Under the pieces are notes generated by a model. The model was not told where the DNA came from, did not search any database, and saw only the letters and a program-made list of their open reading frames with translations. From the NCBI GenBank assembly GCA_905178155.1, contig CAJINV010000001.1, positions 11,825,832 to 11,889,831 of the forward strand: a stretch of 64,000 nucleotides of DNA, written 5' to 3'. Source of the stretch: Amoebophrya sp. A120 (taxonomy: Eukaryota; Protista; Dinoflagellata). This document shows positions 1 through 64,000 of this stretch, one piece after another. Each line of letters starts with the position of its first letter. Within the stretch, counting starts at the first letter, position 1. The position numbers were made by a program, and so were the translations under genes.

Positions 1-673
1 ATAGTCACGATACCCTGTCTCTGCCCTATCGTATTCCCGCATGTATTATGGATTGCAAAAATGCCTGGGTCTGGAAATTTGTAATGCTAAAAGTGAATGA
101 TAGACACACTGCAATACGCAGCTATGCATGAGAAATTTTTTGGCTGCCATGTCTTACGTATTCCGCATGGCAAGCTGCGTTTTTGCATGACAGGTAGGAG
201 GGCCTTTTCGTCCCCATGCAACACAGATTCTCGAGTCATGCCAGACAAGCATGACAAACTTGCATCCTTCCAGACCCAGACATTTTTACATTTCATATGT
301 ATTCGAGCACTTCCGCTTTTTTTGTGTTCTCGAACCCCAGTGCTCGCATGGCTACCTTCAGCTCGTGGTAGTCAATTTTTCCCGTCTTCTCGCTGTCGAA
401 AAGGTCGAAGGCTTCTCTTATCTCCTGCTTCTGCTCGTCGGAAATTTCAGGTCTGGCCACACGCCTGAACAGTAGAAATTTGTTGCATTGATTTGAGTTG
501 AAACTCTTGATCTTAATCAGATTTTCTGTGGATTTCGAGAAAGGAGAAGGACGCCAGCTTGCTGCATACTAATAATCATTCTACCCGGTGCCTCCGGGTC
601 GTGACCTGAACCTGCTCGTGGTTGCGTTTCCAAATCGCAAAAGCGATGTCCCGCCTTCCATCCGTCGCGACAT
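1..673 (-). CDS. CEN3: Centrin (centrin-3/Cdc31-like EF-hand protein), runs off the window start
   Basis: Not in the ORF track. Exon 673-585 (MSRRMEGG...), GT-AG intron 584-465, exon 464-298, TIR intron, then exon 41-1. Spliced peptide [61 protein letters not shown] matches the centrin-3 first EF-hand region. Confidence 0.92.
47..297. mobile_element. TIR non-canonical intron (introner/MITE), family A
   Basis: TIR TATGGATTGCAAAAATGCCTGGGTCTGGAA...TTCCAGACCCAGACATTTTTACATTTCATA. 5-bp TSD TGTAT at 42-46 and 298-302. Removal restores centrin ...EVLEY-M-REYD. Confidence 0.95.
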
Positions 674-1232
674 GATTTTTGGATTTCTAGTCTGGCACTA
701 CTTTCGACCGAACAAAACTGAATTAAACGAATTCAATCGCTGTTTTGAATAGCTTTCTTGAATAGACGAAAAATGCTCGAGCCTATCGCAAAGGCAACCT
801 AAGTCGAAAAAAAGGTCGGACTGATTTGCGCGCTCGAAACCGTGCGGAGAAAAAAAGGAAAACACACCTTTGCAGCTGCTGTCCAGCTTTCTCACACGCA
901 TTTGCAAATTTGTCATACTGTGTCACAGCTCTCCTCTGATGTTTACACGAAGCAACAAAATTGCAGTGGCAAAGTGTACAACGAACACATGGAAACTTGT
1001 TCTGCGGAGAGAACACGAAGATGGCAGAACTTCAGCTGCACAGTTCAGAAAACAAGAGGCCGCGCAGTGGCAGCGGACCCTGACCAGCTTGCACTGACAG
1101 ACTGCGACTCCGATTCTTACATAAAACACAACGAGCGCGCTTCTGCATACTTCAAATCTTCTTCTGGTAGTGGGATAAAGGTCAGCGATACACGGGACGC
1201 AGGCGAATGATGCTCCGCTGCCCTATCTTGTG

Positions 1233-2354
1233 TTACGCCCACGAGACCTCAAACCTTGAAAGGTCCTCCCCATCCTGCGTGAATTTCAGGCCCCTGGATT
1301 CGAAGAAGCGCCGCACCAGGGGCATCACATTCGCGTACTTTGCTTCCGGTCCGGGCAGACGGACAAACGCACTCCCTCCATCAATTTCCTTTTGCCGCTG
1401 CTCTGCCCAAGCCTCACTCTCCATCACTGCGTCCTCATATTCGGACGGCCACATCGTTTTGCCTTCGATGGAGTAGATTCTGTCTCCGAGCCCGATTTCA
1501 AAACGGGTGTTGCCTGGGAATCGGACCCTATCCGGGTCCCGGATCCAGAAAACCTGACCCGGGGCTGTCGTTGTCCCTGCTTCCACGTGAACAACCGAAT
1601 CGAATATGTTGGTTACCGCACTATGAAGCAGGTTTTCCACATCTTCCGCACGTTTTCTCATTGCGATCTCAGAAAATAACTGCGAGTTGAGCATGACTGC
1701 GTTGACCGGGTCCGGAACGAACTCTTTAATCTTAAGAAAAAGCTCGACCGGGAGATGTGCAGGCGAAACCCGGCCGCTTTGCCTCCGCACGACGCCCATC
1801 CACACACGCAGTTGCTCTTGCAACACCGATTTGCTCAAACTCTCGCTTGTTGTGACGATGCACTCGTCATTTGCTTTTGAAAACGCTGCCCTCACACGAG
1901 GTCCACCCTGCCAAAATTCGGCCGTTCTACCAGGCGTTTGCGAGGACGCCGCACCATCCTTCGACTTTTTATGGTCCGGATTGGCCAGCCACACGAGAGC
2001 GTCTTGGGATGCGGGTGGGTTAGAGCAAAACCAACCAGCTCCCGCAGCGATGCGGCAATTGCGATGCCAATCATAGATATTCCATAAACCTCTTCCTTCA
2101 TCCGCTGCGCTTTTGCATTCCTTTAGAAGGGCAGCAGTGGAGGCTGAATTCGCCTTGGTTGCTTTTTTGTAAGATTCTGTGTTGACACTCCGCTTTCGCT
2201 GCTGTTGCTCCATGAATCTCAAATAGCTGCTCTCCATCCAGCTGATATAGTCCTCTGAATGAATTGGACACGGTTCGCCTCCTGGCTGCATCGACATTTT
2301 GTACAACTTGCGAAGAGAGATTGGATTATTTGCCTCCAGTGCAAAAAGAAGCAC
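1233..2354 (-). CDS. Hypothetical protein (~370 aa; F-box-like 'HLPVELFLKIKEFV' segment); true start uncertain
   Basis: Long ORF with normal amino-acid composition, same strand as its neighbours. Confidence 0.6.
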   Translation of the reverse strand: MLLFALEANNPISLRKLYKMSMQPGGEPCPIHSEDYISWMESSYLRFMEQQQRKRSVNTESYKKATKANSASTAALLKECKSAADEGRGLWNIYDWHRNCRIAAGAGWFCSNPPASQDALVWLANPDHKKSKDGAASSQTPGRTAEFWQGGPRVRAAFSKANDECIVTTSESLSKSVLQEQLRVWMGVVRRQSGRVSPAHLPVELFLKIKEFVPDPVNAVMLNSQLFSEIAMRKRAEDVENLLHSAVTNIFDSVVHVEAGTTTAPGQVFWIRDPDRVRFPGNTRFEIGLGDRIYSIEGKTMWPSEYEDAVMESEAWAEQRQKEIDGGSAFVRLPGPEAKYANVMPLVRRFFESRGLKFTQDGEDLSRFEVSWA

Positions 2355-3016
2355 ATGAAAGTGTCAAAACTGCGACTTCAAGGACCGCTAGCATAAGCAA
2401 CAGGAGAGGATGAATCACAGAAGTTTTCGAAATGTAAACAGTACAGATGTAGTTTGAAGCACAACAGGACTTTTTGAAATGCAGAGAATTCTTTCGCGTG
2501 ATCTGGATCTGTGTACGAATATCACGATGCATTGATGTAACGAGCCAGATGGAGCCTATGAAAGACCTTCGTCGCTTTTTTGATCGGCCCCAGGAAGAAA
2601 ACAATCACTGGGCAAAGACCTCTTTTTCAACTAATATCCCGTGAGTGAGATCGGAAATTGCTCATGCTCACACCAGGCAATCTCGCGTGGTGCAGTACTA
2701 GGGAAGACTCGCAAGTACGCTTACGAAGCATTGCCTTGCCCGGATGAACACAGAACAGTTCCGCAAGCTAAATTTTCAACCACAATCACCCACTTTTGTC
2801 CATGCCTGCGATACTTCTTCATTTTATGCGATTCTCATGGCGTTTGGATGCGTTGTATCTGCGTATACGTGTGGTTCCGATGTGGTATCTGCGTATACGT
2901 GATGATGAACTTCAGGTTGTGTGTGTGCTCAACTAAGTTGCAGTGGCAACCTTTCGTCGCTACTCCGCTTCAACACTCAAGTCGGCAAATCCGGGCGACG
3001 CGTCCTGCGACGCCGT

Positions 3017-5282
<2,266 letters not shown>

Positions 5283-5931
5283 GGTGGGCGTGATTGTGAA
5301 TCGGCACTTCTGATGGAAGATGGATAAAAAAGTGTGTTTCGGTAGGAAGTGATTACAAAAAGGGTTTTTGTAATTGTGTAGAAATGGTCGCGTTCGTGAA
5401 TAAACTTGGCGGACACAGCAAGATGTCGTGTGTGCCACAAAAATGATTGCGAAACTATATGTGGTCGTGAAAATTACTACTGAATGTGAAACTGCGCTAC
5501 AACTGGAGCGGCCTGATGTGATACAGGATAGCGATAAATTACATTCTGTATTCGTCGGCGGCAGATGAGATCCAAGCAAGGAAATAGCTCATGGATCTGC
5601 ACTTCGAGGATCGAGATCTTGCCCAGCTGGCTTGCAAAGAAACCTGGAACCTACGATCCTTCTTTCGAAACTAAAACTGCTGGTTTTCATATCTATCGGT
5701 CGCAATGCAGATCGCGTCACTTGCGAACGGCTAGTGAAGTTCTTTCTAGAAGTAAAAGTAAAACAAAGTCGATCTCGTGCTGGATCTGTAAAAAAATACG
5801 AGTCAACATCTGCGAAGATCTGAAGCGAGACGCGGCTCTGGAACTAAATCAGAACAGATCGGGGCGGTCTCTTTTCAAATTATGTCATAGAAGTTGTGAC
5901 ACGATGCGAATGGCAGCATGCTAAGCGTAGG

Positions 5932-8165
5932 CTAGAGTTCGTTCTTCCCTAGCTTCTCCTCTTCCTCTGTTTCCGCGCTAACCCAATAGCGATTTTCGCA
6001 TATTATGTCTTCGATGAAGCCCATTCCTTTCAGCCGCAGCCTGTCCTTTCTCACATACTGAGCCGCGAAGGCTTCGAAGCTCATGCTCTCCCACGTGGGA
6101 AGCTTTAACGAAAAGCACTCGAACCCGTAGTGCGCCACGAAATGGAGTAAATCGACGTGGTCCGTCCCGGTATTTGCGAGCATCGCCGGCTTATCAAGTG
6201 CAAAAATGTCTGGGTCTGGAAGAGTGCATGTTTGTCATGCTTGTCTGGCATGACTCTCCAATCTGTCATGCACGTTACCCAAGAGCTCCATTTTTCTGTG
6301 ATGCAGAAACGCAGTTTGTCATGCAGAATAGGCAACACCTAGAAGCTCAGAAACTTGTCATGCTGAGCCAGCATTTGTGGCCTCATCATGAGACGCCACC
6401 CAGCATCACAAGTTTCCAGACCCAGACATTTTTACATTTGGTACGGCTGGTACTCGAAAACCAGGTAGTGGACCATCGTGTGCTGCAACAATCTCTCCGC
6501 CCCTTTGAGCACGTAGAGCTCCGCGCCTTCCGTGTCGATTTTCAGCAAATCAATTTTCTTCAACTCTGCGGGAAAGTGCCTCGCGTTGGTAGCTGCCGTT
6601 GCGTCTGAAAGTCCGAAAAGATCGTCCAGCGTGACCACGGCAACCTCCTCCTCTTCCATATCTGGCGGCCCATCGAGGTACCCCATCAAGGCTAGACTCG
6701 TGTAGTCGTAGCGGGACAGTACCTTCTGTGCCCTTGCCGCGGCACCAAGCGCTGCCCCGATGAGATGGAAGAAGCCCGGTTGCGGGGTTGCATTTTTTTC
6801 AGCTGCATGATCCGCTTTCGTGTCTCCTTTGTCATTGTCATTGTCTTTCCCCTCCAGTCGCTCCCGCTCCTCGAGAATATGCTGTTCATTCATGGCTTTG
6901 ACGTGTGCAATCTCATCAAGTGTGAGCACAGGCCGGCCTTGCAAGTGAGCCGCGAGTTGAGCGGTGGTTGTCACTACTCCGCTACTCGACGCTGCGTCGG
7001 TTTTGTTCACAAATTCTTTTTCCGGCAATAATTTCCCCGGAACGACCGGAACCGGGCCTTCCACGTTCTCTTTCCTCCAGTACGGAAAGTTTTTGCGCAT
7101 CAGATTTCTGTTTCGCTTTACCATCTCGAAGCCAACACCGATGCAACCAAGTTCGACGATGGCCTTGGCCCAGTCGCCTCCGTCAAAAACACCGACGTCA
7201 AAGACGACTTTTCTCCTGGTTGGCTTGGCGGCATCACTGTCAACAAACGCCGGCTCGGATATTCTGCGCAGCAAGTCCAGCGAGCCCTGCAATCCGAAGT
7301 TGCTGTGCACCATCCCGAGCATCGGGGAAATTCTTGTGTTCGGGATGTGTTCGATAAAAGTAGTGTTCTCACTCTCATGTAGCTCCGCCGCTGCATCTAC
7401 TTTCACCGAGCTACTTCTTCCGCCGTGATTCCAGCGGTTTTTCTTCACTTTCACGAAGTACGGGAACCGGGGCTTTGCGTCGACGGAGATCACGTTGTCC
7501 TCTACATCGTAAGTCCCTATCACTTGTTCCACCTGCCCAAAAAGTGGCCAGGACAGCAGGTCCGGCTGCCGGAGCGCGAGCGGATTCAGCTCCCGCGCGA
7601 AATCCTTCGCTAGGGTTTTAAACGACGCGGAGTGCTGGGGGTGGTGAAGAGAGAGATAGATCAGAAAGGACAGAAAGCCTTCCCGGCACTCCTTAAAATG
7701 CTCACGGAAGTAGGCGAAAAGACTTTGCGGCTTGTTTTGATCTTCTACTTGGGCAGCTCTCGTCCCGGCTTCGGCTTTTTCATCTTCTGGGTGACTTCCT
7801 CCGGCCTCGTAAGTAGGTGGGAGCTCTTGCGGATCGATGATCTCTCCGTCGATTGTAAGGACTTTGTTCGTGAGCTCGACAAAATCGGGACTCGCACCCA
7901 TTTCCGCCGGATAGGGGGCAGAGGCCTGCAGAACACGCTGAAGACTGGTCCACGGTTCGTCGGCGCAAGTCTTCGTTGGCGGGGGCGACATGTCCACTGC
8001 AAGCTCGGCGCTGGCATGGTCTCCGCCGAGGAGCACCAAGCACGACAAAAGCAACGACGCAGGGAGGTGGGACGTCATTTTGTCTTTTACGGCTCTTTTC
8101 CTCCGGCGCGGCCTATTATTTCTGGATGTCCTGAAGATCTTCTTCGTCAAGTTCAGCATTTTCAC
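5932..8165 (-). CDS. FkbM-family (Methyltransf_21) SAM-dependent methyltransferase, probably secreted or signal-anchored (start may be M of MTSHLP)
   Basis: VVFDVGVFDGG and IDLLKIDTEGAELYVLKGA motifs. ORFs 6432-8165 and 5932-6183 join in frame (FEYQP|AMLANT) once the TIR element is removed. Confidence 0.85.
6192..6443. mobile_element. TIR non-canonical intron, family A
   Basis: TIR TATCAAGTGCAAAAATGTCTGGGTCTGGAA...TTCCAGACCCAGACATTTTTACATTTGGTA. TSD CGGCT at 6187-6191 and 6444-6448. Confidence 0.95.
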
Positions 8166-9266
8166 ACTCCGATGCTGTAGCTCGATGCAAGTGGAAAGCG
8201 AAAAATCTGGTTTGTCTCAACACCAGGAGGATCCATATGAGAAAGTACTCAACCCTTGGAAATTATGACGAAGTCCGAAATAACAAACCAACCAGACAGA
8301 AGAAAATTGGCACCAGAATCGAAAAAGTGCAAAATTTTTGTGGCACTGGTCGAGTCTAGCAGACGAACACGATGCGGCAATGCTTTGAATCGACATCAGG
8401 AACAAATAGAAAAACGCAAGGCAATTTGTTGTTTATGAAGAAGACAGTTCTGATTATGATCTGGTAATTGTAATTTCGGTGCGACAAACAGCCCAATATA
8501 ACCTTGATCAAAAACGAAGCACATTTGCAAGAAGAAATGTCCGCCTGAGATGACTCTGTAGCCTTAGCGGCCTCTCTTACGTGCTGCACCGCTGCAATGA
8601 CCACTAAGCAAGAGGAGACGAAACCAAGTGAGCATGAAACAGGAGGAAATTCGACTGTACTGGAGTCTTCGTAAAAATTCATAGTTCAACTAATCTCCTT
8701 TTGATGTGTACCCAAGGACGGGGACATCAAGGTTTACGCTTTTGCTCTCTGTAGTAATCGGTGAAATACTTTTTTTTTGTATTTGTTGGTACGGCCTTAT
8801 ATGTACGATAACTTTTTTTTGCACTGGAAGTAGTGGTCTACCCGTCCTGCTGCACAAACGGGTTTTATTTTTCCCGTTGCAATATATCAACGAACCTGCT
8901 TTATTAGAGTCCCACATACGCATGGGGGCGACATATTTATTTCCCGATGGCGTTAAGGGCTTACAGGTGCAAGCAAGGAGGCGCCTTCGCTAAATGAAAA
9001 AAATATGATCAGATTTCGAGTTTCCATTCGTCGAAGAAGTGGACAAAAAACAAGAATGCGCCTCCTCGATTCAGAGACGAGGATAGAAGCTTTTCTGTGG
9101 ATAGGAAAAGTTCCGAAAGCGAATTAAAATTTCACGACTCGATGTACGAATGAACACGCTGTGAGTACATCGCGCTACTGTGTGTAAGTAAAGAACGACG
9201 CTCCAGCCCCGAACATGCGTCGGTAGGCTGATTGTCAATTCAAGTAGTTTCCTACTGTCTATCGAA

Positions 9267-12200
9267 TTAGGCCGTAACAGGGCGTTGCCACTGAGAAGCG
9301 TTACCGGACAGGTCGTCGTCGTCCTCGGGAATGTAAGAAGAAGTCCAAGAGTTGTCAATGGAGCGCAGCGACGGCTCCGAGAAGAGCCTGGGGGTCGCGT
9401 CGCTCCCGCGGGTAGCCCGTTGCGAACCGGCTTGCCAGGACACTTCGGAACTGTGGTACGACGTCAGGGGGTCCTCTCGGTGCCTGGTCGCGTCGGAGTT
9501 GGACGTGCGAAACGCGTAGTCGCTCCTGCTTGACAACTGGTCACTTCTGTTGTACATGTCGTATAACGCAGGAGGATTAGAACCACGCCGCGTCGCATTC
9601 CCAACCTCGTGGAGAAACGTCGGCCAGGCGAGCGCATCATCCGCCTGGCCCGCCGCGTGGTGCTCGTCCCTGACTAGCTGTACATGCGTTCCTGAGGGAG
9701 CGGGGCTAGCCATCCCGAGTCCTAGCACCCCGAGCGTCGTATCATCTACCGAAGAATGCGCGTCGTCGTGTCGCTCGAGGAAGTGGTGGTGCCCGATTGT
9801 GGCCCCCACGGAAGACGGGCAGCGGGAGAAAGGGCGGGCTACGGGGTAGCCTGCTGCGGTTTTGGCTTGCACGCTTTGCTGACCACCGGCAGGGTCGACG
9901 TTACAGATCATGCCATTCCGACCTTGCATCGACCCGCCCTCCAGCGCTTCGTCCTGCGCAGGTACCGGTCGATTTCCCGGAGAGTGGTCCGGTGACTCCC
10001 TACTCTCCGGCCGCAAGACGTATCGGGGTAAAAATCGCCTATCCTCGGGACGCAGATGCAGCAGGCCAGCATTGTCGCGAGCACCCGAATTCAAAACCGC
10101 AACGTTACTGCAGCGCGACGTGAGCTCGCTGCTGTCGCGGCTCCGCGAAGTTTCCGCAGACAGGCGCTCGCCTTCTTCGCCGGCCTCCGCCCCGCTTCCT
10201 CGACTCGTCTGCTCCGGCGCTGCTCTTGGCATGTTACTGGAGTCCACTTCGAGCACATCCACAGCTTGGTCTGGAGCGTACTTGTACCGCTCCACACCCT
10301 CCCCCCACACCATGGCGCGGATGCGGTGGAGTTCTGGTCGGTCGATGACTCGACTGCTTTCCTATGAGAGTGCACAACTCCCCCTCCCCCTCATTTGTAT
10401 AGCATGAACGGCAATACAAGCATCAGCAAGAATGCCGGTTTTGCATGACAAATCTACACTGGATTGTAGTGCTATTTGGGCTACGAGAGCTTGTCATGCA
10501 AACAGTGCCAAGAGGCAAAGGGTGTACTTGCCATTTTGCATGACAAATGAGTGGGAGGGGGAGTTGTGCACTGTCATATTTCCCCCGATGACGACCTTGC
10601 GTTGCTCACGGAGGCTTGTTCGTCCCAACCTTGATTCGCAGCGACGGAGCTGCTCGGGGAGGCATTCCGCCAAAATGCATCCAGGCACGCACGGGGACTT
10701 TGTCGCGGCGCTGCGCTGTGCGTGGAAAGTTCGCCAGTGTGCGGTTTCTCTACAACTACTCCCTCAATCGCTGAACGCCGCTCCGACGGGTCCACTTCCC
10801 CGGTGAGTACTATCGCGTTGATGGCGTGCATCAGCGCCTCCTCCGCAGCGCTGTCGCTCCGCAGCTTCCAGGACGCACGCGGCCCGGAACCCGCATTGCT
10901 GCAGGGACTTGGTCCGGAGTGGAGAGGCGGCTGCACCGGATCCATTGACAATTGCTGCACGGTGCTGACTGACGCAGTAGATGTTGGACGATCTGATGTG
11001 AAGTTACAGAAAGCGGTTCATGCTGACATGGATCAGAGAGGACAACATCTGGCAACAGAACTTTAAGGATCGGATACGCTAGTAAATGAATCGGGCAGAG
11101 ACTGATGAATGAAATGACCGCTACCATCAAATGCTGACACCTCACCCCAACATTTCGGCTCACGACATATTCTTAGTGATTACCTGAAAAAGCGGACACA
11201 GCCGTGTTATTTCCACCAGCACAAGTTTCCTGACCAGCCGTCTCCTCCGGTGCAACGGACCAACTGTGTGCGCTTCTGGTGGGGAGGCAGTTAAGGAGGG
11301 CCCGGATTACGAACACGTAGCAGCACTCTCTGCAGCCGAACCGCTGGCACTGGTTCCTTATCTCAGTCCCTGCTAACGACTCTAGCGCCAGTCCGTCGGG
11401 TGTGGGTTCCTGAAGGGCAGATCGACCCATCTGCGCCGCGTGATGATCCGTGAGTTCTTCAGGAGGATACAACCTTTTTCCTGCTCCCCTGTGTTCTTCA
11501 CAGGATTTCGCTTCTGACGCTGCGGCAATTCGGCTGTTGCCAATAACGGTTGCGCCGACCGAGCAAGACGGCTGTAGGTGCTCCGCAGGGACGTTGGTGT
11601 CCTCCTCCTCGACGTCGTCCCATGGCAGTTTATTTCTTCTAACTTCGCCTGCGAGAAATCCTAATCCCCCTGCGCGAACCGTCGCGGGTCGCCGTGCTCC
11701 GGCGATTGGCGCCGGGCCTTGCTTCGTCGACTTCGGCGAAGCGCAAGGGGACGGCGCGCAACTTGACGTTCCACCTTCAGATAGTTCTTGCTGGTGTTCC
11801 TGCTGCACTCCCCCGTCGTCAGAGGACCTAAGCGACAGCAGTGGTAGGTTGCTCAAAGACGGCCCGTGCGGCCAGTTGGCCACGCGGGAAGACGGGGTCG
11901 CGGGGGATGTTGACCCGCATGTCGTGGTGAGTTGACTATTACTGTGGGATGCAAACCGTCCCCGGTCAACCGGACTTTTTGGAGCTACACGGTGCCCTTG
12001 AATCCTCCGTCGCGGGGAGCGTAGACCGCCCCGCGCGGAAGAGGCGGCGGGAGTGTTCGTGTCACCGTCGCTTGTGTCCGAGTCCTCGCTGGACGGCGAC
12101 CGAAAGCGCCGGACAAAATCCACTTGCCCGTATCTCGTCAAAGCTGTTTGCGCCACCGCGGCCGAGAGTGCAAGTGGCGGAACGACTGAGGACGAAGAAG

Positions 12201-12960
12201 AGGAAGCAGACGGCTCGTTCCGCGGCTGCGCTTGACGCCCTCTCGTACTTTCGATTGTCGTGTGCGGCAACGTGTGAAAGGCAGAAGCGTCGATCCTCTG
12301 TTGCTGCTCCTGCGTCTCCGGGCTCGCCGCACTCACAGGATGCTGTGTGTGCGGCGGCACGTGCAGCAGTGGAGGTAATTGTACCTGGCATGAAGCCGGC
12401 TTGCAAGAAGAATGCTGCAGCTGCACGGACGACGCTGGTATGGACTGCGACGGGTCGAAACGGTTTCGAAGCGTGGGACCGCTGAGATTCGTATACATCA
12501 GCGACGAGTTGTCTTGTGCATCTTTTATTTGCGCGGACTTGTTGTCTCTCTGCACACTGGGGGGAGCGGTGTACTGGCGCGTTGCGCGTTCCTCCGTTGC
12601 GCTCCAAATGTCCTCATCATCTGACCAGTACAGGCGGCGGTCTGCATCAGTTACAAAGCGTGCGGAGAGTGGCGTATTGTTGCGTTCGTCTGCTGTCCGC
12701 TGCAAACCCGTCACTTTGTCGGGCTTTAGAGATGCTTCGGTAAACTGCTGCTCTTTTCCACTTTCTGCGATTTTTGCATCGGATTCCACATCATGCCGCC
12801 CGAACGTCGTTGGGCCAACGACAGAGGTTCTTGAAATGAAAGACGCGCGTGCCGCAAAAGCAGTCGCTTCCAAGTGCGGCGCCGAAAAGTTGCTAAGGGC
12901 CAGCTGGAGGGTCACCAGAAGGGTAACAGAGACGCTTTTGGTTCTATTCCATCTCGACAT
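9267..12960 (-). CDS. Hypothetical low-complexity Ser/Ala/Pro-rich protein with N-terminal signal peptide (~1,090 aa)
   Basis: ORF 12960-11184, a GT-AG intron (11183-10993), ORF to 10579, a TIR intron, then ORF to 9267. All junctions keep frame (SSGE-S-SRVIDRP...MVWGEG). Confidence 0.65.
10363..10578. mobile_element. TIR non-canonical intron, family B
   Basis: 36-bp TIR TATGA[G/C]AGTGCACAACTCCCCCTCCC[C/A]CTCATTTGT. TSD TTTCC at 10358-10362 and 10579-10583. Confidence 0.93.
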
Positions 12961-13865
12961 GGTCGGAATAGTGAAGACTGATAGCGTGGGTCAAACGTAA
13001 AAAAAAATATCAATAAAAATCAAAGCGCTCACACGAAGTGAAACGGTATTCCGAAACACCCAAAAAGGGAACGTGTCGGTACGTAAATTGGCTGAGACTT
13101 GTTCGTTTACGTAATGAAGGATCGTGTCTACTTATAAATATTTTTTCAAATTAATGGCGGCTTCCAGTTTCAAAGGTAATAGGGCTTTCTCATTGATGAT
13201 TCTCCTACTTAAGATTCATCGCTGTTGTTTTCGAGACAGAAACAAACATTGTACTTGCAGAAAAAAAACACAACTGCTACTATTACGAACTTTGGGAGAT
13301 TGAAGGTACATCTTTATTTGCAGATATCATGCTCATCGAGACACAGTAGGCGATGAACAAGGGTATCATCACAAGCATTGACGAATGATCTTTCTTTTCT
13401 TCTTGATATAGCAGTTAGCTAGATCTTCTTCTCTTGCTGTGCCACACTGCACGTGCGTCAGTAGACTACTACGAACAATGCTACTGCATACTTGCGAAGA
13501 AAAGTCCGCGTGGTCCGGGTACTGTGCCAGATCCCCTTCAAATCGACGCGTTGCTCCTACCTTCCACGCCCAAAAAAACACTAAAATGTTCTAAATCCCT
13601 TGGAGATGACAAGATTCCACCATCTGCAAGTTTTGCGTAAAGTTAGTTAATCTTAAACCAAACTGGTGCGTCGCAATTCGATGTGAGAAAAGGTTACGTT
13701 ATCTGCTTAGCATATTTTCACGTTTTCGGTTCAAAAAAATATAGATATTCGTGGGCAAAACCAAAAGAGTAGGTACTACCAAATAGGCTTGACCTCCCAA
13801 GCCTCCTAACTGCAAACCACTTTAAAAATAATCACAGCGCCCGACCACACGTCCTCTTCCGCTCG

Positions 13866-16800
13866 TCACAGTGAGAGATTTCTCTTGCTGCCACCCGTGA
13901 GCTTCTTGCCGGTCGCGTAGAGAAACTTATCCAGCGAGCTGCTGATCGTGAAGATTCCGCCGATAATGACACAGAGGCTGGTGAGGAAGTGCGAGAACGG
14001 GATGAATCCCAACCGTTTCTGCACGAGGAAGGGCGAGAAGTCGTAGACTAGAAACACTCCAGGCAGCCCGGCTAGCTGCTCCGTGTTCACCAGTACGTTG
14101 CGGCTGGCCTCCGTGGAGGAGTACTGGTGCGAGTACTTTTTTGACGTCTCTGGGTACCGATCCTCCATGAAAATCGTGGGAATCAATTTGTTGTTATCAG
14201 AAGGGAAAGACGCCGCAATGAATCGCCATATGCAAGGGAGTTCTCATCTGCATCAATTTGGGTCACATTAATAAAATATCCTTGTTTGCTACGAGGGATC
14301 ATGCGGGCGTTTTTCACTTCGATAGATGTAGTAGTGAAACATGAAAGCGCCGTGGTCCACAATCTTCGACGTACCTTGTTCGTTTGATGTTTGTAGTGGT
14401 TCTGGTTTTCGAGTTTTACAACTTTAGTAAACGAACAGCGCACTGAAAAGACAAAAAAGAAAGAAAGGGAAAACGAACTGAGTGGGAAAATAAGTGTCTT
14501 TTTCTTGGAGGGGTTCGAACTGACAGGAAAAGAAGAGTTTTTGTGGAGGGCGGGGGTGATCGAACTGGGCAACATACAGAGAAGAAGGAGGAGGGGGGGA
14601 ACGAACTGCACACCAGGGAGAAGGAAAAGGGGGCCTCCGCGGTGCGCGAACTGACTGCGCGCGGCACCGTGCCGCCTTGGGCAAGCACAATGGACGCGCA
14701 ACAAGGTGCACACAGACCCATGGCGACGAGAAAGAGGCGCGCCAGCAGCGCGCCGCCATTCGTTGTAGCGGCAAGAAGCAACAGAACGATGCGCGTAGTG
14801 GTTGCAAATCACGCAGGACTGGACAGGGAAACACGCGACCAACCGGAGAAAATCGAGCGCCCCACCGTGTCTGAAGACGGGCCGGCGGCTTCCCGGCGGG
14901 CCGTCGAGGCCTCCCCGGGGCGCCTGTGCGTAGCTGTATGGCCTGCCACATAGGCGGCCGCTCTCCCTTGGCCCTTTCCTTGGACCTTTCCTCCAGATTT
15001 TGGCAGATTTTCGGCAAATTTTGGGGAGCTTTCAAAAACGCAAGCGCCGTGGTCCACGATCTTCGACGTACCTTGTTCGTTTGATGTTTGTTTGTATTGA
15101 TAGACTTCTAAACTTCGTGCAGTAATCCAAATGACAGCCTTCACTTTCATTATTTTCGCGAGGTTCTTCATTGAGCACCTTGAACAAAAGACTAACACTG
15201 CCACTGGAAGAACATCCCCTGGCTGAACGACCCACTGGCGTACCTTCCGGCGTATCATACTGAAAAGCGCATCCCATAGTGCAACCATTTGCAATACATT
15301 TGCGTTTTTCATCTCGCTGGTCAGTGTGACGAAAATCAGCTATCTGTGCTGATGGCACGCTTTGCAAACGCAAAATAAGAACATGCCTACTCCCCAAAAT
15401 TATCTGGTCGCAAGTATGTGCGATGTGCTTTTCTCTACAGCATACAGTGGCGCATCCACGAGGCCATTGAAGCGCGGACCAAACTGCAAGCGATTGATGA
15501 TGTGCGACGTGTTATCCTGAGTAAAAACGTACCCACACCAGAGTCAGGTTGGGGATTTTGCAACACAAACCTAGGAGTTTTGTGAGTCACGCATGACGCG
15601 TTGCACTCTGCAGTGTAGTGCAGGTTAGCAAGTGCAGCCGCCTCACAGATTCATCTGCTCATCCTGTTCACAGCATCACAAATTCCAAAACACGATTGGA
15701 AATGGCTCCCATGGGGATGCGCATTACAAGTCTTCCTGTCTTTGCAAATCTGCATTACAACTCTGGTGTGGGTACGTTTTTACTCAGGATACGTGTTGAA
15801 GCCCTCGGAAACGTCTCGGATGTTGAACTCGTGGACGTGTCTGTATGAAGTGCAAATTTGTCTGGGTCTGGAAGACTGCATGTTTGTCATGCTTGTCTGG
15901 CACGGCTCTCAAATCTGTCATGCACGTTACCCAAGACCAAGAGCACAAGACAATTTCTCAGCCATTCAGAAACGCAGTTTGTCATGCAGAACAGGCAACA
16001 CCTAGAAGCTCAGAAACCTGTCATGCTGAGCCAGCACTTGTGGCCTCCTCATGGTACGCCACCCAGCATCACAAGTTTCCAGACCCAGACAACATTTTTG
16101 CATTTGATAGTCTGCCCTGGCGAACAATGGACTTCCCCAGCGCCACGTGGACATTCCCGGCGACCTTCGACACGAGCACGTCGCCGTCGACGACGCAGCC
16201 GACGATGTGCTTGCACTGTTCGGACTCCTTCAGGACTTTGTAGTAGCTGAGCCCCGCTTGCGTGTACGCCTCCTTCAACGATTTGCAGTCGTTGCAGCAC
16301 GAGCCCTCGGGCATGTTCGAGGCCGCTGCGTAGCACGACAGACAGGCTCCTTCTGGCGCCACCGGGTCCTCGCCAAACCGCCCGAACCGATCCACGGGGT
16401 ACTTCTGGAGCCCGCCCGAGTCGATGTTGATTTGGTTCTCGCCCGACGAATCCACCGTGTCCACGGAAACCTCGTCACATCGCAGGTCCGGAAAGGTGAT
16501 ATTCAGCCCGATGGGTAGCTTCTCGTCGGTCGTCGTGTCCACCACGATGTGGTCCGAAATTCTCGTTGACAGGTAAAATCTTAGCTCCCCCGCGATCAGG
16601 ATCAGCATAGAAATGTACGTGAGCAGTGATATCGTGCCCCCGCTTTTCGTCTTTATGTTGTAGTCGTCATGCACCTTTTTGCAGAAGTTTTTTCAAAAAC
16701 GCTATATCCTCGACATTTTAATCGCGTCAAAATTTCCATTTACGAAAAAAACAAAGCACCCAGGGTAGAGCTCGGCCGCAGTGGAGAGTACTTTTATGCG

Positions 16801-16925
16801 TATTATACCTTGTTGTAGATATCAAACTTCTTGATGAAGGAGTCGCCGTCCCGCGCTGCCGGAGTCTCTGCACCGACGTTCCGCTTCCGTATCCCGCCAT
16901 CATTCATGTTGAAGTTGTCATCCAT
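13866..16925 (-). CDS. ERGIC3: ER-Golgi intermediate compartment protein (ERGIC3/Erv46 family)
   Basis: KKFDIYNK|VHDDYNIKTKSGGTIS, LNITFPDLRCDEVSVD, CLSCY, CCNDC, VSKVAGNVHVALG, FNTSHIINRLQFG, PLEG, MFHYYIKLIPT, PGVFLVYDFSP, FLTSLCVIIGGIFT. The conserved sequence is recovered only after removing four TIR introns and two GT-AG introns. Confidence 0.93.
14195..14324. mobile_element. Short degenerate TIR non-canonical intron (family C)
   Basis: Imperfect TIR TATCAGAAGGGAAAGACGCCGCAATGAATC / TATCGAAGTGAAAAACGCCCGCATGATC. TSD GTTGT/GATGT (1 mismatch). Removal gives FHYYI|KLIPT. Confidence 0.85.
14345..15091. mobile_element. 647-bp insertion (14395-15041) flanked by a 50-bp direct duplication that includes a splice acceptor
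   Basis: 14345-14394 and 15042-15091 are identical except one base (a synonymous ATT/ATC change). The intervening sequence has a GC-rich core and is unrelated to ERGIC. Confidence 0.8.
15253..15444. mobile_element. Highly degenerate TIR non-canonical intron (family D)
   Basis: Ends TATCATACTGAAAAGCGCATCCCATA / TATGCTGTAGAGAAAAGCACATCGCACATA. TSD CGGCG/CAGTG (3/5 match). Removal gives the conserved DAPL|EG. Confidence 0.7.
15513..15791. mobile_element. TIR non-canonical intron (family E), perfect TIR
   Basis: 32-bp perfect TIR TATCCTGAGTAAAAACGTACCCACACCAGAGT. TSD CGTGT at 15508-15512 and 15792-15796. Removal gives GFNT|SHIINRL. Confidence 0.95.
15844..16109. mobile_element. TIR non-canonical intron, family A (close to the 6192 copy)
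   Basis: Family-A TIR. TSD GTCTG at 15839-15843 and 16110-16114. Removal gives QGR-H-VHEFN. Confidence 0.95.
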
Positions 16926-17581
16926 CTTGCAGCCGAGAGAACCCTTATCAGGGAAGCGCACGGCCACTTGCAGACCGCAACAGTTATGGCTGTAAGTAGA
17001 AAATAAACCAATGAGAAGCAGGTCTTTGCTGTTGACCAAACTGCTCTCTCGCAAAAGGACGCGCAAGAGACAACGCTAAAGACGGGGGCGCGTTTCAGAC
17101 GCGCACCACGTGCGGCAGACACACGCTCACTCAAGCAAACTCAATGCTCGCCAGAAGGCGCTTTACCTACTAGTCCTCTCCTTTCTCGCTTCGCTCCTTC
17201 TTCGCTCAAATTTTTCGTGTGTGAAATAGTAGCGCTGCAATTGATCGCTGTCCTTGATATGCATGGCCAGCACATCTTCGTCGCATACACGGGTAGGAAC
17301 ACGCACGCACAGGCCCGGGAAACAGAGAGCCCGCTCCTCTCCTGCGCCAAAAAAAAAAGGCTTTGAATTATCTATAACTTCCTATTGATTCCTCCTCATT
17401 TTGCTCCGTTTACGTCCAGAAAAAAACACATAATCTACTCAAAAGATTCCATCTGTGACTCCTAGTTAACGTTTTTATGCAATTCATTGAGAGTAAAAAA
17501 TACGTTTATTAGGAACTAATTGCTATGCTAATTTCTAGCTTTCTTGCAGTTCTTCAAAAAAACACATCAGTAAGAACAGCC

Positions 17582-20500
17582 TCACTCCTTCCCGTAGCGG
17601 GCAAGCAAGTATGACCATTGCTTTCCAAGAGAGTGCAACAATGTGCCGTCCTCCCCGTCGTGGCCGCGTGGCGTCCTGGTGACAGGTGCAACCGCCGACG
17701 AGGCCATACTGTCGTCCGGGGACGCTAAAGACAACACGGATGCTTTTACGCCCTGGAAAGTGCTGTTTGAGTTGCTCGTCGTCGGTCGATTTCGTGCGGC
17801 GTACAGATTCGCGGGCGGGTTTAGCTTTTTCGGCGACGGCGACTTCCTGTGTGTCGTTTTTGGCGAGTTACTCCTTTTGCTCATTCTTGATCCCGTTCGC
17901 GGAGACAAGTCTTCCTGCCGGGCTCCTCGTCGCGATTTACTTGTGTGCTGCAGGTCAGCCAACAGGCCTGTCGGTACGAAGGGGTACGCGCTCCTGGATC
18001 CGAACCCTGCAGTTGCGCTGCTTTTCTTCGTGCTCGATGCAGCTGCCGAGCGCTGAGAGGAAGAACTCGTCGCCCGCTGATTTCGCGACAAAGTCGCAGG
18101 CTGGGAGGGTGGTCGTCGATTGGGAGAGGAAACTTTTTTTGCCCCCGTGCTGGCACTGCCTCTACTGTCGTCATTGTAGAATAACAGCGGTTTATTCCGC
18201 GGATAATTCGCGACATGCAGACTCTGCCCCGCAGTTTCCGACGCAGAATTCTCGGCGGACAGAGATACTTCCGGTATTCTTGCCGGGAAAAATGCTACGC
18301 TCTTTTCCAGACTCGCCGCTTCGATTTCTTGCTCATCGTCGGCGACCGCCGGCGTGACCACTTGCTTCTGTTCTTTCAATTGTGTCTCCAACTCGAAAAC
18401 TCTTTGAAAGAGCTCCAGATTTTTCGACGTCTTGCAGCGCAGCTCCTCCTCCAATGCCGCACGGTCTAGGGGCTTGGCTGCGTTGCTACTTCTGACAACC
18501 GGAGTGGTCCGCAGTAACGGAGATGGTGCCGTGATGCCGAAGCGAAAGGGCCGGGGTCCGTTGTCCTCCAATATCTGTGGCGATGAAGGAGGTTTCTTGT
18601 CTGCGATACCAACCGGCGTGGCCGCTGCGAACTGTTGTTCCCCGTCATTTCTATCGCTAGTCTCTTGATGTGGACTTTGCTCCTCTGGTCTTCCGAGAAG
18701 CGACGCCTGAAACTGCTCCAGGCTTTTCGCTAGCGGGGAAGAAGTTGAAGCTTGCGCAGTGTTGAAGTTGAAGTGCAGCAAGGGCGTCGTCCGAGATATC
18801 TGTTGTTCCAGCTTGTGGTGGAGACTGCGCATAAAATTCGGGCTGTCGCGGTTCAACACAGCAGTTTTCTCGACTGCAGCTATCGGAAGTTCTTGCGAAG
18901 GAGGCTGTTGTAGTATCACCGCCTCTCGTTCTTGTCCTTTCTCGTCGTCACACCGCTCTTCGTGGAGGTCTAACCGCAAAAAATCCGGGTCGCGCGAGAA
19001 CCGAAATCGCGGAATGAGCTCTGTTTCGTCGCTCGTCTCCGAGTAAAACAACGGATTCGGGGGCCCCTTTGCCGCTGCGCCTGATCGCACGGGCGGGGAA
19101 AACACCCTCGCTTCGGGCGAAAGCGGCTGCTGATCTGCCGCCGGATGATCCTTGCCGAGTTCCGGCGCCGCCCACTGAAACCCAGCAACCGTGCCGAACT
19201 TCTGCGATTGGGCTGCCTGCGCCTCGCCTTCCGGAAGTAAGATTTCTTTCGACGCTCCCGCTTCTGAGCGCTGCGGCATCGGAAGTTCCAACGGTAACTT
19301 CGATTGCAAGTTTTGCTGTGCGAGGACTTGCTCCTGCTGCTGCTGCTGTTCCAGCAAAGCCGCTTGCTGCTCACTTCTCGACGCGCTAGTTGTATCCGAA
19401 CCACGCTTCTTCCCGGCTAATTCTCGCATCCACAACGGCAAATCATCGTCGTTCCCGGATGAATTACGATTGTTCAGATCTTGCTCAATGTAGCTCGCCG
19501 TGGACCTCCGCTTTGCTGCGTTCACGTTTTCCCAGCCTTGCCGCACTTCGCTGGCCAAGGCGGGCGAGGAGGTGCTCCCCCCGGCGCTGCGCTCATGCGC
19601 TCTTTGCACGTTCTCCAGCACGATTTCTTTCTGCAGCTCTTTTATCTGCGAGGCCATCGCGGCCACGAGCGCCTGGATCTCCTGCTGATCTTGCTCGGAG
19701 ACGAACGTCTGCTGGTGCGCGACAACCAGCGCGCCATCGTACAGCTCGAGGCACTGCGCAAACAAGTCCTGTTGTCTGGCGTTTGGCGGTCCGTCGCGGA
19801 ACATGGTTTCTAGCCGCTTTAGGGCCATCTTCGCCGACTGGAGGGCGGGCGATGAATCCTCAGCCTGGGCTTTCGACTGCCGAGATTGTTCATTCGCGTT
19901 GGTTGTATTCGTCAGCTGCATCACTCCTGCTGGCGCTTGTGGCAAAGCGACGGACAATCGGTACGCGCTGCTCAGGTAGATTTGCGATTCCAACTCTCGG
20001 ATGCTATCCGCGACGAAGAGCCCCAGTTTTCTCTGCACCTCATCCGGGACCGCTTTCGTCGGAATATTTGCTTGTGATACTGCTGGCTGCCCAGCTGTTG
20101 TACCAGCAGACACCATAGCTTCCGCTTTGGTTGCGTCAAAGTAGGACTGGCAAAGCTCGCGAATCTTGGCGCGGAGCGCCTTCTGCTGCGTCGAAGCGGC
20201 GTTTTTCTCCAAACTTCCGAACGACTGATCCAAACGCTTCTCCGTGTTGTGCAGCTGATTCTGCAAAATTTCGCGCGGCAGCGCCGGACTTTGCGGGCCG
20301 CTGCTCGACACCGCAGCAGCCGCGGGAGCGGCGGGCGCCGCCGGCTTGGACAGTTGCACGTCCGCGGGCTGATCCATCAGCATCAGCGGCTCCCCGCGCG
20401 TCGCCCGGGCCAGGAGCTGCAACAGATCGGACGCCGCGACGTCTTGCAAAACGTCGTGCACCATGCGGGCGACGCGGTCCACGTGCTCGCACTGCGGCAG

Positions 20501-23500
20501 AAACCCGTTGCGCTGCAACAATTCCGCCTCGCGGGCGAGCTCGGTGTGAATCTGGCACAAATCTTGCAAGTCCGGGAGCAAACCAATGATATCTTCCGGA
20601 ACCTTCAACTCGTCCCGTACCCGCTGCACGCGTTGCAGCGCGCGCTCGGACGCTGCCCTCTGCTGCTCGCGCAGGTTGGTTTTGGTGCGCAGCGCCACCG
20701 CGCTAGAAGTAGTTGCATTACTAGAAAAATCTTTCGCAGAAGCAACCCCACTTGCAGAAGCTGCGTTTGTCTTGCCCCTCGCGCCACCGCCCAAGTAACT
20801 GTCTCTCGCCCCCGCTCGCGCGTCGCGCATTAAGCGATCCGAATGGTGCGTCATGATGTTGTGGGCCATGCTGACGACGCTTTGCGCTTCCAAATGCTGC
20901 AACTGCCGGGCAGCCGCGGCGTTCAATTTGAGAACCATCTCGTTTGCTCTCCCGACGCCGAGCTGCGCGGTCGGCACGATTTCCGCCTCGGCCAGATCGT
21001 GGATGTGCTCCACAAAGTGGAAGGCGGTGTGGAAAAACGTTCGCCTCTGCTCGGAGAGCCGCTCGGCCTCCTCCGCCTCCACACCCGCATACTCGTACAC
21101 CTGGCCGACCTCCATGGCGCACTTTTCAATGCGGTCCACCGCAGTGCCCGCCAGGCTAGCGAGCGCCGTGCCCTTGTTGTTACTTTTCACAATCTGCAGC
21201 TCATGCTCGGCGACTTCCATGGATTCGAGAACAACCTCGGTTTCCAGCTCCCGCTTCTGATCACAGATCGCGCGACGCAGCATCGTCATCGGGGCGGCGA
21301 CCGTGGCGCTCGTCTGTGCAATTGTGAGGAGTTTGAAATACTAATGAAAGTCGAATGCGAAGTATGTCTAATGTCTGTCACCATAGACCTCGACGAGACA
21401 GAAACTACAACTTACTGAGCGGAGAAAACGAACATTACTATCGCGAAACAAAACAAAAGCACGTTATACCCTTCCGTCTCCAGTGCCCAACGGCAGTGTT
21501 CCGCGCATTGACCGGTCGGACATTCTACCGCTCAACCTGTCTGCGTTCGCACTCAAGGACCGATCTAACAGACTGAGCTCGCGAATCTTCCGCATTTTCG
21601 CGTATTGGTTCCCAGTCGGTGCTTGCACGGAGAAGAGTTGGCTTTCGAGAAAGAAGACTTCCTGGTCTTCCCTTGACGACAAGGCGCGCACGGATGAACG
21701 GCTTGCCGCACCGACAAAACTGCGCGTCGTCATTCGGCTGTCCGTACTGAACATCTGCGGCGCGGCACCGAGCGGCTTCTTGCCCAAGGCGAAGTTCGTG
21801 TCTTGCTGGTTCAACACGGTGAGTTTATCCGGCAAAGGGGGTTGGTTCGCGCTATCCACCGCCCCCGCGGTTCCAAAGTTCTTCATCAGCCAGGGCAGCA
21901 AACTGGAAACCCCGAGGAATCCAACATTCTCCGCATCCTCGTTGGTCGCCAAAACCGCGTTTCCGTAGCCCAGAATGATCTCACTTTCCAGTTCCCGGAA
22001 CTGTTCCCGCGTCAGGTTCTCCAGCCGGGAGTTCACCAACGCTAAAGGGTCCTGCGCCATGGAACTGGAGGCACTGGCTTCCGTCTCGAAGCAGAGAAAC
22101 TGCAGCAGCAGCGCGCGGTCCGCTTGCGCGAGCGCCGCCGTCTCCATGTGGAGGCCAGTGCAGAGCTTCTTCACGCGCTGCAGTGCGGCGATGCCCTCCT
22201 GCTTCAGAAACGCATCGTCCGGGCGAAGCGCTGGGATCTGCACGTTGGGAAAAATCCCGCTCAAGCGCTGCGACGCGGGTCCCGCGCCGAGCGACGCGGA
22301 AAACAAGCCGGTGTCGGCTTCCCAACTTGCCAAAGCGGTTTTCATCGCCGCCGCGTTTTGACTACCGGCCCGCTTCTGCTGCAACAGCAACTGCACGTAA
22401 TCCCGCGCGAAACGGAGAACACCGGTCTCCAGCTCCCGCATCTTCAGAAGAGAAACGTCCTGCAGGATGGGCAAGTCCAGCGTCGTGGGTTCGAACCCCA
22501 CACTGGACATCTCTTGCAATAGTTGTACGTCGCGGGCGACAGCTGGGTGGGACGTCATATCCAGAAACTCCGCTAAAATGTGCGACAGCGTATCGACCTT
22601 CTGCCCCACTCGTCGCACCGCGAAGGCCCAGTCAGACGCATCATCATCAGCGGCCAGATTCCGTGACGTCGTCCGAATGTCGGGGAACTCAGAGGCTAAA
22701 CGGCCGGAAACAATCTCCGTCTCCACGTCACGCAACAGGCTCAGCATCAAATCTGTTTTGGGGTGTGGAATTCAGGTCTGGAAAAGGAAAGAGAAAAAAC
22801 GTTGGGACAGTATGCAAGGCTTTTGTTTGAAGCAGTAAGGTACAAGTAGGATCGAAACTAAAAAGTGTTCTATTTATACCATCCAGCGTCCGAGACGCAT
22901 CTGCGGCTTCCGCAATGGTGGTACTCAAGTCGCGCATGAGCTCCAACAGATCCTGTTGCCGTTCCGAAGTCTCCGATTCCATGAACAGATTCGCGATGCG
23001 TGTGCAAGCGCGCGCGGCCGCGGCTGCCTCGGCGGTGAGCGGCGGAGTGGCTTTTTTCGTCTTGTATCCGACCACCATCTGCATCTTCCGGGACATCATC
23101 AGCTCAGCCTCCAGCTCCCGAATTTCGTCGATCAACATGCTCACTGCGCCGACGGAAGTCGAGTCTGGCATCTGTCCGAGCTCCGAAATGCGACCAACGA
23201 TGCCAAGCTGCGCGCCGGAGAAGCTTGCTGAATCCCCCGGCACGTTCGCCGCGAGCTTCCGCAGCCGTGCCTGCGTGCGGATTGCCTGCGCTTGGATTAG
23301 CGGGTGCACTTTTACTTGGGTCTTGTCGGTCTTCGCATCTGGTGCTGCTGTGGGAGTTGCAGCTGTGCTCGTGCGGTCCTGCAGAGCCAGGAGCTCCGCA
23401 CGGGCCAACTGGTCCATCGCAGCCAATTGCCGAGCTTGTCCGCTTTCGGCAAGGCGACGCAGGACAACCGCTTGCATGTCAGACACAGCGACTTGCTGCA

Positions 23501-26500
23501 GCAAATCGTGCACCATGCGGCCAACCTGTGTTTGCGATAAATCTGAAATTCTCATTCGAATAAAACTTGAGGACACCAAAATAAACACGCATCATTCACT
23601 CAGGTTTCTGAAAAGAACCCCTTACAACGTAGTACATTCTAGTGAAAAAGGCATTGATCTTTAAGTGACTAAGTAAGTACCCTCGTCAGCTGCGCCGCTT
23701 GTGGTCCCGGCATTGACGTCGCGACGTGGGACAGCTGGAGCTCGATTTGCCGCAACTTCGACAAATCAGTGACAAATCCCGCGCCGGCCTGCTCCTGGTC
23801 CTGCAGTTCCCGCAGCTTCGCGACGCGCGCCAACACGCGATCCGACGCTGCTTGCAACCGCCGACTTGCTTCGACCGCCATGGAGTTGTCCGCGCTCGTG
23901 CCGGAGGTGTTTGGCAACGTCTTCCTGCCTGTTTTCCAGGTCAGGTGGTTCTCCAGAATTTTCTGACTCAATCCGATCAGCGCATCCGCTTCCAAATGTT
24001 GCACCTGCGCCATGGCGGCCCGGTTCATGCGGATGGTCACCTCCTGCGTCTTCGGGTCGCGGTTCACGCTCGACGCGGGAATCTCGCTGTCGCAAAGCTC
24101 GTAGATGTGTTCCACAAACCTCTGCGCGGTTGCGAGGGAGTCCTGCTTGGCGACCCGGTTCTCCGTTTGCGTCGCGCCGAAGTTCGTCTCGGCAACTTCC
24201 ACCGCCAAGGCCTCGATCCGCTGTACGGCGAGCGACCCCATGCGCGCAAGTGTGGACTCGTGCGCCGCGTTCGCGGCCGGTTCTTGGGGGGAATCTTCGA
24301 TCGCGAGAAGATTCCTTCGTTTCCTCTCCATGCTCTCCAGAACCACGTCCGTCTCTAACTCCCTCTTCTGCTCGACCAGCGCCCGGCGAATCGCGCAGAC
24401 CGCGGGGTTGGGCACCGAAACGCCGATGGAGATTTCTCTGGCGCTTTGAAACAAGCGGGACACCGACATGCTGGAGGACGCGCCCGGACTTCCGGACCGA
24501 CGGCGCTGCTGCTCGAGGTAGTTCCCGAGGCCTTCGTACTTCACGAGAGCAAGTTGCAAATTTTCCAACGACTCCACCGCGACCGCCTTGGCGGCCTGAT
24601 TCTGCGACGGCGCTACATCCGCGAACAAATCCGCTTCCTGTTGGTCGGGCAGTGTGCACGTGTTTACCCTCAACAAAGAGTTCTTGTGCAACGCGGAGAA
24701 TCGGCTTCCCTCCTTCAGCGAGGCCCGTGTGAAGTAACTGGAAAGCGGGAACCCGCGCTGTGCCGCGTGATCGCCAGCGGAGCGGAGTTTCATACTTGAC
24801 ACCCGCTTCTGCTGTTCTTTAAAACCGGAGGATGAATCAGCGGCATCGGCCGGCGAAGCAAGCTCGATATCCTGGTCGCCGACGACTCCGTGGTGCTCTT
24901 CCGCTTGCAGCAAAACTTCCTGGCCCCAGGCGATCAAGATTTCTGTCTCCAGCTCCTGGACCTGTTCCCGGACCATGTTCTCGACCAGAAACCGCAGCTT
25001 CGCGGTGGATTGTTGCTCCTGCGTACTGTCGTTCGTCCCCGCGGGCTTCAAAGCGACCTGGCTCAGTTCCCTTATCATGTGCACCCGTTCCGCCTCGGCG
25101 CCCGAAATTTCATACAGTTCCAGATCGGCCCAGAGAACCTGCAGGCGCCGCAGCGTTCGGACGCCCTGCCTGCCGAGCTCGTGCTGATCGACGGTTTCGT
25201 GGAGATCTTCCTCCGGGAACTTCAAGTTCGGGAAACTTCCACTGACCTTCGACGCAAAGCTCTGCGCCCCGCGCGCTCCACCCTGAGCGGTCAGGAGGTC
25301 TTGAGACACCTCCAAAAAGATCTCCTTTTCCAGCTCCCTGATCTCCAACAGCAGCAGATCCCTTTGATAGGCGTCCTCGCCCGAGAACTCGCGGTTGCCG
25401 TGCGCCATCATCTCTTTCAACGCGGATAACCGGCCCGCGTGCGGTTCGATCGTGCCGGCGAGGATGTGGAACAGAGTTTCAATCTTCTTCTGGGAGTGCG
25501 CGACGACATCCTCCCAGGCCCTCGTTCCGGGCAGCTCTACGGGGTTCTTCATCCTTATCTGTGCCGCGAGGTCTTCGTTAACATCATCGTCTTTCGCGGC
25601 GGAGGAACTGCTTGCGGCCTGCGGTTGTGCCACAACTGGAGCTGGCGGTGGGACTGGCGTTGCCTCCGCCCTGGGCGTCTCCTCGTCGTGCCGCACGAGC
25701 GTAATCTCCACGTCTTTGTGCTCCTCGAGGTGTGCAGCTAGCTCCTGGTGCTTCTTCCGCATGTTCTGCTTTTTCTTCGATTGGTCGCCATAGACCTTGT
25801 CCCGGAGAACCTGGTCGAGGTACTCGTCTTCGAGAGATTTTTTGCCCTTGTTGTTCTGCTTCTGCGACTCGCCTTCCCCAGCGGAGCGCGCCGCGGGGTT
25901 GGACGTGAGCAGGCCCGGGCTGCTGCGCCGCATTCTGGTAGTTGTACCTTTCTTGTTACTTTGGTTTTTGTTCTTTTGTCTTTCTTTTTGCTTCAACTTT
26001 TCCTCCCACTGCACCTGCTTGGCCGCGCTCCAAAAAACGAAAAACCTGTCGAAGAGCTTCTTCTCCCCGTGGGTGGTGAGTTTCTGGGCGGCGGCGGTTC
26101 GAACCTAGAGTAAGAGGAAGGAAGAATGGAATATGTGGTTAATCTCTTGTTTTGCGGTGATTTTCTAAAGCCTTGAAATAGGTAGGGATCGTGGGTAGAC
26201 TAATGTGGGAAGTCACTGTTTCGGTTTTCTTGCAACAGGAAACGAATTGGAATTGCAGCGGCTCGTGGTGCGATTATTTTTTTAACACGTGGACGACTAG
26301 TACGAAATGGCAATTGTTTCAACTTGGTAAGACGACAGACACAAATCAATGGACGAGAAGGAATAGGACGAGGAAAGCCAAAGCGTGCACGATTCTTGAA
26401 GCAAAAAGAACGAACCGACAAAATAGCAACATTTTCTACACAGCAACAACCGATGTCTATGTCACCTGTACTACGATGGGAGACAAGCAAGTAATCTGGC

Positions 26501-29500
26501 AAAGAACCTGCTGTGTTCATTACGTTAATACGATGTGATCGGAATGCCGAGATGAAGATGCGATCAAAAACAAATTACTTATGCCATAGACATACCTCTG
26601 CGATCTGCCGTCGGACCTGCTGCGTGAGGTCAGAAACGTCATCCGCCCCGTCTTCAGACAACTTCGGCGGTTGAAGCAGCAAGATCTCCAAAAGATCAAA
26701 CAAAGCTGCGGCGCACAGCAAATCCTGCAAGCAACTCCTCGCGGAACAGACCGTTGTCAAAGCAGCGAGATCGCGCACACTAAAGCCTTTCTCGGTCAGC
26801 ATGTTCCTTGGCACTGCGCGTTCCAAAAACGTCTTGACGGATGCTTCCCCCTCACCTGCTCCTGTGCCGGCCGCTGCGTCCGGGCCGCCGCCGGGTGAAC
26901 TTTTATCGCCCGATAGCTCTGTCCAGGCTTGAAAGTCCGAAACGAGACTGCAAACCCGTGAGTGGAGTTTGGAGTCCGTCCGTCCATCATATGCTTTCAA
27001 CAACGCGCTGCACCACGGAGATATGGGCTCGTCCGATCCAGCGCTTCCATCGTTGTAGTACAGAAACCGTTTCTGCCCCGGGTACATCAATTTCCGTGCG
27101 CTCTCCCCACCAAAATTGCGCATGAGGCCGGTCTGGAAAGTATCGACTGCAGTGCCCTCCGTAGCTTCAACATTCCCCGTACGACTCGCTCGCCGACTTA
27201 CGACCCGACTGTGCGACGTGCCGTCCGGGGAGGAGACTACTTCTACCGATACCGTCAGACCCCGGTCTGCGTCGTCGGGGGAGAATTCCAAAATCTCCTG
27301 TCCATTCACTTCCAGCGCGTAGACCCGGCTGTCTCCATCTTCGAAGCCTAGTCGTTTCCCGGTGGTCGTCTTGTTGAAGCCGAGGTCTTGCTGGATTGTC
27401 GGCGCACCGAGAGCAGCGACGACCTGTCCAGCTCGAGGCGGCGGGTGTGCGTCTAAAAACGCATGAACGGGCGAGTGCACTGGAAAAATATTACCGGATT
27501 GATATTCCATATGACTCTCAAACCCGTTCGGGACCGCACCGGTGACGCTGCTAGTAAGGCTGTCGATCCTTTGCACACCGATCGGAAACTCCTGTTGCTG
27601 CGGTATGTTGCGTGCTTGCAGTCGTGCTTGCTCAGCAGCCCCGGGCACTGCCACTTTTATGTCCGCCGTTCTCACAGACGCTGCCGTTGGACTTGTGCTC
27701 CCCTCGGTCGCTGCAAGGGATCTGTAGTACCGCTCAGCCGAGAAAGCCGAGCCCTCCGCACTCGCTCCGGGTCGATAGATCCGTCCTGGTGTCGGCGTGT
27801 TCGCCTTTTGGATGATGTTCTCGTGCTTGTGCACGGGCTCAAAAGTTTCCGGACCGCTTTCTAACCCCTCGGGCTCCGGTTTCTTGTGCTCCGCGACGGC
27901 TGCCTGTTCGGCCAACATTTCCGCCTCCGCGTGCTCTACTAAGTCGCGGAGGTGATGCTGCGAGTCCGCGGAATCCAGGCTCGGTGTGGTCTGATTGGAC
28001 GTGATTCGACGACTTGCGTTGCTATCCGATTCCGCACCTTTGGCGCTAGATTGTGGCACTTTGCTGATTTGCTTCGTACCGGTGTACGCGTCGCCGAGCG
28101 GCCCGGAGTACGTGCTGTGGGCCTCGGAATCGCTGCTCTTTGCTCCGTCGGATGCGGCACCCGTGAGCGGCTGCACGGGGTCAACGGACGACACGGCCTT
28201 TTCGACTCTGTTCGCACTCACGCTAGCAATCACTGGCGCTTCTTTAATGACGGTGGTCGGCATCAGACTTGGCTTCACCTCGATCGCGTGTTGAGTTCCG
28301 TTCGTGCTCAATCTACGGGGCGGAAGTATTTTGATGTGATGCTCGGTGGTACTGGTTTGTCTTAATCCGCGCGATTCGCTTGTTGTACGAGTTGGCTTCG
28401 TTTGCTCCTGCGCTGGTGCGCTCGCTGCGACCTGTACAGCCTCGTCAACTTCTCCCGCGCCCGTGTCTGCGCTTTCTGCTATCAGCGCTACCTTCTGTGC
28501 TTTTTTGTCATCAGAGTCCGCATCCGTGGCCGCGGCAACTCGCGGAGCAGGAGCGGATTTACCCTCCTTCCCCTCTACTCCGCTCACTATCTTCGTTCCG
28601 TTGAAGCCGGTTACTTCAGCGGGCTTTTGGTCCTCAAGGTGCTCTGTCATTTCTTCTACCTCGGTCGGGTTCCTTCCCGCTTCAAACATTTTTTCCGTCA
28701 CAGAAAGTTTTCGACCCTCGTTCGCGACCTCACCGACTGAGCTTGTGCTTGATCTGTTCAAGGGCTTCTTCTCCTGGTCTGCTCCTTTCGCACGCGCTTT
28801 CTGCCCGGTCGTCTCCGCATGAATGATTGGATGCGCGTCTAGGTATTTAGATAACAGAGCGCTTGAGCCCCCGTCCGTACTGGCGCCGTGGTCAACGGAG
28901 TGCACGAAATCGAGGCGGTGGTCCTCCTCTGCGGCTTGGTTAGAAGCAGCAGGGGGCGCTGCAATTCGTGCGGCAGTCTCCTCTACCTTTGCAGCTGCTG
29001 CTGCCGGCGCTGCTTTCATCTCGGAAGCAACTGCAATTGGCTGCTTGCCAGTGCTGTTCGCGTCTTTCTTTCGCTTTGTCGACGATTTCAAATCCATGTG
29101 CACACTGCCAGATTCCTTGCTGGATGAAGATTTTTCCGACTGCGAAGAAACATTCACGTTCATGACCGCGTCAGGATGAGGAACATCCGCACTCTTGTCC
29201 TTGCTACCTGCACCGGTATTTGCAGCAACTTTCGCGCTAGCTTTGACGTCTGAAGATGCCGGTTGCTTTCCGGGCCCACGAGAAGCAATGCCTGGAGCTT
29301 TCCTAGCAGTTGAATCCGTGCGGACTGGCTCTTGCGGTGTCCCTGTCGGCGGAAAATCTTCCGCATCCGCGCCACCTCCCATTAATTGCTGAAAAAAATG
29401 GTCCGTTTTTTTTGGACGGCCGATTTTGCCCGCCATACCACCCACGCCGGCAACTGTGCTGCCTTTGCTTGATGGCGCTGAGCTACTTGCCACACGACCT

Positions 29501-32500
29501 ATTCGACCGGGCGCCGGCGGTGCGGGATTGCTCGTTTTACTTGACACCGCTGAAGAACTCGGCGCCGCCTTTGCCAGCACCGGGCCGCGCGACTTTTGTT
29601 CAGCACCCGGCGGCCGCTTCGGTTGCAGAGACGACTTTTCATCCTCACTCGAACTCTTTGCAACTTTCGCAGCCTCTTCTTCACTCGAGCTGGCGCCTCC
29701 ACCGATGAGAGTGACAGCGGGCGCGGAGTCATCGACCGTGACGCGCTTGCCAGGAAAAGTACTTGCTTGCTTCGACGTAATTTCCTCACTTCTTGCATCA
29801 GCATGATCCGGTGACGACGGAACAGCAGCCGCCTGGGAGTCGTGGTCGTCCTGTTGCAAACTCGGGCTGGAAACGTCTTCCGAACGCTCCGGCCGAGCCG
29901 GCGCGCCCTCGGAGTCGCCTGCTGGGCCGATATCTGCCTCGGAGTCGGTGCCCGGCACCGAACCCGCGGACAACACCGAACCCCCACCGCCGCCCGAATG
30001 GTCCTCGTCACTGTGTATGTTTTTCGTCCCTGCTTCCGAATTCGTCTGCAGGATTCTTTTGGACTCGGTCAGACTTGCCGCAAGTGGCTCCCCTTCCGGA
30101 TTCGACGGCTCTACTGATGCGGACAGCTCAAACTGCTCGTCTGTTGCCTGCAGCAGTTCCTGTCCGCGCGTGGAGATCATGTTGCCACGGGCGAGCGCCG
30201 CATTTACGTTCGTCGCTTGTTGCGATTCTGGTTCCGCTGCCTGTTGTTCCTGCTCCACCTCGCTTTCCGGCGCCGAACCCTGGAAGGAAGCATCATCTCG
30301 ATTGCCTGAAGGAAATGCTGGTGCCCCTTCGTCCGACGATCCACCCGGAGGTAAAACGTCGAGATCCTCTGCCTCCTTCGGCTGCTCCTGCTCCTGATCC
30401 GTATCAGTTACACTCATGTCATATCAAATGTAAAAATGTCTGGGCCTGGAAGAGAGCAACTTGTGATGCTGAATTTGGATTCCAAAAAAATCTGTATTAC
30501 ATGAGCAGCAAAGGGAATGGAATTTTTGCTACGCGGAGAGGGCATTTGTCATGCGGAATAGGCACCGCGAAGCCCTCAAAAAAGCTGTGATGCTAGGGCA
30601 TGCATCACAGACATCATGGCCAATGCAAAACATGCATGACAAGTCTCAGAATCTTCCAGACCCAGACATTTTTACATTTGATATGTCACTGAAGGTGTCC
30701 CGGGGATTTCTCATCGAATTCGCTGGAACGGGGGCTAAGCCGACTTTCTTCTGTTCTTTTTGTCCGACCGCGAGAGCATTGACGTTCGCTTGCGACAGTA
30801 CAGGACCGCCGTTGTCATCTTCCATTCGCATCAGCTCTGGCACCGTACCCCCGTCACTGCTCGCTGGGAAACCGCTGCTCTGTACGCTCGCCTGCAGATT
30901 GTCACCTGCCGCAGCTGCTGCTCCGCTGCTCATCGGCACGTCAACATCCTCGTGCGCTTCGTCCGTCCCAAGCTGGCCACGGTTGAATACGGGCTCGCCA
31001 ACATCTTCTTGCGCTTGCACCTCTATAGCTGCATCGTGCTCCACAATTTCGTCTGAGTCTATCTCCTCCGCCTGCTCCCCGGCCGCGGTCTGGGCGGCGT
31101 CTGGTTGCCCTTGGTCAGCGCCGGGGTCTTCGTCATACTCTTGGAATTCCCCATGTTCGTCGTAGTACCCGGCGCCGCTGCCGTCGTGATAGTTCCCATC
31201 GTCGTCGTAGAAGCCTCCGTAATGGTCATACCCCTCTGCATCGAAACCGTGCTCGTCGTACTGCCGAACGTCTGGCTCTTTCGAAGCAGCTGGTGAGGAT
31301 CCCCCGAGATGATCGTCACTTGATGCCGCAGGTAGATTCTGATCTTCCGGTGAGCTTTGACTTGTTTTTACCGCTATTTCTGGATTAACTTCACCTGGTT
31401 CAGTTGTTACATTTTCCTCTTGAACTGCTTCCAGATCCCCCGCCGTGCTTCTCCGCTTTGTCATTGCGTCCGAGAACCGCTGCCCCAGCGCCATACCAGC
31501 TTCCGCCTCGTTGTCCGAGTAGGTGTCGCCGTGAAGGAGCTCTTTTTCCTCGTATTCCGCCTGGTGGTGGTGCTCATCCCCCTCGACAACAGGATTCAGA
31601 CCCTGTTCCGGCGCGAGCAGGGGGCCGCCCTCCGGCACGATTGACCTTTTGAAGGGACTATTGCCTCCTAAAAACTTGTCCGTTTGCAGCATGTTCAGGA
31701 AGCTCGGGCGCGCGGTGCCAGTGGTTGGAGGCGGCGTGAGACGAGTCGACGTCGATGGTGCTCTAGTACTGTCCGCAGACTGCTGTTCTTTAGCCGTGCT
31801 AAGTGTCAAATCACCCTCGTGCACCTGCTGCTGTACTACTTCACCCTCCTGCGTCGGCTCGTCGTAATACATGAGCAGAACTTCCTTCGCCGCAGGGTCG
31901 ACTACATCAAGACCGTCGTTGCTATTCGCTACGAAGTCGAGAAAGGAGCCTAAGTGTTCCTTCCCTTGCAGCCACGCGTTACCGTACTGTTGGAACAGAA
32001 CTTCGGCGGTCGCCGCGTCCTGCATTTTCTGTTTGATAGGCGAGTCTCCCAGCGAAGATCTATTTTGCCCGAGTTTTCTTGTTCCAAACGACGCTTCCTT
32101 GCCGGCCCGCCTCATCGGGCTATCCTCCTCCGCCACAACGCCCGCTTCATCCAGCGCCTGATCCCAATAGTTGTTGGTTAGACTGTTTAGAAACCGCATC
32201 TCATCTCTTTGCACCAAGGGGATCTTGTCGGGAGAATCAGGCGGCATGTCGTAGAACGGCAGTTCCACGGAGACAGCGGGAGTGGTTTCTTCGGCCTTTT
32301 TTCCAACATCTTCAACCTCAGTTGTGAAAGCCTCGCTAGACAATGTGGCCGGTCCTTCCGCTGCTCCCGCTTCTATCCCCTCTGCAATGAATTCCACCTT
32401 TTTCTTTTTTGTTTCGTCTCGCTTGACGCGGTCTCCTTCCACTGGCTCCTCTTGCTGCAAAATTTCCGCAACTTTCTTGCTCTCCCGGCGCAGGTCGAAA

Positions 32501-33324
32501 TCAGAAGACGAGCTGGACGCTTCTTCCGCCTCTTTCTCGTCCTTTTCCTTCTGCACAGCTTCGACTTGCGCTGCGAAAAACTTAAGCGGGTCCCCGGAGA
32601 CCTCGATCGGAACCGCAGGGCTCTTCGCGACCACAATCGCTGCATCTGCGTACTGCCCGTCATCCTCAATACGGTCAAAATTTGCTAAATTTCCCAAACA
32701 CAGCACATGGCCGACCCCCGGAATCGCAGCGTCCTCTGCCCTTGCCACAACTGTGCCTGCTTTCCAGTCCTTGTATTGCTTCCTCCATCTGGGCACCACT
32801 ATCCGCTGCTCCACCTGCGAAAGACGCTCGATCGTGAGACTGGAGAAAATTGGTCGCGTGCGGTTGACAAAAAAGAGCTCCCCCTCAGCGATCTCAGGCG
32901 TTGACAGAAACGCCCCGAGAACGAGCCCGGTGGCCCGCGTCCACGCGGCTTCAGACCCTACTTCCTGGGACCGGATTAGATGCCCCTCCGCTTCGTACAC
33001 GAACTCCTCAATGGCCAAATCGATGAACCTCGGGATCTCCGCAAGTGCCGCGTGGTTTGCAATGTCCACACTGTCTGCAATCAAGGGTAGTTTTGCGGTG
33101 TGCACAGAAAATAGAGCACAGCAAATTTTCTTGTAGTCCTGAAACAGCGCCGGGTCGATCTGAACCTGGTCGCGAACTTTCCGGATATAGCCTCGCTCAA
33201 ACAACGCCGTCGCTTCGACGTCCTTGGAAACTACTTCGTGCGTGGTCAGAAACTTCCCATTAGCGTCAATCAAGTGCAGGTAAAGCACCAAATCCCCAAC
33301 GGGAGCAAACTCAAAGTGAATCAT
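17582..33324 (-). CDS. Giant hypothetical protein (~4,850 aa): disordered middle and a tandemly duplicated helical region
   Basis: Exons 33324-30684, 30416-26596, 26104-23681, 23525-22880, 22752-21470 and 21313-17582 join in frame through one TIR intron and four GT-AG introns. The 5' end is uncertain. Confidence 0.7.
30422..30683. mobile_element. TIR non-canonical intron, family A
   Basis: TIR TATCAAATGTAAAAATGTCTGGG[C/T]CTGGAAGA. TSD TGTCA at 30417-30421 and 30684-30688. Removal fuses the 892-aa and 1280-aa ORFs (TFSD-M-SVTD). Confidence 0.95.
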
Positions 33325-34257
33325 ATTTGTATTTCAAAGTGGTGTTATCAAAAAAATACAGTGTGTCAAAGTGCATGAAAACCAAAAGTGAAAGCGATTG
33401 ATACAGAAGGGTGGTAAGTAGTGTAAAACGGTTTAGTGTACAAGAATAGCAGCAAAGCAAGCTTGCGCTTGATACAAGCGCAGTCGTCCAAAAAAAGGTG
33501 TACAAAAAGCACGCACTAATTTCTGAAAAATGAAAAGCACGAAACGTTTCGAAGACTTTGAATATGACGATGGGATGCTTTGATAGCAAAGAACAGGACG
33601 ATCACGATCTGAACTTTTTTCACGACCGACCCACGATTTAAGGACTAACATCACGTCTTGAAGCCCGACCTCTTTTTGTGACCGATAAATGTTGGCACCG
33701 ATTCAGAGCAAACGATATGTCGAGTCCCAACCAGCAAAACGAAAACGCAAGACGTCATGCGCTTTTCCAACTCTACCACTACGGTATCACCGGATTCCAA
33801 AGTTGTACCTTTTGGAATCTAGGAAAAGTACATTCTGTCAATCTCACGGGCTGCGACAAGAAACTTATTCTACAGTGTTGGAGGTTGCCCGTTGTGAGGG
33901 AAACGATCACGATTACGTCTGGTAGTACATTAATTCAGTTTTTGAATACAGTATTAGATTCGTGGGCACTGCTTCACGGCAGGAGGAAGCCCCACGTGTA
34001 TTTTTCCACCTACATACGTGAGAAGTAAAAGTCAGTAGAATAGTCTTTCCGTGCTAACTAGGATCAACATTGGTAAAGAACTGAAACTGTTTCCGACAGC
34101 TAACATTAATTTCATTTTCGTAGCAACATCCTACATTTGAATTTGAAACTTCGTCCTCAGAGATGATACACTTTACAAATCGTAGTTTCATTGCTTGTAT
34201 TGCTGCAGAATCCTTCAAGATGACGTACTAAAAATTCTGATCATACAAAGTACACGC

Positions 34258-37200
34258 TCACATATTTTCAGCTTGGCTGGTTTGTACATCGCTCGCTGGA
34301 TTCGCGTCTTCCACCAAAACCACCCCGTCACCGACTTCCAGCACCCGCAATTCCGGTGGTGGCGCCGCGCTGTGCTCGCCCTCGATACGTACCTTCGCTT
34401 TCGCTTTTCCTTTCACCGCTGGTGGTGGAGATTTTCCGGCGACTTTCGGCGTTCCTGCCTTCTTCGCGGCGGCCACGGGGGACTTTGCGCTCGCCGCTTT
34501 ACTACTTGCTCCGGCTTTTTTTGCGGCTACCGCGGGAGACGTCGATTGGAGATCCGATGCCGCTTTCTTGGTCGACGTGCTGGCTTTCTTTTTTGTCGCT
34601 GCTTTCTTTTTCACGACAGGACCGTCGGGAGCAGAAACCGGCATTGTGTCGACGACAATTGGTATAGTACCGTCATCGTCCGCGTTGTTCACAATTACGA
34701 CCGGTTCGGCCGGTGGCGGAACGGCTACGGGCATCGCAGACTGCGGCAACGTCGGACTTTCCGGCTCCTGCAACTGGGCTGCTTGGGCGGCGGAGCTGCG
34801 AATCGGCTCAGGAGTCGTTGAAGGTTGGGCGGTGTCGTCTATCACCGTCACGTAGGCCCGGCGGTCAACATCCTGCGAAGTTCATGCGTTTTAGACATAC
34901 AGCAGGCAAAGGCATCTTCAGCAATTACAACAGTCAACCTCAGAGTGAGAATACAAGTGCATCCAATGCCGACAAAAAAAACCAAAGAATCTATACGTCC
35001 TTCTTCTCCTCCTTCGCTGTACCCATGGGCGTAATCCGCTTATCGAGCAGCTTCTGCAGCCACGGCGCAAACTGGTACGGTGTCGGCGACGCAAGCCCGC
35101 CACCGCCGTCTTCGGGCGAGCTCGGGGAGGAGGGTGGCGCTGCCTTTGCCGGTGATCCTCCAACGACGCTTGCGCCGCCAGTTCGCAGCGACGGCACAAA
35201 CAGCAATGATTCCGTCTGGTCGCTCCCGCGGACCAAATAACTCCTCTCCTGCGGTGGTACGTACTCTCCTCGTAGCCTCGCCTGCAGCATTTTGTGTTCT
35301 TCCGTGTTTTCCAACCGTCTGCGGTCGCGAAACACGCGGTCTTTCGCCTTTGCCGGGGGCGATTCCGGTGGCGAGGCAGGTTTTGGCTCTTCGGCGCCAA
35401 ACAGGTAGCGCGACGTGCCCGGTTTGCGGACGTACTGCTTTCCACCCTTCGCGACAATAGAAAATGCTTTTTTGAACGCGTTTTGGAACAGGGTGTTCTG
35501 TTCGGCGAAAGAGGTTTCCAGATCGGGCGTGAAGTAGTTCGGCCTTTCGATCAAGTTTTTTTCAACCGAAGTATCCCGGTCCCCGTCGGGCTGCCGAAGC
35601 GAGAAGCCGCCCACGGACGCCGCACGGATCTCCTCTTGATTGTGTTTTTTCATTTCCGCTCTTCGTATCCGCTCCTTGCGCTCGCTTTCCTCTTCTTCTG
35701 CAATTATTGCGGCCAAATTCTTCATAGGCGACAACTGGACGCCAGTTATTATGTTTTGTCCGACGGCAAGATTCGCACGCGCCTGCTTGATATTGTTGCC
35801 GAACGCCTCTGCGTAGGCCTGCGCTTCTGCTGCGAAGTCTGTCGTTTTCGGTGCTGCTACTGGTGAAGTTTCTTCTTCTTCATCTTCTTCTTGTTCTACT
35901 CTTGGAGTGTAGTGGTCTGCCATCGCGGGAGCTGCCGGTCGCACAGAAGGCTCTAAGTGCGGCACTTCTCCTTCTGGGATTCGTACCGGTCCCCTGGCAA
36001 CATAACCACCCCGCATCGGCGTGTGCTCCCGAGGTTCCGCGGGTTGCTGCCGGGTAGAAGTATGGTGCGACGACCCCGCGGCGGAAAGCGGACCCCTCGA
36101 AGGTGGTCCTCTGGGCGCGAGCGCCGCCAACCTTGCGGACTCGGCCTTCTGCTTCAACACTGCCATCCTCTCTCTCTCCGCCGCGGCATTCGAATCACGA
36201 CTCTCCTTCGACATCCATTTCTCGTAGAACGCGGCCAACGACTGCGTGCTGCCTCGGTGGGTGTCTCTGGATTTTGAGTGATGATCTTCCGCCAGAGCTG
36301 CTTTAAAGCTTTTGTGCTCCGACTCAGCATCGGATGCGAACTCCGCGTACACCTCAGAAACTTTGCTGTTTCTTGTAGTACTTTGTTCCTGCTGCTGGTG
36401 ATGCCCGGCATTGTTCACCGAGTTTGTGTCGTGCAAGTGTGTAAACAGGTTGTGCGTCTTGCGCGCCCGCAACGCTCCTAAAGCGTTGGTGTTCGGAGTG
36501 GGAAGCGGCACTTTTTCCGCTTTCAACTGCGGCACAGCAAGCGGTCCGACCGGTGTCTCTTCGAACCGCCGTGTCAGTGTTGGCGCGTTTCGTATCGGTT
36601 GAATGTTTAAGACACCGCACTTCAGGCGATTCAAGGCCGTCAGAATCTCTGCGACATTCTGCGTTCGCTGCGAAATCCCGTCCGGGCTTTGCGTCCTTGG
36701 CGGGGAGGACGTGCTACCGATCCGTCTCGCCATACTGGTCGGCTTCGGGGAACTTGCAGGGCGGACCAACGCGTTTGAATACTGGATGGGCGACTTGTTG
36801 GTTGATGTCACGGCGGTGGTCGGAGCAAACACAGGTGGACCTCCTCCGGACTCTATCGTCGGCTCCGCGTTAGTTTGTTCCCCCTCCGCTGCGTACCGCC
36901 GCGCTAGTATTTCGTTGGAGAATACTACGGGAGGCTCGCTGTTATTCCCGCCCGCTCGGTCGCTGGCGGCCGCGCTTTCTGTTGCAGACAGCCCGCTAGT
37001 GAGTGCGTATTCGGAAGAAGATTCGTATTGTTCCGCGTAGTACTTCATCGGAGGCGGTTTTGCTTGTCCCAGCGGCTGCTTCTCATCGGGAATAGAGCTC
37101 TCCTCTTCAGAAGAATCATCTTCCGGTTCGCCGTAGTAAAGCAACGGCAAGCCACGCAAATCCGCGTCGTTCTTCTTTTTCGGTCTCAGCCACGGAATGC

Positions 37201-40200
37201 AATGCTGTCCCTCCACCAAAGGACTGGCAGTGCGGACCGAGTCGTCACCTCCCGATGAGTTATACGATTTCGCGGGAGAAGCAGATGAAGACCCACCGAA
37301 CCACCGACTAGCAGGGCCTTTCAGGAGAGACGTGAAGAGGTTTCTGTTGTTGGATGAGGAGGGTACTACCGCTCCCCTCCTGCTGTGCTTCATTGCTCTT
37401 CTTCTCGTTGTCGATCCAGATGTGCCGTTTTCGTGCGCGTTGTTGCGCTCCGCCTGCTGGTCTAGTGCTTCTCTGCTGCTGCTGGAACACAGAAAGCTTT
37501 GTAGAGGTTCCACCGCTGCTGCGCTCGAGCTGTCACCAATCCGCTGCGACGCCTCGATCGTTTTTTCTTCTTCGTCGTCGTCGTCGTCGGACGAGCAGTC
37601 CTCGCTGCTGTCATCTTGTTCAGGCACTGGATACAGAGCCGTGTTCCCGACTAGCGTCTGCTGGTACTCTGACTCCACGCCGTTTATTTCACGTTCTTCA
37701 CTGAAACTACCACTTCGCTGACTGTTCTCGTTTCTTTTCCCCAATACGCTGTCGTCCTCCGTGTCCGCCTGGATGTACTGATTTCTCGCATCATCTCCAT
37801 CGTGACCACTCTGTTCGGGAGCACAAACTTGGTTCATCTCTTCCTCCCACTTCGCGCGATAGGACGCTTCGCGCAAGGTTGCACTCGGTGCTCCCATCAG
37901 TCGCATCATCTCCAGGCAAGCGTCTTGACCCAGGAGCTTCTTGTCCAGCATGGGCTTGATGTCACCTTGTTCATGTGGTTGGCTCAGTGTTGGCAAAACA
38001 GTTGATCTTGGTGTGAGGCACGGAGGTGCTTGATGTTCATTGTGTTTTCGCTCCCTAGCAGCGCTGGTGTCGGTAGCAATCGTTGCGCTATGCAGCTCGT
38101 CGCCTGTTTGCATCACGGCCTCCACTTTCTTGGGACTCCACCCGGCTACTTCTTCTGCAAATTCGAGAAGCTCTGCAGACACATCTGCTTCGCCGTAGAG
38201 CTCCTGCCCTAGCAGCTCGCGAACGAGGGCGGCTGCGCGACTTCCGAAAGTTGGCGACGGCTCGGGGAAGAAAAGCATGCGGCTGCCGCTGCGGTTCTCG
38301 AGCGCATTTGGGACTTCTCTCCGCTTGGCCTCGTGGTCGGGGCTGTGGTCTACGTTGCAGTTATTATCGTCTTCGGTTGTTCCCAGAATGTCGGCGGTGT
38401 TTCTGCCAGCGAGCTGGAGATACTGCCTCTGTGCCTCTTTTGCACCCGAACCGCTGCTCCCGCTGTTTGCAGTGTAGCTTTGCACCGCAAGGGCGCTGGA
38501 TGGTGCTCGGGGCGCACTTGGAAAGTCAAAGATGTTTTTCTTCGCACTTGGCGGCGTGCCTCGCGCTCCTGCTGCGAAGCCGAACAGCGAGGTTTTCGGA
38601 ACGCCTGCATGCCCAGAGCGCAGATCGAATTGCTGCGCCGGTAACGACACGCGCGGCAACTCTCGTTGTTCTAGTATCGGCGTGCGAGCTTGCTGATCCG
38701 TTTTTGCGGGTGAAACACTCCTCTCCACCTCCACGCGTCTTCGCGGTGGGGAAAAATTTCGGAACATTGCCGGCGGGTCCGCAAGTGCGGGAACCGCCAA
38801 GGGGGGCGGCGGTGCGAGCTTCAGTGCGGTCGGCGCCGGAAAATTGGTCCGCGGGGAGTTTATCGTTCTCGGAACTGAGACGGCTCTTGCCTTGTTTGCT
38901 GACGACGATGTTACCGATTGATTTTTCTGTGCGGCCAGAAGTTCTTCCAGCGATGGCAGATCCGCTCTCCGGTCCTTGTCGTTGACGTTCAGGTTCGAGA
39001 TTAGCGCCCGCATCTTCCGGGAGAAAGTGTCTGCGGTCTTGCCGGGCTGCGCAGAGTGCTGCTGCATGTGTCGCATGTACTTAATCAGGTCCTCGCGCTC
39101 CATATCTAGCACGTCCGGGTGAAATTCGTCCACGCCCAAGTGGTGCGCAATCTTGCTCTGTCGCGGGGGTGTGCCCGTCCGCTGAATCGATGAGCCGGAT
39201 AGTCGCTGTTTGATAAGAATGGCACTGTGAAACAAATGGACATGACCGTCGGTCATCGATCTTCAAAACATTAGAGTAAGATGATGTCTTTTCTGACTAA
39301 AATCAAGAAGTTTACGTACCTCCAGTCCCCCGCCTGCGCGCGCGGACGAGTCCGACTCCGCCTCTTCCGTGCTCATGCCCCGTGGGTTCACCTCGAGACT
39401 CGAGGCACGCGAGTCTTCTGGTACGTCGCCCGCTCCCGGAACACGGACGTTGATGGGCAGTGGCAGAGTGTCCACCATCTTCCACCGGTCCTCCTTTCGC
39501 AGCGCCGTTAAGTTCGGTTGATCGCGATCTCGGTCGAACAAATTGGAGCGCAGAAACTGCGTCTGAATCCACTTCTGTTTGTCCCAAGCTGTGCTCACGG
39601 GCGGGGGAGGCGGCGGGGGAGGAGGCGGCGGCTCCACGACCGGCTCTTCCACTTTCTCCAGCGCCATCAACGCGGTCGCTTGACGCGTGATGATGCGCTT
39701 TTCGATGTTTTGCGGCACATGCGCATCGTCGCTGTCGCCGGACTTCGGAGACAAAGACGTCGCAACCGGAGACGCAGGCGATCTAGAAGCGATTTCCTTG
39801 CTCGGCGGCCGGTTCAGGACCTGCTTCTCCTTCTCCGCTTGCTCCGCGGCCAACCGCCCTAAGCGCCGCTCCTCGCGCGAGGGACGAGAGTCGCTCGCAA
39901 ACGCGGGGCCACTCTTTTTTCCCGGCTTTGCCGCTTTCGGCTTTGCGGCCTCCGGGTCGGTGGTGGTTTTGGCCTCCGCCGCCGCCGCCGGGACCGCATT
40001 TCCCCCTCCTGCTACCACCGGTGGCGTCTCGCTACTTAAGCCGATCGCGTTCAGCACCGCCTTCCCTGCAACGGACCTCTCAATTCCGCTCGGAAAAATG
40101 GCCTCTCCTTCGGAGTTGACGCCCGGCGGCAAGGTCCGGAGGGCGGGGTAGGAAGCAGCTCCTCCACCCACCTCCCGGGAATAACTCCGCTTTCCCGTTA

Positions 40201-41222
40201 GTTGCGAGACCTGCGATCGGCTGGACGCAACGCTCATCGGCGGACTCGCCGCGGTTCCTTCGCCGAACATCTCGCCGATCAGCAGGGGCGGGGAATTTCC
40301 CCCCCGGCCGCTTGGATGCGCCGCCGAAGCCGTAGGACTGCTCACCGCGGCTTTTGGCTTCGGCGAGGTTTTTCCTTTTGGGCTGGTCGCTGCTGCTTTG
40401 GTGCCCGTGCGGGCACCGCTCTTCGCCGGGGCGGGTGCCGCTTTTTCCGGTGGCAAGAAGAAAAACACCCCCGGGACCGGGTGTGTGTGCTGGAACCCCT
40501 CCTCTGTTTGCGCAGTAGATGCGCTTCGCGGTCGGTTGGGTTTCACCTCGGCAGCAGGAGTTGTAGACAAGTCGACTCGCGGCGTCAGAGACGCGTCCGC
40601 AAATCGGTGCAGCGGCGAGGAATACCGGCGTGCACTGCGTATCCGCGCGGACCGTCGAGCCTATCGAAATGATACAACGCACTTACGTAATCGCGTTTAG
40701 GTCTCGAAAGTCATCAATGTGCAATTGAGTTTTTCACCGTTGACGCCGAGTGGGAAAAAATGCATGAAAAAATATGTAGTTCTTACCGCTCGTCTTCCCT
40801 CCGACTTCAGACGCTTTTGTCGAAGCATCTCACACCGAATGTCTAGTAAAGCGGGGTGAATGCAGCTGCTGAGGAACTTCAGAAACCGGTCACGATTACT
40901 GCAAGCCCACAGCACCGTGTCTTTCACCTGCAAGAACGTGCATAAACAGTAGGCCAGTGGCCTCTAGAGCAGCATTGATTTCGCACAGAAACAGATCCAA
41001 GGAGTGGGGAAAACAAAATTCCTACAAACGAAAACCAGTCAAACGCACGACTACCTCCGGCGGCCAGTCGACTCCACAGCCGAGAGTTCGAGAAAAGAAT
41101 AACCACCGATCGCGATGCTTCTCCACATCCGCGTAGATGTGCTGTGCGATAGACAAGTTCAAGTCTACAAACTCGTAGCGCTGCATCAAGCAGGCCGAGA
41201 CGTCCAATGCCATGCAATCCAT
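34258..41222 (-). CDS. Large hypothetical Pro/Ser/Ala-rich, largely disordered protein (~2,150 aa)
   Basis: ORFs 41022-41258, 40697-40933, 39263-40570, 34991-39256 and 34258-34851 link in frame through GT-AG introns (WPPE|VKDT, GRRA|ARRS, GGLE|RLSG, KKD|DVDR). The start is tentative. Confidence 0.6.
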
Positions 41223-42330
41223 CCTCGCAGACGTCCGGCTGCAGTCCCGGCGGTGCAACTCCTTCTGCTGAGTTCACGCCCCGGCGGCGTGCTGCAGACC
41301 GCTGCTACTCAATGGCGAGACCAAACGGGAGGAAAACTTTCCGCGGCGTGCCCCTATCATGTCAACGTTTTTATCTTCTATCCGGTGTGTCAGTCGGGTG
41401 CTACTATCTGTATTCAAGGCCGAGAAACTAGAGGACGCTCGTGTTTGTTGAGAAAGCGCATTCCTCGTATTTGTTGTTGATCGAAGACCTCGAAGTACTT
41501 GGCCAGCGGCCCGAAATACTGTTAGTACACGATCACGAAGTCGACAGCGATTTCGATTAGCGATCAAAACGAGCGAGTATTAAGTCCTGTTTCTGGATGC
41601 CACGAAAAACGATGCGAAGTATTTATCCGTCCTGCGATGGCTAGTGCAATGCGATCTTCAGGCGCCAAGCGTTCAGCTTGGTGCAGTAATCTTCGCGCAT
41701 GGAATTGCCTTGCGAGGCTAGCGCGCTCCACGCAAGGCCCCACGGCGAGGGGGGACGAATGTACCGAGCAGAATTTGTACACAAGATTCTAGAACTGGCA
41801 ATTCGCGCCGAAGCTTGGACAGTTTCTTGAAGATCGCGCACCGCCGGTGCGGCGGGCACCTTCCCCCTGCCTTCGCGCCGCCGCCCCTACCCGGCGTACA
41901 CCACGCGGGAGCCCGCGTTCTTAATCCGAATGCGCACCGCAGATGTCGGGGGGGGGGTCCTTGCGGGGCAGAGCGGCGGGGCCCCGCGAGGTGGGGCGGC
42001 GCCAAAAGTACGCAGGAGGGCGCGCGGCGGCAGGGGCTCAATTAGCCAGCGCAGTGGAGGATGCGCAATGCGCCTGCATCGTGTTGGTCACGCGCGTCCC
42101 GCACGCGAAAGGATGGCAATCCGGTCGAACGGATTGGAGCTCCGCGACCGGGCGCCTAGCGCGTTGCAGGGGCAGACAAGGTTGAAGAAAGGAGGAAGGA
42201 GGAACAGGGCGGAGCTCCGGGGTTCGGCAGAATCCGGATGGTAGAAAAGAAAACGCAAATCATTAAAGGATCGCCATTCGCGGAAAAAGAGGGCCAGAAG
42301 CGATCGCACTTCCTTGGACTAGGAGCATCC

Positions 42331-42381
42331 CCACTGACCTTCCATCAGGTCAGGGGTACAGACCTCCCACCAGGTCAGTGG
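42331..42381. repeat. Tandem pair of GACCT-N6-AGGTCAG palindromes
   Basis: CCACTGACCT TCCATC AGGTCAGGGG TACA GACCT CCCACC AGGTCAGTGG; the outer 10-mers are also perfect reverse complements. Confidence 0.8.
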
Positions 42382-42804
42382 TCAAAGCCCTAGGATCTTC
42401 GGACCTCGTTGGTGTGGGTTTCGGTGCCATTATGGATGGCGATGGCTCTGCGGAGCATCAAAGTCGTATAATATGACACACATGAGCGCTTGAACCGTTC
42501 CCGCATAATGTAACTCCATAAGTATGTTGATAAACATACATCTGCTTGCTCCAGTGATGCGGTTCGGGTTTTTATGGTTGTAGCGGTTCAGGTTTTTTTT
42601 TGGCTTTTTTTCGCCTTTTTCTTGTGCTTTTTGCGCCAGCTTTGCAAGGGCGCCAGCTTTTTGGCGCGGGGGCGTCGCCTGCCTTGGGCGCAGGCCAGAG
42701 CGAAACTTATCGCGCGGGCCGCCAACTGGCGGTCTTGCTCGCCAACCTCGCCACGGCTGCTGGCGGGAGGCAGTTTTTCGCCGTCGCCATCGCTCCAAAA
42801 CGAC

Positions 42805-43034
42805 TGCCGCCAAGCTGCCGCCAACGCTGCCGCCACCACGTTTGGCGGCACCTTACCACGACCTGACGCTGCGACTTTGCCACTGCCGCCATCGAAAAAA
42901 GATAAAAAGACTAATATTTAAATATTAGTCTTTTTATCTTTTTGGTATGGCGGCAGTGGCGAAAGTGCGGAGTTGGCTCGTGCTGAAGTGCCGCCAAACG
43001 GGGTGGCGGCAGCGATGGCGGCAGCATGGCGGCA
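42805..43034. repeat. Spacerless palindrome: 48-bp perfect AT-rich core with ~115-bp imperfect GC-rich arms
   Basis: Core 42896-42943 AAAAAGATAAAAAGACTAATATTT|AAATATTAGTCTTTTTATCTTTTT, axis 42919/42920. Arms share GCCACTGCCGCCA, TTTGGCGGCAC and GCTGCCGCCA repeats. Confidence 0.95.
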
Positions 43035-43249
43035 CCGACGGCAAACGGGAAACCGAGGCTGTGCCAACTCGTCCGCGCGTTGACCAGCGCCAGCCGAATA
43101 CGCTACGGAGCGCGCAGCGGCCCTCGCAATGCTCGCAGGTGGCGGGGCTGTCGGAAGCTGCTTGCCACGCTTGCCGGGCGGCAGCGAAGTGGCCTCCGCT
43201 AGGCCAATGCGCCCCGCGGCAGTTGGGGGCTGCTCGCCTTGCTGTGCTC

Positions 43250-43800
43250 GGCGACGTGTGCGCCTACGGTAGCCCAACTCGGCGCGAGGCGGGCGGGCGC
43301 GGCTTGGCGCGCTTGCCGCGCGACAACGTATTGGCTTACGGTAGCCCAATACGTCGCGGAACTGGCGGGCGCGGCTTGAAGCGCCCGCCGCGCGACGACG
43401 TATTGGCTTACGGTAACCCAATACGTCGCGGAGCTGGCGGGCGCGGCTTGACGCGCTTGCCTCGCGCCGACGTATTGGCGTACGGTGCCCCAGTACGTCG
43501 TAGGGCAGGCGGACGCGGCGCGGAGCGCTTGCCGCGCGACGACGTTTTGGCTTACGGTAGCCCAATACGTCGCGGAACTGGCGGGCGCGGCTTGGCGCGC
43601 TTGCCTCGCGCCGACGTATTGGCTTACGGCAACCCAATACGTCGCGGGAAAGGCGGACGCGGCGCGGAGCGCTTGCCGCGCGACGACGTGTTGGCTTACG
43701 GTAAGCCAATACGTCGCGGAACTGGCGGGCGCGGCAGGCCGCGCGGAAACGTATTGGCCCAAAGAAGCCGAGTTCGTTGCGGAGCTGGCGGACGCGGCGG
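43250..43800. repeat. 72-bp tandem array (~7.5 units), each unit carrying an imperfect ~31-bp palindrome
   Basis: TACGG cores at 43265, 43337, 43409, 43481, 43553, 43625 and 43697, an exact 72-bp period. Unit palindrome GACGTATTGGCTTAC-G-GTA[AG/GC/AC]CCAATACGTC. Confidence 0.95.
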
Positions 43801-43845
43801 GCCGCGCTCCCCTTCTGGCGGCCCCGCGGAGCGGAAGGAGGGCGG

Positions 43846-43959
43846 TGCCGCCAATCCCGCGGGGCCCCTGTACCAATGTGGCTACGCGCTTGCAGGGGGC
43901 GCACAAAGCGACACCAGTGCCGCCTTCATTGGTACAGGGGCCCCGCGGGATTGGCGGCA
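43846..43959. repeat. Perfect 33-bp inverted repeat with 48-bp spacer
   Basis: TGCCGCCAATCCCGCGGGGCCCCTGTACCAATG at 43846-43878 and its reverse complement at 43927-43959. Confidence 0.95.
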
Positions 43960-44504
43960 GGGCTGTGCCGCGTCTGCGGCTGGTTTCTCATTCAGAAGGG
44001 CCATCGGAGGCCGGCTTGCTTTTTGGCTTCGTTCCGGGCGCCTTCAGATCCCGCGCGAGGCTGCATGCTTCGCGCCGGATCTGAAGCCGCCGGGGCCGCC
44101 CTTTTGCGTCACAAATCGGCCCCCGAACAGCCCGGGAGCCGCAGGGGCCGTGCGGGAATACGCCGGAGGGCCCCTTGGGGGAAAGAGTGGCGCTCGCTTC
44201 CCCCGCAAGGCTCTTGGGGCACTGCGCGAGCCGCCCGGGGGCCCTTTAAGGGGTTCCGGTCTCGAATACCCAGCCCCGACGCATCCTGGAGCAACCCAGG
44301 AACCACCTTGGGGCACTCCGAGAATCGGCGGCCCGCCCGGAGGCGACGGCGGCCCTTCTTGCGCGGATCGGCGGCCCCTTTTCCGCGGAAAAATCGCGCG
44401 CGGGCGCGATTTTTTCGCGAAAAAAGTGAAAAAAAAACAGCCCCGAAACCACTACTGCCACAGCAGTAGCAGTAGCCCGAAGCATCACTGAAGCAAACAG
44501 CATA

Positions 44505-45275
44505 GTGCCACTTTTGGAAATTTTAAAATTTTTGAAATTCTGAAGAATTTTCTGAAAATGATGGAGCACCATCATAATCTGACAAGAAAGACAACCTATT
44601 TTCTATAAATAAAGAGCAAGCGCCTCCACAACAAGGCACTCCACTGCTGAACTCCGAAAAAACGCAAAAAGTCCATTTTTTCAAAAGTGCGCGACTTTTC
44701 ATATGTCCTTCAAAATTCGCAGAAATCACATGCTAGGTTAGAAATTAGCAAAGGAACTGCGAGAATTAGCCAACCACTTAAGTAAAAGAGTGCCAAGCTT
44801 GGAAATTTCGTCGATTTTGCATGACCGGAATTTTTCAGGATTTTTTGAGAATTTCTAAAACTAGTGAAAAATCTGGCACATGCCACATTTTGTGCATATG
44901 CTACCTTCTGTATAGGAAAAACATACAAACATCATTGCTATCACTCTTTGTAAATTGCATTTTGTTGCATAATTTTTAAGCAGGAACTTTTTGAAAATTT
45001 TTCAATTTCGAAAAAATATCCACTATCACTTAGTAGATGCACTAACTGAGTGGAAAGTATGCAAATGAAACAGAAAAAATACTATTTTTTCTTGTATAGA
45101 GGTCATTTAATCGATACATCTGCAATTCTGCGACATTTTGAAAATTTTGAATTTTTTTTTTACCCTTAAAAAATTAATGCTATGTGGCCATAGTGGTAGA
45201 AAAAAGCTTTGTAATGTGTTCGGAGGTGTATTTGTATCATATAGGAATACTTTTGTCCAATAGTATTTAAAATAT
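44505..45275. other. AT-rich block with many A/T tracts between very GC-rich flanks
   Basis: Abrupt composition switch; repeated AAATTTT / GAATTTTT / TTTTGAAAATTTT runs; no credible ORF. Confidence 0.7.
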
Positions 45276-46465
45276 GCCACTGCTGCTGCTAACAGAGCCT
45301 CCAATTTGGATTCCTGGGCCGTGAGCTTCTCTTTTTCCTCTACATTGCCCCCTCCCCCCCCCCCTCCTAGTACTGCCCACTCCCCCTGGAAGAGAGACGC
45401 CCTGTCATGCCCTGGAGGAGGCATGCCCCCCCTCCAGCCCGACCGGACGCCGCGCCCGTCGCAGTAGGGCCCCCCTTTGCCTCCTGTTCCATGCTGTACT
45501 GTGACCGGAGTTCCGCCCTCGCGGGTGCGTTTTTTATCGCGAGGTCACCCATCGGGGCGCACGTTATCAAGGGGATGCTTTGTCTTGCCGGGCATTCGTC
45601 GTGGACCCGCGCGGGCTGTGTAACAAATCGCATGCGCTTCGGCGTCTTTTTTCCGGAGCAGCATCCCCGTCCGCTGCGATTACGGGCCGCCGGGCCGCGC
45701 TCGCCTTGGCCCGTTCCGTTCTAAGCTTCTACGCTTTCCCGGGCTGGTGCAACGGCGCAAAGCATTGCGAAATGCCTTCCACCCGCCCGAGACTTCGCGC
45801 AAGGTCGCCGTCGGCAATTTTCCTAGAGCGACGCTGGTACGGCAAGCACCCAAGGCACCGGGCCGCGGAGGTGCGGGCAGAGAAGAACCGCACCAAAAAC
45901 GGCCCACGCAAGCCTCGCGACAGAAGCAGGCCGGGCCTGCCGGACGGAAGAGTGCAGCGCGGCGGCGGCCAACCCGGCCGCTGCAATAACATTCCTGCGG
46001 GCCGCACCGCTTCGCTTTTCCATCGGGGGTGGGTTGTTTTCCGCCCCACCCGCGCCCGCACCGATGCCAGTGGGCGTACGCAAGAGTGAAACGGCCCGGC
46101 AACGCGGGGGGGCCTATCGATGTTACACAGAATCTCCCCTGCCGGGAAAAGACGGGCGCGGGGGAAAGACGGTCCGGCCGCGTCAAGTTGCATGGGAGTG
46201 CCAGGGGGGTGCGCATCCTCTGGCCTTACGCACATGTGTTCGCAGAAAGGGAACCCATGCTCGAGGTTGCATGTCGCTGTTCTGTTCCAAAAGAAGAACG
46301 TTAATCATCAGAGACGTACGAAAAATGAAAAGCGTTGTGATCTTGTGCGTGCGACGGAACTCTTCAGATCAAAGCCACACACAAGGCTATCCTCTGGAGG
46401 AATGGTTTGATTTCCCTTTTTTTGAAGCGATCCTCGTCTCACTTTTTATTTACTCCGATCGTCAG

Positions 46466-46681
46466 GTATCGGGGGACTGGCACAGCAAGAAGCCTGTGGA
46501 CCTCTTCACGGTGACCGTCGGTCGTCGCGCCAGCAGCGCCACGCACTACATCCCGGAGACGCAGCACAGCATGCTGGACCTGATGGAGCGCATTTTGAAG
46601 GACCCGAACGACGAGAAGCTCGCCTCGAAATTCAACAAGATCCGAAGTGTGCCGAACATGCAGCAGCAGCTGCGCGGGTAG
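46466..46681 (+). pseudogene. Orphan terminal exon resembling the C-terminus of trehalose-6-phosphate phosphatase (TPS/TPP, HAD family)
   Basis: Follows a CAG acceptor and has strongly coding-like codon usage. VDLFTVTVGRRASSATHYIPETQHSMLDLMERI resembles the TPP C-terminal FxxTVGxKxSxAxYYL...V..LL motif. No upstream exons were found. Confidence 0.5.
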
Positions 46682-47402
46682 GAGCAGGTTATGGGGATGA
46701 AAAATAGCCAGTCTGTGTAAACAAACTTTTTCCCACGGTTCATCGCGAAGGATGGGGAACTGCATACGCAAGAATTTTGAAGGTTTTGCAAATACTGTCC
46801 TTGCCTGGCACTCAAATGTGCCCGCGCACTGTAGGCATGAGTTGCTTCATTGATTCATTTTTTTCTTCACACCCATTAAATGACAGGAATGTTCTAGTCG
46901 TAAATAAAAACCAGCAAAAATGGAAAAATAAACCAGCAAGGATGAATGAACGAGACCAAGTGAGTATTTTTGCGAAGCGAGTTTCACAAAAAAATCTTTT
47001 GAAAGTTACTAGCTGCATCACTGTGGTTCCGGATTTGAAAATTGTAAACACGCCAGAAAGGCGGGTTCTGACTTTTTCCTCAACCCCCTGAACGATGTGT
47101 TCGTCTAGCTTAAATGTGTCCGAACCTTTTCTGCAAAATGATATTAATTTCAGTGATCCGCACAACTGCCGGTGCTCCTATTCGGTTTCGCGTCTTTGCA
47201 TGGAATTTTTCTCAGCACCCTTCGAGCATGGTTACGGTGTGCGCGCTTCTAGAAAGAATAAACTAAACACGAATCATTTTGCGCACACCTACTTACGATG
47301 ATGTGGTCCTTACAATAATTACTTCGAAAGTCAAAACCGCCATGCGCTCCAGCCTTTTGCTCGATCTCCACGTCATTGCTGCCACTTTTCTGCGACGAGA
47401 GC

Positions 47403-50400
47403 ATGTCGGACAGCACCGGGGGACAGTCGCTAGAACGCAACACGAACAATGACCCGGAGACCGGAAATTCGTGGCACCAAGCAGAAACCGCAACAGGCGA
47501 TGATGACGAGGACGAGTGGGGCGCCTTCGGGCAATTCCAGCAACCGGAGCTGCAAGAGAACCACCTTGATTTTTTCGCAAACAATGACACGGCAACGCAG
47601 CAACAGCAGCAGTTTTTTGCTCCTCCCGCCACCGCTGCTGCCACTGTCATTGCACCGATTGGCACCACTGCTGTTGAACAACCAACCTCGCCAGATCTGT
47701 TTTTCCAGCCGCAAGACCCGGGGGGCACAACAGGGGGGTCGGTGCAGGACTTCGGGATCGCACCGTCGGTTCCGGCGCAGCTCACTCCCGTGCTAGAAAG
47801 CGGGAACACTACCGGGCCGTTTGTCGATTTCACAGGAAATGACGACTCCGGCAGCACACGGCAGCCCGTTCTCGCGGGCGGAGAGGAAACGCCGCAAGAA
47901 CCGGGGCAGGGCGCTTTCCCGCCCGGGAATGAGGGACGCTTGTTCCCGGCGGATCCGTTTTTCGGACAGGAATCTGCGGGAGGGACGACCGCGGCAGCGA
48001 ACTCCGGCCGGTCGGCGTCGCTCGGAGAAGCGCCCTTCTTCAACACAATGGACCCCGAAGACACGGCTTCGTCCCCAACTCTGCCCGCAACTACCGGCGG
48101 AAACACGCAATTAGCCGTAACCCCAATATTAACCATGAATACAAGCAATGGCGGAGGTTTCGATGACTTCAGTAGCCTGGGAGCTGCACCGTGCGGTCCA
48201 GCACCGGGAAATTACAGCCAGGTAGATCCATTTCAACCGCACCAGCAGCAAAGTAGTAGCAGCAGTCGAACAGGAAACGCCGACGCACAGGATTTTTTCT
48301 TCACAACCGGCGGCGCGCCCGTGCCAGCAGAACAGCCGGCGTCTTTCGGGTCGGATAACTTCGGTGATTTCTTCGGCGGGCAGCGCAATGACAACGACCC
48401 GGGGGCAACGTCGCAAATGCCGCCGCCGTCGCACTCCACTGAAGATCCGGGGGCGCCGTTGGAGCGGCCAATGTTTGGCGACTTCGCGGAAGGTGGAAGC
48501 AGCAGCTCGTCCGAGGGTCTGCAACTCGGTTCCGGTACGGTGCAGCAACTAGCCGCGTCTGCGGGAAGTTCGGGCGCGCCTCCGCAAGTTGCCGTTGGGG
48601 TGGATGATGTTGACTCGGGACGACCCGCGACTCCGGTGGACGAGCAGCAAAGAAGACAAAACAACCGAGCAGGAGAGGAACATCAAGATTTCATCTTCCA
48701 CACCGCAACGCAGCCAACCGCAAGCGAAGATCCGGGCGGCACAGAGCAGGACGGTCCTTTCCAGAATGCAACCGAACCTCCTCCCGGCGCGCGCGAGGAC
48801 CCCGGTGGCACGCAGCAAAACTTTCCCTTGTTTCCAAACCCGCAGGAACAACCCGGCGCGAGCGACGATCCCGGTGGCACGCAGTCGCATGCACCGCCAC
48901 CCGTTACCCTGCCGTTGCTGGGGACCGGAGGGTCGGCGGGCGACACCGGCAATTCGCTTGCACCTGCGGAAATAGGTGGAGCGCGAACGCCGGACGACCC
49001 ATTTGCTGCACTGGCCCCGCGAGATATGAATGTACTTTTTACTCGTGAGAGCAGATGAAAGGCGTTCTTTCACTTTTGCTTTTGGCGTGATGTCATGGTA
49101 ACTTTTAGCAGTTGTACTAGAGTGGACGAGAATATGATCTTACTCATAGATACATAAGAAAAAATCAAATAATTCAATCAGGTCACGACAACTACAGCCC
49201 CCGGTGAACTGTCTACCGGCGGTTCAGGGCACGGCGAAACTGGCGAGACGGGATTCTCCTTTCCAGCCCCGATTGGGGAGGAGGGGACGGGCGGTGGCGG
49301 CAGCGTTGGGGGGCCCGCCGATAGCAGTGGCGATGAGTTTTTGGAGGCCCAAAGACCTCCTGCCGCAGGCCACCAAGATGCAAATCGACACCAAATCCCT
49401 GACCCTTTTGCGCAGGCTATGGCCGCAACGGGCGGCGACGGCAGCCGAGGCGCCGCACCGGTAACAGCCCCTACGCAGGAATCCACGGGCGGAGCACAAG
49501 AGGGTCAGGATGTTCTCTTCACACACGCGGACGCAACGACCGGCGGGTCGCACGAGACCGCGGAGAGTACGCCGCAGAACAACATGTTCAACTCTAACAC
49601 GTCGAGTAGTTCGTCCATCGATCTGCTGATTGAAACCCAGCACGCCGCCCGCGTCGAGCAGTTCCAGTCCCACGCATCAGTGGAGTACGACTTTCCTCCG
49701 AGATCGTCCAGCCAGGGTGACCAGGGCTCGACCGATCTGACGCCAATAGTAGAAACAGGGACGGGACCTGCATCAAGCTCCAGTTCGGTGGTGAACGTTC
49801 AAGCCCCGTTATATTCGCCGCGCCGCGACTTGGAGTTAATGCAGCAGCATCCGCATCAAATAGATCCCGGCGGCATAGGCACCAATCAGATGTCAACGGC
49901 ATCAACGGCGGCAACTTTGCTCCAAGCGACAACCTCGGTAGATTCGTCCGGCCAATCGTTTTTGCAAGATCCAGGGCCCCCCGGCACTGCGACAAGCACG
50001 CAAACGATGCAAGAACCGGACTTCTCCTTGCTCGCCGGCGATTCGGGCAGCAGCAGGAAAGCGTCAAAGCCGTTGTTCACCCCCGGCCCCTCCACCGATG
50101 ACGATCCAATAACGGTAGACGACAGCAAGAAAGCGGATTTCGGTTCTCTCCTCGCAAAGATCGAGAACACAAACCTGAATTCGCCGTTGCACCGGGCGAA
50201 TCTGCTCGGACATCATCACACGGAAGACTCACCGAAGGGGAGCGGGAAAGGCAGCGGGAAGGAGTCTGGGTCACAAGGAACTTCCGCTAGCTATGTGAAG
50301 GTAGAAGATGACTTTTTCTTCGAACAATCAGCGGCTACCAGTACCAAAGGTGGCGCGGTTGGGACAAGAACAGAGACCGCAGAAGAGCACGCAGACAACT

Positions 50401-52333
50401 ACACCGGGCGCGACGGTTTCGTGGACTTTGAGCCCCCTTCTACAGCGCCGGCAGAACTGGCAGTTTCCGCCACCGCTTCGTCTTCAGGCGACGACGATGG
50501 TTTTAAGAAAGTGGAAACGGATGAAAGTAGTGCACCAGATACAACTTTTGCCACAGGTGGTCCACTGCCAAAAGACCCAGTCACCGCCGCGAAAAACAAG
50601 GTCGAGGATGATCTTTTCGCTGCCGCAGTGGTCCCGCAACTACCTCCACCCGGTGCAGCTCCTGCGCAGAAAGACGATTTCTTCGGTGAGAGTTCTTCCG
50701 TGTCGAAAGGAACGAGTAAGATCGCAGCACAAAATGAGGATCCGTTCGGCGATCTCGCAAAACCGCCTGCAAAACAATCCGCAGAGCAGCCAACGAGCTT
50801 TGGCGAGTTTGGCGCTGCGACACCAGCATCAAATGCGGTCTCGGATAGCGATGCTTTCGGCAGTTTTGCAGCGCCGGTGGCCGCAGAAGCAGGGGCGGAA
50901 GAAGGGAAAGATGACTTTGGCGAGTTCGGAACGGCAGCTATCATAGAGGATGAAGCCTCAGCGGCGAGCAAGGACGCGACCGAGGACGAAGCGGTTGCAG
51001 TAGTGGAAAAACCTTCACTTCCTCCGGAAACTACAGGTTTCGACACCATTGCCAGCTCAAAAGAAAGCAGCTCTGGCCGCCCACCGGACCTTGCGCTTGG
51101 GGGTGCTGTACAACAAGCAGCGCTTGTCGATAGCGAAGAGGACGCAACTAAGTCCAGCGACGTGCCGAAACGAGAACCTCCGCCCGAGGTAGCAAATGCG
51201 ACTGATGATGATGGCTTCAGTGGGTTTGCAAAGCCACCCGCTGAACCAGCAGAGAGTAAAGAAGCCAGCAGCTCAGTTAGCAGCGTGTCCAAACCGCCCG
51301 CCGCCGACGATGGTTTCGGCGATTTTTCAAAACCTGTGGCCGACGACGCTTTCGGCGATTTTTCCAAGCCCCCACCCGCTGACGGATTTGGCGACTTCTC
51401 GAAGCCGCTAGACGAGGACGGCTTCGGGGACTTTTCGTCGAAACCAACTGATGACGACGACGACGACGGCTTCGGTGACTTTGCGCAGCCAACCGATGGC
51501 GACGACGATGACGGCTTTGGTGATTTTGCACCAGCACCCACGAGCGCGCCACCAGAGGATTTCGGTGGGTTTGCCGTCGCGAGCAGTAAGCGCGGTTTTT
51601 TTGCTCTGCATTTCACTGAACATCAGGGAGTTTGTTGTTGACACTACGTTGTGTACTTCACGCGTCGCTGAGCTGTCGTCGATTTTATTCCTCGCAAAAA
51701 CTTGTACCTTCCTAAATCATCGCAATGTAAAAACCGTTTGATAAAAAAACAGGCTCGAGTAAAGGCCCGACGTCTATTTCCGCACCCGAGGCGTCAATGC
51801 AAGAGGCTGCGGAGAAACCGTCGCCACGGCTTAGGCTAAAGGTATACTGGTGATGAATTCAGGCGAGGTTCTATCTAGTGCTGCTTCCACTGCAATTCCA
51901 AAATGAATCTTCGATATTCAGCTTAGAGAAAAGTGGTGGTCTTGTTCAGAATCGTTTTCTACTCACACACGCTCAACAGGTCGCTCCTGACCCGCAGCAG
52001 CCTGCGCCCGCTCTGAGCGCGTTTGCACTTCCCAAACCCCCCTCCCCACAAGTACCCAAACTGCTCGCTCCCCCGACCGCAGTAAACCCACTTGGCGACC
52101 TGTACAGATCGAATGCGGCATCCTCCTTCAACCCGCCGCCACGGAAAAACAGCATGGATGAGTTCTTATCTTCCACCGGCCCGAGCGCTGGTTTTGCACC
52201 AGCAGCATCCCCAGCTGAAGGTGCGGGAAACGAACCAAAGGACGGGAGGCTTACGGACGCGCAGATCCGGGAGTTTCTAGATTCTTTGCCAGACCTGTCG
52301 TGGATGAATGCCACTTCGCTGCGGTTTCCATGA
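47403..52333 (+). CDS. Acidic disordered protein with many (D/E)xFG(D/E)F and DPF motifs; aftiphilin/gamma-synergin-like AP-1 accessory candidate
   Basis: EWGAFGQF, NFGDFF, MFGDF, DPFGDL, SFGEF and five DGFGDF/DAFGDF repeats; C-terminal FLDSLPDLSWM. Four exons joined by GT-AG introns. Confidence 0.7.

Positions 52334-64000: not shown

What the first reader, a model, noticed from the sequence alone, without database searches (positions are those of the whole stretch)
6192..6443. Fixed-spacing TGT[CG]ATGC / GCAT[GCT]ACA motif lattice shared across different TIR families
Seen: in family A a motif pair sits exactly 39 bp apart in every copy although the spacers have diverged strongly. The pairs are 6317/6356, 15980/16019, 30547/30586, 55996/56035, 63821/63860 (degenerate) and, reversed, 165/126. 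The same octamer recurs in families with different TIRs: B (10443, 10492, 10538), E (15673, 15721, 15752) and F (63431, 63499, 63562, 63593). Inference: these are binding sites for a common factor (transposase or excision/splicing protein), so specificity lies in the internal lattice plus the terminal TA, not in the TIR sequence.
Basis: partly seen in the sequence, partly recalled or inferred. Interest (0 to 1): 0.72.

Follow-up and report, generated by a model that had tools for sequence, protein, structure and literature searches.

The report
Three-turn motif pairs inside mobile introns
Small transposon-like introns of a marine parasite, already published as a class, carry a repeated 8-letter DNA word in almost every family, usually in pairs 31-33 bases apart rather than the 39 first reported, and this word is likely the docking site of the still unidentified enzyme that spreads them.

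Summary
The motif is real; the 39-bp rule is not general. The window holds nine TAT..(A/G)TA elements with 5-bp target duplications, matching published Amoebophrya A120-type introners. Likely-RNA contigs lack all four tested, each with one duplication copy. TGTnATGC falls inside them 38 of 42 times. In 331 elements, nearly all from a sister assembly, it is about 40-fold enriched; it occurs in 16 of 18 TIR clusters. The 39-bp pair is family-A ancestry (91-123 of 157 copies, 0 of 135 others). The shared rule is a same-strand pair 31-33 bp apart (12 of 15 consensuses, chance 2.2), often starting 32-33 or 41-44 bp from an end. Motif cores change at 0.1-0.2 of the spacer rate on shared branches, and show no strand bias in the RNA. 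Best reading (0.6): subterminal transposase sites, as known for hAT elements and plant MITEs. 'Not the TIR' is overstated: inner TIRs are nearly as constrained, and TA is the element tip, not the target. No binding protein was identified here. This scan noted the same motif before on other DNA of this genome.

The parts
6192..6443 (.). E2, family-A introner (252 bp, TAT..GTA, about 30-bp TIRs) in an exon of a minus-strand FkbM methyltransferase gene
   Evidence: skipped with one 5-bp repeat (6186>6444) in 4 of 4 likely-RNA runs of one sample; PF05050 in the upstream exon
6187..6191 (+). left copy of the 5-bp target duplication CGGCT
6444..6448 (+). right copy of the 5-bp target duplication CGGCT
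6233..6271 (+). motif pair 31 bp apart (6233, 6264), first copy 41 bp from the left end: the cross-family unit
6297..6304 (+). further motif copy TGTGATGC, 33 bp after 6264
6403..6410 (-). inward-pointing motif 33 bp from the right end
47..297 (.). E1, family A in reverse orientation, duplication TGTAT; strict motifs at 80, 185, 249; degenerate at 126, 165, 218
   Evidence: frame restored on removal
10363..10578 (.). E3, family B, duplication TTTCC; motifs at 10443, 10492, 10538 (33 bp from the right end)
   Evidence: skipped in 4 of 4 runs
15513..15791 (.). E4, family E, duplication CGTGT; motifs at 15673, 15721, 15752 (31-bp pair ending 32 bp from the end)
   Evidence: skipped in 3 of 4 runs
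15844..16109 (.). E5, family A, duplication GTCTG, 3-bp insertion in the right TIR; motifs at 15885, 15916, 15980, 16019, 16066
   Evidence: skipped in 3 of 4 runs
30422..30683 (.). E6, family A, duplication TGTCA; motifs at 30462, 30547, 30586, 30602, 30634
55871..56132 (.). E7, family A, duplication ACATG, in a plus-strand exon that reads like pyruvate kinase (name recalled, not from a call); motifs at 55912, 55943, 55996, 56035, 56083
63339..63643 (.). E8, family F, duplication GTGCT; motifs at 63431, 63499, 63562, 63593 (31-bp pair ending 43 bp from the end)
63693..63957 (.). E9, family A, duplication GAACA; motifs at 63736, 63821, 63876, 63908

Best explanation
The elements are short non-coding inverted-repeat elements that sit in exons and are missing from likely-RNA contigs, and the repeated word AYYTGTnATGC is likely a subterminal DNA-binding site for the transposase (or a closely related set of transposases) that would move them. 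Shown: anatomy, removal with one 5-bp repeat, enrichment, a same-strand pair 31-33 bp apart, a first inward copy at 32-33 or 41-44 bp from an end, and slow change of the motif core. Inferred: 31-33 bp is three helical turns and the two end offsets differ by one turn, so a multimeric protein would bind two sites on one face of the helix and hold the TAT tip in register for cutting; copies that lose sites would be copied less, which keeps the word in families whose other sequence has diverged. The inner TIR (11-30) likely adds a family-specific contact or end pairing. Splicing likely depends on the ends, not on the word. The 39-bp pair is inherited within family A.
For: Enrichment: 12.9/kb in 331 elements against 0.33/kb in 540 kb of masked flank; 1,040 hits against 20-32 in 10 Markov simulations. 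Present in 16 of 18 TIR clusters; internal BLAST hits between most clusters are short, 21-79 bp. 31-33-bp pair in 12 of 15 consensuses (null mean 2.2, maximum 8 in 5,000 permutations) and 9 of 10 merged lineages. 18 of 21 ends with an inward motif at 25-60 bp have it at 32-33 or 41-44 (bins chosen after seeing the data; 9 of 30 ends have none). Motif core changes: 6 seen against 53 expected on internal branches, 80 against 142 on terminal branches (odds ratio 5.0, P 8e-6; 127 elements, sites used in the search pattern left out); this is the pattern expected if selection acts when copies are made. No strand bias in the transcript: 320 against 290 in 192 elements; 25 carry only one orientation, 28 only the other. 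Conservation is no higher with exon-like than with AT-rich flanks (0.30 in 215, 0.15 in 18). Elements with one site or a lattice split by inserts of up to 1 kb still restore long frames. Precedent: hAT transposases bind short subterminal repeats through BED domains and need 100-200 bp of each end (PMC10368747); Lemi1 proteins bind subterminal motifs of the Emigrant MITE (PMC1636448); hAT5 makes 5-bp duplications (PMC12730594).
Against: No transposase was found here (73 longest locus ORFs against Pfam; motif scan), and no autonomous element was in hand to check for the word. The internal-versus-terminal contrast is significant only in family A (0.14 vs 0.61, P 1e-6); in other families it is 0.18 vs 0.31, P 0.29. 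The terminal ratio never reaches 1 and does not rise with branch length (0.56, 0.45, 0.40), so constraint after insertion is not excluded. Assembly errors would inflate terminal changes in all classes and mimic neutrality. One nested 111-bp TAT element has no site, and one 1.1-kb element has sites only near one end. Beyond the 31-33 peak there is no clear 10.5-bp comb: same-strand distances near 10, 21 and 42 are almost absent and the periodicity of end offsets is weak (R about 0.35), so 'lattice' overstates it. One subfamily is oriented 12:2 to the transcript (P 0.013 uncorrected, 1 of 6). Farhat et al. argued against transposase mobilisation because none was found in A120.
Confidence: 0.6

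Rival explanations
1. The word is bound by a host DNA-binding or chromatin protein that the elements have co-opted as a transposition cofactor (bending DNA, clearing or phasing nucleosomes), while each family's own transposase reads its TIR.
For: Explains one word across unrelated TIRs together with family-specific but conserved inner TIRs. Three-turn spacing fits one-face binding. A host DNA-bending factor is hypothesised for Hermes, and a host YY1-like factor binds ProtoRAG TIRs (search listing only).
Against: The word is rare outside elements: 4 of 42 window hits, none clustered, 0.065/kb, so no ordinary host use is visible. No candidate protein.
Confidence: 0.2
2. The word serves the host after insertion: a protein bound to the DNA marks the element for co-transcriptional excision by the U1-less splicing machinery.
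For: Constraint persists on terminal branches (0.31-0.61). Removal is exact without GT-AG (0 of 9 window elements, 10 of 192 overall allow it). 324 of 331 elements have two or more sites. About 16 ordinary introns placed by eye hold 1 hit in 3.1 kb.
Against: Constraint is strongest on shared branches in family A; no gain in exon-like context (small non-exon sample); single-site and split-lattice elements sit in long restorable frames (RNA not checked for these).
Confidence: 0.1
3. The word is an RNA signal or part of the RNA hairpin used in splicing.
For: E2 folds into a strong end-to-end hairpin (-110.9 kcal/mol, z -7.6); some sites are mirrored at the two ends.
Against: Only 24 of 76 consensus sites have a mirror partner; no strand bias, and 53 of 192 elements carry one orientation only, split evenly; the conserved unit is a direct pair, which cannot base-pair.
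Confidence: 0.04
4. No present function: all families descend from one ancestor, or the word is a by-product of internal duplication or CpG decay.
For: Accounts fully for the 39-bp pair in family A; some TIR clusters are clearly related.
Against: Core changes at 0.11-0.18 of the spacer rate on internal branches; CpG spacer sites are not hypermutable (0.68-0.78, 30 sites); number, order and orientation of sites differ between families while the 31-33 distance is kept.
Confidence: 0.06

Closest known systems
Introner elements / non-canonical introns of Amoebophrya sp. A120 (Farhat et al. 2021, PMC7789003; Gozashti et al. 2025, PMC12130899)
   Same: TIRs starting TAT, about seven free bases, then three or more A; 3-5-nt direct repeats at the junction; about 240 nt; hairpin; no GT-AG; many families. 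Gozashti's table lists most short A120 families seen as 'TIR DNA, Unknown'.
   Different: Neither text, as far as seen, describes an internal motif or its spacing; Farhat et al. state that no family-specific IR motif and no A120 transposase were found.
hAT subterminal repeats (Hermes, Ac, Tol2, Tag1; PMC10368747) and hAT5 (5-bp duplication; PMC12730594)
   Same: Short words repeated in both orientations within 100-200 bp of the ends, asymmetric between ends, AT-rich flank; 5-bp duplication as in hAT5.
   Different: The Hermes word is 4 bp and scattered; here it is 8-12 bp with a fixed 31-33-bp pair shared by families with unrelated TIRs. No hAT transposase was shown here.
Emigrant MITE / Lemi1 (PMC1636448)
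   Same: A MITE whose internal repeated motifs, besides the TIR, are bound cooperatively by the mobilising transposase.
   Different: Emigrant's motifs copy the 3' half of its own TIR and it is pogo-like; here the word is independent of the family TIR and the elements are spliced from exons.

Membership tests
Amoebophrya A120-type introner elements | TIR beginning TAT, about 7 free bases, then an A run | tested here: met
   296 of 300 left and 293 of 300 right ends read TAT (the finder required TA); family-weighted logo with A at 11-15
Amoebophrya A120-type introner elements | short direct repeat at the exon junction | tested here: met
   9 of 9 window elements have an exact 5-bp repeat; 8 of them were first found by TIR alone
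Amoebophrya A120-type introner elements | removed from the transcript without GT-AG | tested here: met
   4 of 4 elements in the laid stretch are skipped exactly in contigs of one sample guessed to be RNA, which also skip ordinary introns; no GT-AG register in 9 of 9
Amoebophrya A120-type introner elements | host is Amoebophrya | tested here: met
   closest named relative of the window's TatD protein is Amoebophrya A25, 39%; the assembly sharing these families (86-96% identity) has a protein 95% identical to one of A120
MITE (non-autonomous TIR DNA transposon) | short, non-coding, TIRs, target duplication, many copies | tested here: met
   109-369 bp, 331 distinct copies
MITE (non-autonomous TIR DNA transposon) | mobilised in trans by a transposase | not testable with these tools
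   no activity assay; no autonomous partner retrieved
hAT / hAT5 superfamily | 5-bp target duplication (hAT5) | tested here: met
   hAT5 definition; other groups such as Transib also give 5 bp (search listing)
hAT / hAT5 superfamily | subterminal repeats near both ends | tested here: met
hAT / hAT5 superfamily | autonomous element with hAT DDE transposase and BED domain, same ends and motif | tested here: inconclusive
   none in 670 kb of loci, a small part of the genome; earlier scan notes report such elements elsewhere, not checked here
hAT / hAT5 superfamily | protein binds the subterminal word | not testable with these tools
   needs EMSA, footprint or pull-down
Tc1/mariner or IES-like TA-target elements | TA is the duplicated target | tested here: not met
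   the duplication is 5 bp of free sequence outside TA..TA, and removal takes both TAs

The most novel reading that the evidence does not exclude
One DNA-binding protein reads a three-turn pair of TGTnATGC sites common to nearly all introner families, and this single DNA code both licenses transposition and marks the element on the gene for exact, U1-independent excision from the nascent RNA: a transposon-written splicing signal read on DNA.
Probability: 0.1. Interest if true: 0.88.

Novelty: new variant of a known kind. Interest (0 to 1): 0.5.

Why it matters
How tens of thousands of Amoebophrya introners spread and how they are removed without normal splice signals are open questions (PMC7789003). 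A word shared by most families, with a fixed 31-33-bp pair, is a ready bait for finding the protein and a ready mutation target for separating transposition from splicing. It also suggests that the apparent diversity of about two thousand families rests on one mobilising system. The general principle, subterminal transposase sites, is established for hAT elements and MITEs, which caps the surprise.

Tried and rejected
No whole genome was held, and the records behind the loci could not be searched, so orthologous insertions between strains could not be compared; the loci do not overlap the window. No RNA holder was listed on record; raw RNA run X9 laid only on repeat ends and is no evidence. 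The joints table was filled by repeat cross-matches. Viral contigs: family-A pattern 0 hits; generic pair pattern 120 single hits, none similar to the element library, read as chance. No long autonomous element, hAT domain or hAT-like peptide motif in the loci. 39-bp spacing as a general rule: rejected. Continuous 10.5-bp lattice: not supported beyond the 31-33 peak and two end offsets. CpG decay as origin: rejected. Compensatory pairing of TIR positions 4-10: none in 128 family-A copies (1.96 vs 1.98 mismatches shuffled; weak signal at 11-16, P 0.002, possibly from the finder's TIR filter). Ageing test (does the motif decay in old or non-exon copies): inconclusive. Roy et al. 2023 Curr Biol was not held.

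Full report
Observation. A scan for TGT[ACG]ATGC on both strands gives 42 hits in the window against 5-7 expected from Markov orders 1-4 and 15 from order 5. Of 81,060 TA..TA stretches of 80-1,500 bp, 106 have an exact 5-bp flanking repeat, and the nine best by end complementarity are E1-E9; eight score 21-25 of 25, E5 scores 14 because of a 3-bp insertion, the next best 13. These nine hold 38 of the 42 hits (16/kb against 0.065/kb). The pair 165/126 is degenerate at both sites. The six 39-bp spacers are gap-free homologues with 12-29 of 31 matches.

What the elements are. Each of the nine lies in a frame that reads through once the element and one repeat copy are removed, and none offers GT-AG in any of the six registers. 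Contigs from four runs of one sample, guessed to be RNA and skipping ordinary introns too, skip E2 and E3 (4 of 4 runs) and E4 and E5 (3 of 4) by exactly element plus 5 bp. Contigs of run X1 keep ordinary introns and run into the element ends. E2 is predicted to fold end to end (z -7.6). Family A is found in both orientations to the transcript. The closest named relative of the window's TatD protein is from Amoebophrya A25. The end rule, length and junction repeats match the introner elements published for Amoebophrya A120. The terminal TA belongs to the element; the duplicated target has near-uniform base composition.

Larger sample. That assembly is a sister lineage: one protein is 95% identical to its A120 match, its elements are 86-96% identical to the window's, and it does not overlap the window. 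It gave 300 distinct elements by a strict finder and 331, the window's nine included, by a relaxed one. Family A is over-represented by design. Of 302 elements up to 400 bp (7 longer ones dropped), 16 of 18 TIR clusters carry the motif; the two without are single copies. Density is 12.9/kb against 0.33/kb in masked flanks. The family-weighted word is A(T/C)(T/C)TGT(C/A/G)(A/T)TGC followed by A-rich bases; the matrix was trained on these elements, but the octamer came from the window and was then tested on the other assembly.

Spacing. The 39-bp pair occurs in 91-123 of 157 family-A copies and 0 of 135 others. A same-strand pair 31-33 bp apart occurs in 12 of 15 group consensuses (permutation mean 2.2, maximum 8 of 5,000), in 123 of 157 A copies and 88 of 135 others, and in 9 of 10 lineages after merging related groups. 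Where an end has an inward motif at 25-60 bp, it lies at 32-33 or 41-44 in 18 of 21 cases; 9 of 30 ends have none, and the bins were chosen after looking. Opposite-strand distances of 15-17 and 34-35 recur in several groups. Same-strand distances near 10, 21 and 42 are nearly absent, so the data show one fixed pair and two end offsets, not a full lattice. Reading 31-33 bp as three helical turns rests on the textbook 10.5 bp per turn.

Selection. In six subfamilies (127 of 331 elements) I counted parsimony changes away from the consensus, leaving out family-A sites within 55 bp of an end because the search pattern fixed them. Motif cores changed at 0.11 of the spacer rate on internal branches and 0.56 on terminal branches (P 8e-6); TIR 11-30 at 0.23-0.32 and 0.45-0.53; TIR 4-10 at 1.7 and 1.3 (first pass). 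With looser clusters (247 elements) family A gave 0.14 and 0.61 (P 1e-6), other families 0.18 and 0.31 (P 0.29), and the terminal ratio did not rise with branch length. So neutral decay with the spacers is refuted; whether constraint ends after insertion is not settled, because terminal branches hide unsampled transposition steps and any assembly errors.

DNA or RNA. In 192 of 331 elements with a strand call (93% agreement within loci), the transcript carries the word 320 times one way and 290 the other; 25 elements have only one orientation, 28 only the other, 3 none. Five of six subfamilies show no orientation bias; one is 12:2. Only 24 of 76 consensus sites have a mirror partner for hairpin pairing. 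Motif conservation is no greater with exon-like flanks than with AT-rich flanks, though only 32 of 353 matches are AT-flanked. Seven of 331 elements have at most one site; five of these, and several copies split by long inserts, sit in restorable frames of 600 nt or more (no RNA check). This points to a double-stranded DNA site that splicing does not strictly need.

Mechanism. Most likely (0.6) the word is a subterminal transposase site: a multimer binds two sites on one helix face, phased to the TAT tip, cuts, and inserts with a 5-bp stagger, mostly into GC-rich exon DNA; the ends then allow exact removal from the RNA by the unknown non-canonical route. Binding, the enzyme and the role of phasing are inferred. 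Rivals are a host cofactor (0.2), a DNA mark for splicing (0.1), no function (0.06) and an RNA signal (0.04). I found no transposase in the loci (73 longest locus ORFs of 269 listed; peptide patterns; long-element scan). Earlier scan notes report 10-26-kb elements with the same ends and hAT-like genes elsewhere in this genome; these steered me to the hAT comparison and I could not check them. One such note found no hAT match in a 3.1-kb element.

Known and new. The elements are published. Subterminal motifs bound by transposases are established for hAT elements (PMC10368747) and for a plant MITE (PMC1636448). I found no description of this word or spacing in print in searches. Seen: PMC7789003 abstract, passages, sections 5, 12 and 16, and a term search of its supplement text (figures such as S19 and S25 not visible); PMC12130899 passages, a search of 12 of 14 supplements, parts 15-16 of file 8; PMC1636448 abstract and section 14; passages of PMC10368747, PMC12730594, PMC9860276, PMC12005148 and PMC11282704. 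Roy et al. 2023 was not held; it and the unseen supplements may bear on novelty. This scan noted the same motif and 31-33-bp spacing on other DNA of this genome; that is not independent support. I had seen the 31-bp recurrence in the window (noted) before reading those details.

Verdict. A real, selected, cross-family DNA motif inside a known intron-forming MITE system; the 39-bp constant and 'not the TIR' are corrected. New variant of a known kind, interest 0.5.

Noticed in passing
L008 13458-14712, L057 3862-4492, L026 632-1465, L028 10299-10755, L056 571-1051, L054 908-1312: Six long introners carry secondary inserts that look, by eye, like truncated non-LTR retrotransposon pieces (short microsatellite tails in four; a shared end and 70% identity in L008/L057). 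One end of each joins at a CATG or CGTG of the introner, mostly within the motif itself: possibly retroelements that target introners.
   Followed up: partly
L017 1809-2240 (inner element 1847-1957): A 111-bp TAT..ATA element with a 5-bp duplication and no motif, nested inside another introner.
   Followed up: partly
L021 505-1608: 1.1-kb element with matching TIRs, four sites in the left 220 bp, none elsewhere, a GC-rich repetitive interior, in a long restorable frame; possibly a deletion derivative of a long element.
   Followed up: partly
all loci: Insertions avoid AT-rich DNA: 3% of 270 have flanks under 45% GC against 26% of random positions; a GC and gene bias is published for introners generally.
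   Followed up: yes
TIR positions 4-10, all family-A copies: These positions change faster than spacers (1.3-1.8 times) among a few alleles, and the two ends of one copy are no more alike than random ends: suggests end exchange between copies.
   Followed up: partly
window 41700-46300: The point where gene orientation switches from minus to plus holds a 230-bp palindrome (42805-43034), a 72-bp tandem array with internal palindromes (43177-43824), an inverted pair (43846-43959), an AT-rich block and a lone motif at 45403 preceded by a stretch like the family-A TIR end.
   Followed up: no
window 54944-55740: 13/16/26-bp tandem arrays fill an intron of the plus-strand gene that also holds E7.
   Followed up: no
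window 14337-14394 / 15034-15091 and 59563-59617 / 60668-60722: Two pairs of 55-58-bp direct repeats, 697 and 1,105 bp apart; the first brackets a GC-rich insert inside a 1-kb intron.
   Followed up: no
L018 2422-5877: C-5 cytosine methyltransferase domain split over two adjacent ORFs, followed by a 1,100-aa ORF without Pfam match.
   Followed up: no

What the first reader, a model, noticed from the sequence alone, without database searches (positions are those of the whole stretch)
42542..44500. Asymmetric inverted duplication centred on a perfect 48-bp AT-rich dyad, like a hairpin-end or resolvase junction
Seen: symmetry is perfect for 24 bp each side of TATTT|AAATA, decays over ~115 bp, then reappears at the distal ends. 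GTAGCGGTT (42580) mirrors AACCACTAC (44447-44455), and CTGCTTGCTCCAGTGATGCGGTTCGGG (42542-42568) mirrors CCCGAAGCATCACTGAAGCAAACAG (44476-44500). The left arm (~380 bp) is thus a short, diverged mirror of the right arm (~1,580 bp), which carries the 72-bp array. Known: spacerless AT-rich dyads with perfect cores are the substrates of telomere resolvases/protelomerases and occur at poxvirus concatemer junctions. Inference: either the two diverged ends of a linear hairpin-ended element fused head to head, or two related elements inserted back to back at a shared TTAA/TA. A perfect core amid diverged arms suggests active maintenance.
Basis: partly seen in the sequence, partly recalled or inferred. 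Interest (0 to 1): 0.75.

Follow-up and report, generated by a model that had tools for sequence, protein, structure and literature searches.

The report
Head-to-tail transposon with internal palindrome
The palindrome lies inside a 2-kb stretch with mirrored tips whose right tip is also joined to its left tip in DNA sequencing contigs, so it is likely a small jumping element of a marine parasite (likely Amoebophrya), repeated head to tail, rather than a hairpin chromosome end.

Summary
In detail: a perfect 24+24-bp dyad at 42896-42943, arms 84-86% alike over 115 bp, and a real mirror at the tips. Between these the arms are no more alike than shuffles. New from DNA contigs of two runs of one sample: 42542-44500 has about 4-5 times the depth of its flanks; its right tip is joined to its left tip through one invariant joint (CAG-TT-CTG) at 3.0 and 2.7 times flank depth; and both tips also meet foreign flanks, pointing to a second locus. 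So the unit is one 1,959-bp non-coding element with terminal inverted repeats, in roughly five copies, likely partly in tandem. Depth does not drop at the dyad, no lone half-site was seen, one variant has two changes in the core, and no recombinase gene lies nearby, so a resolvase junction is not supported; 31-mer contigs cannot exclude fold-back joints. Best reading: a foldback-like non-autonomous transposon with a passive palindrome (0.5). Open rival: the joints are free circles (0.2). The scan had not noted this sequence; it noted another transposon with a central palindrome in this genome.

The parts
42542..44500 (.). Whole element, 1,959 bp, no recognised protein family; repeat period 1,961 bp when joined head to tail (42541-44500 plus one T)
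   Evidence: Depth step and tip-to-tip joint in contigs of X1 and X2; flank contigs end at 42570 and start at 44471
42542..42620 (+). Left terminal inverted repeat (outer 19 bp tight, then a looser T-rich part); GTGATGC box ending 19 bp from the tip
   Evidence: a contig with a foreign flank joins exactly at 42542
44419..44500 (-). Right terminal inverted repeat; same box ending 19 bp from the tip
   Evidence: a contig with a foreign flank leaves at 44496
42805..43034 (.). 230-bp spacerless imperfect palindrome, GC-rich arms
   Evidence: 84% complementary; folds as one hairpin, z = -11 for 42542-43300 against 20 shuffles
42896..42943 (.). Perfect 48-bp core, 12% GC
43252..43755 (+). 72-bp tandem array (about 6-7 good units, decayed units out to about 43140 and 43810; 144-bp higher order); each unit holds a 33-bp imperfect palindrome
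43846..43959 (.). Perfect 33-bp inverted repeat with 48-bp loop
44034..44094 (.). 28-bp inverted repeat, 86%, 5-bp loop
44379..44424 (.). 21-bp inverted repeat, 90%, 4-bp loop
42947..44491 (+). 514-codon open frame, likely not a gene
   Evidence: No Pfam family, no homologue at E<=0.001 among 7,976 candidates of 282-900 aa, differences in a diverged copy fall 8/9/8 on codon positions with 4 silent and 20 changed codons; but so long a frame is rare in shuffles (0 of 1000; 8 of 1000 with the array cut to one unit)
40661..46425 (.). Stretch without recognised genes between a minus-strand gene block (left) and a plus-strand block (right)

Best explanation
The dyad is an internal part of a 1,959-bp element with inverted tips whose right tip is joined to its left tip in DNA contigs; it is likely a non-autonomous, foldback-like DNA transposon in about five copies at two loci, likely with three head-to-tail joints in a chromosomal tandem, and its palindrome is likely a passive relic. 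Inferred history: a broken ancestral element folded back and was copied, giving a spacerless mirror image. The tips stayed alike because a transposase supplied in trans binds them; the centre stayed alike because an AT-rich axis extrudes easily and template switching between the arms corrects mismatches near it; the parts between decayed and the right arm gained a 72-bp array. An excised copy closed tip to tip with two filler bases, re-entered a resident copy by recombination or as a rolled concatemer, and unequal exchange multiplied that one joint. The assembly shows one unit; the tandem may lie here (collapsed) or at the second locus.
For: Shown: depth rises from 24 to about 54-116 (X1) and from 46 to about 150-209 (X2) inside 42542-44500; single joint 44500-T-42541 at depth 71.5 and 124, i.e. 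2.98 and 2.70 times the flanks; foreign flanks at 42542 (depth 0.95 and 1.0 times flank) and at 44496. The sum fits: one window flank + one foreign flank + three joints = five left tips, against 4.8 and 4.5 measured at 42574. The amplified unit ends at the tips of the inverted repeats to within 1 bp, which a random duplication would not do (inference). PMC2803484 (passages): Hermes/hobo circles have varied joints, while tandem copies are expected to give one invariant joint. PMC5932611 (passages): DNA transposons are mostly found as head-to-tail tandems; circularisation with rolling-circle copying is one proposed route. PMC3820800 (abstract): template switches extend identity between arms of imperfect inverted repeats. 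Both tips carry the GT[CG]ATGC box that is dense in this window's introner transposons (30 in 2,106 bases of 8 called elements against 26 in the other 61,894, 7 of those in one uncalled element).
Against: No consistent target-site duplication: at most CAT or CATA here, none visible in the 30 letters shown of the second pair of flanks, and the joint holds TT, not CAT, so simple double insertion does not fit. No transposase partner was found (no genome held); PMC7789003 (section 16) reports putative transposases in A25 but not in A120. The tips are imperfect (17 of 19) and start CTG, which I cannot assign to a superfamily (from recall). Contigs cannot tell a tandem from circles, drop rare joints, and their depth is only a rough copy measure; X1 and X2 are one sample and may be the window's own source. 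The window differs from the majority contig at 43156, 43918, 44459 (both runs) and 43711 (X2), which also fits a separate circle lineage. The fold-back origin, template switching and transposase are inferred, not shown.
Confidence: 0.5

Rival explanations
1. The three extra joints are free 1,961-bp circles: a small episome, about three per genome, kept by its own replication, with the AT-rich dyad and the neighbouring array of palindromic repeats as origin and two integrated copies in the chromosomes.
For: The joint lacks a target duplication and the joined copies differ from the assembled copy at 3-4 sites. An AT-rich dyad beside tandem palindromic repeats is the layout of viral origins such as EBV oriP and baculovirus hrs (recalled, not tested). 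A tip-to-tip joint with few filler bases is the form of hAT circles.
Against: One invariant joint at near whole-number depth in two runs; circles of hAT elements have mixed joints. No replication protein in the element. No match in viral contigs (3 patterns) or phage records.
Confidence: 0.2
2. The dyad is a live site for a tyrosine recombinase or telomere resolvase: it would resolve tandems into circles, invert arms, or open the circle into a hairpin-ended linear DNA.
For: Spacerless palindromes at dimer junctions are protelomerase substrates (PMC3558466, passages). The core is cleaner than the arms (P 0.01-0.09). The array alternates head-head (dyad) and tail-tail (tip joint) junctions, the geometry of a hairpin-DNA concatemer. 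Earlier notes report transposons with their own tyrosine recombinase in this genome (e1-10418792, not checked here).
Against: No depth drop at the dyad; the right arm next to it is 4.1 and 3.8 times a one-copy variant at the same place. One variant has two changes in the left half of the core (seen in X1 only). The arms are 378 and 1,581 bp and unrelated in the middle, unlike a replicative dimer. No such gene in 41 of 192 window ORFs over 100 aa or 50 of 57 frames around the element.
Confidence: 0.1
3. The unit is a host element of the divergent gene-block switch: a centromere, replication origin or two-way promoter whose repeats have expanded.
For: It sits in a 5.8-kb stretch between minus- and plus-strand gene blocks. 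The 33-bp palindrome of the array also appears with other flanks in contigs of X1, X2 and X4 (loose ends at 43396, 43427, 43436).
Against: A120 has 516 co-oriented blocks (PMC7789003 section 5), but only two left and two right flanks were seen at 80-85% likeness. Sharp ends at inverted tips and a second locus point to mobility. Gene-free stretches are where insertions survive.
Confidence: 0.12
4. Two related elements (one short, one long) inserted back to back at a shared TA or TTAA.
For: The arms are alike at both of their ends, as two family members of unequal length would be.
Against: No lone arm with a foreign flank at the axis; half-site absent from viral contigs and prokaryote genomes; the two ends of one arm are not inverted repeats of each other; both arms are amplified together.
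Confidence: 0.04
5. Assembly artefact (a fold-back chimera).
For: Palindromes are prone to chimeras; contigs break at the dyad.
Against: The arms differ at 18 of 115 positions; both are present in both runs; the break at 42914 is what a 48-bp palindrome forces at k = 31. Only the copy number may be mis-assembled.
Confidence: 0.02

Closest known systems
Foldback elements (FB, Tetris, Galileo; PMC4079207, passages)
   Same: Non-coding, mirrored arms, internal tandem repeats, few copies, no transposase of its own.
   Different: Repeats in one arm only; arms alike only at tips and centre; no middle domain; no 8-10-bp target duplication.
Head-to-tail tandems of DNA transposons (P, hobo, Bari1; PMC5932611, passages)
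   Same: Whole elements joined right tip to left tip with one amplified joint.
   Different: P and hobo joints keep the 8-bp target site; this joint has two bases that match neither flank pair.
Hermes and hobo episomes (PMC2803484, passages)
   Same: Tip-to-tip joint with few filler bases.
   Different: Those joints are varied, with no dominant form; here one form stands at about three times single-copy depth (contigs would hide rare forms).
Amoebophrya A120 introners (PMC7789003, sections 5, 7, 16, 20 and passages)
   Same: Same window; non-autonomous, inverted ends; shared GT[CG]ATGC box read inward from the tip.
   Different: No TAT...ATA ends, no 5-bp repeat, 2 kb instead of about 0.2-0.3 kb, between genes and not in an exon.
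Protelomerase / telomere resolvase target sites (TelA, TelK, ResT; PMC3558466, passages)
   Same: Spacerless palindrome of about 50 bp.
   Different: No enzyme nearby, no depth drop, unequal arms, host genes on both sides.

Membership tests
Telomere resolvase / protelomerase junction | Spacerless palindrome at the junction | tested here: met
   24+24 bp perfect
Telomere resolvase / protelomerase junction | Most molecules end in hairpins at the axis (depth drop) | tested here: not met
   Contig over the left half of the dyad 2.97 times flank depth, neighbours 2.25 and 2.61 (X1); bin 42878-42968 at 195 between 252 and 173 (X2); contig means only
Telomere resolvase / protelomerase junction | Left-left or right-right joints from replicated hairpins | not testable with these tools
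   A fold-back adds 0 new 31-mers; at least 50 nt are needed; no raw DNA reads were offered
Telomere resolvase / protelomerase junction | Cognate resolvase gene | tested here: inconclusive
   None in 41 + 50 frames scanned; the genome is not held
Telomere resolvase / protelomerase junction | Same replicon on both sides of the axis | tested here: not met
   Arms 378 and 1,581 bp, middles unrelated
Poxvirus-type concatemer junction | Viral genes flank the junction | tested here: not met
   Named neighbours are cellular (pyruvate kinase, ERGIC, TatD, FkbM); 0 matches in viral contigs
Non-autonomous TIR DNA transposon | Terminal inverted repeats that bound the unit | tested here: met
   17 of 19 at the tips; depth step and foreign flanks at the tips
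Non-autonomous TIR DNA transposon | Copies at more than one locus | tested here: met
   Second left flank at 42542 and second right flank at 44496 in both runs; that they belong to one locus is inferred
Non-autonomous TIR DNA transposon | Target-site duplication of fixed length | tested here: inconclusive
   CAT or CATA here; none in the 30 letters shown of the other flanks
Non-autonomous TIR DNA transposon | Autonomous partner with the same tips | not testable with these tools
   No genome held
Foldback (Mutator- or P-type) | Long modular arms alike along their length, with tandem repeats | tested here: not met
   Alike only at tips and centre; array in one arm
Foldback (Mutator- or P-type) | 7-10-bp target duplication | tested here: not met
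   Longest 4 bp over the boundary shifts tried
Amoebophrya introner | TAT...ATA ends, 5-bp direct repeat, inside a gene | tested here: not met
Helitron (features recalled) | 5' TC, 3' CTRR, insertion between A and T | tested here: not met
   A|TC fits the window's left end only; the second left flank ends GA and the joint ends CAG
hAT-type excision circle | Extrachromosomal circle with mixed joints | tested here: inconclusive
   One joint seen; contigs drop rare forms and cannot show circularity

The most novel reading that the evidence does not exclude
A protein-free 1,961-bp DNA circle that replicates in a parasitic dinoflagellate at about three copies per genome and also sits in its chromosomes: closed at its transposon-like tips, fired from an AT-rich dyad beside an array of palindromic binding sites, and moved or resolved by a transposon-borne tyrosine recombinase. 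It would be a natural nuclear mini-plasmid and a ready origin sequence for a lineage whose origins are not mapped.
Probability: 0.15. Interest if true: 0.75.

Novelty: new variant of a known kind. Interest (0 to 1): 0.36.

Why it matters
On the best reading it is a modest find: an undescribed 2-kb element that shows a transposon tandem at an early stage and a likely link, through a shared end box, to the unexplained introner transposons of this parasite. If the joints are circles, it gives a candidate replication origin and a backbone for a vector in a group with few genetic tools (from my own knowledge), and one long-read alignment decides it.

Tried and rejected
Whole-genome search: no genome held. 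Half-site, repeat palindrome and tip patterns in viral contigs: 0, 0, 0; half-site in prokaryote genomes: 0; element against phage records: no match. A loosened core pattern in metagenome contigs gave 3 loci that share only 25-30 AT-rich bases and lack the GC-rich arms: chance. Rfam and tRNA scans: 0. The 514-aa frame as a gene: no family, no homologue, no codon bias; only lengths 282-900 aa were searched, and the Atlas look-up gave no answer. RNA: no RNA holder listed; X5 and X8 laid 0 records and were not shown to hold this organism; X4 covers 9 of 30 bins and almost none of the element, but its library type is not on record, so none of this is evidence on expression or on circles. X3 (estuary metagenome, share 0.05) has one 151-base exact piece at 44094-44244 at depth 2: too little to use. 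A larger transposon centred on the dyad: no inverted pair centred on 42919.5 beyond 115 bp at E<=5 in the window self-comparison. Helitron and introner readings fail on their ends. Earlier notes by sequence and place: nothing on this element. Papers: searches listed no description of this element, and the passages of PMC7789003 for palindrom, tandem, circular and episom do not mention it; supplements were not read and may list it as an unclassified repeat.

Full report
Setting. The window is eukaryotic: it holds pieces of pyruvate kinase, ERGIC, TatD, an FkbM methyltransferase and a tRNA-ligase anticodon domain (41 of the 192 ORFs scanned) and at least 8 small TAT...ATA elements with 5-bp repeats, the introners published for Amoebophrya sp. 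A120 (PMC7789003). Earlier notes on this genome name the same organism. I treat A120 as likely, not shown. Long ORFs and named genes run on the minus strand left of about 40,660 and on the plus strand right of about 46,430, so the finding sits in a divergent switch between gene blocks. No whole genome is held.

The observation. The dyad is perfect for 24 bp each side of 42919|42920; the next best in the window is 8+8. The arms stay 84% complementary for 115 bp. The tips mirror each other at 17 of 19 bases, with a looser match over about 80 bp (E 6e-5; 0 of 500 shuffles). In between, the left arm matches the right arm no better than shuffles (114 and 79 of 500). The clean core has P 0.010 if the 18 mismatches are independent and 0.03-0.09 if they are 10-14 events. 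The right arm also holds a 72-bp array with a 33-bp palindrome per unit and three more hairpins.

What sequencing contigs add. Two runs of one sample hold about 90% of the words of 42300-45400; they may be the window's own source, so they test the assembly and are not an independent population. In X1 the flank contigs (11.9 and 4.3 kb, no differences) have depth 24, and contigs inside 42542-44500 have 54-97; in X2 the flanks have 46 and the inside 150-209, with two array pieces at 90-94. Both runs list one joint from 44500 back to 42541 with one extra T, so the right tip meets the left tip as CAG-TT-CTG, at 2.98 and 2.70 times flank depth. Both runs also show a contig with a foreign flank joining at 42542 (0.95 and 1.0 times flank depth, two differences) and one leaving at 44496. 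One window flank, one foreign flank and three joints make five left tips; summed depth at 42574 is 4.8 and 4.5 times the flank. A one-copy contig differs at 32 of 212 bases over 43005-43216, and the main contig there is 4.1 and 3.8 times as deep. Contig depth is a rough measure, and the tables were cut: 16 differences, 4 loose ends and 43 pieces unseen, 5 differences and 29 pieces. The window differs from the majority contig at 43156, 43918 and 44459 in both runs and at 43711 in X2. If the diverged middle belongs to the second-locus copy (inferred, not shown), that copy is identical over 42579-42834 and 43930-44496 and about 85% alike between, which would mean recent exchange among copies.

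There is no depth drop at the axis: the main contig over the left half of the dyad is 2.97 times flank depth, its neighbours 2.25 and 2.61 (X1). No loose end shows a lone half-site with a foreign flank (16 of 20 rows, 5 of 5). One X1 contig has 11 differences in the left arm, two of them 7 and 9 bp from the axis, while matching the window right of the axis; five of the 11 match the window's right arm; X2 did not list this contig. No recombinase, resolvase or transposase family appears in 50 of the 57 frames of 70 aa or more around the element. What cannot be tested: a fold-back joint adds no new 31-mer, since 50 nt are needed to see an asymmetric base on both sides, and this also explains the contig break at 42914.

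The long frame. 42947-44491 is open for 514 codons, and the left arm has a mirrored ATG with a 62-codon frame. Such a frame is rare in shuffles (0 of 1000; 8 of 1000 with the array cut to one unit). But 25 of the 32 differences of the diverged contig (those listed, without the shared allele at 43156) fall 8/9/8 on codon positions, with 4 silent and 20 changed codons; that contig family also shows a 104-base skip with 27 other letters and a 2-base loss; and there is no homologue. I read it as non-coding.

A link to the introners. In this window GT[CG]ATGC occurs 30 times in 2,106 bases of 8 called introners and 26 times in the other 61,894 bases, 7 of them in one uncalled element at 6192-6443. 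In introners it ends 41, 44 or 48-51 bases from a tip. Both tips of this element carry it, read inward, ending 19 bases from the tip. At the outside rate of about 2e-4 per base and strand, a hit in the first 25 bases has a chance under 1%; the two tips count as one event, the base before the box is A here and mostly T in introners, and the phase match (19, 40, 50) is loose. It is a lead that the same protein grips both, not proof.

How it most likely works. Shown: one unit bounded by inverted tips, amplified as a whole, joined tip to tip, and bordered by two pairs of flanks. Inferred: it is a non-autonomous DNA transposon of foldback-like build. A fold-back copy of a broken ancestor explains a spacerless axis and likeness at both ends of each arm; transposase binding would keep the tips, and template switching, which extends identity between arms of imperfect inverted repeats (PMC3820800, abstract), would keep the centre. 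The joint lacks a target duplication, so it more likely began as a closed excision product than as a double insertion (PMC5932611, passages). One invariant joint at near whole-number depth favours a chromosomal tandem over free circles, whose joints are mixed for Hermes and hobo (PMC2803484, passages). If the window comes from an assembly built like the published A120 one, short-read scaffolds were kept (PMC7789003, assembly passage) and a tandem could collapse; the tandem could equally lie at the second locus.

Rivals. Free circles with their own origin (0.2) fit the missing target duplication and the majority alleles that differ from the assembled copy. A live recombinase or resolvase site (0.1) keeps some weight because fold-back joints are invisible here and earlier, unchecked notes report recombinase-bearing transposons in this genome. 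A host centromere, origin or promoter (0.12) fits the position, but A120 has 516 gene blocks (PMC7789003 section 5) and only two pairs of flanks were seen. Two back-to-back elements (0.04) and an artefact (0.02) are unlikely.

Comparison and novelty. It works most like foldback elements and head-to-tail transposon tandems but fails membership in foldbacks (no 7-10-bp duplication, arms not alike throughout), introners and Helitrons, and fails the tested features of a resolvase junction except the palindrome. Seven paper searches listed no account of it. Seen of each paper: PMC7789003 abstract, sections 5, 7, 16, 20 and passages; PMC2803484, PMC5932611, PMC4079207, PMC3558466, PMC12130899 passages; PMC3820800 abstract; no supplements. 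EBV oriP, baculovirus hrs, Helitron ends and superfamily tip rules are recalled. Verdict: real, a new variant of a known kind, interest 0.36, with a 0.15 chance of a self-replicating mini-circle worth 0.75.

Noticed in passing
window 44501-45279: AT-rich block (33% GC) right against the element's right tip, with TGCCACT at 44506-44512 and 45275-45281; possibly another insertion. A short piece from 45176 also occurs with another flank in X1.
   Followed up: partly
window 45280-45305: By eye, the foreign flank that follows the right tip at the second locus resembles this stretch (low complexity, not scored); the AT-rich block may have split a once longer unit.
   Followed up: no
window 43396-43436: The 33-bp palindrome of the 72-bp unit occurs with unrelated flanks in contigs of X1, X2 and X4, so it is likely dispersed beyond this element.
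   Followed up: no
window 43396-43716: Each repeat palindrome reads like a tiny introner (CGACG, TAT...ATA, CGTCG) and trips an introner scan; probably a by-product of the symmetry.
   Followed up: partly
window 42522-42539: A 7-bp hairpin with a 4-base loop lies 2 bp outside the left tip.
   Followed up: no
window 47-297, 6192-6443, 10363-10578, 15513-15791, 15844-16109, 30422-30683, 55871-56132, 63339-63643, 63693-63957: Introner elements, six of them one family, rich in GT[CG]ATGC boxes.
   Followed up: partly
window 54977-55743: About 770 bp of 13-16-bp tandem repeats between pieces of the pyruvate kinase gene.
   Followed up: no
window 14337-14394 / 15034-15091 and 59563-59617 / 60668-60722: Two pairs of direct repeats, 58 bp at 93% and 55 bp at 91%, 0.7 and 1.1 kb apart.
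   Followed up: no
window 44379-44424 and 42660-42668: T-rich CGCG and GGCGC motifs that resemble E2F/SBF-type sites (recalled, not tested).
   Followed up: no
window 42191-42225: A short GC-rich piece left of the element also occurs with another flank in X1.
   Followed up: no
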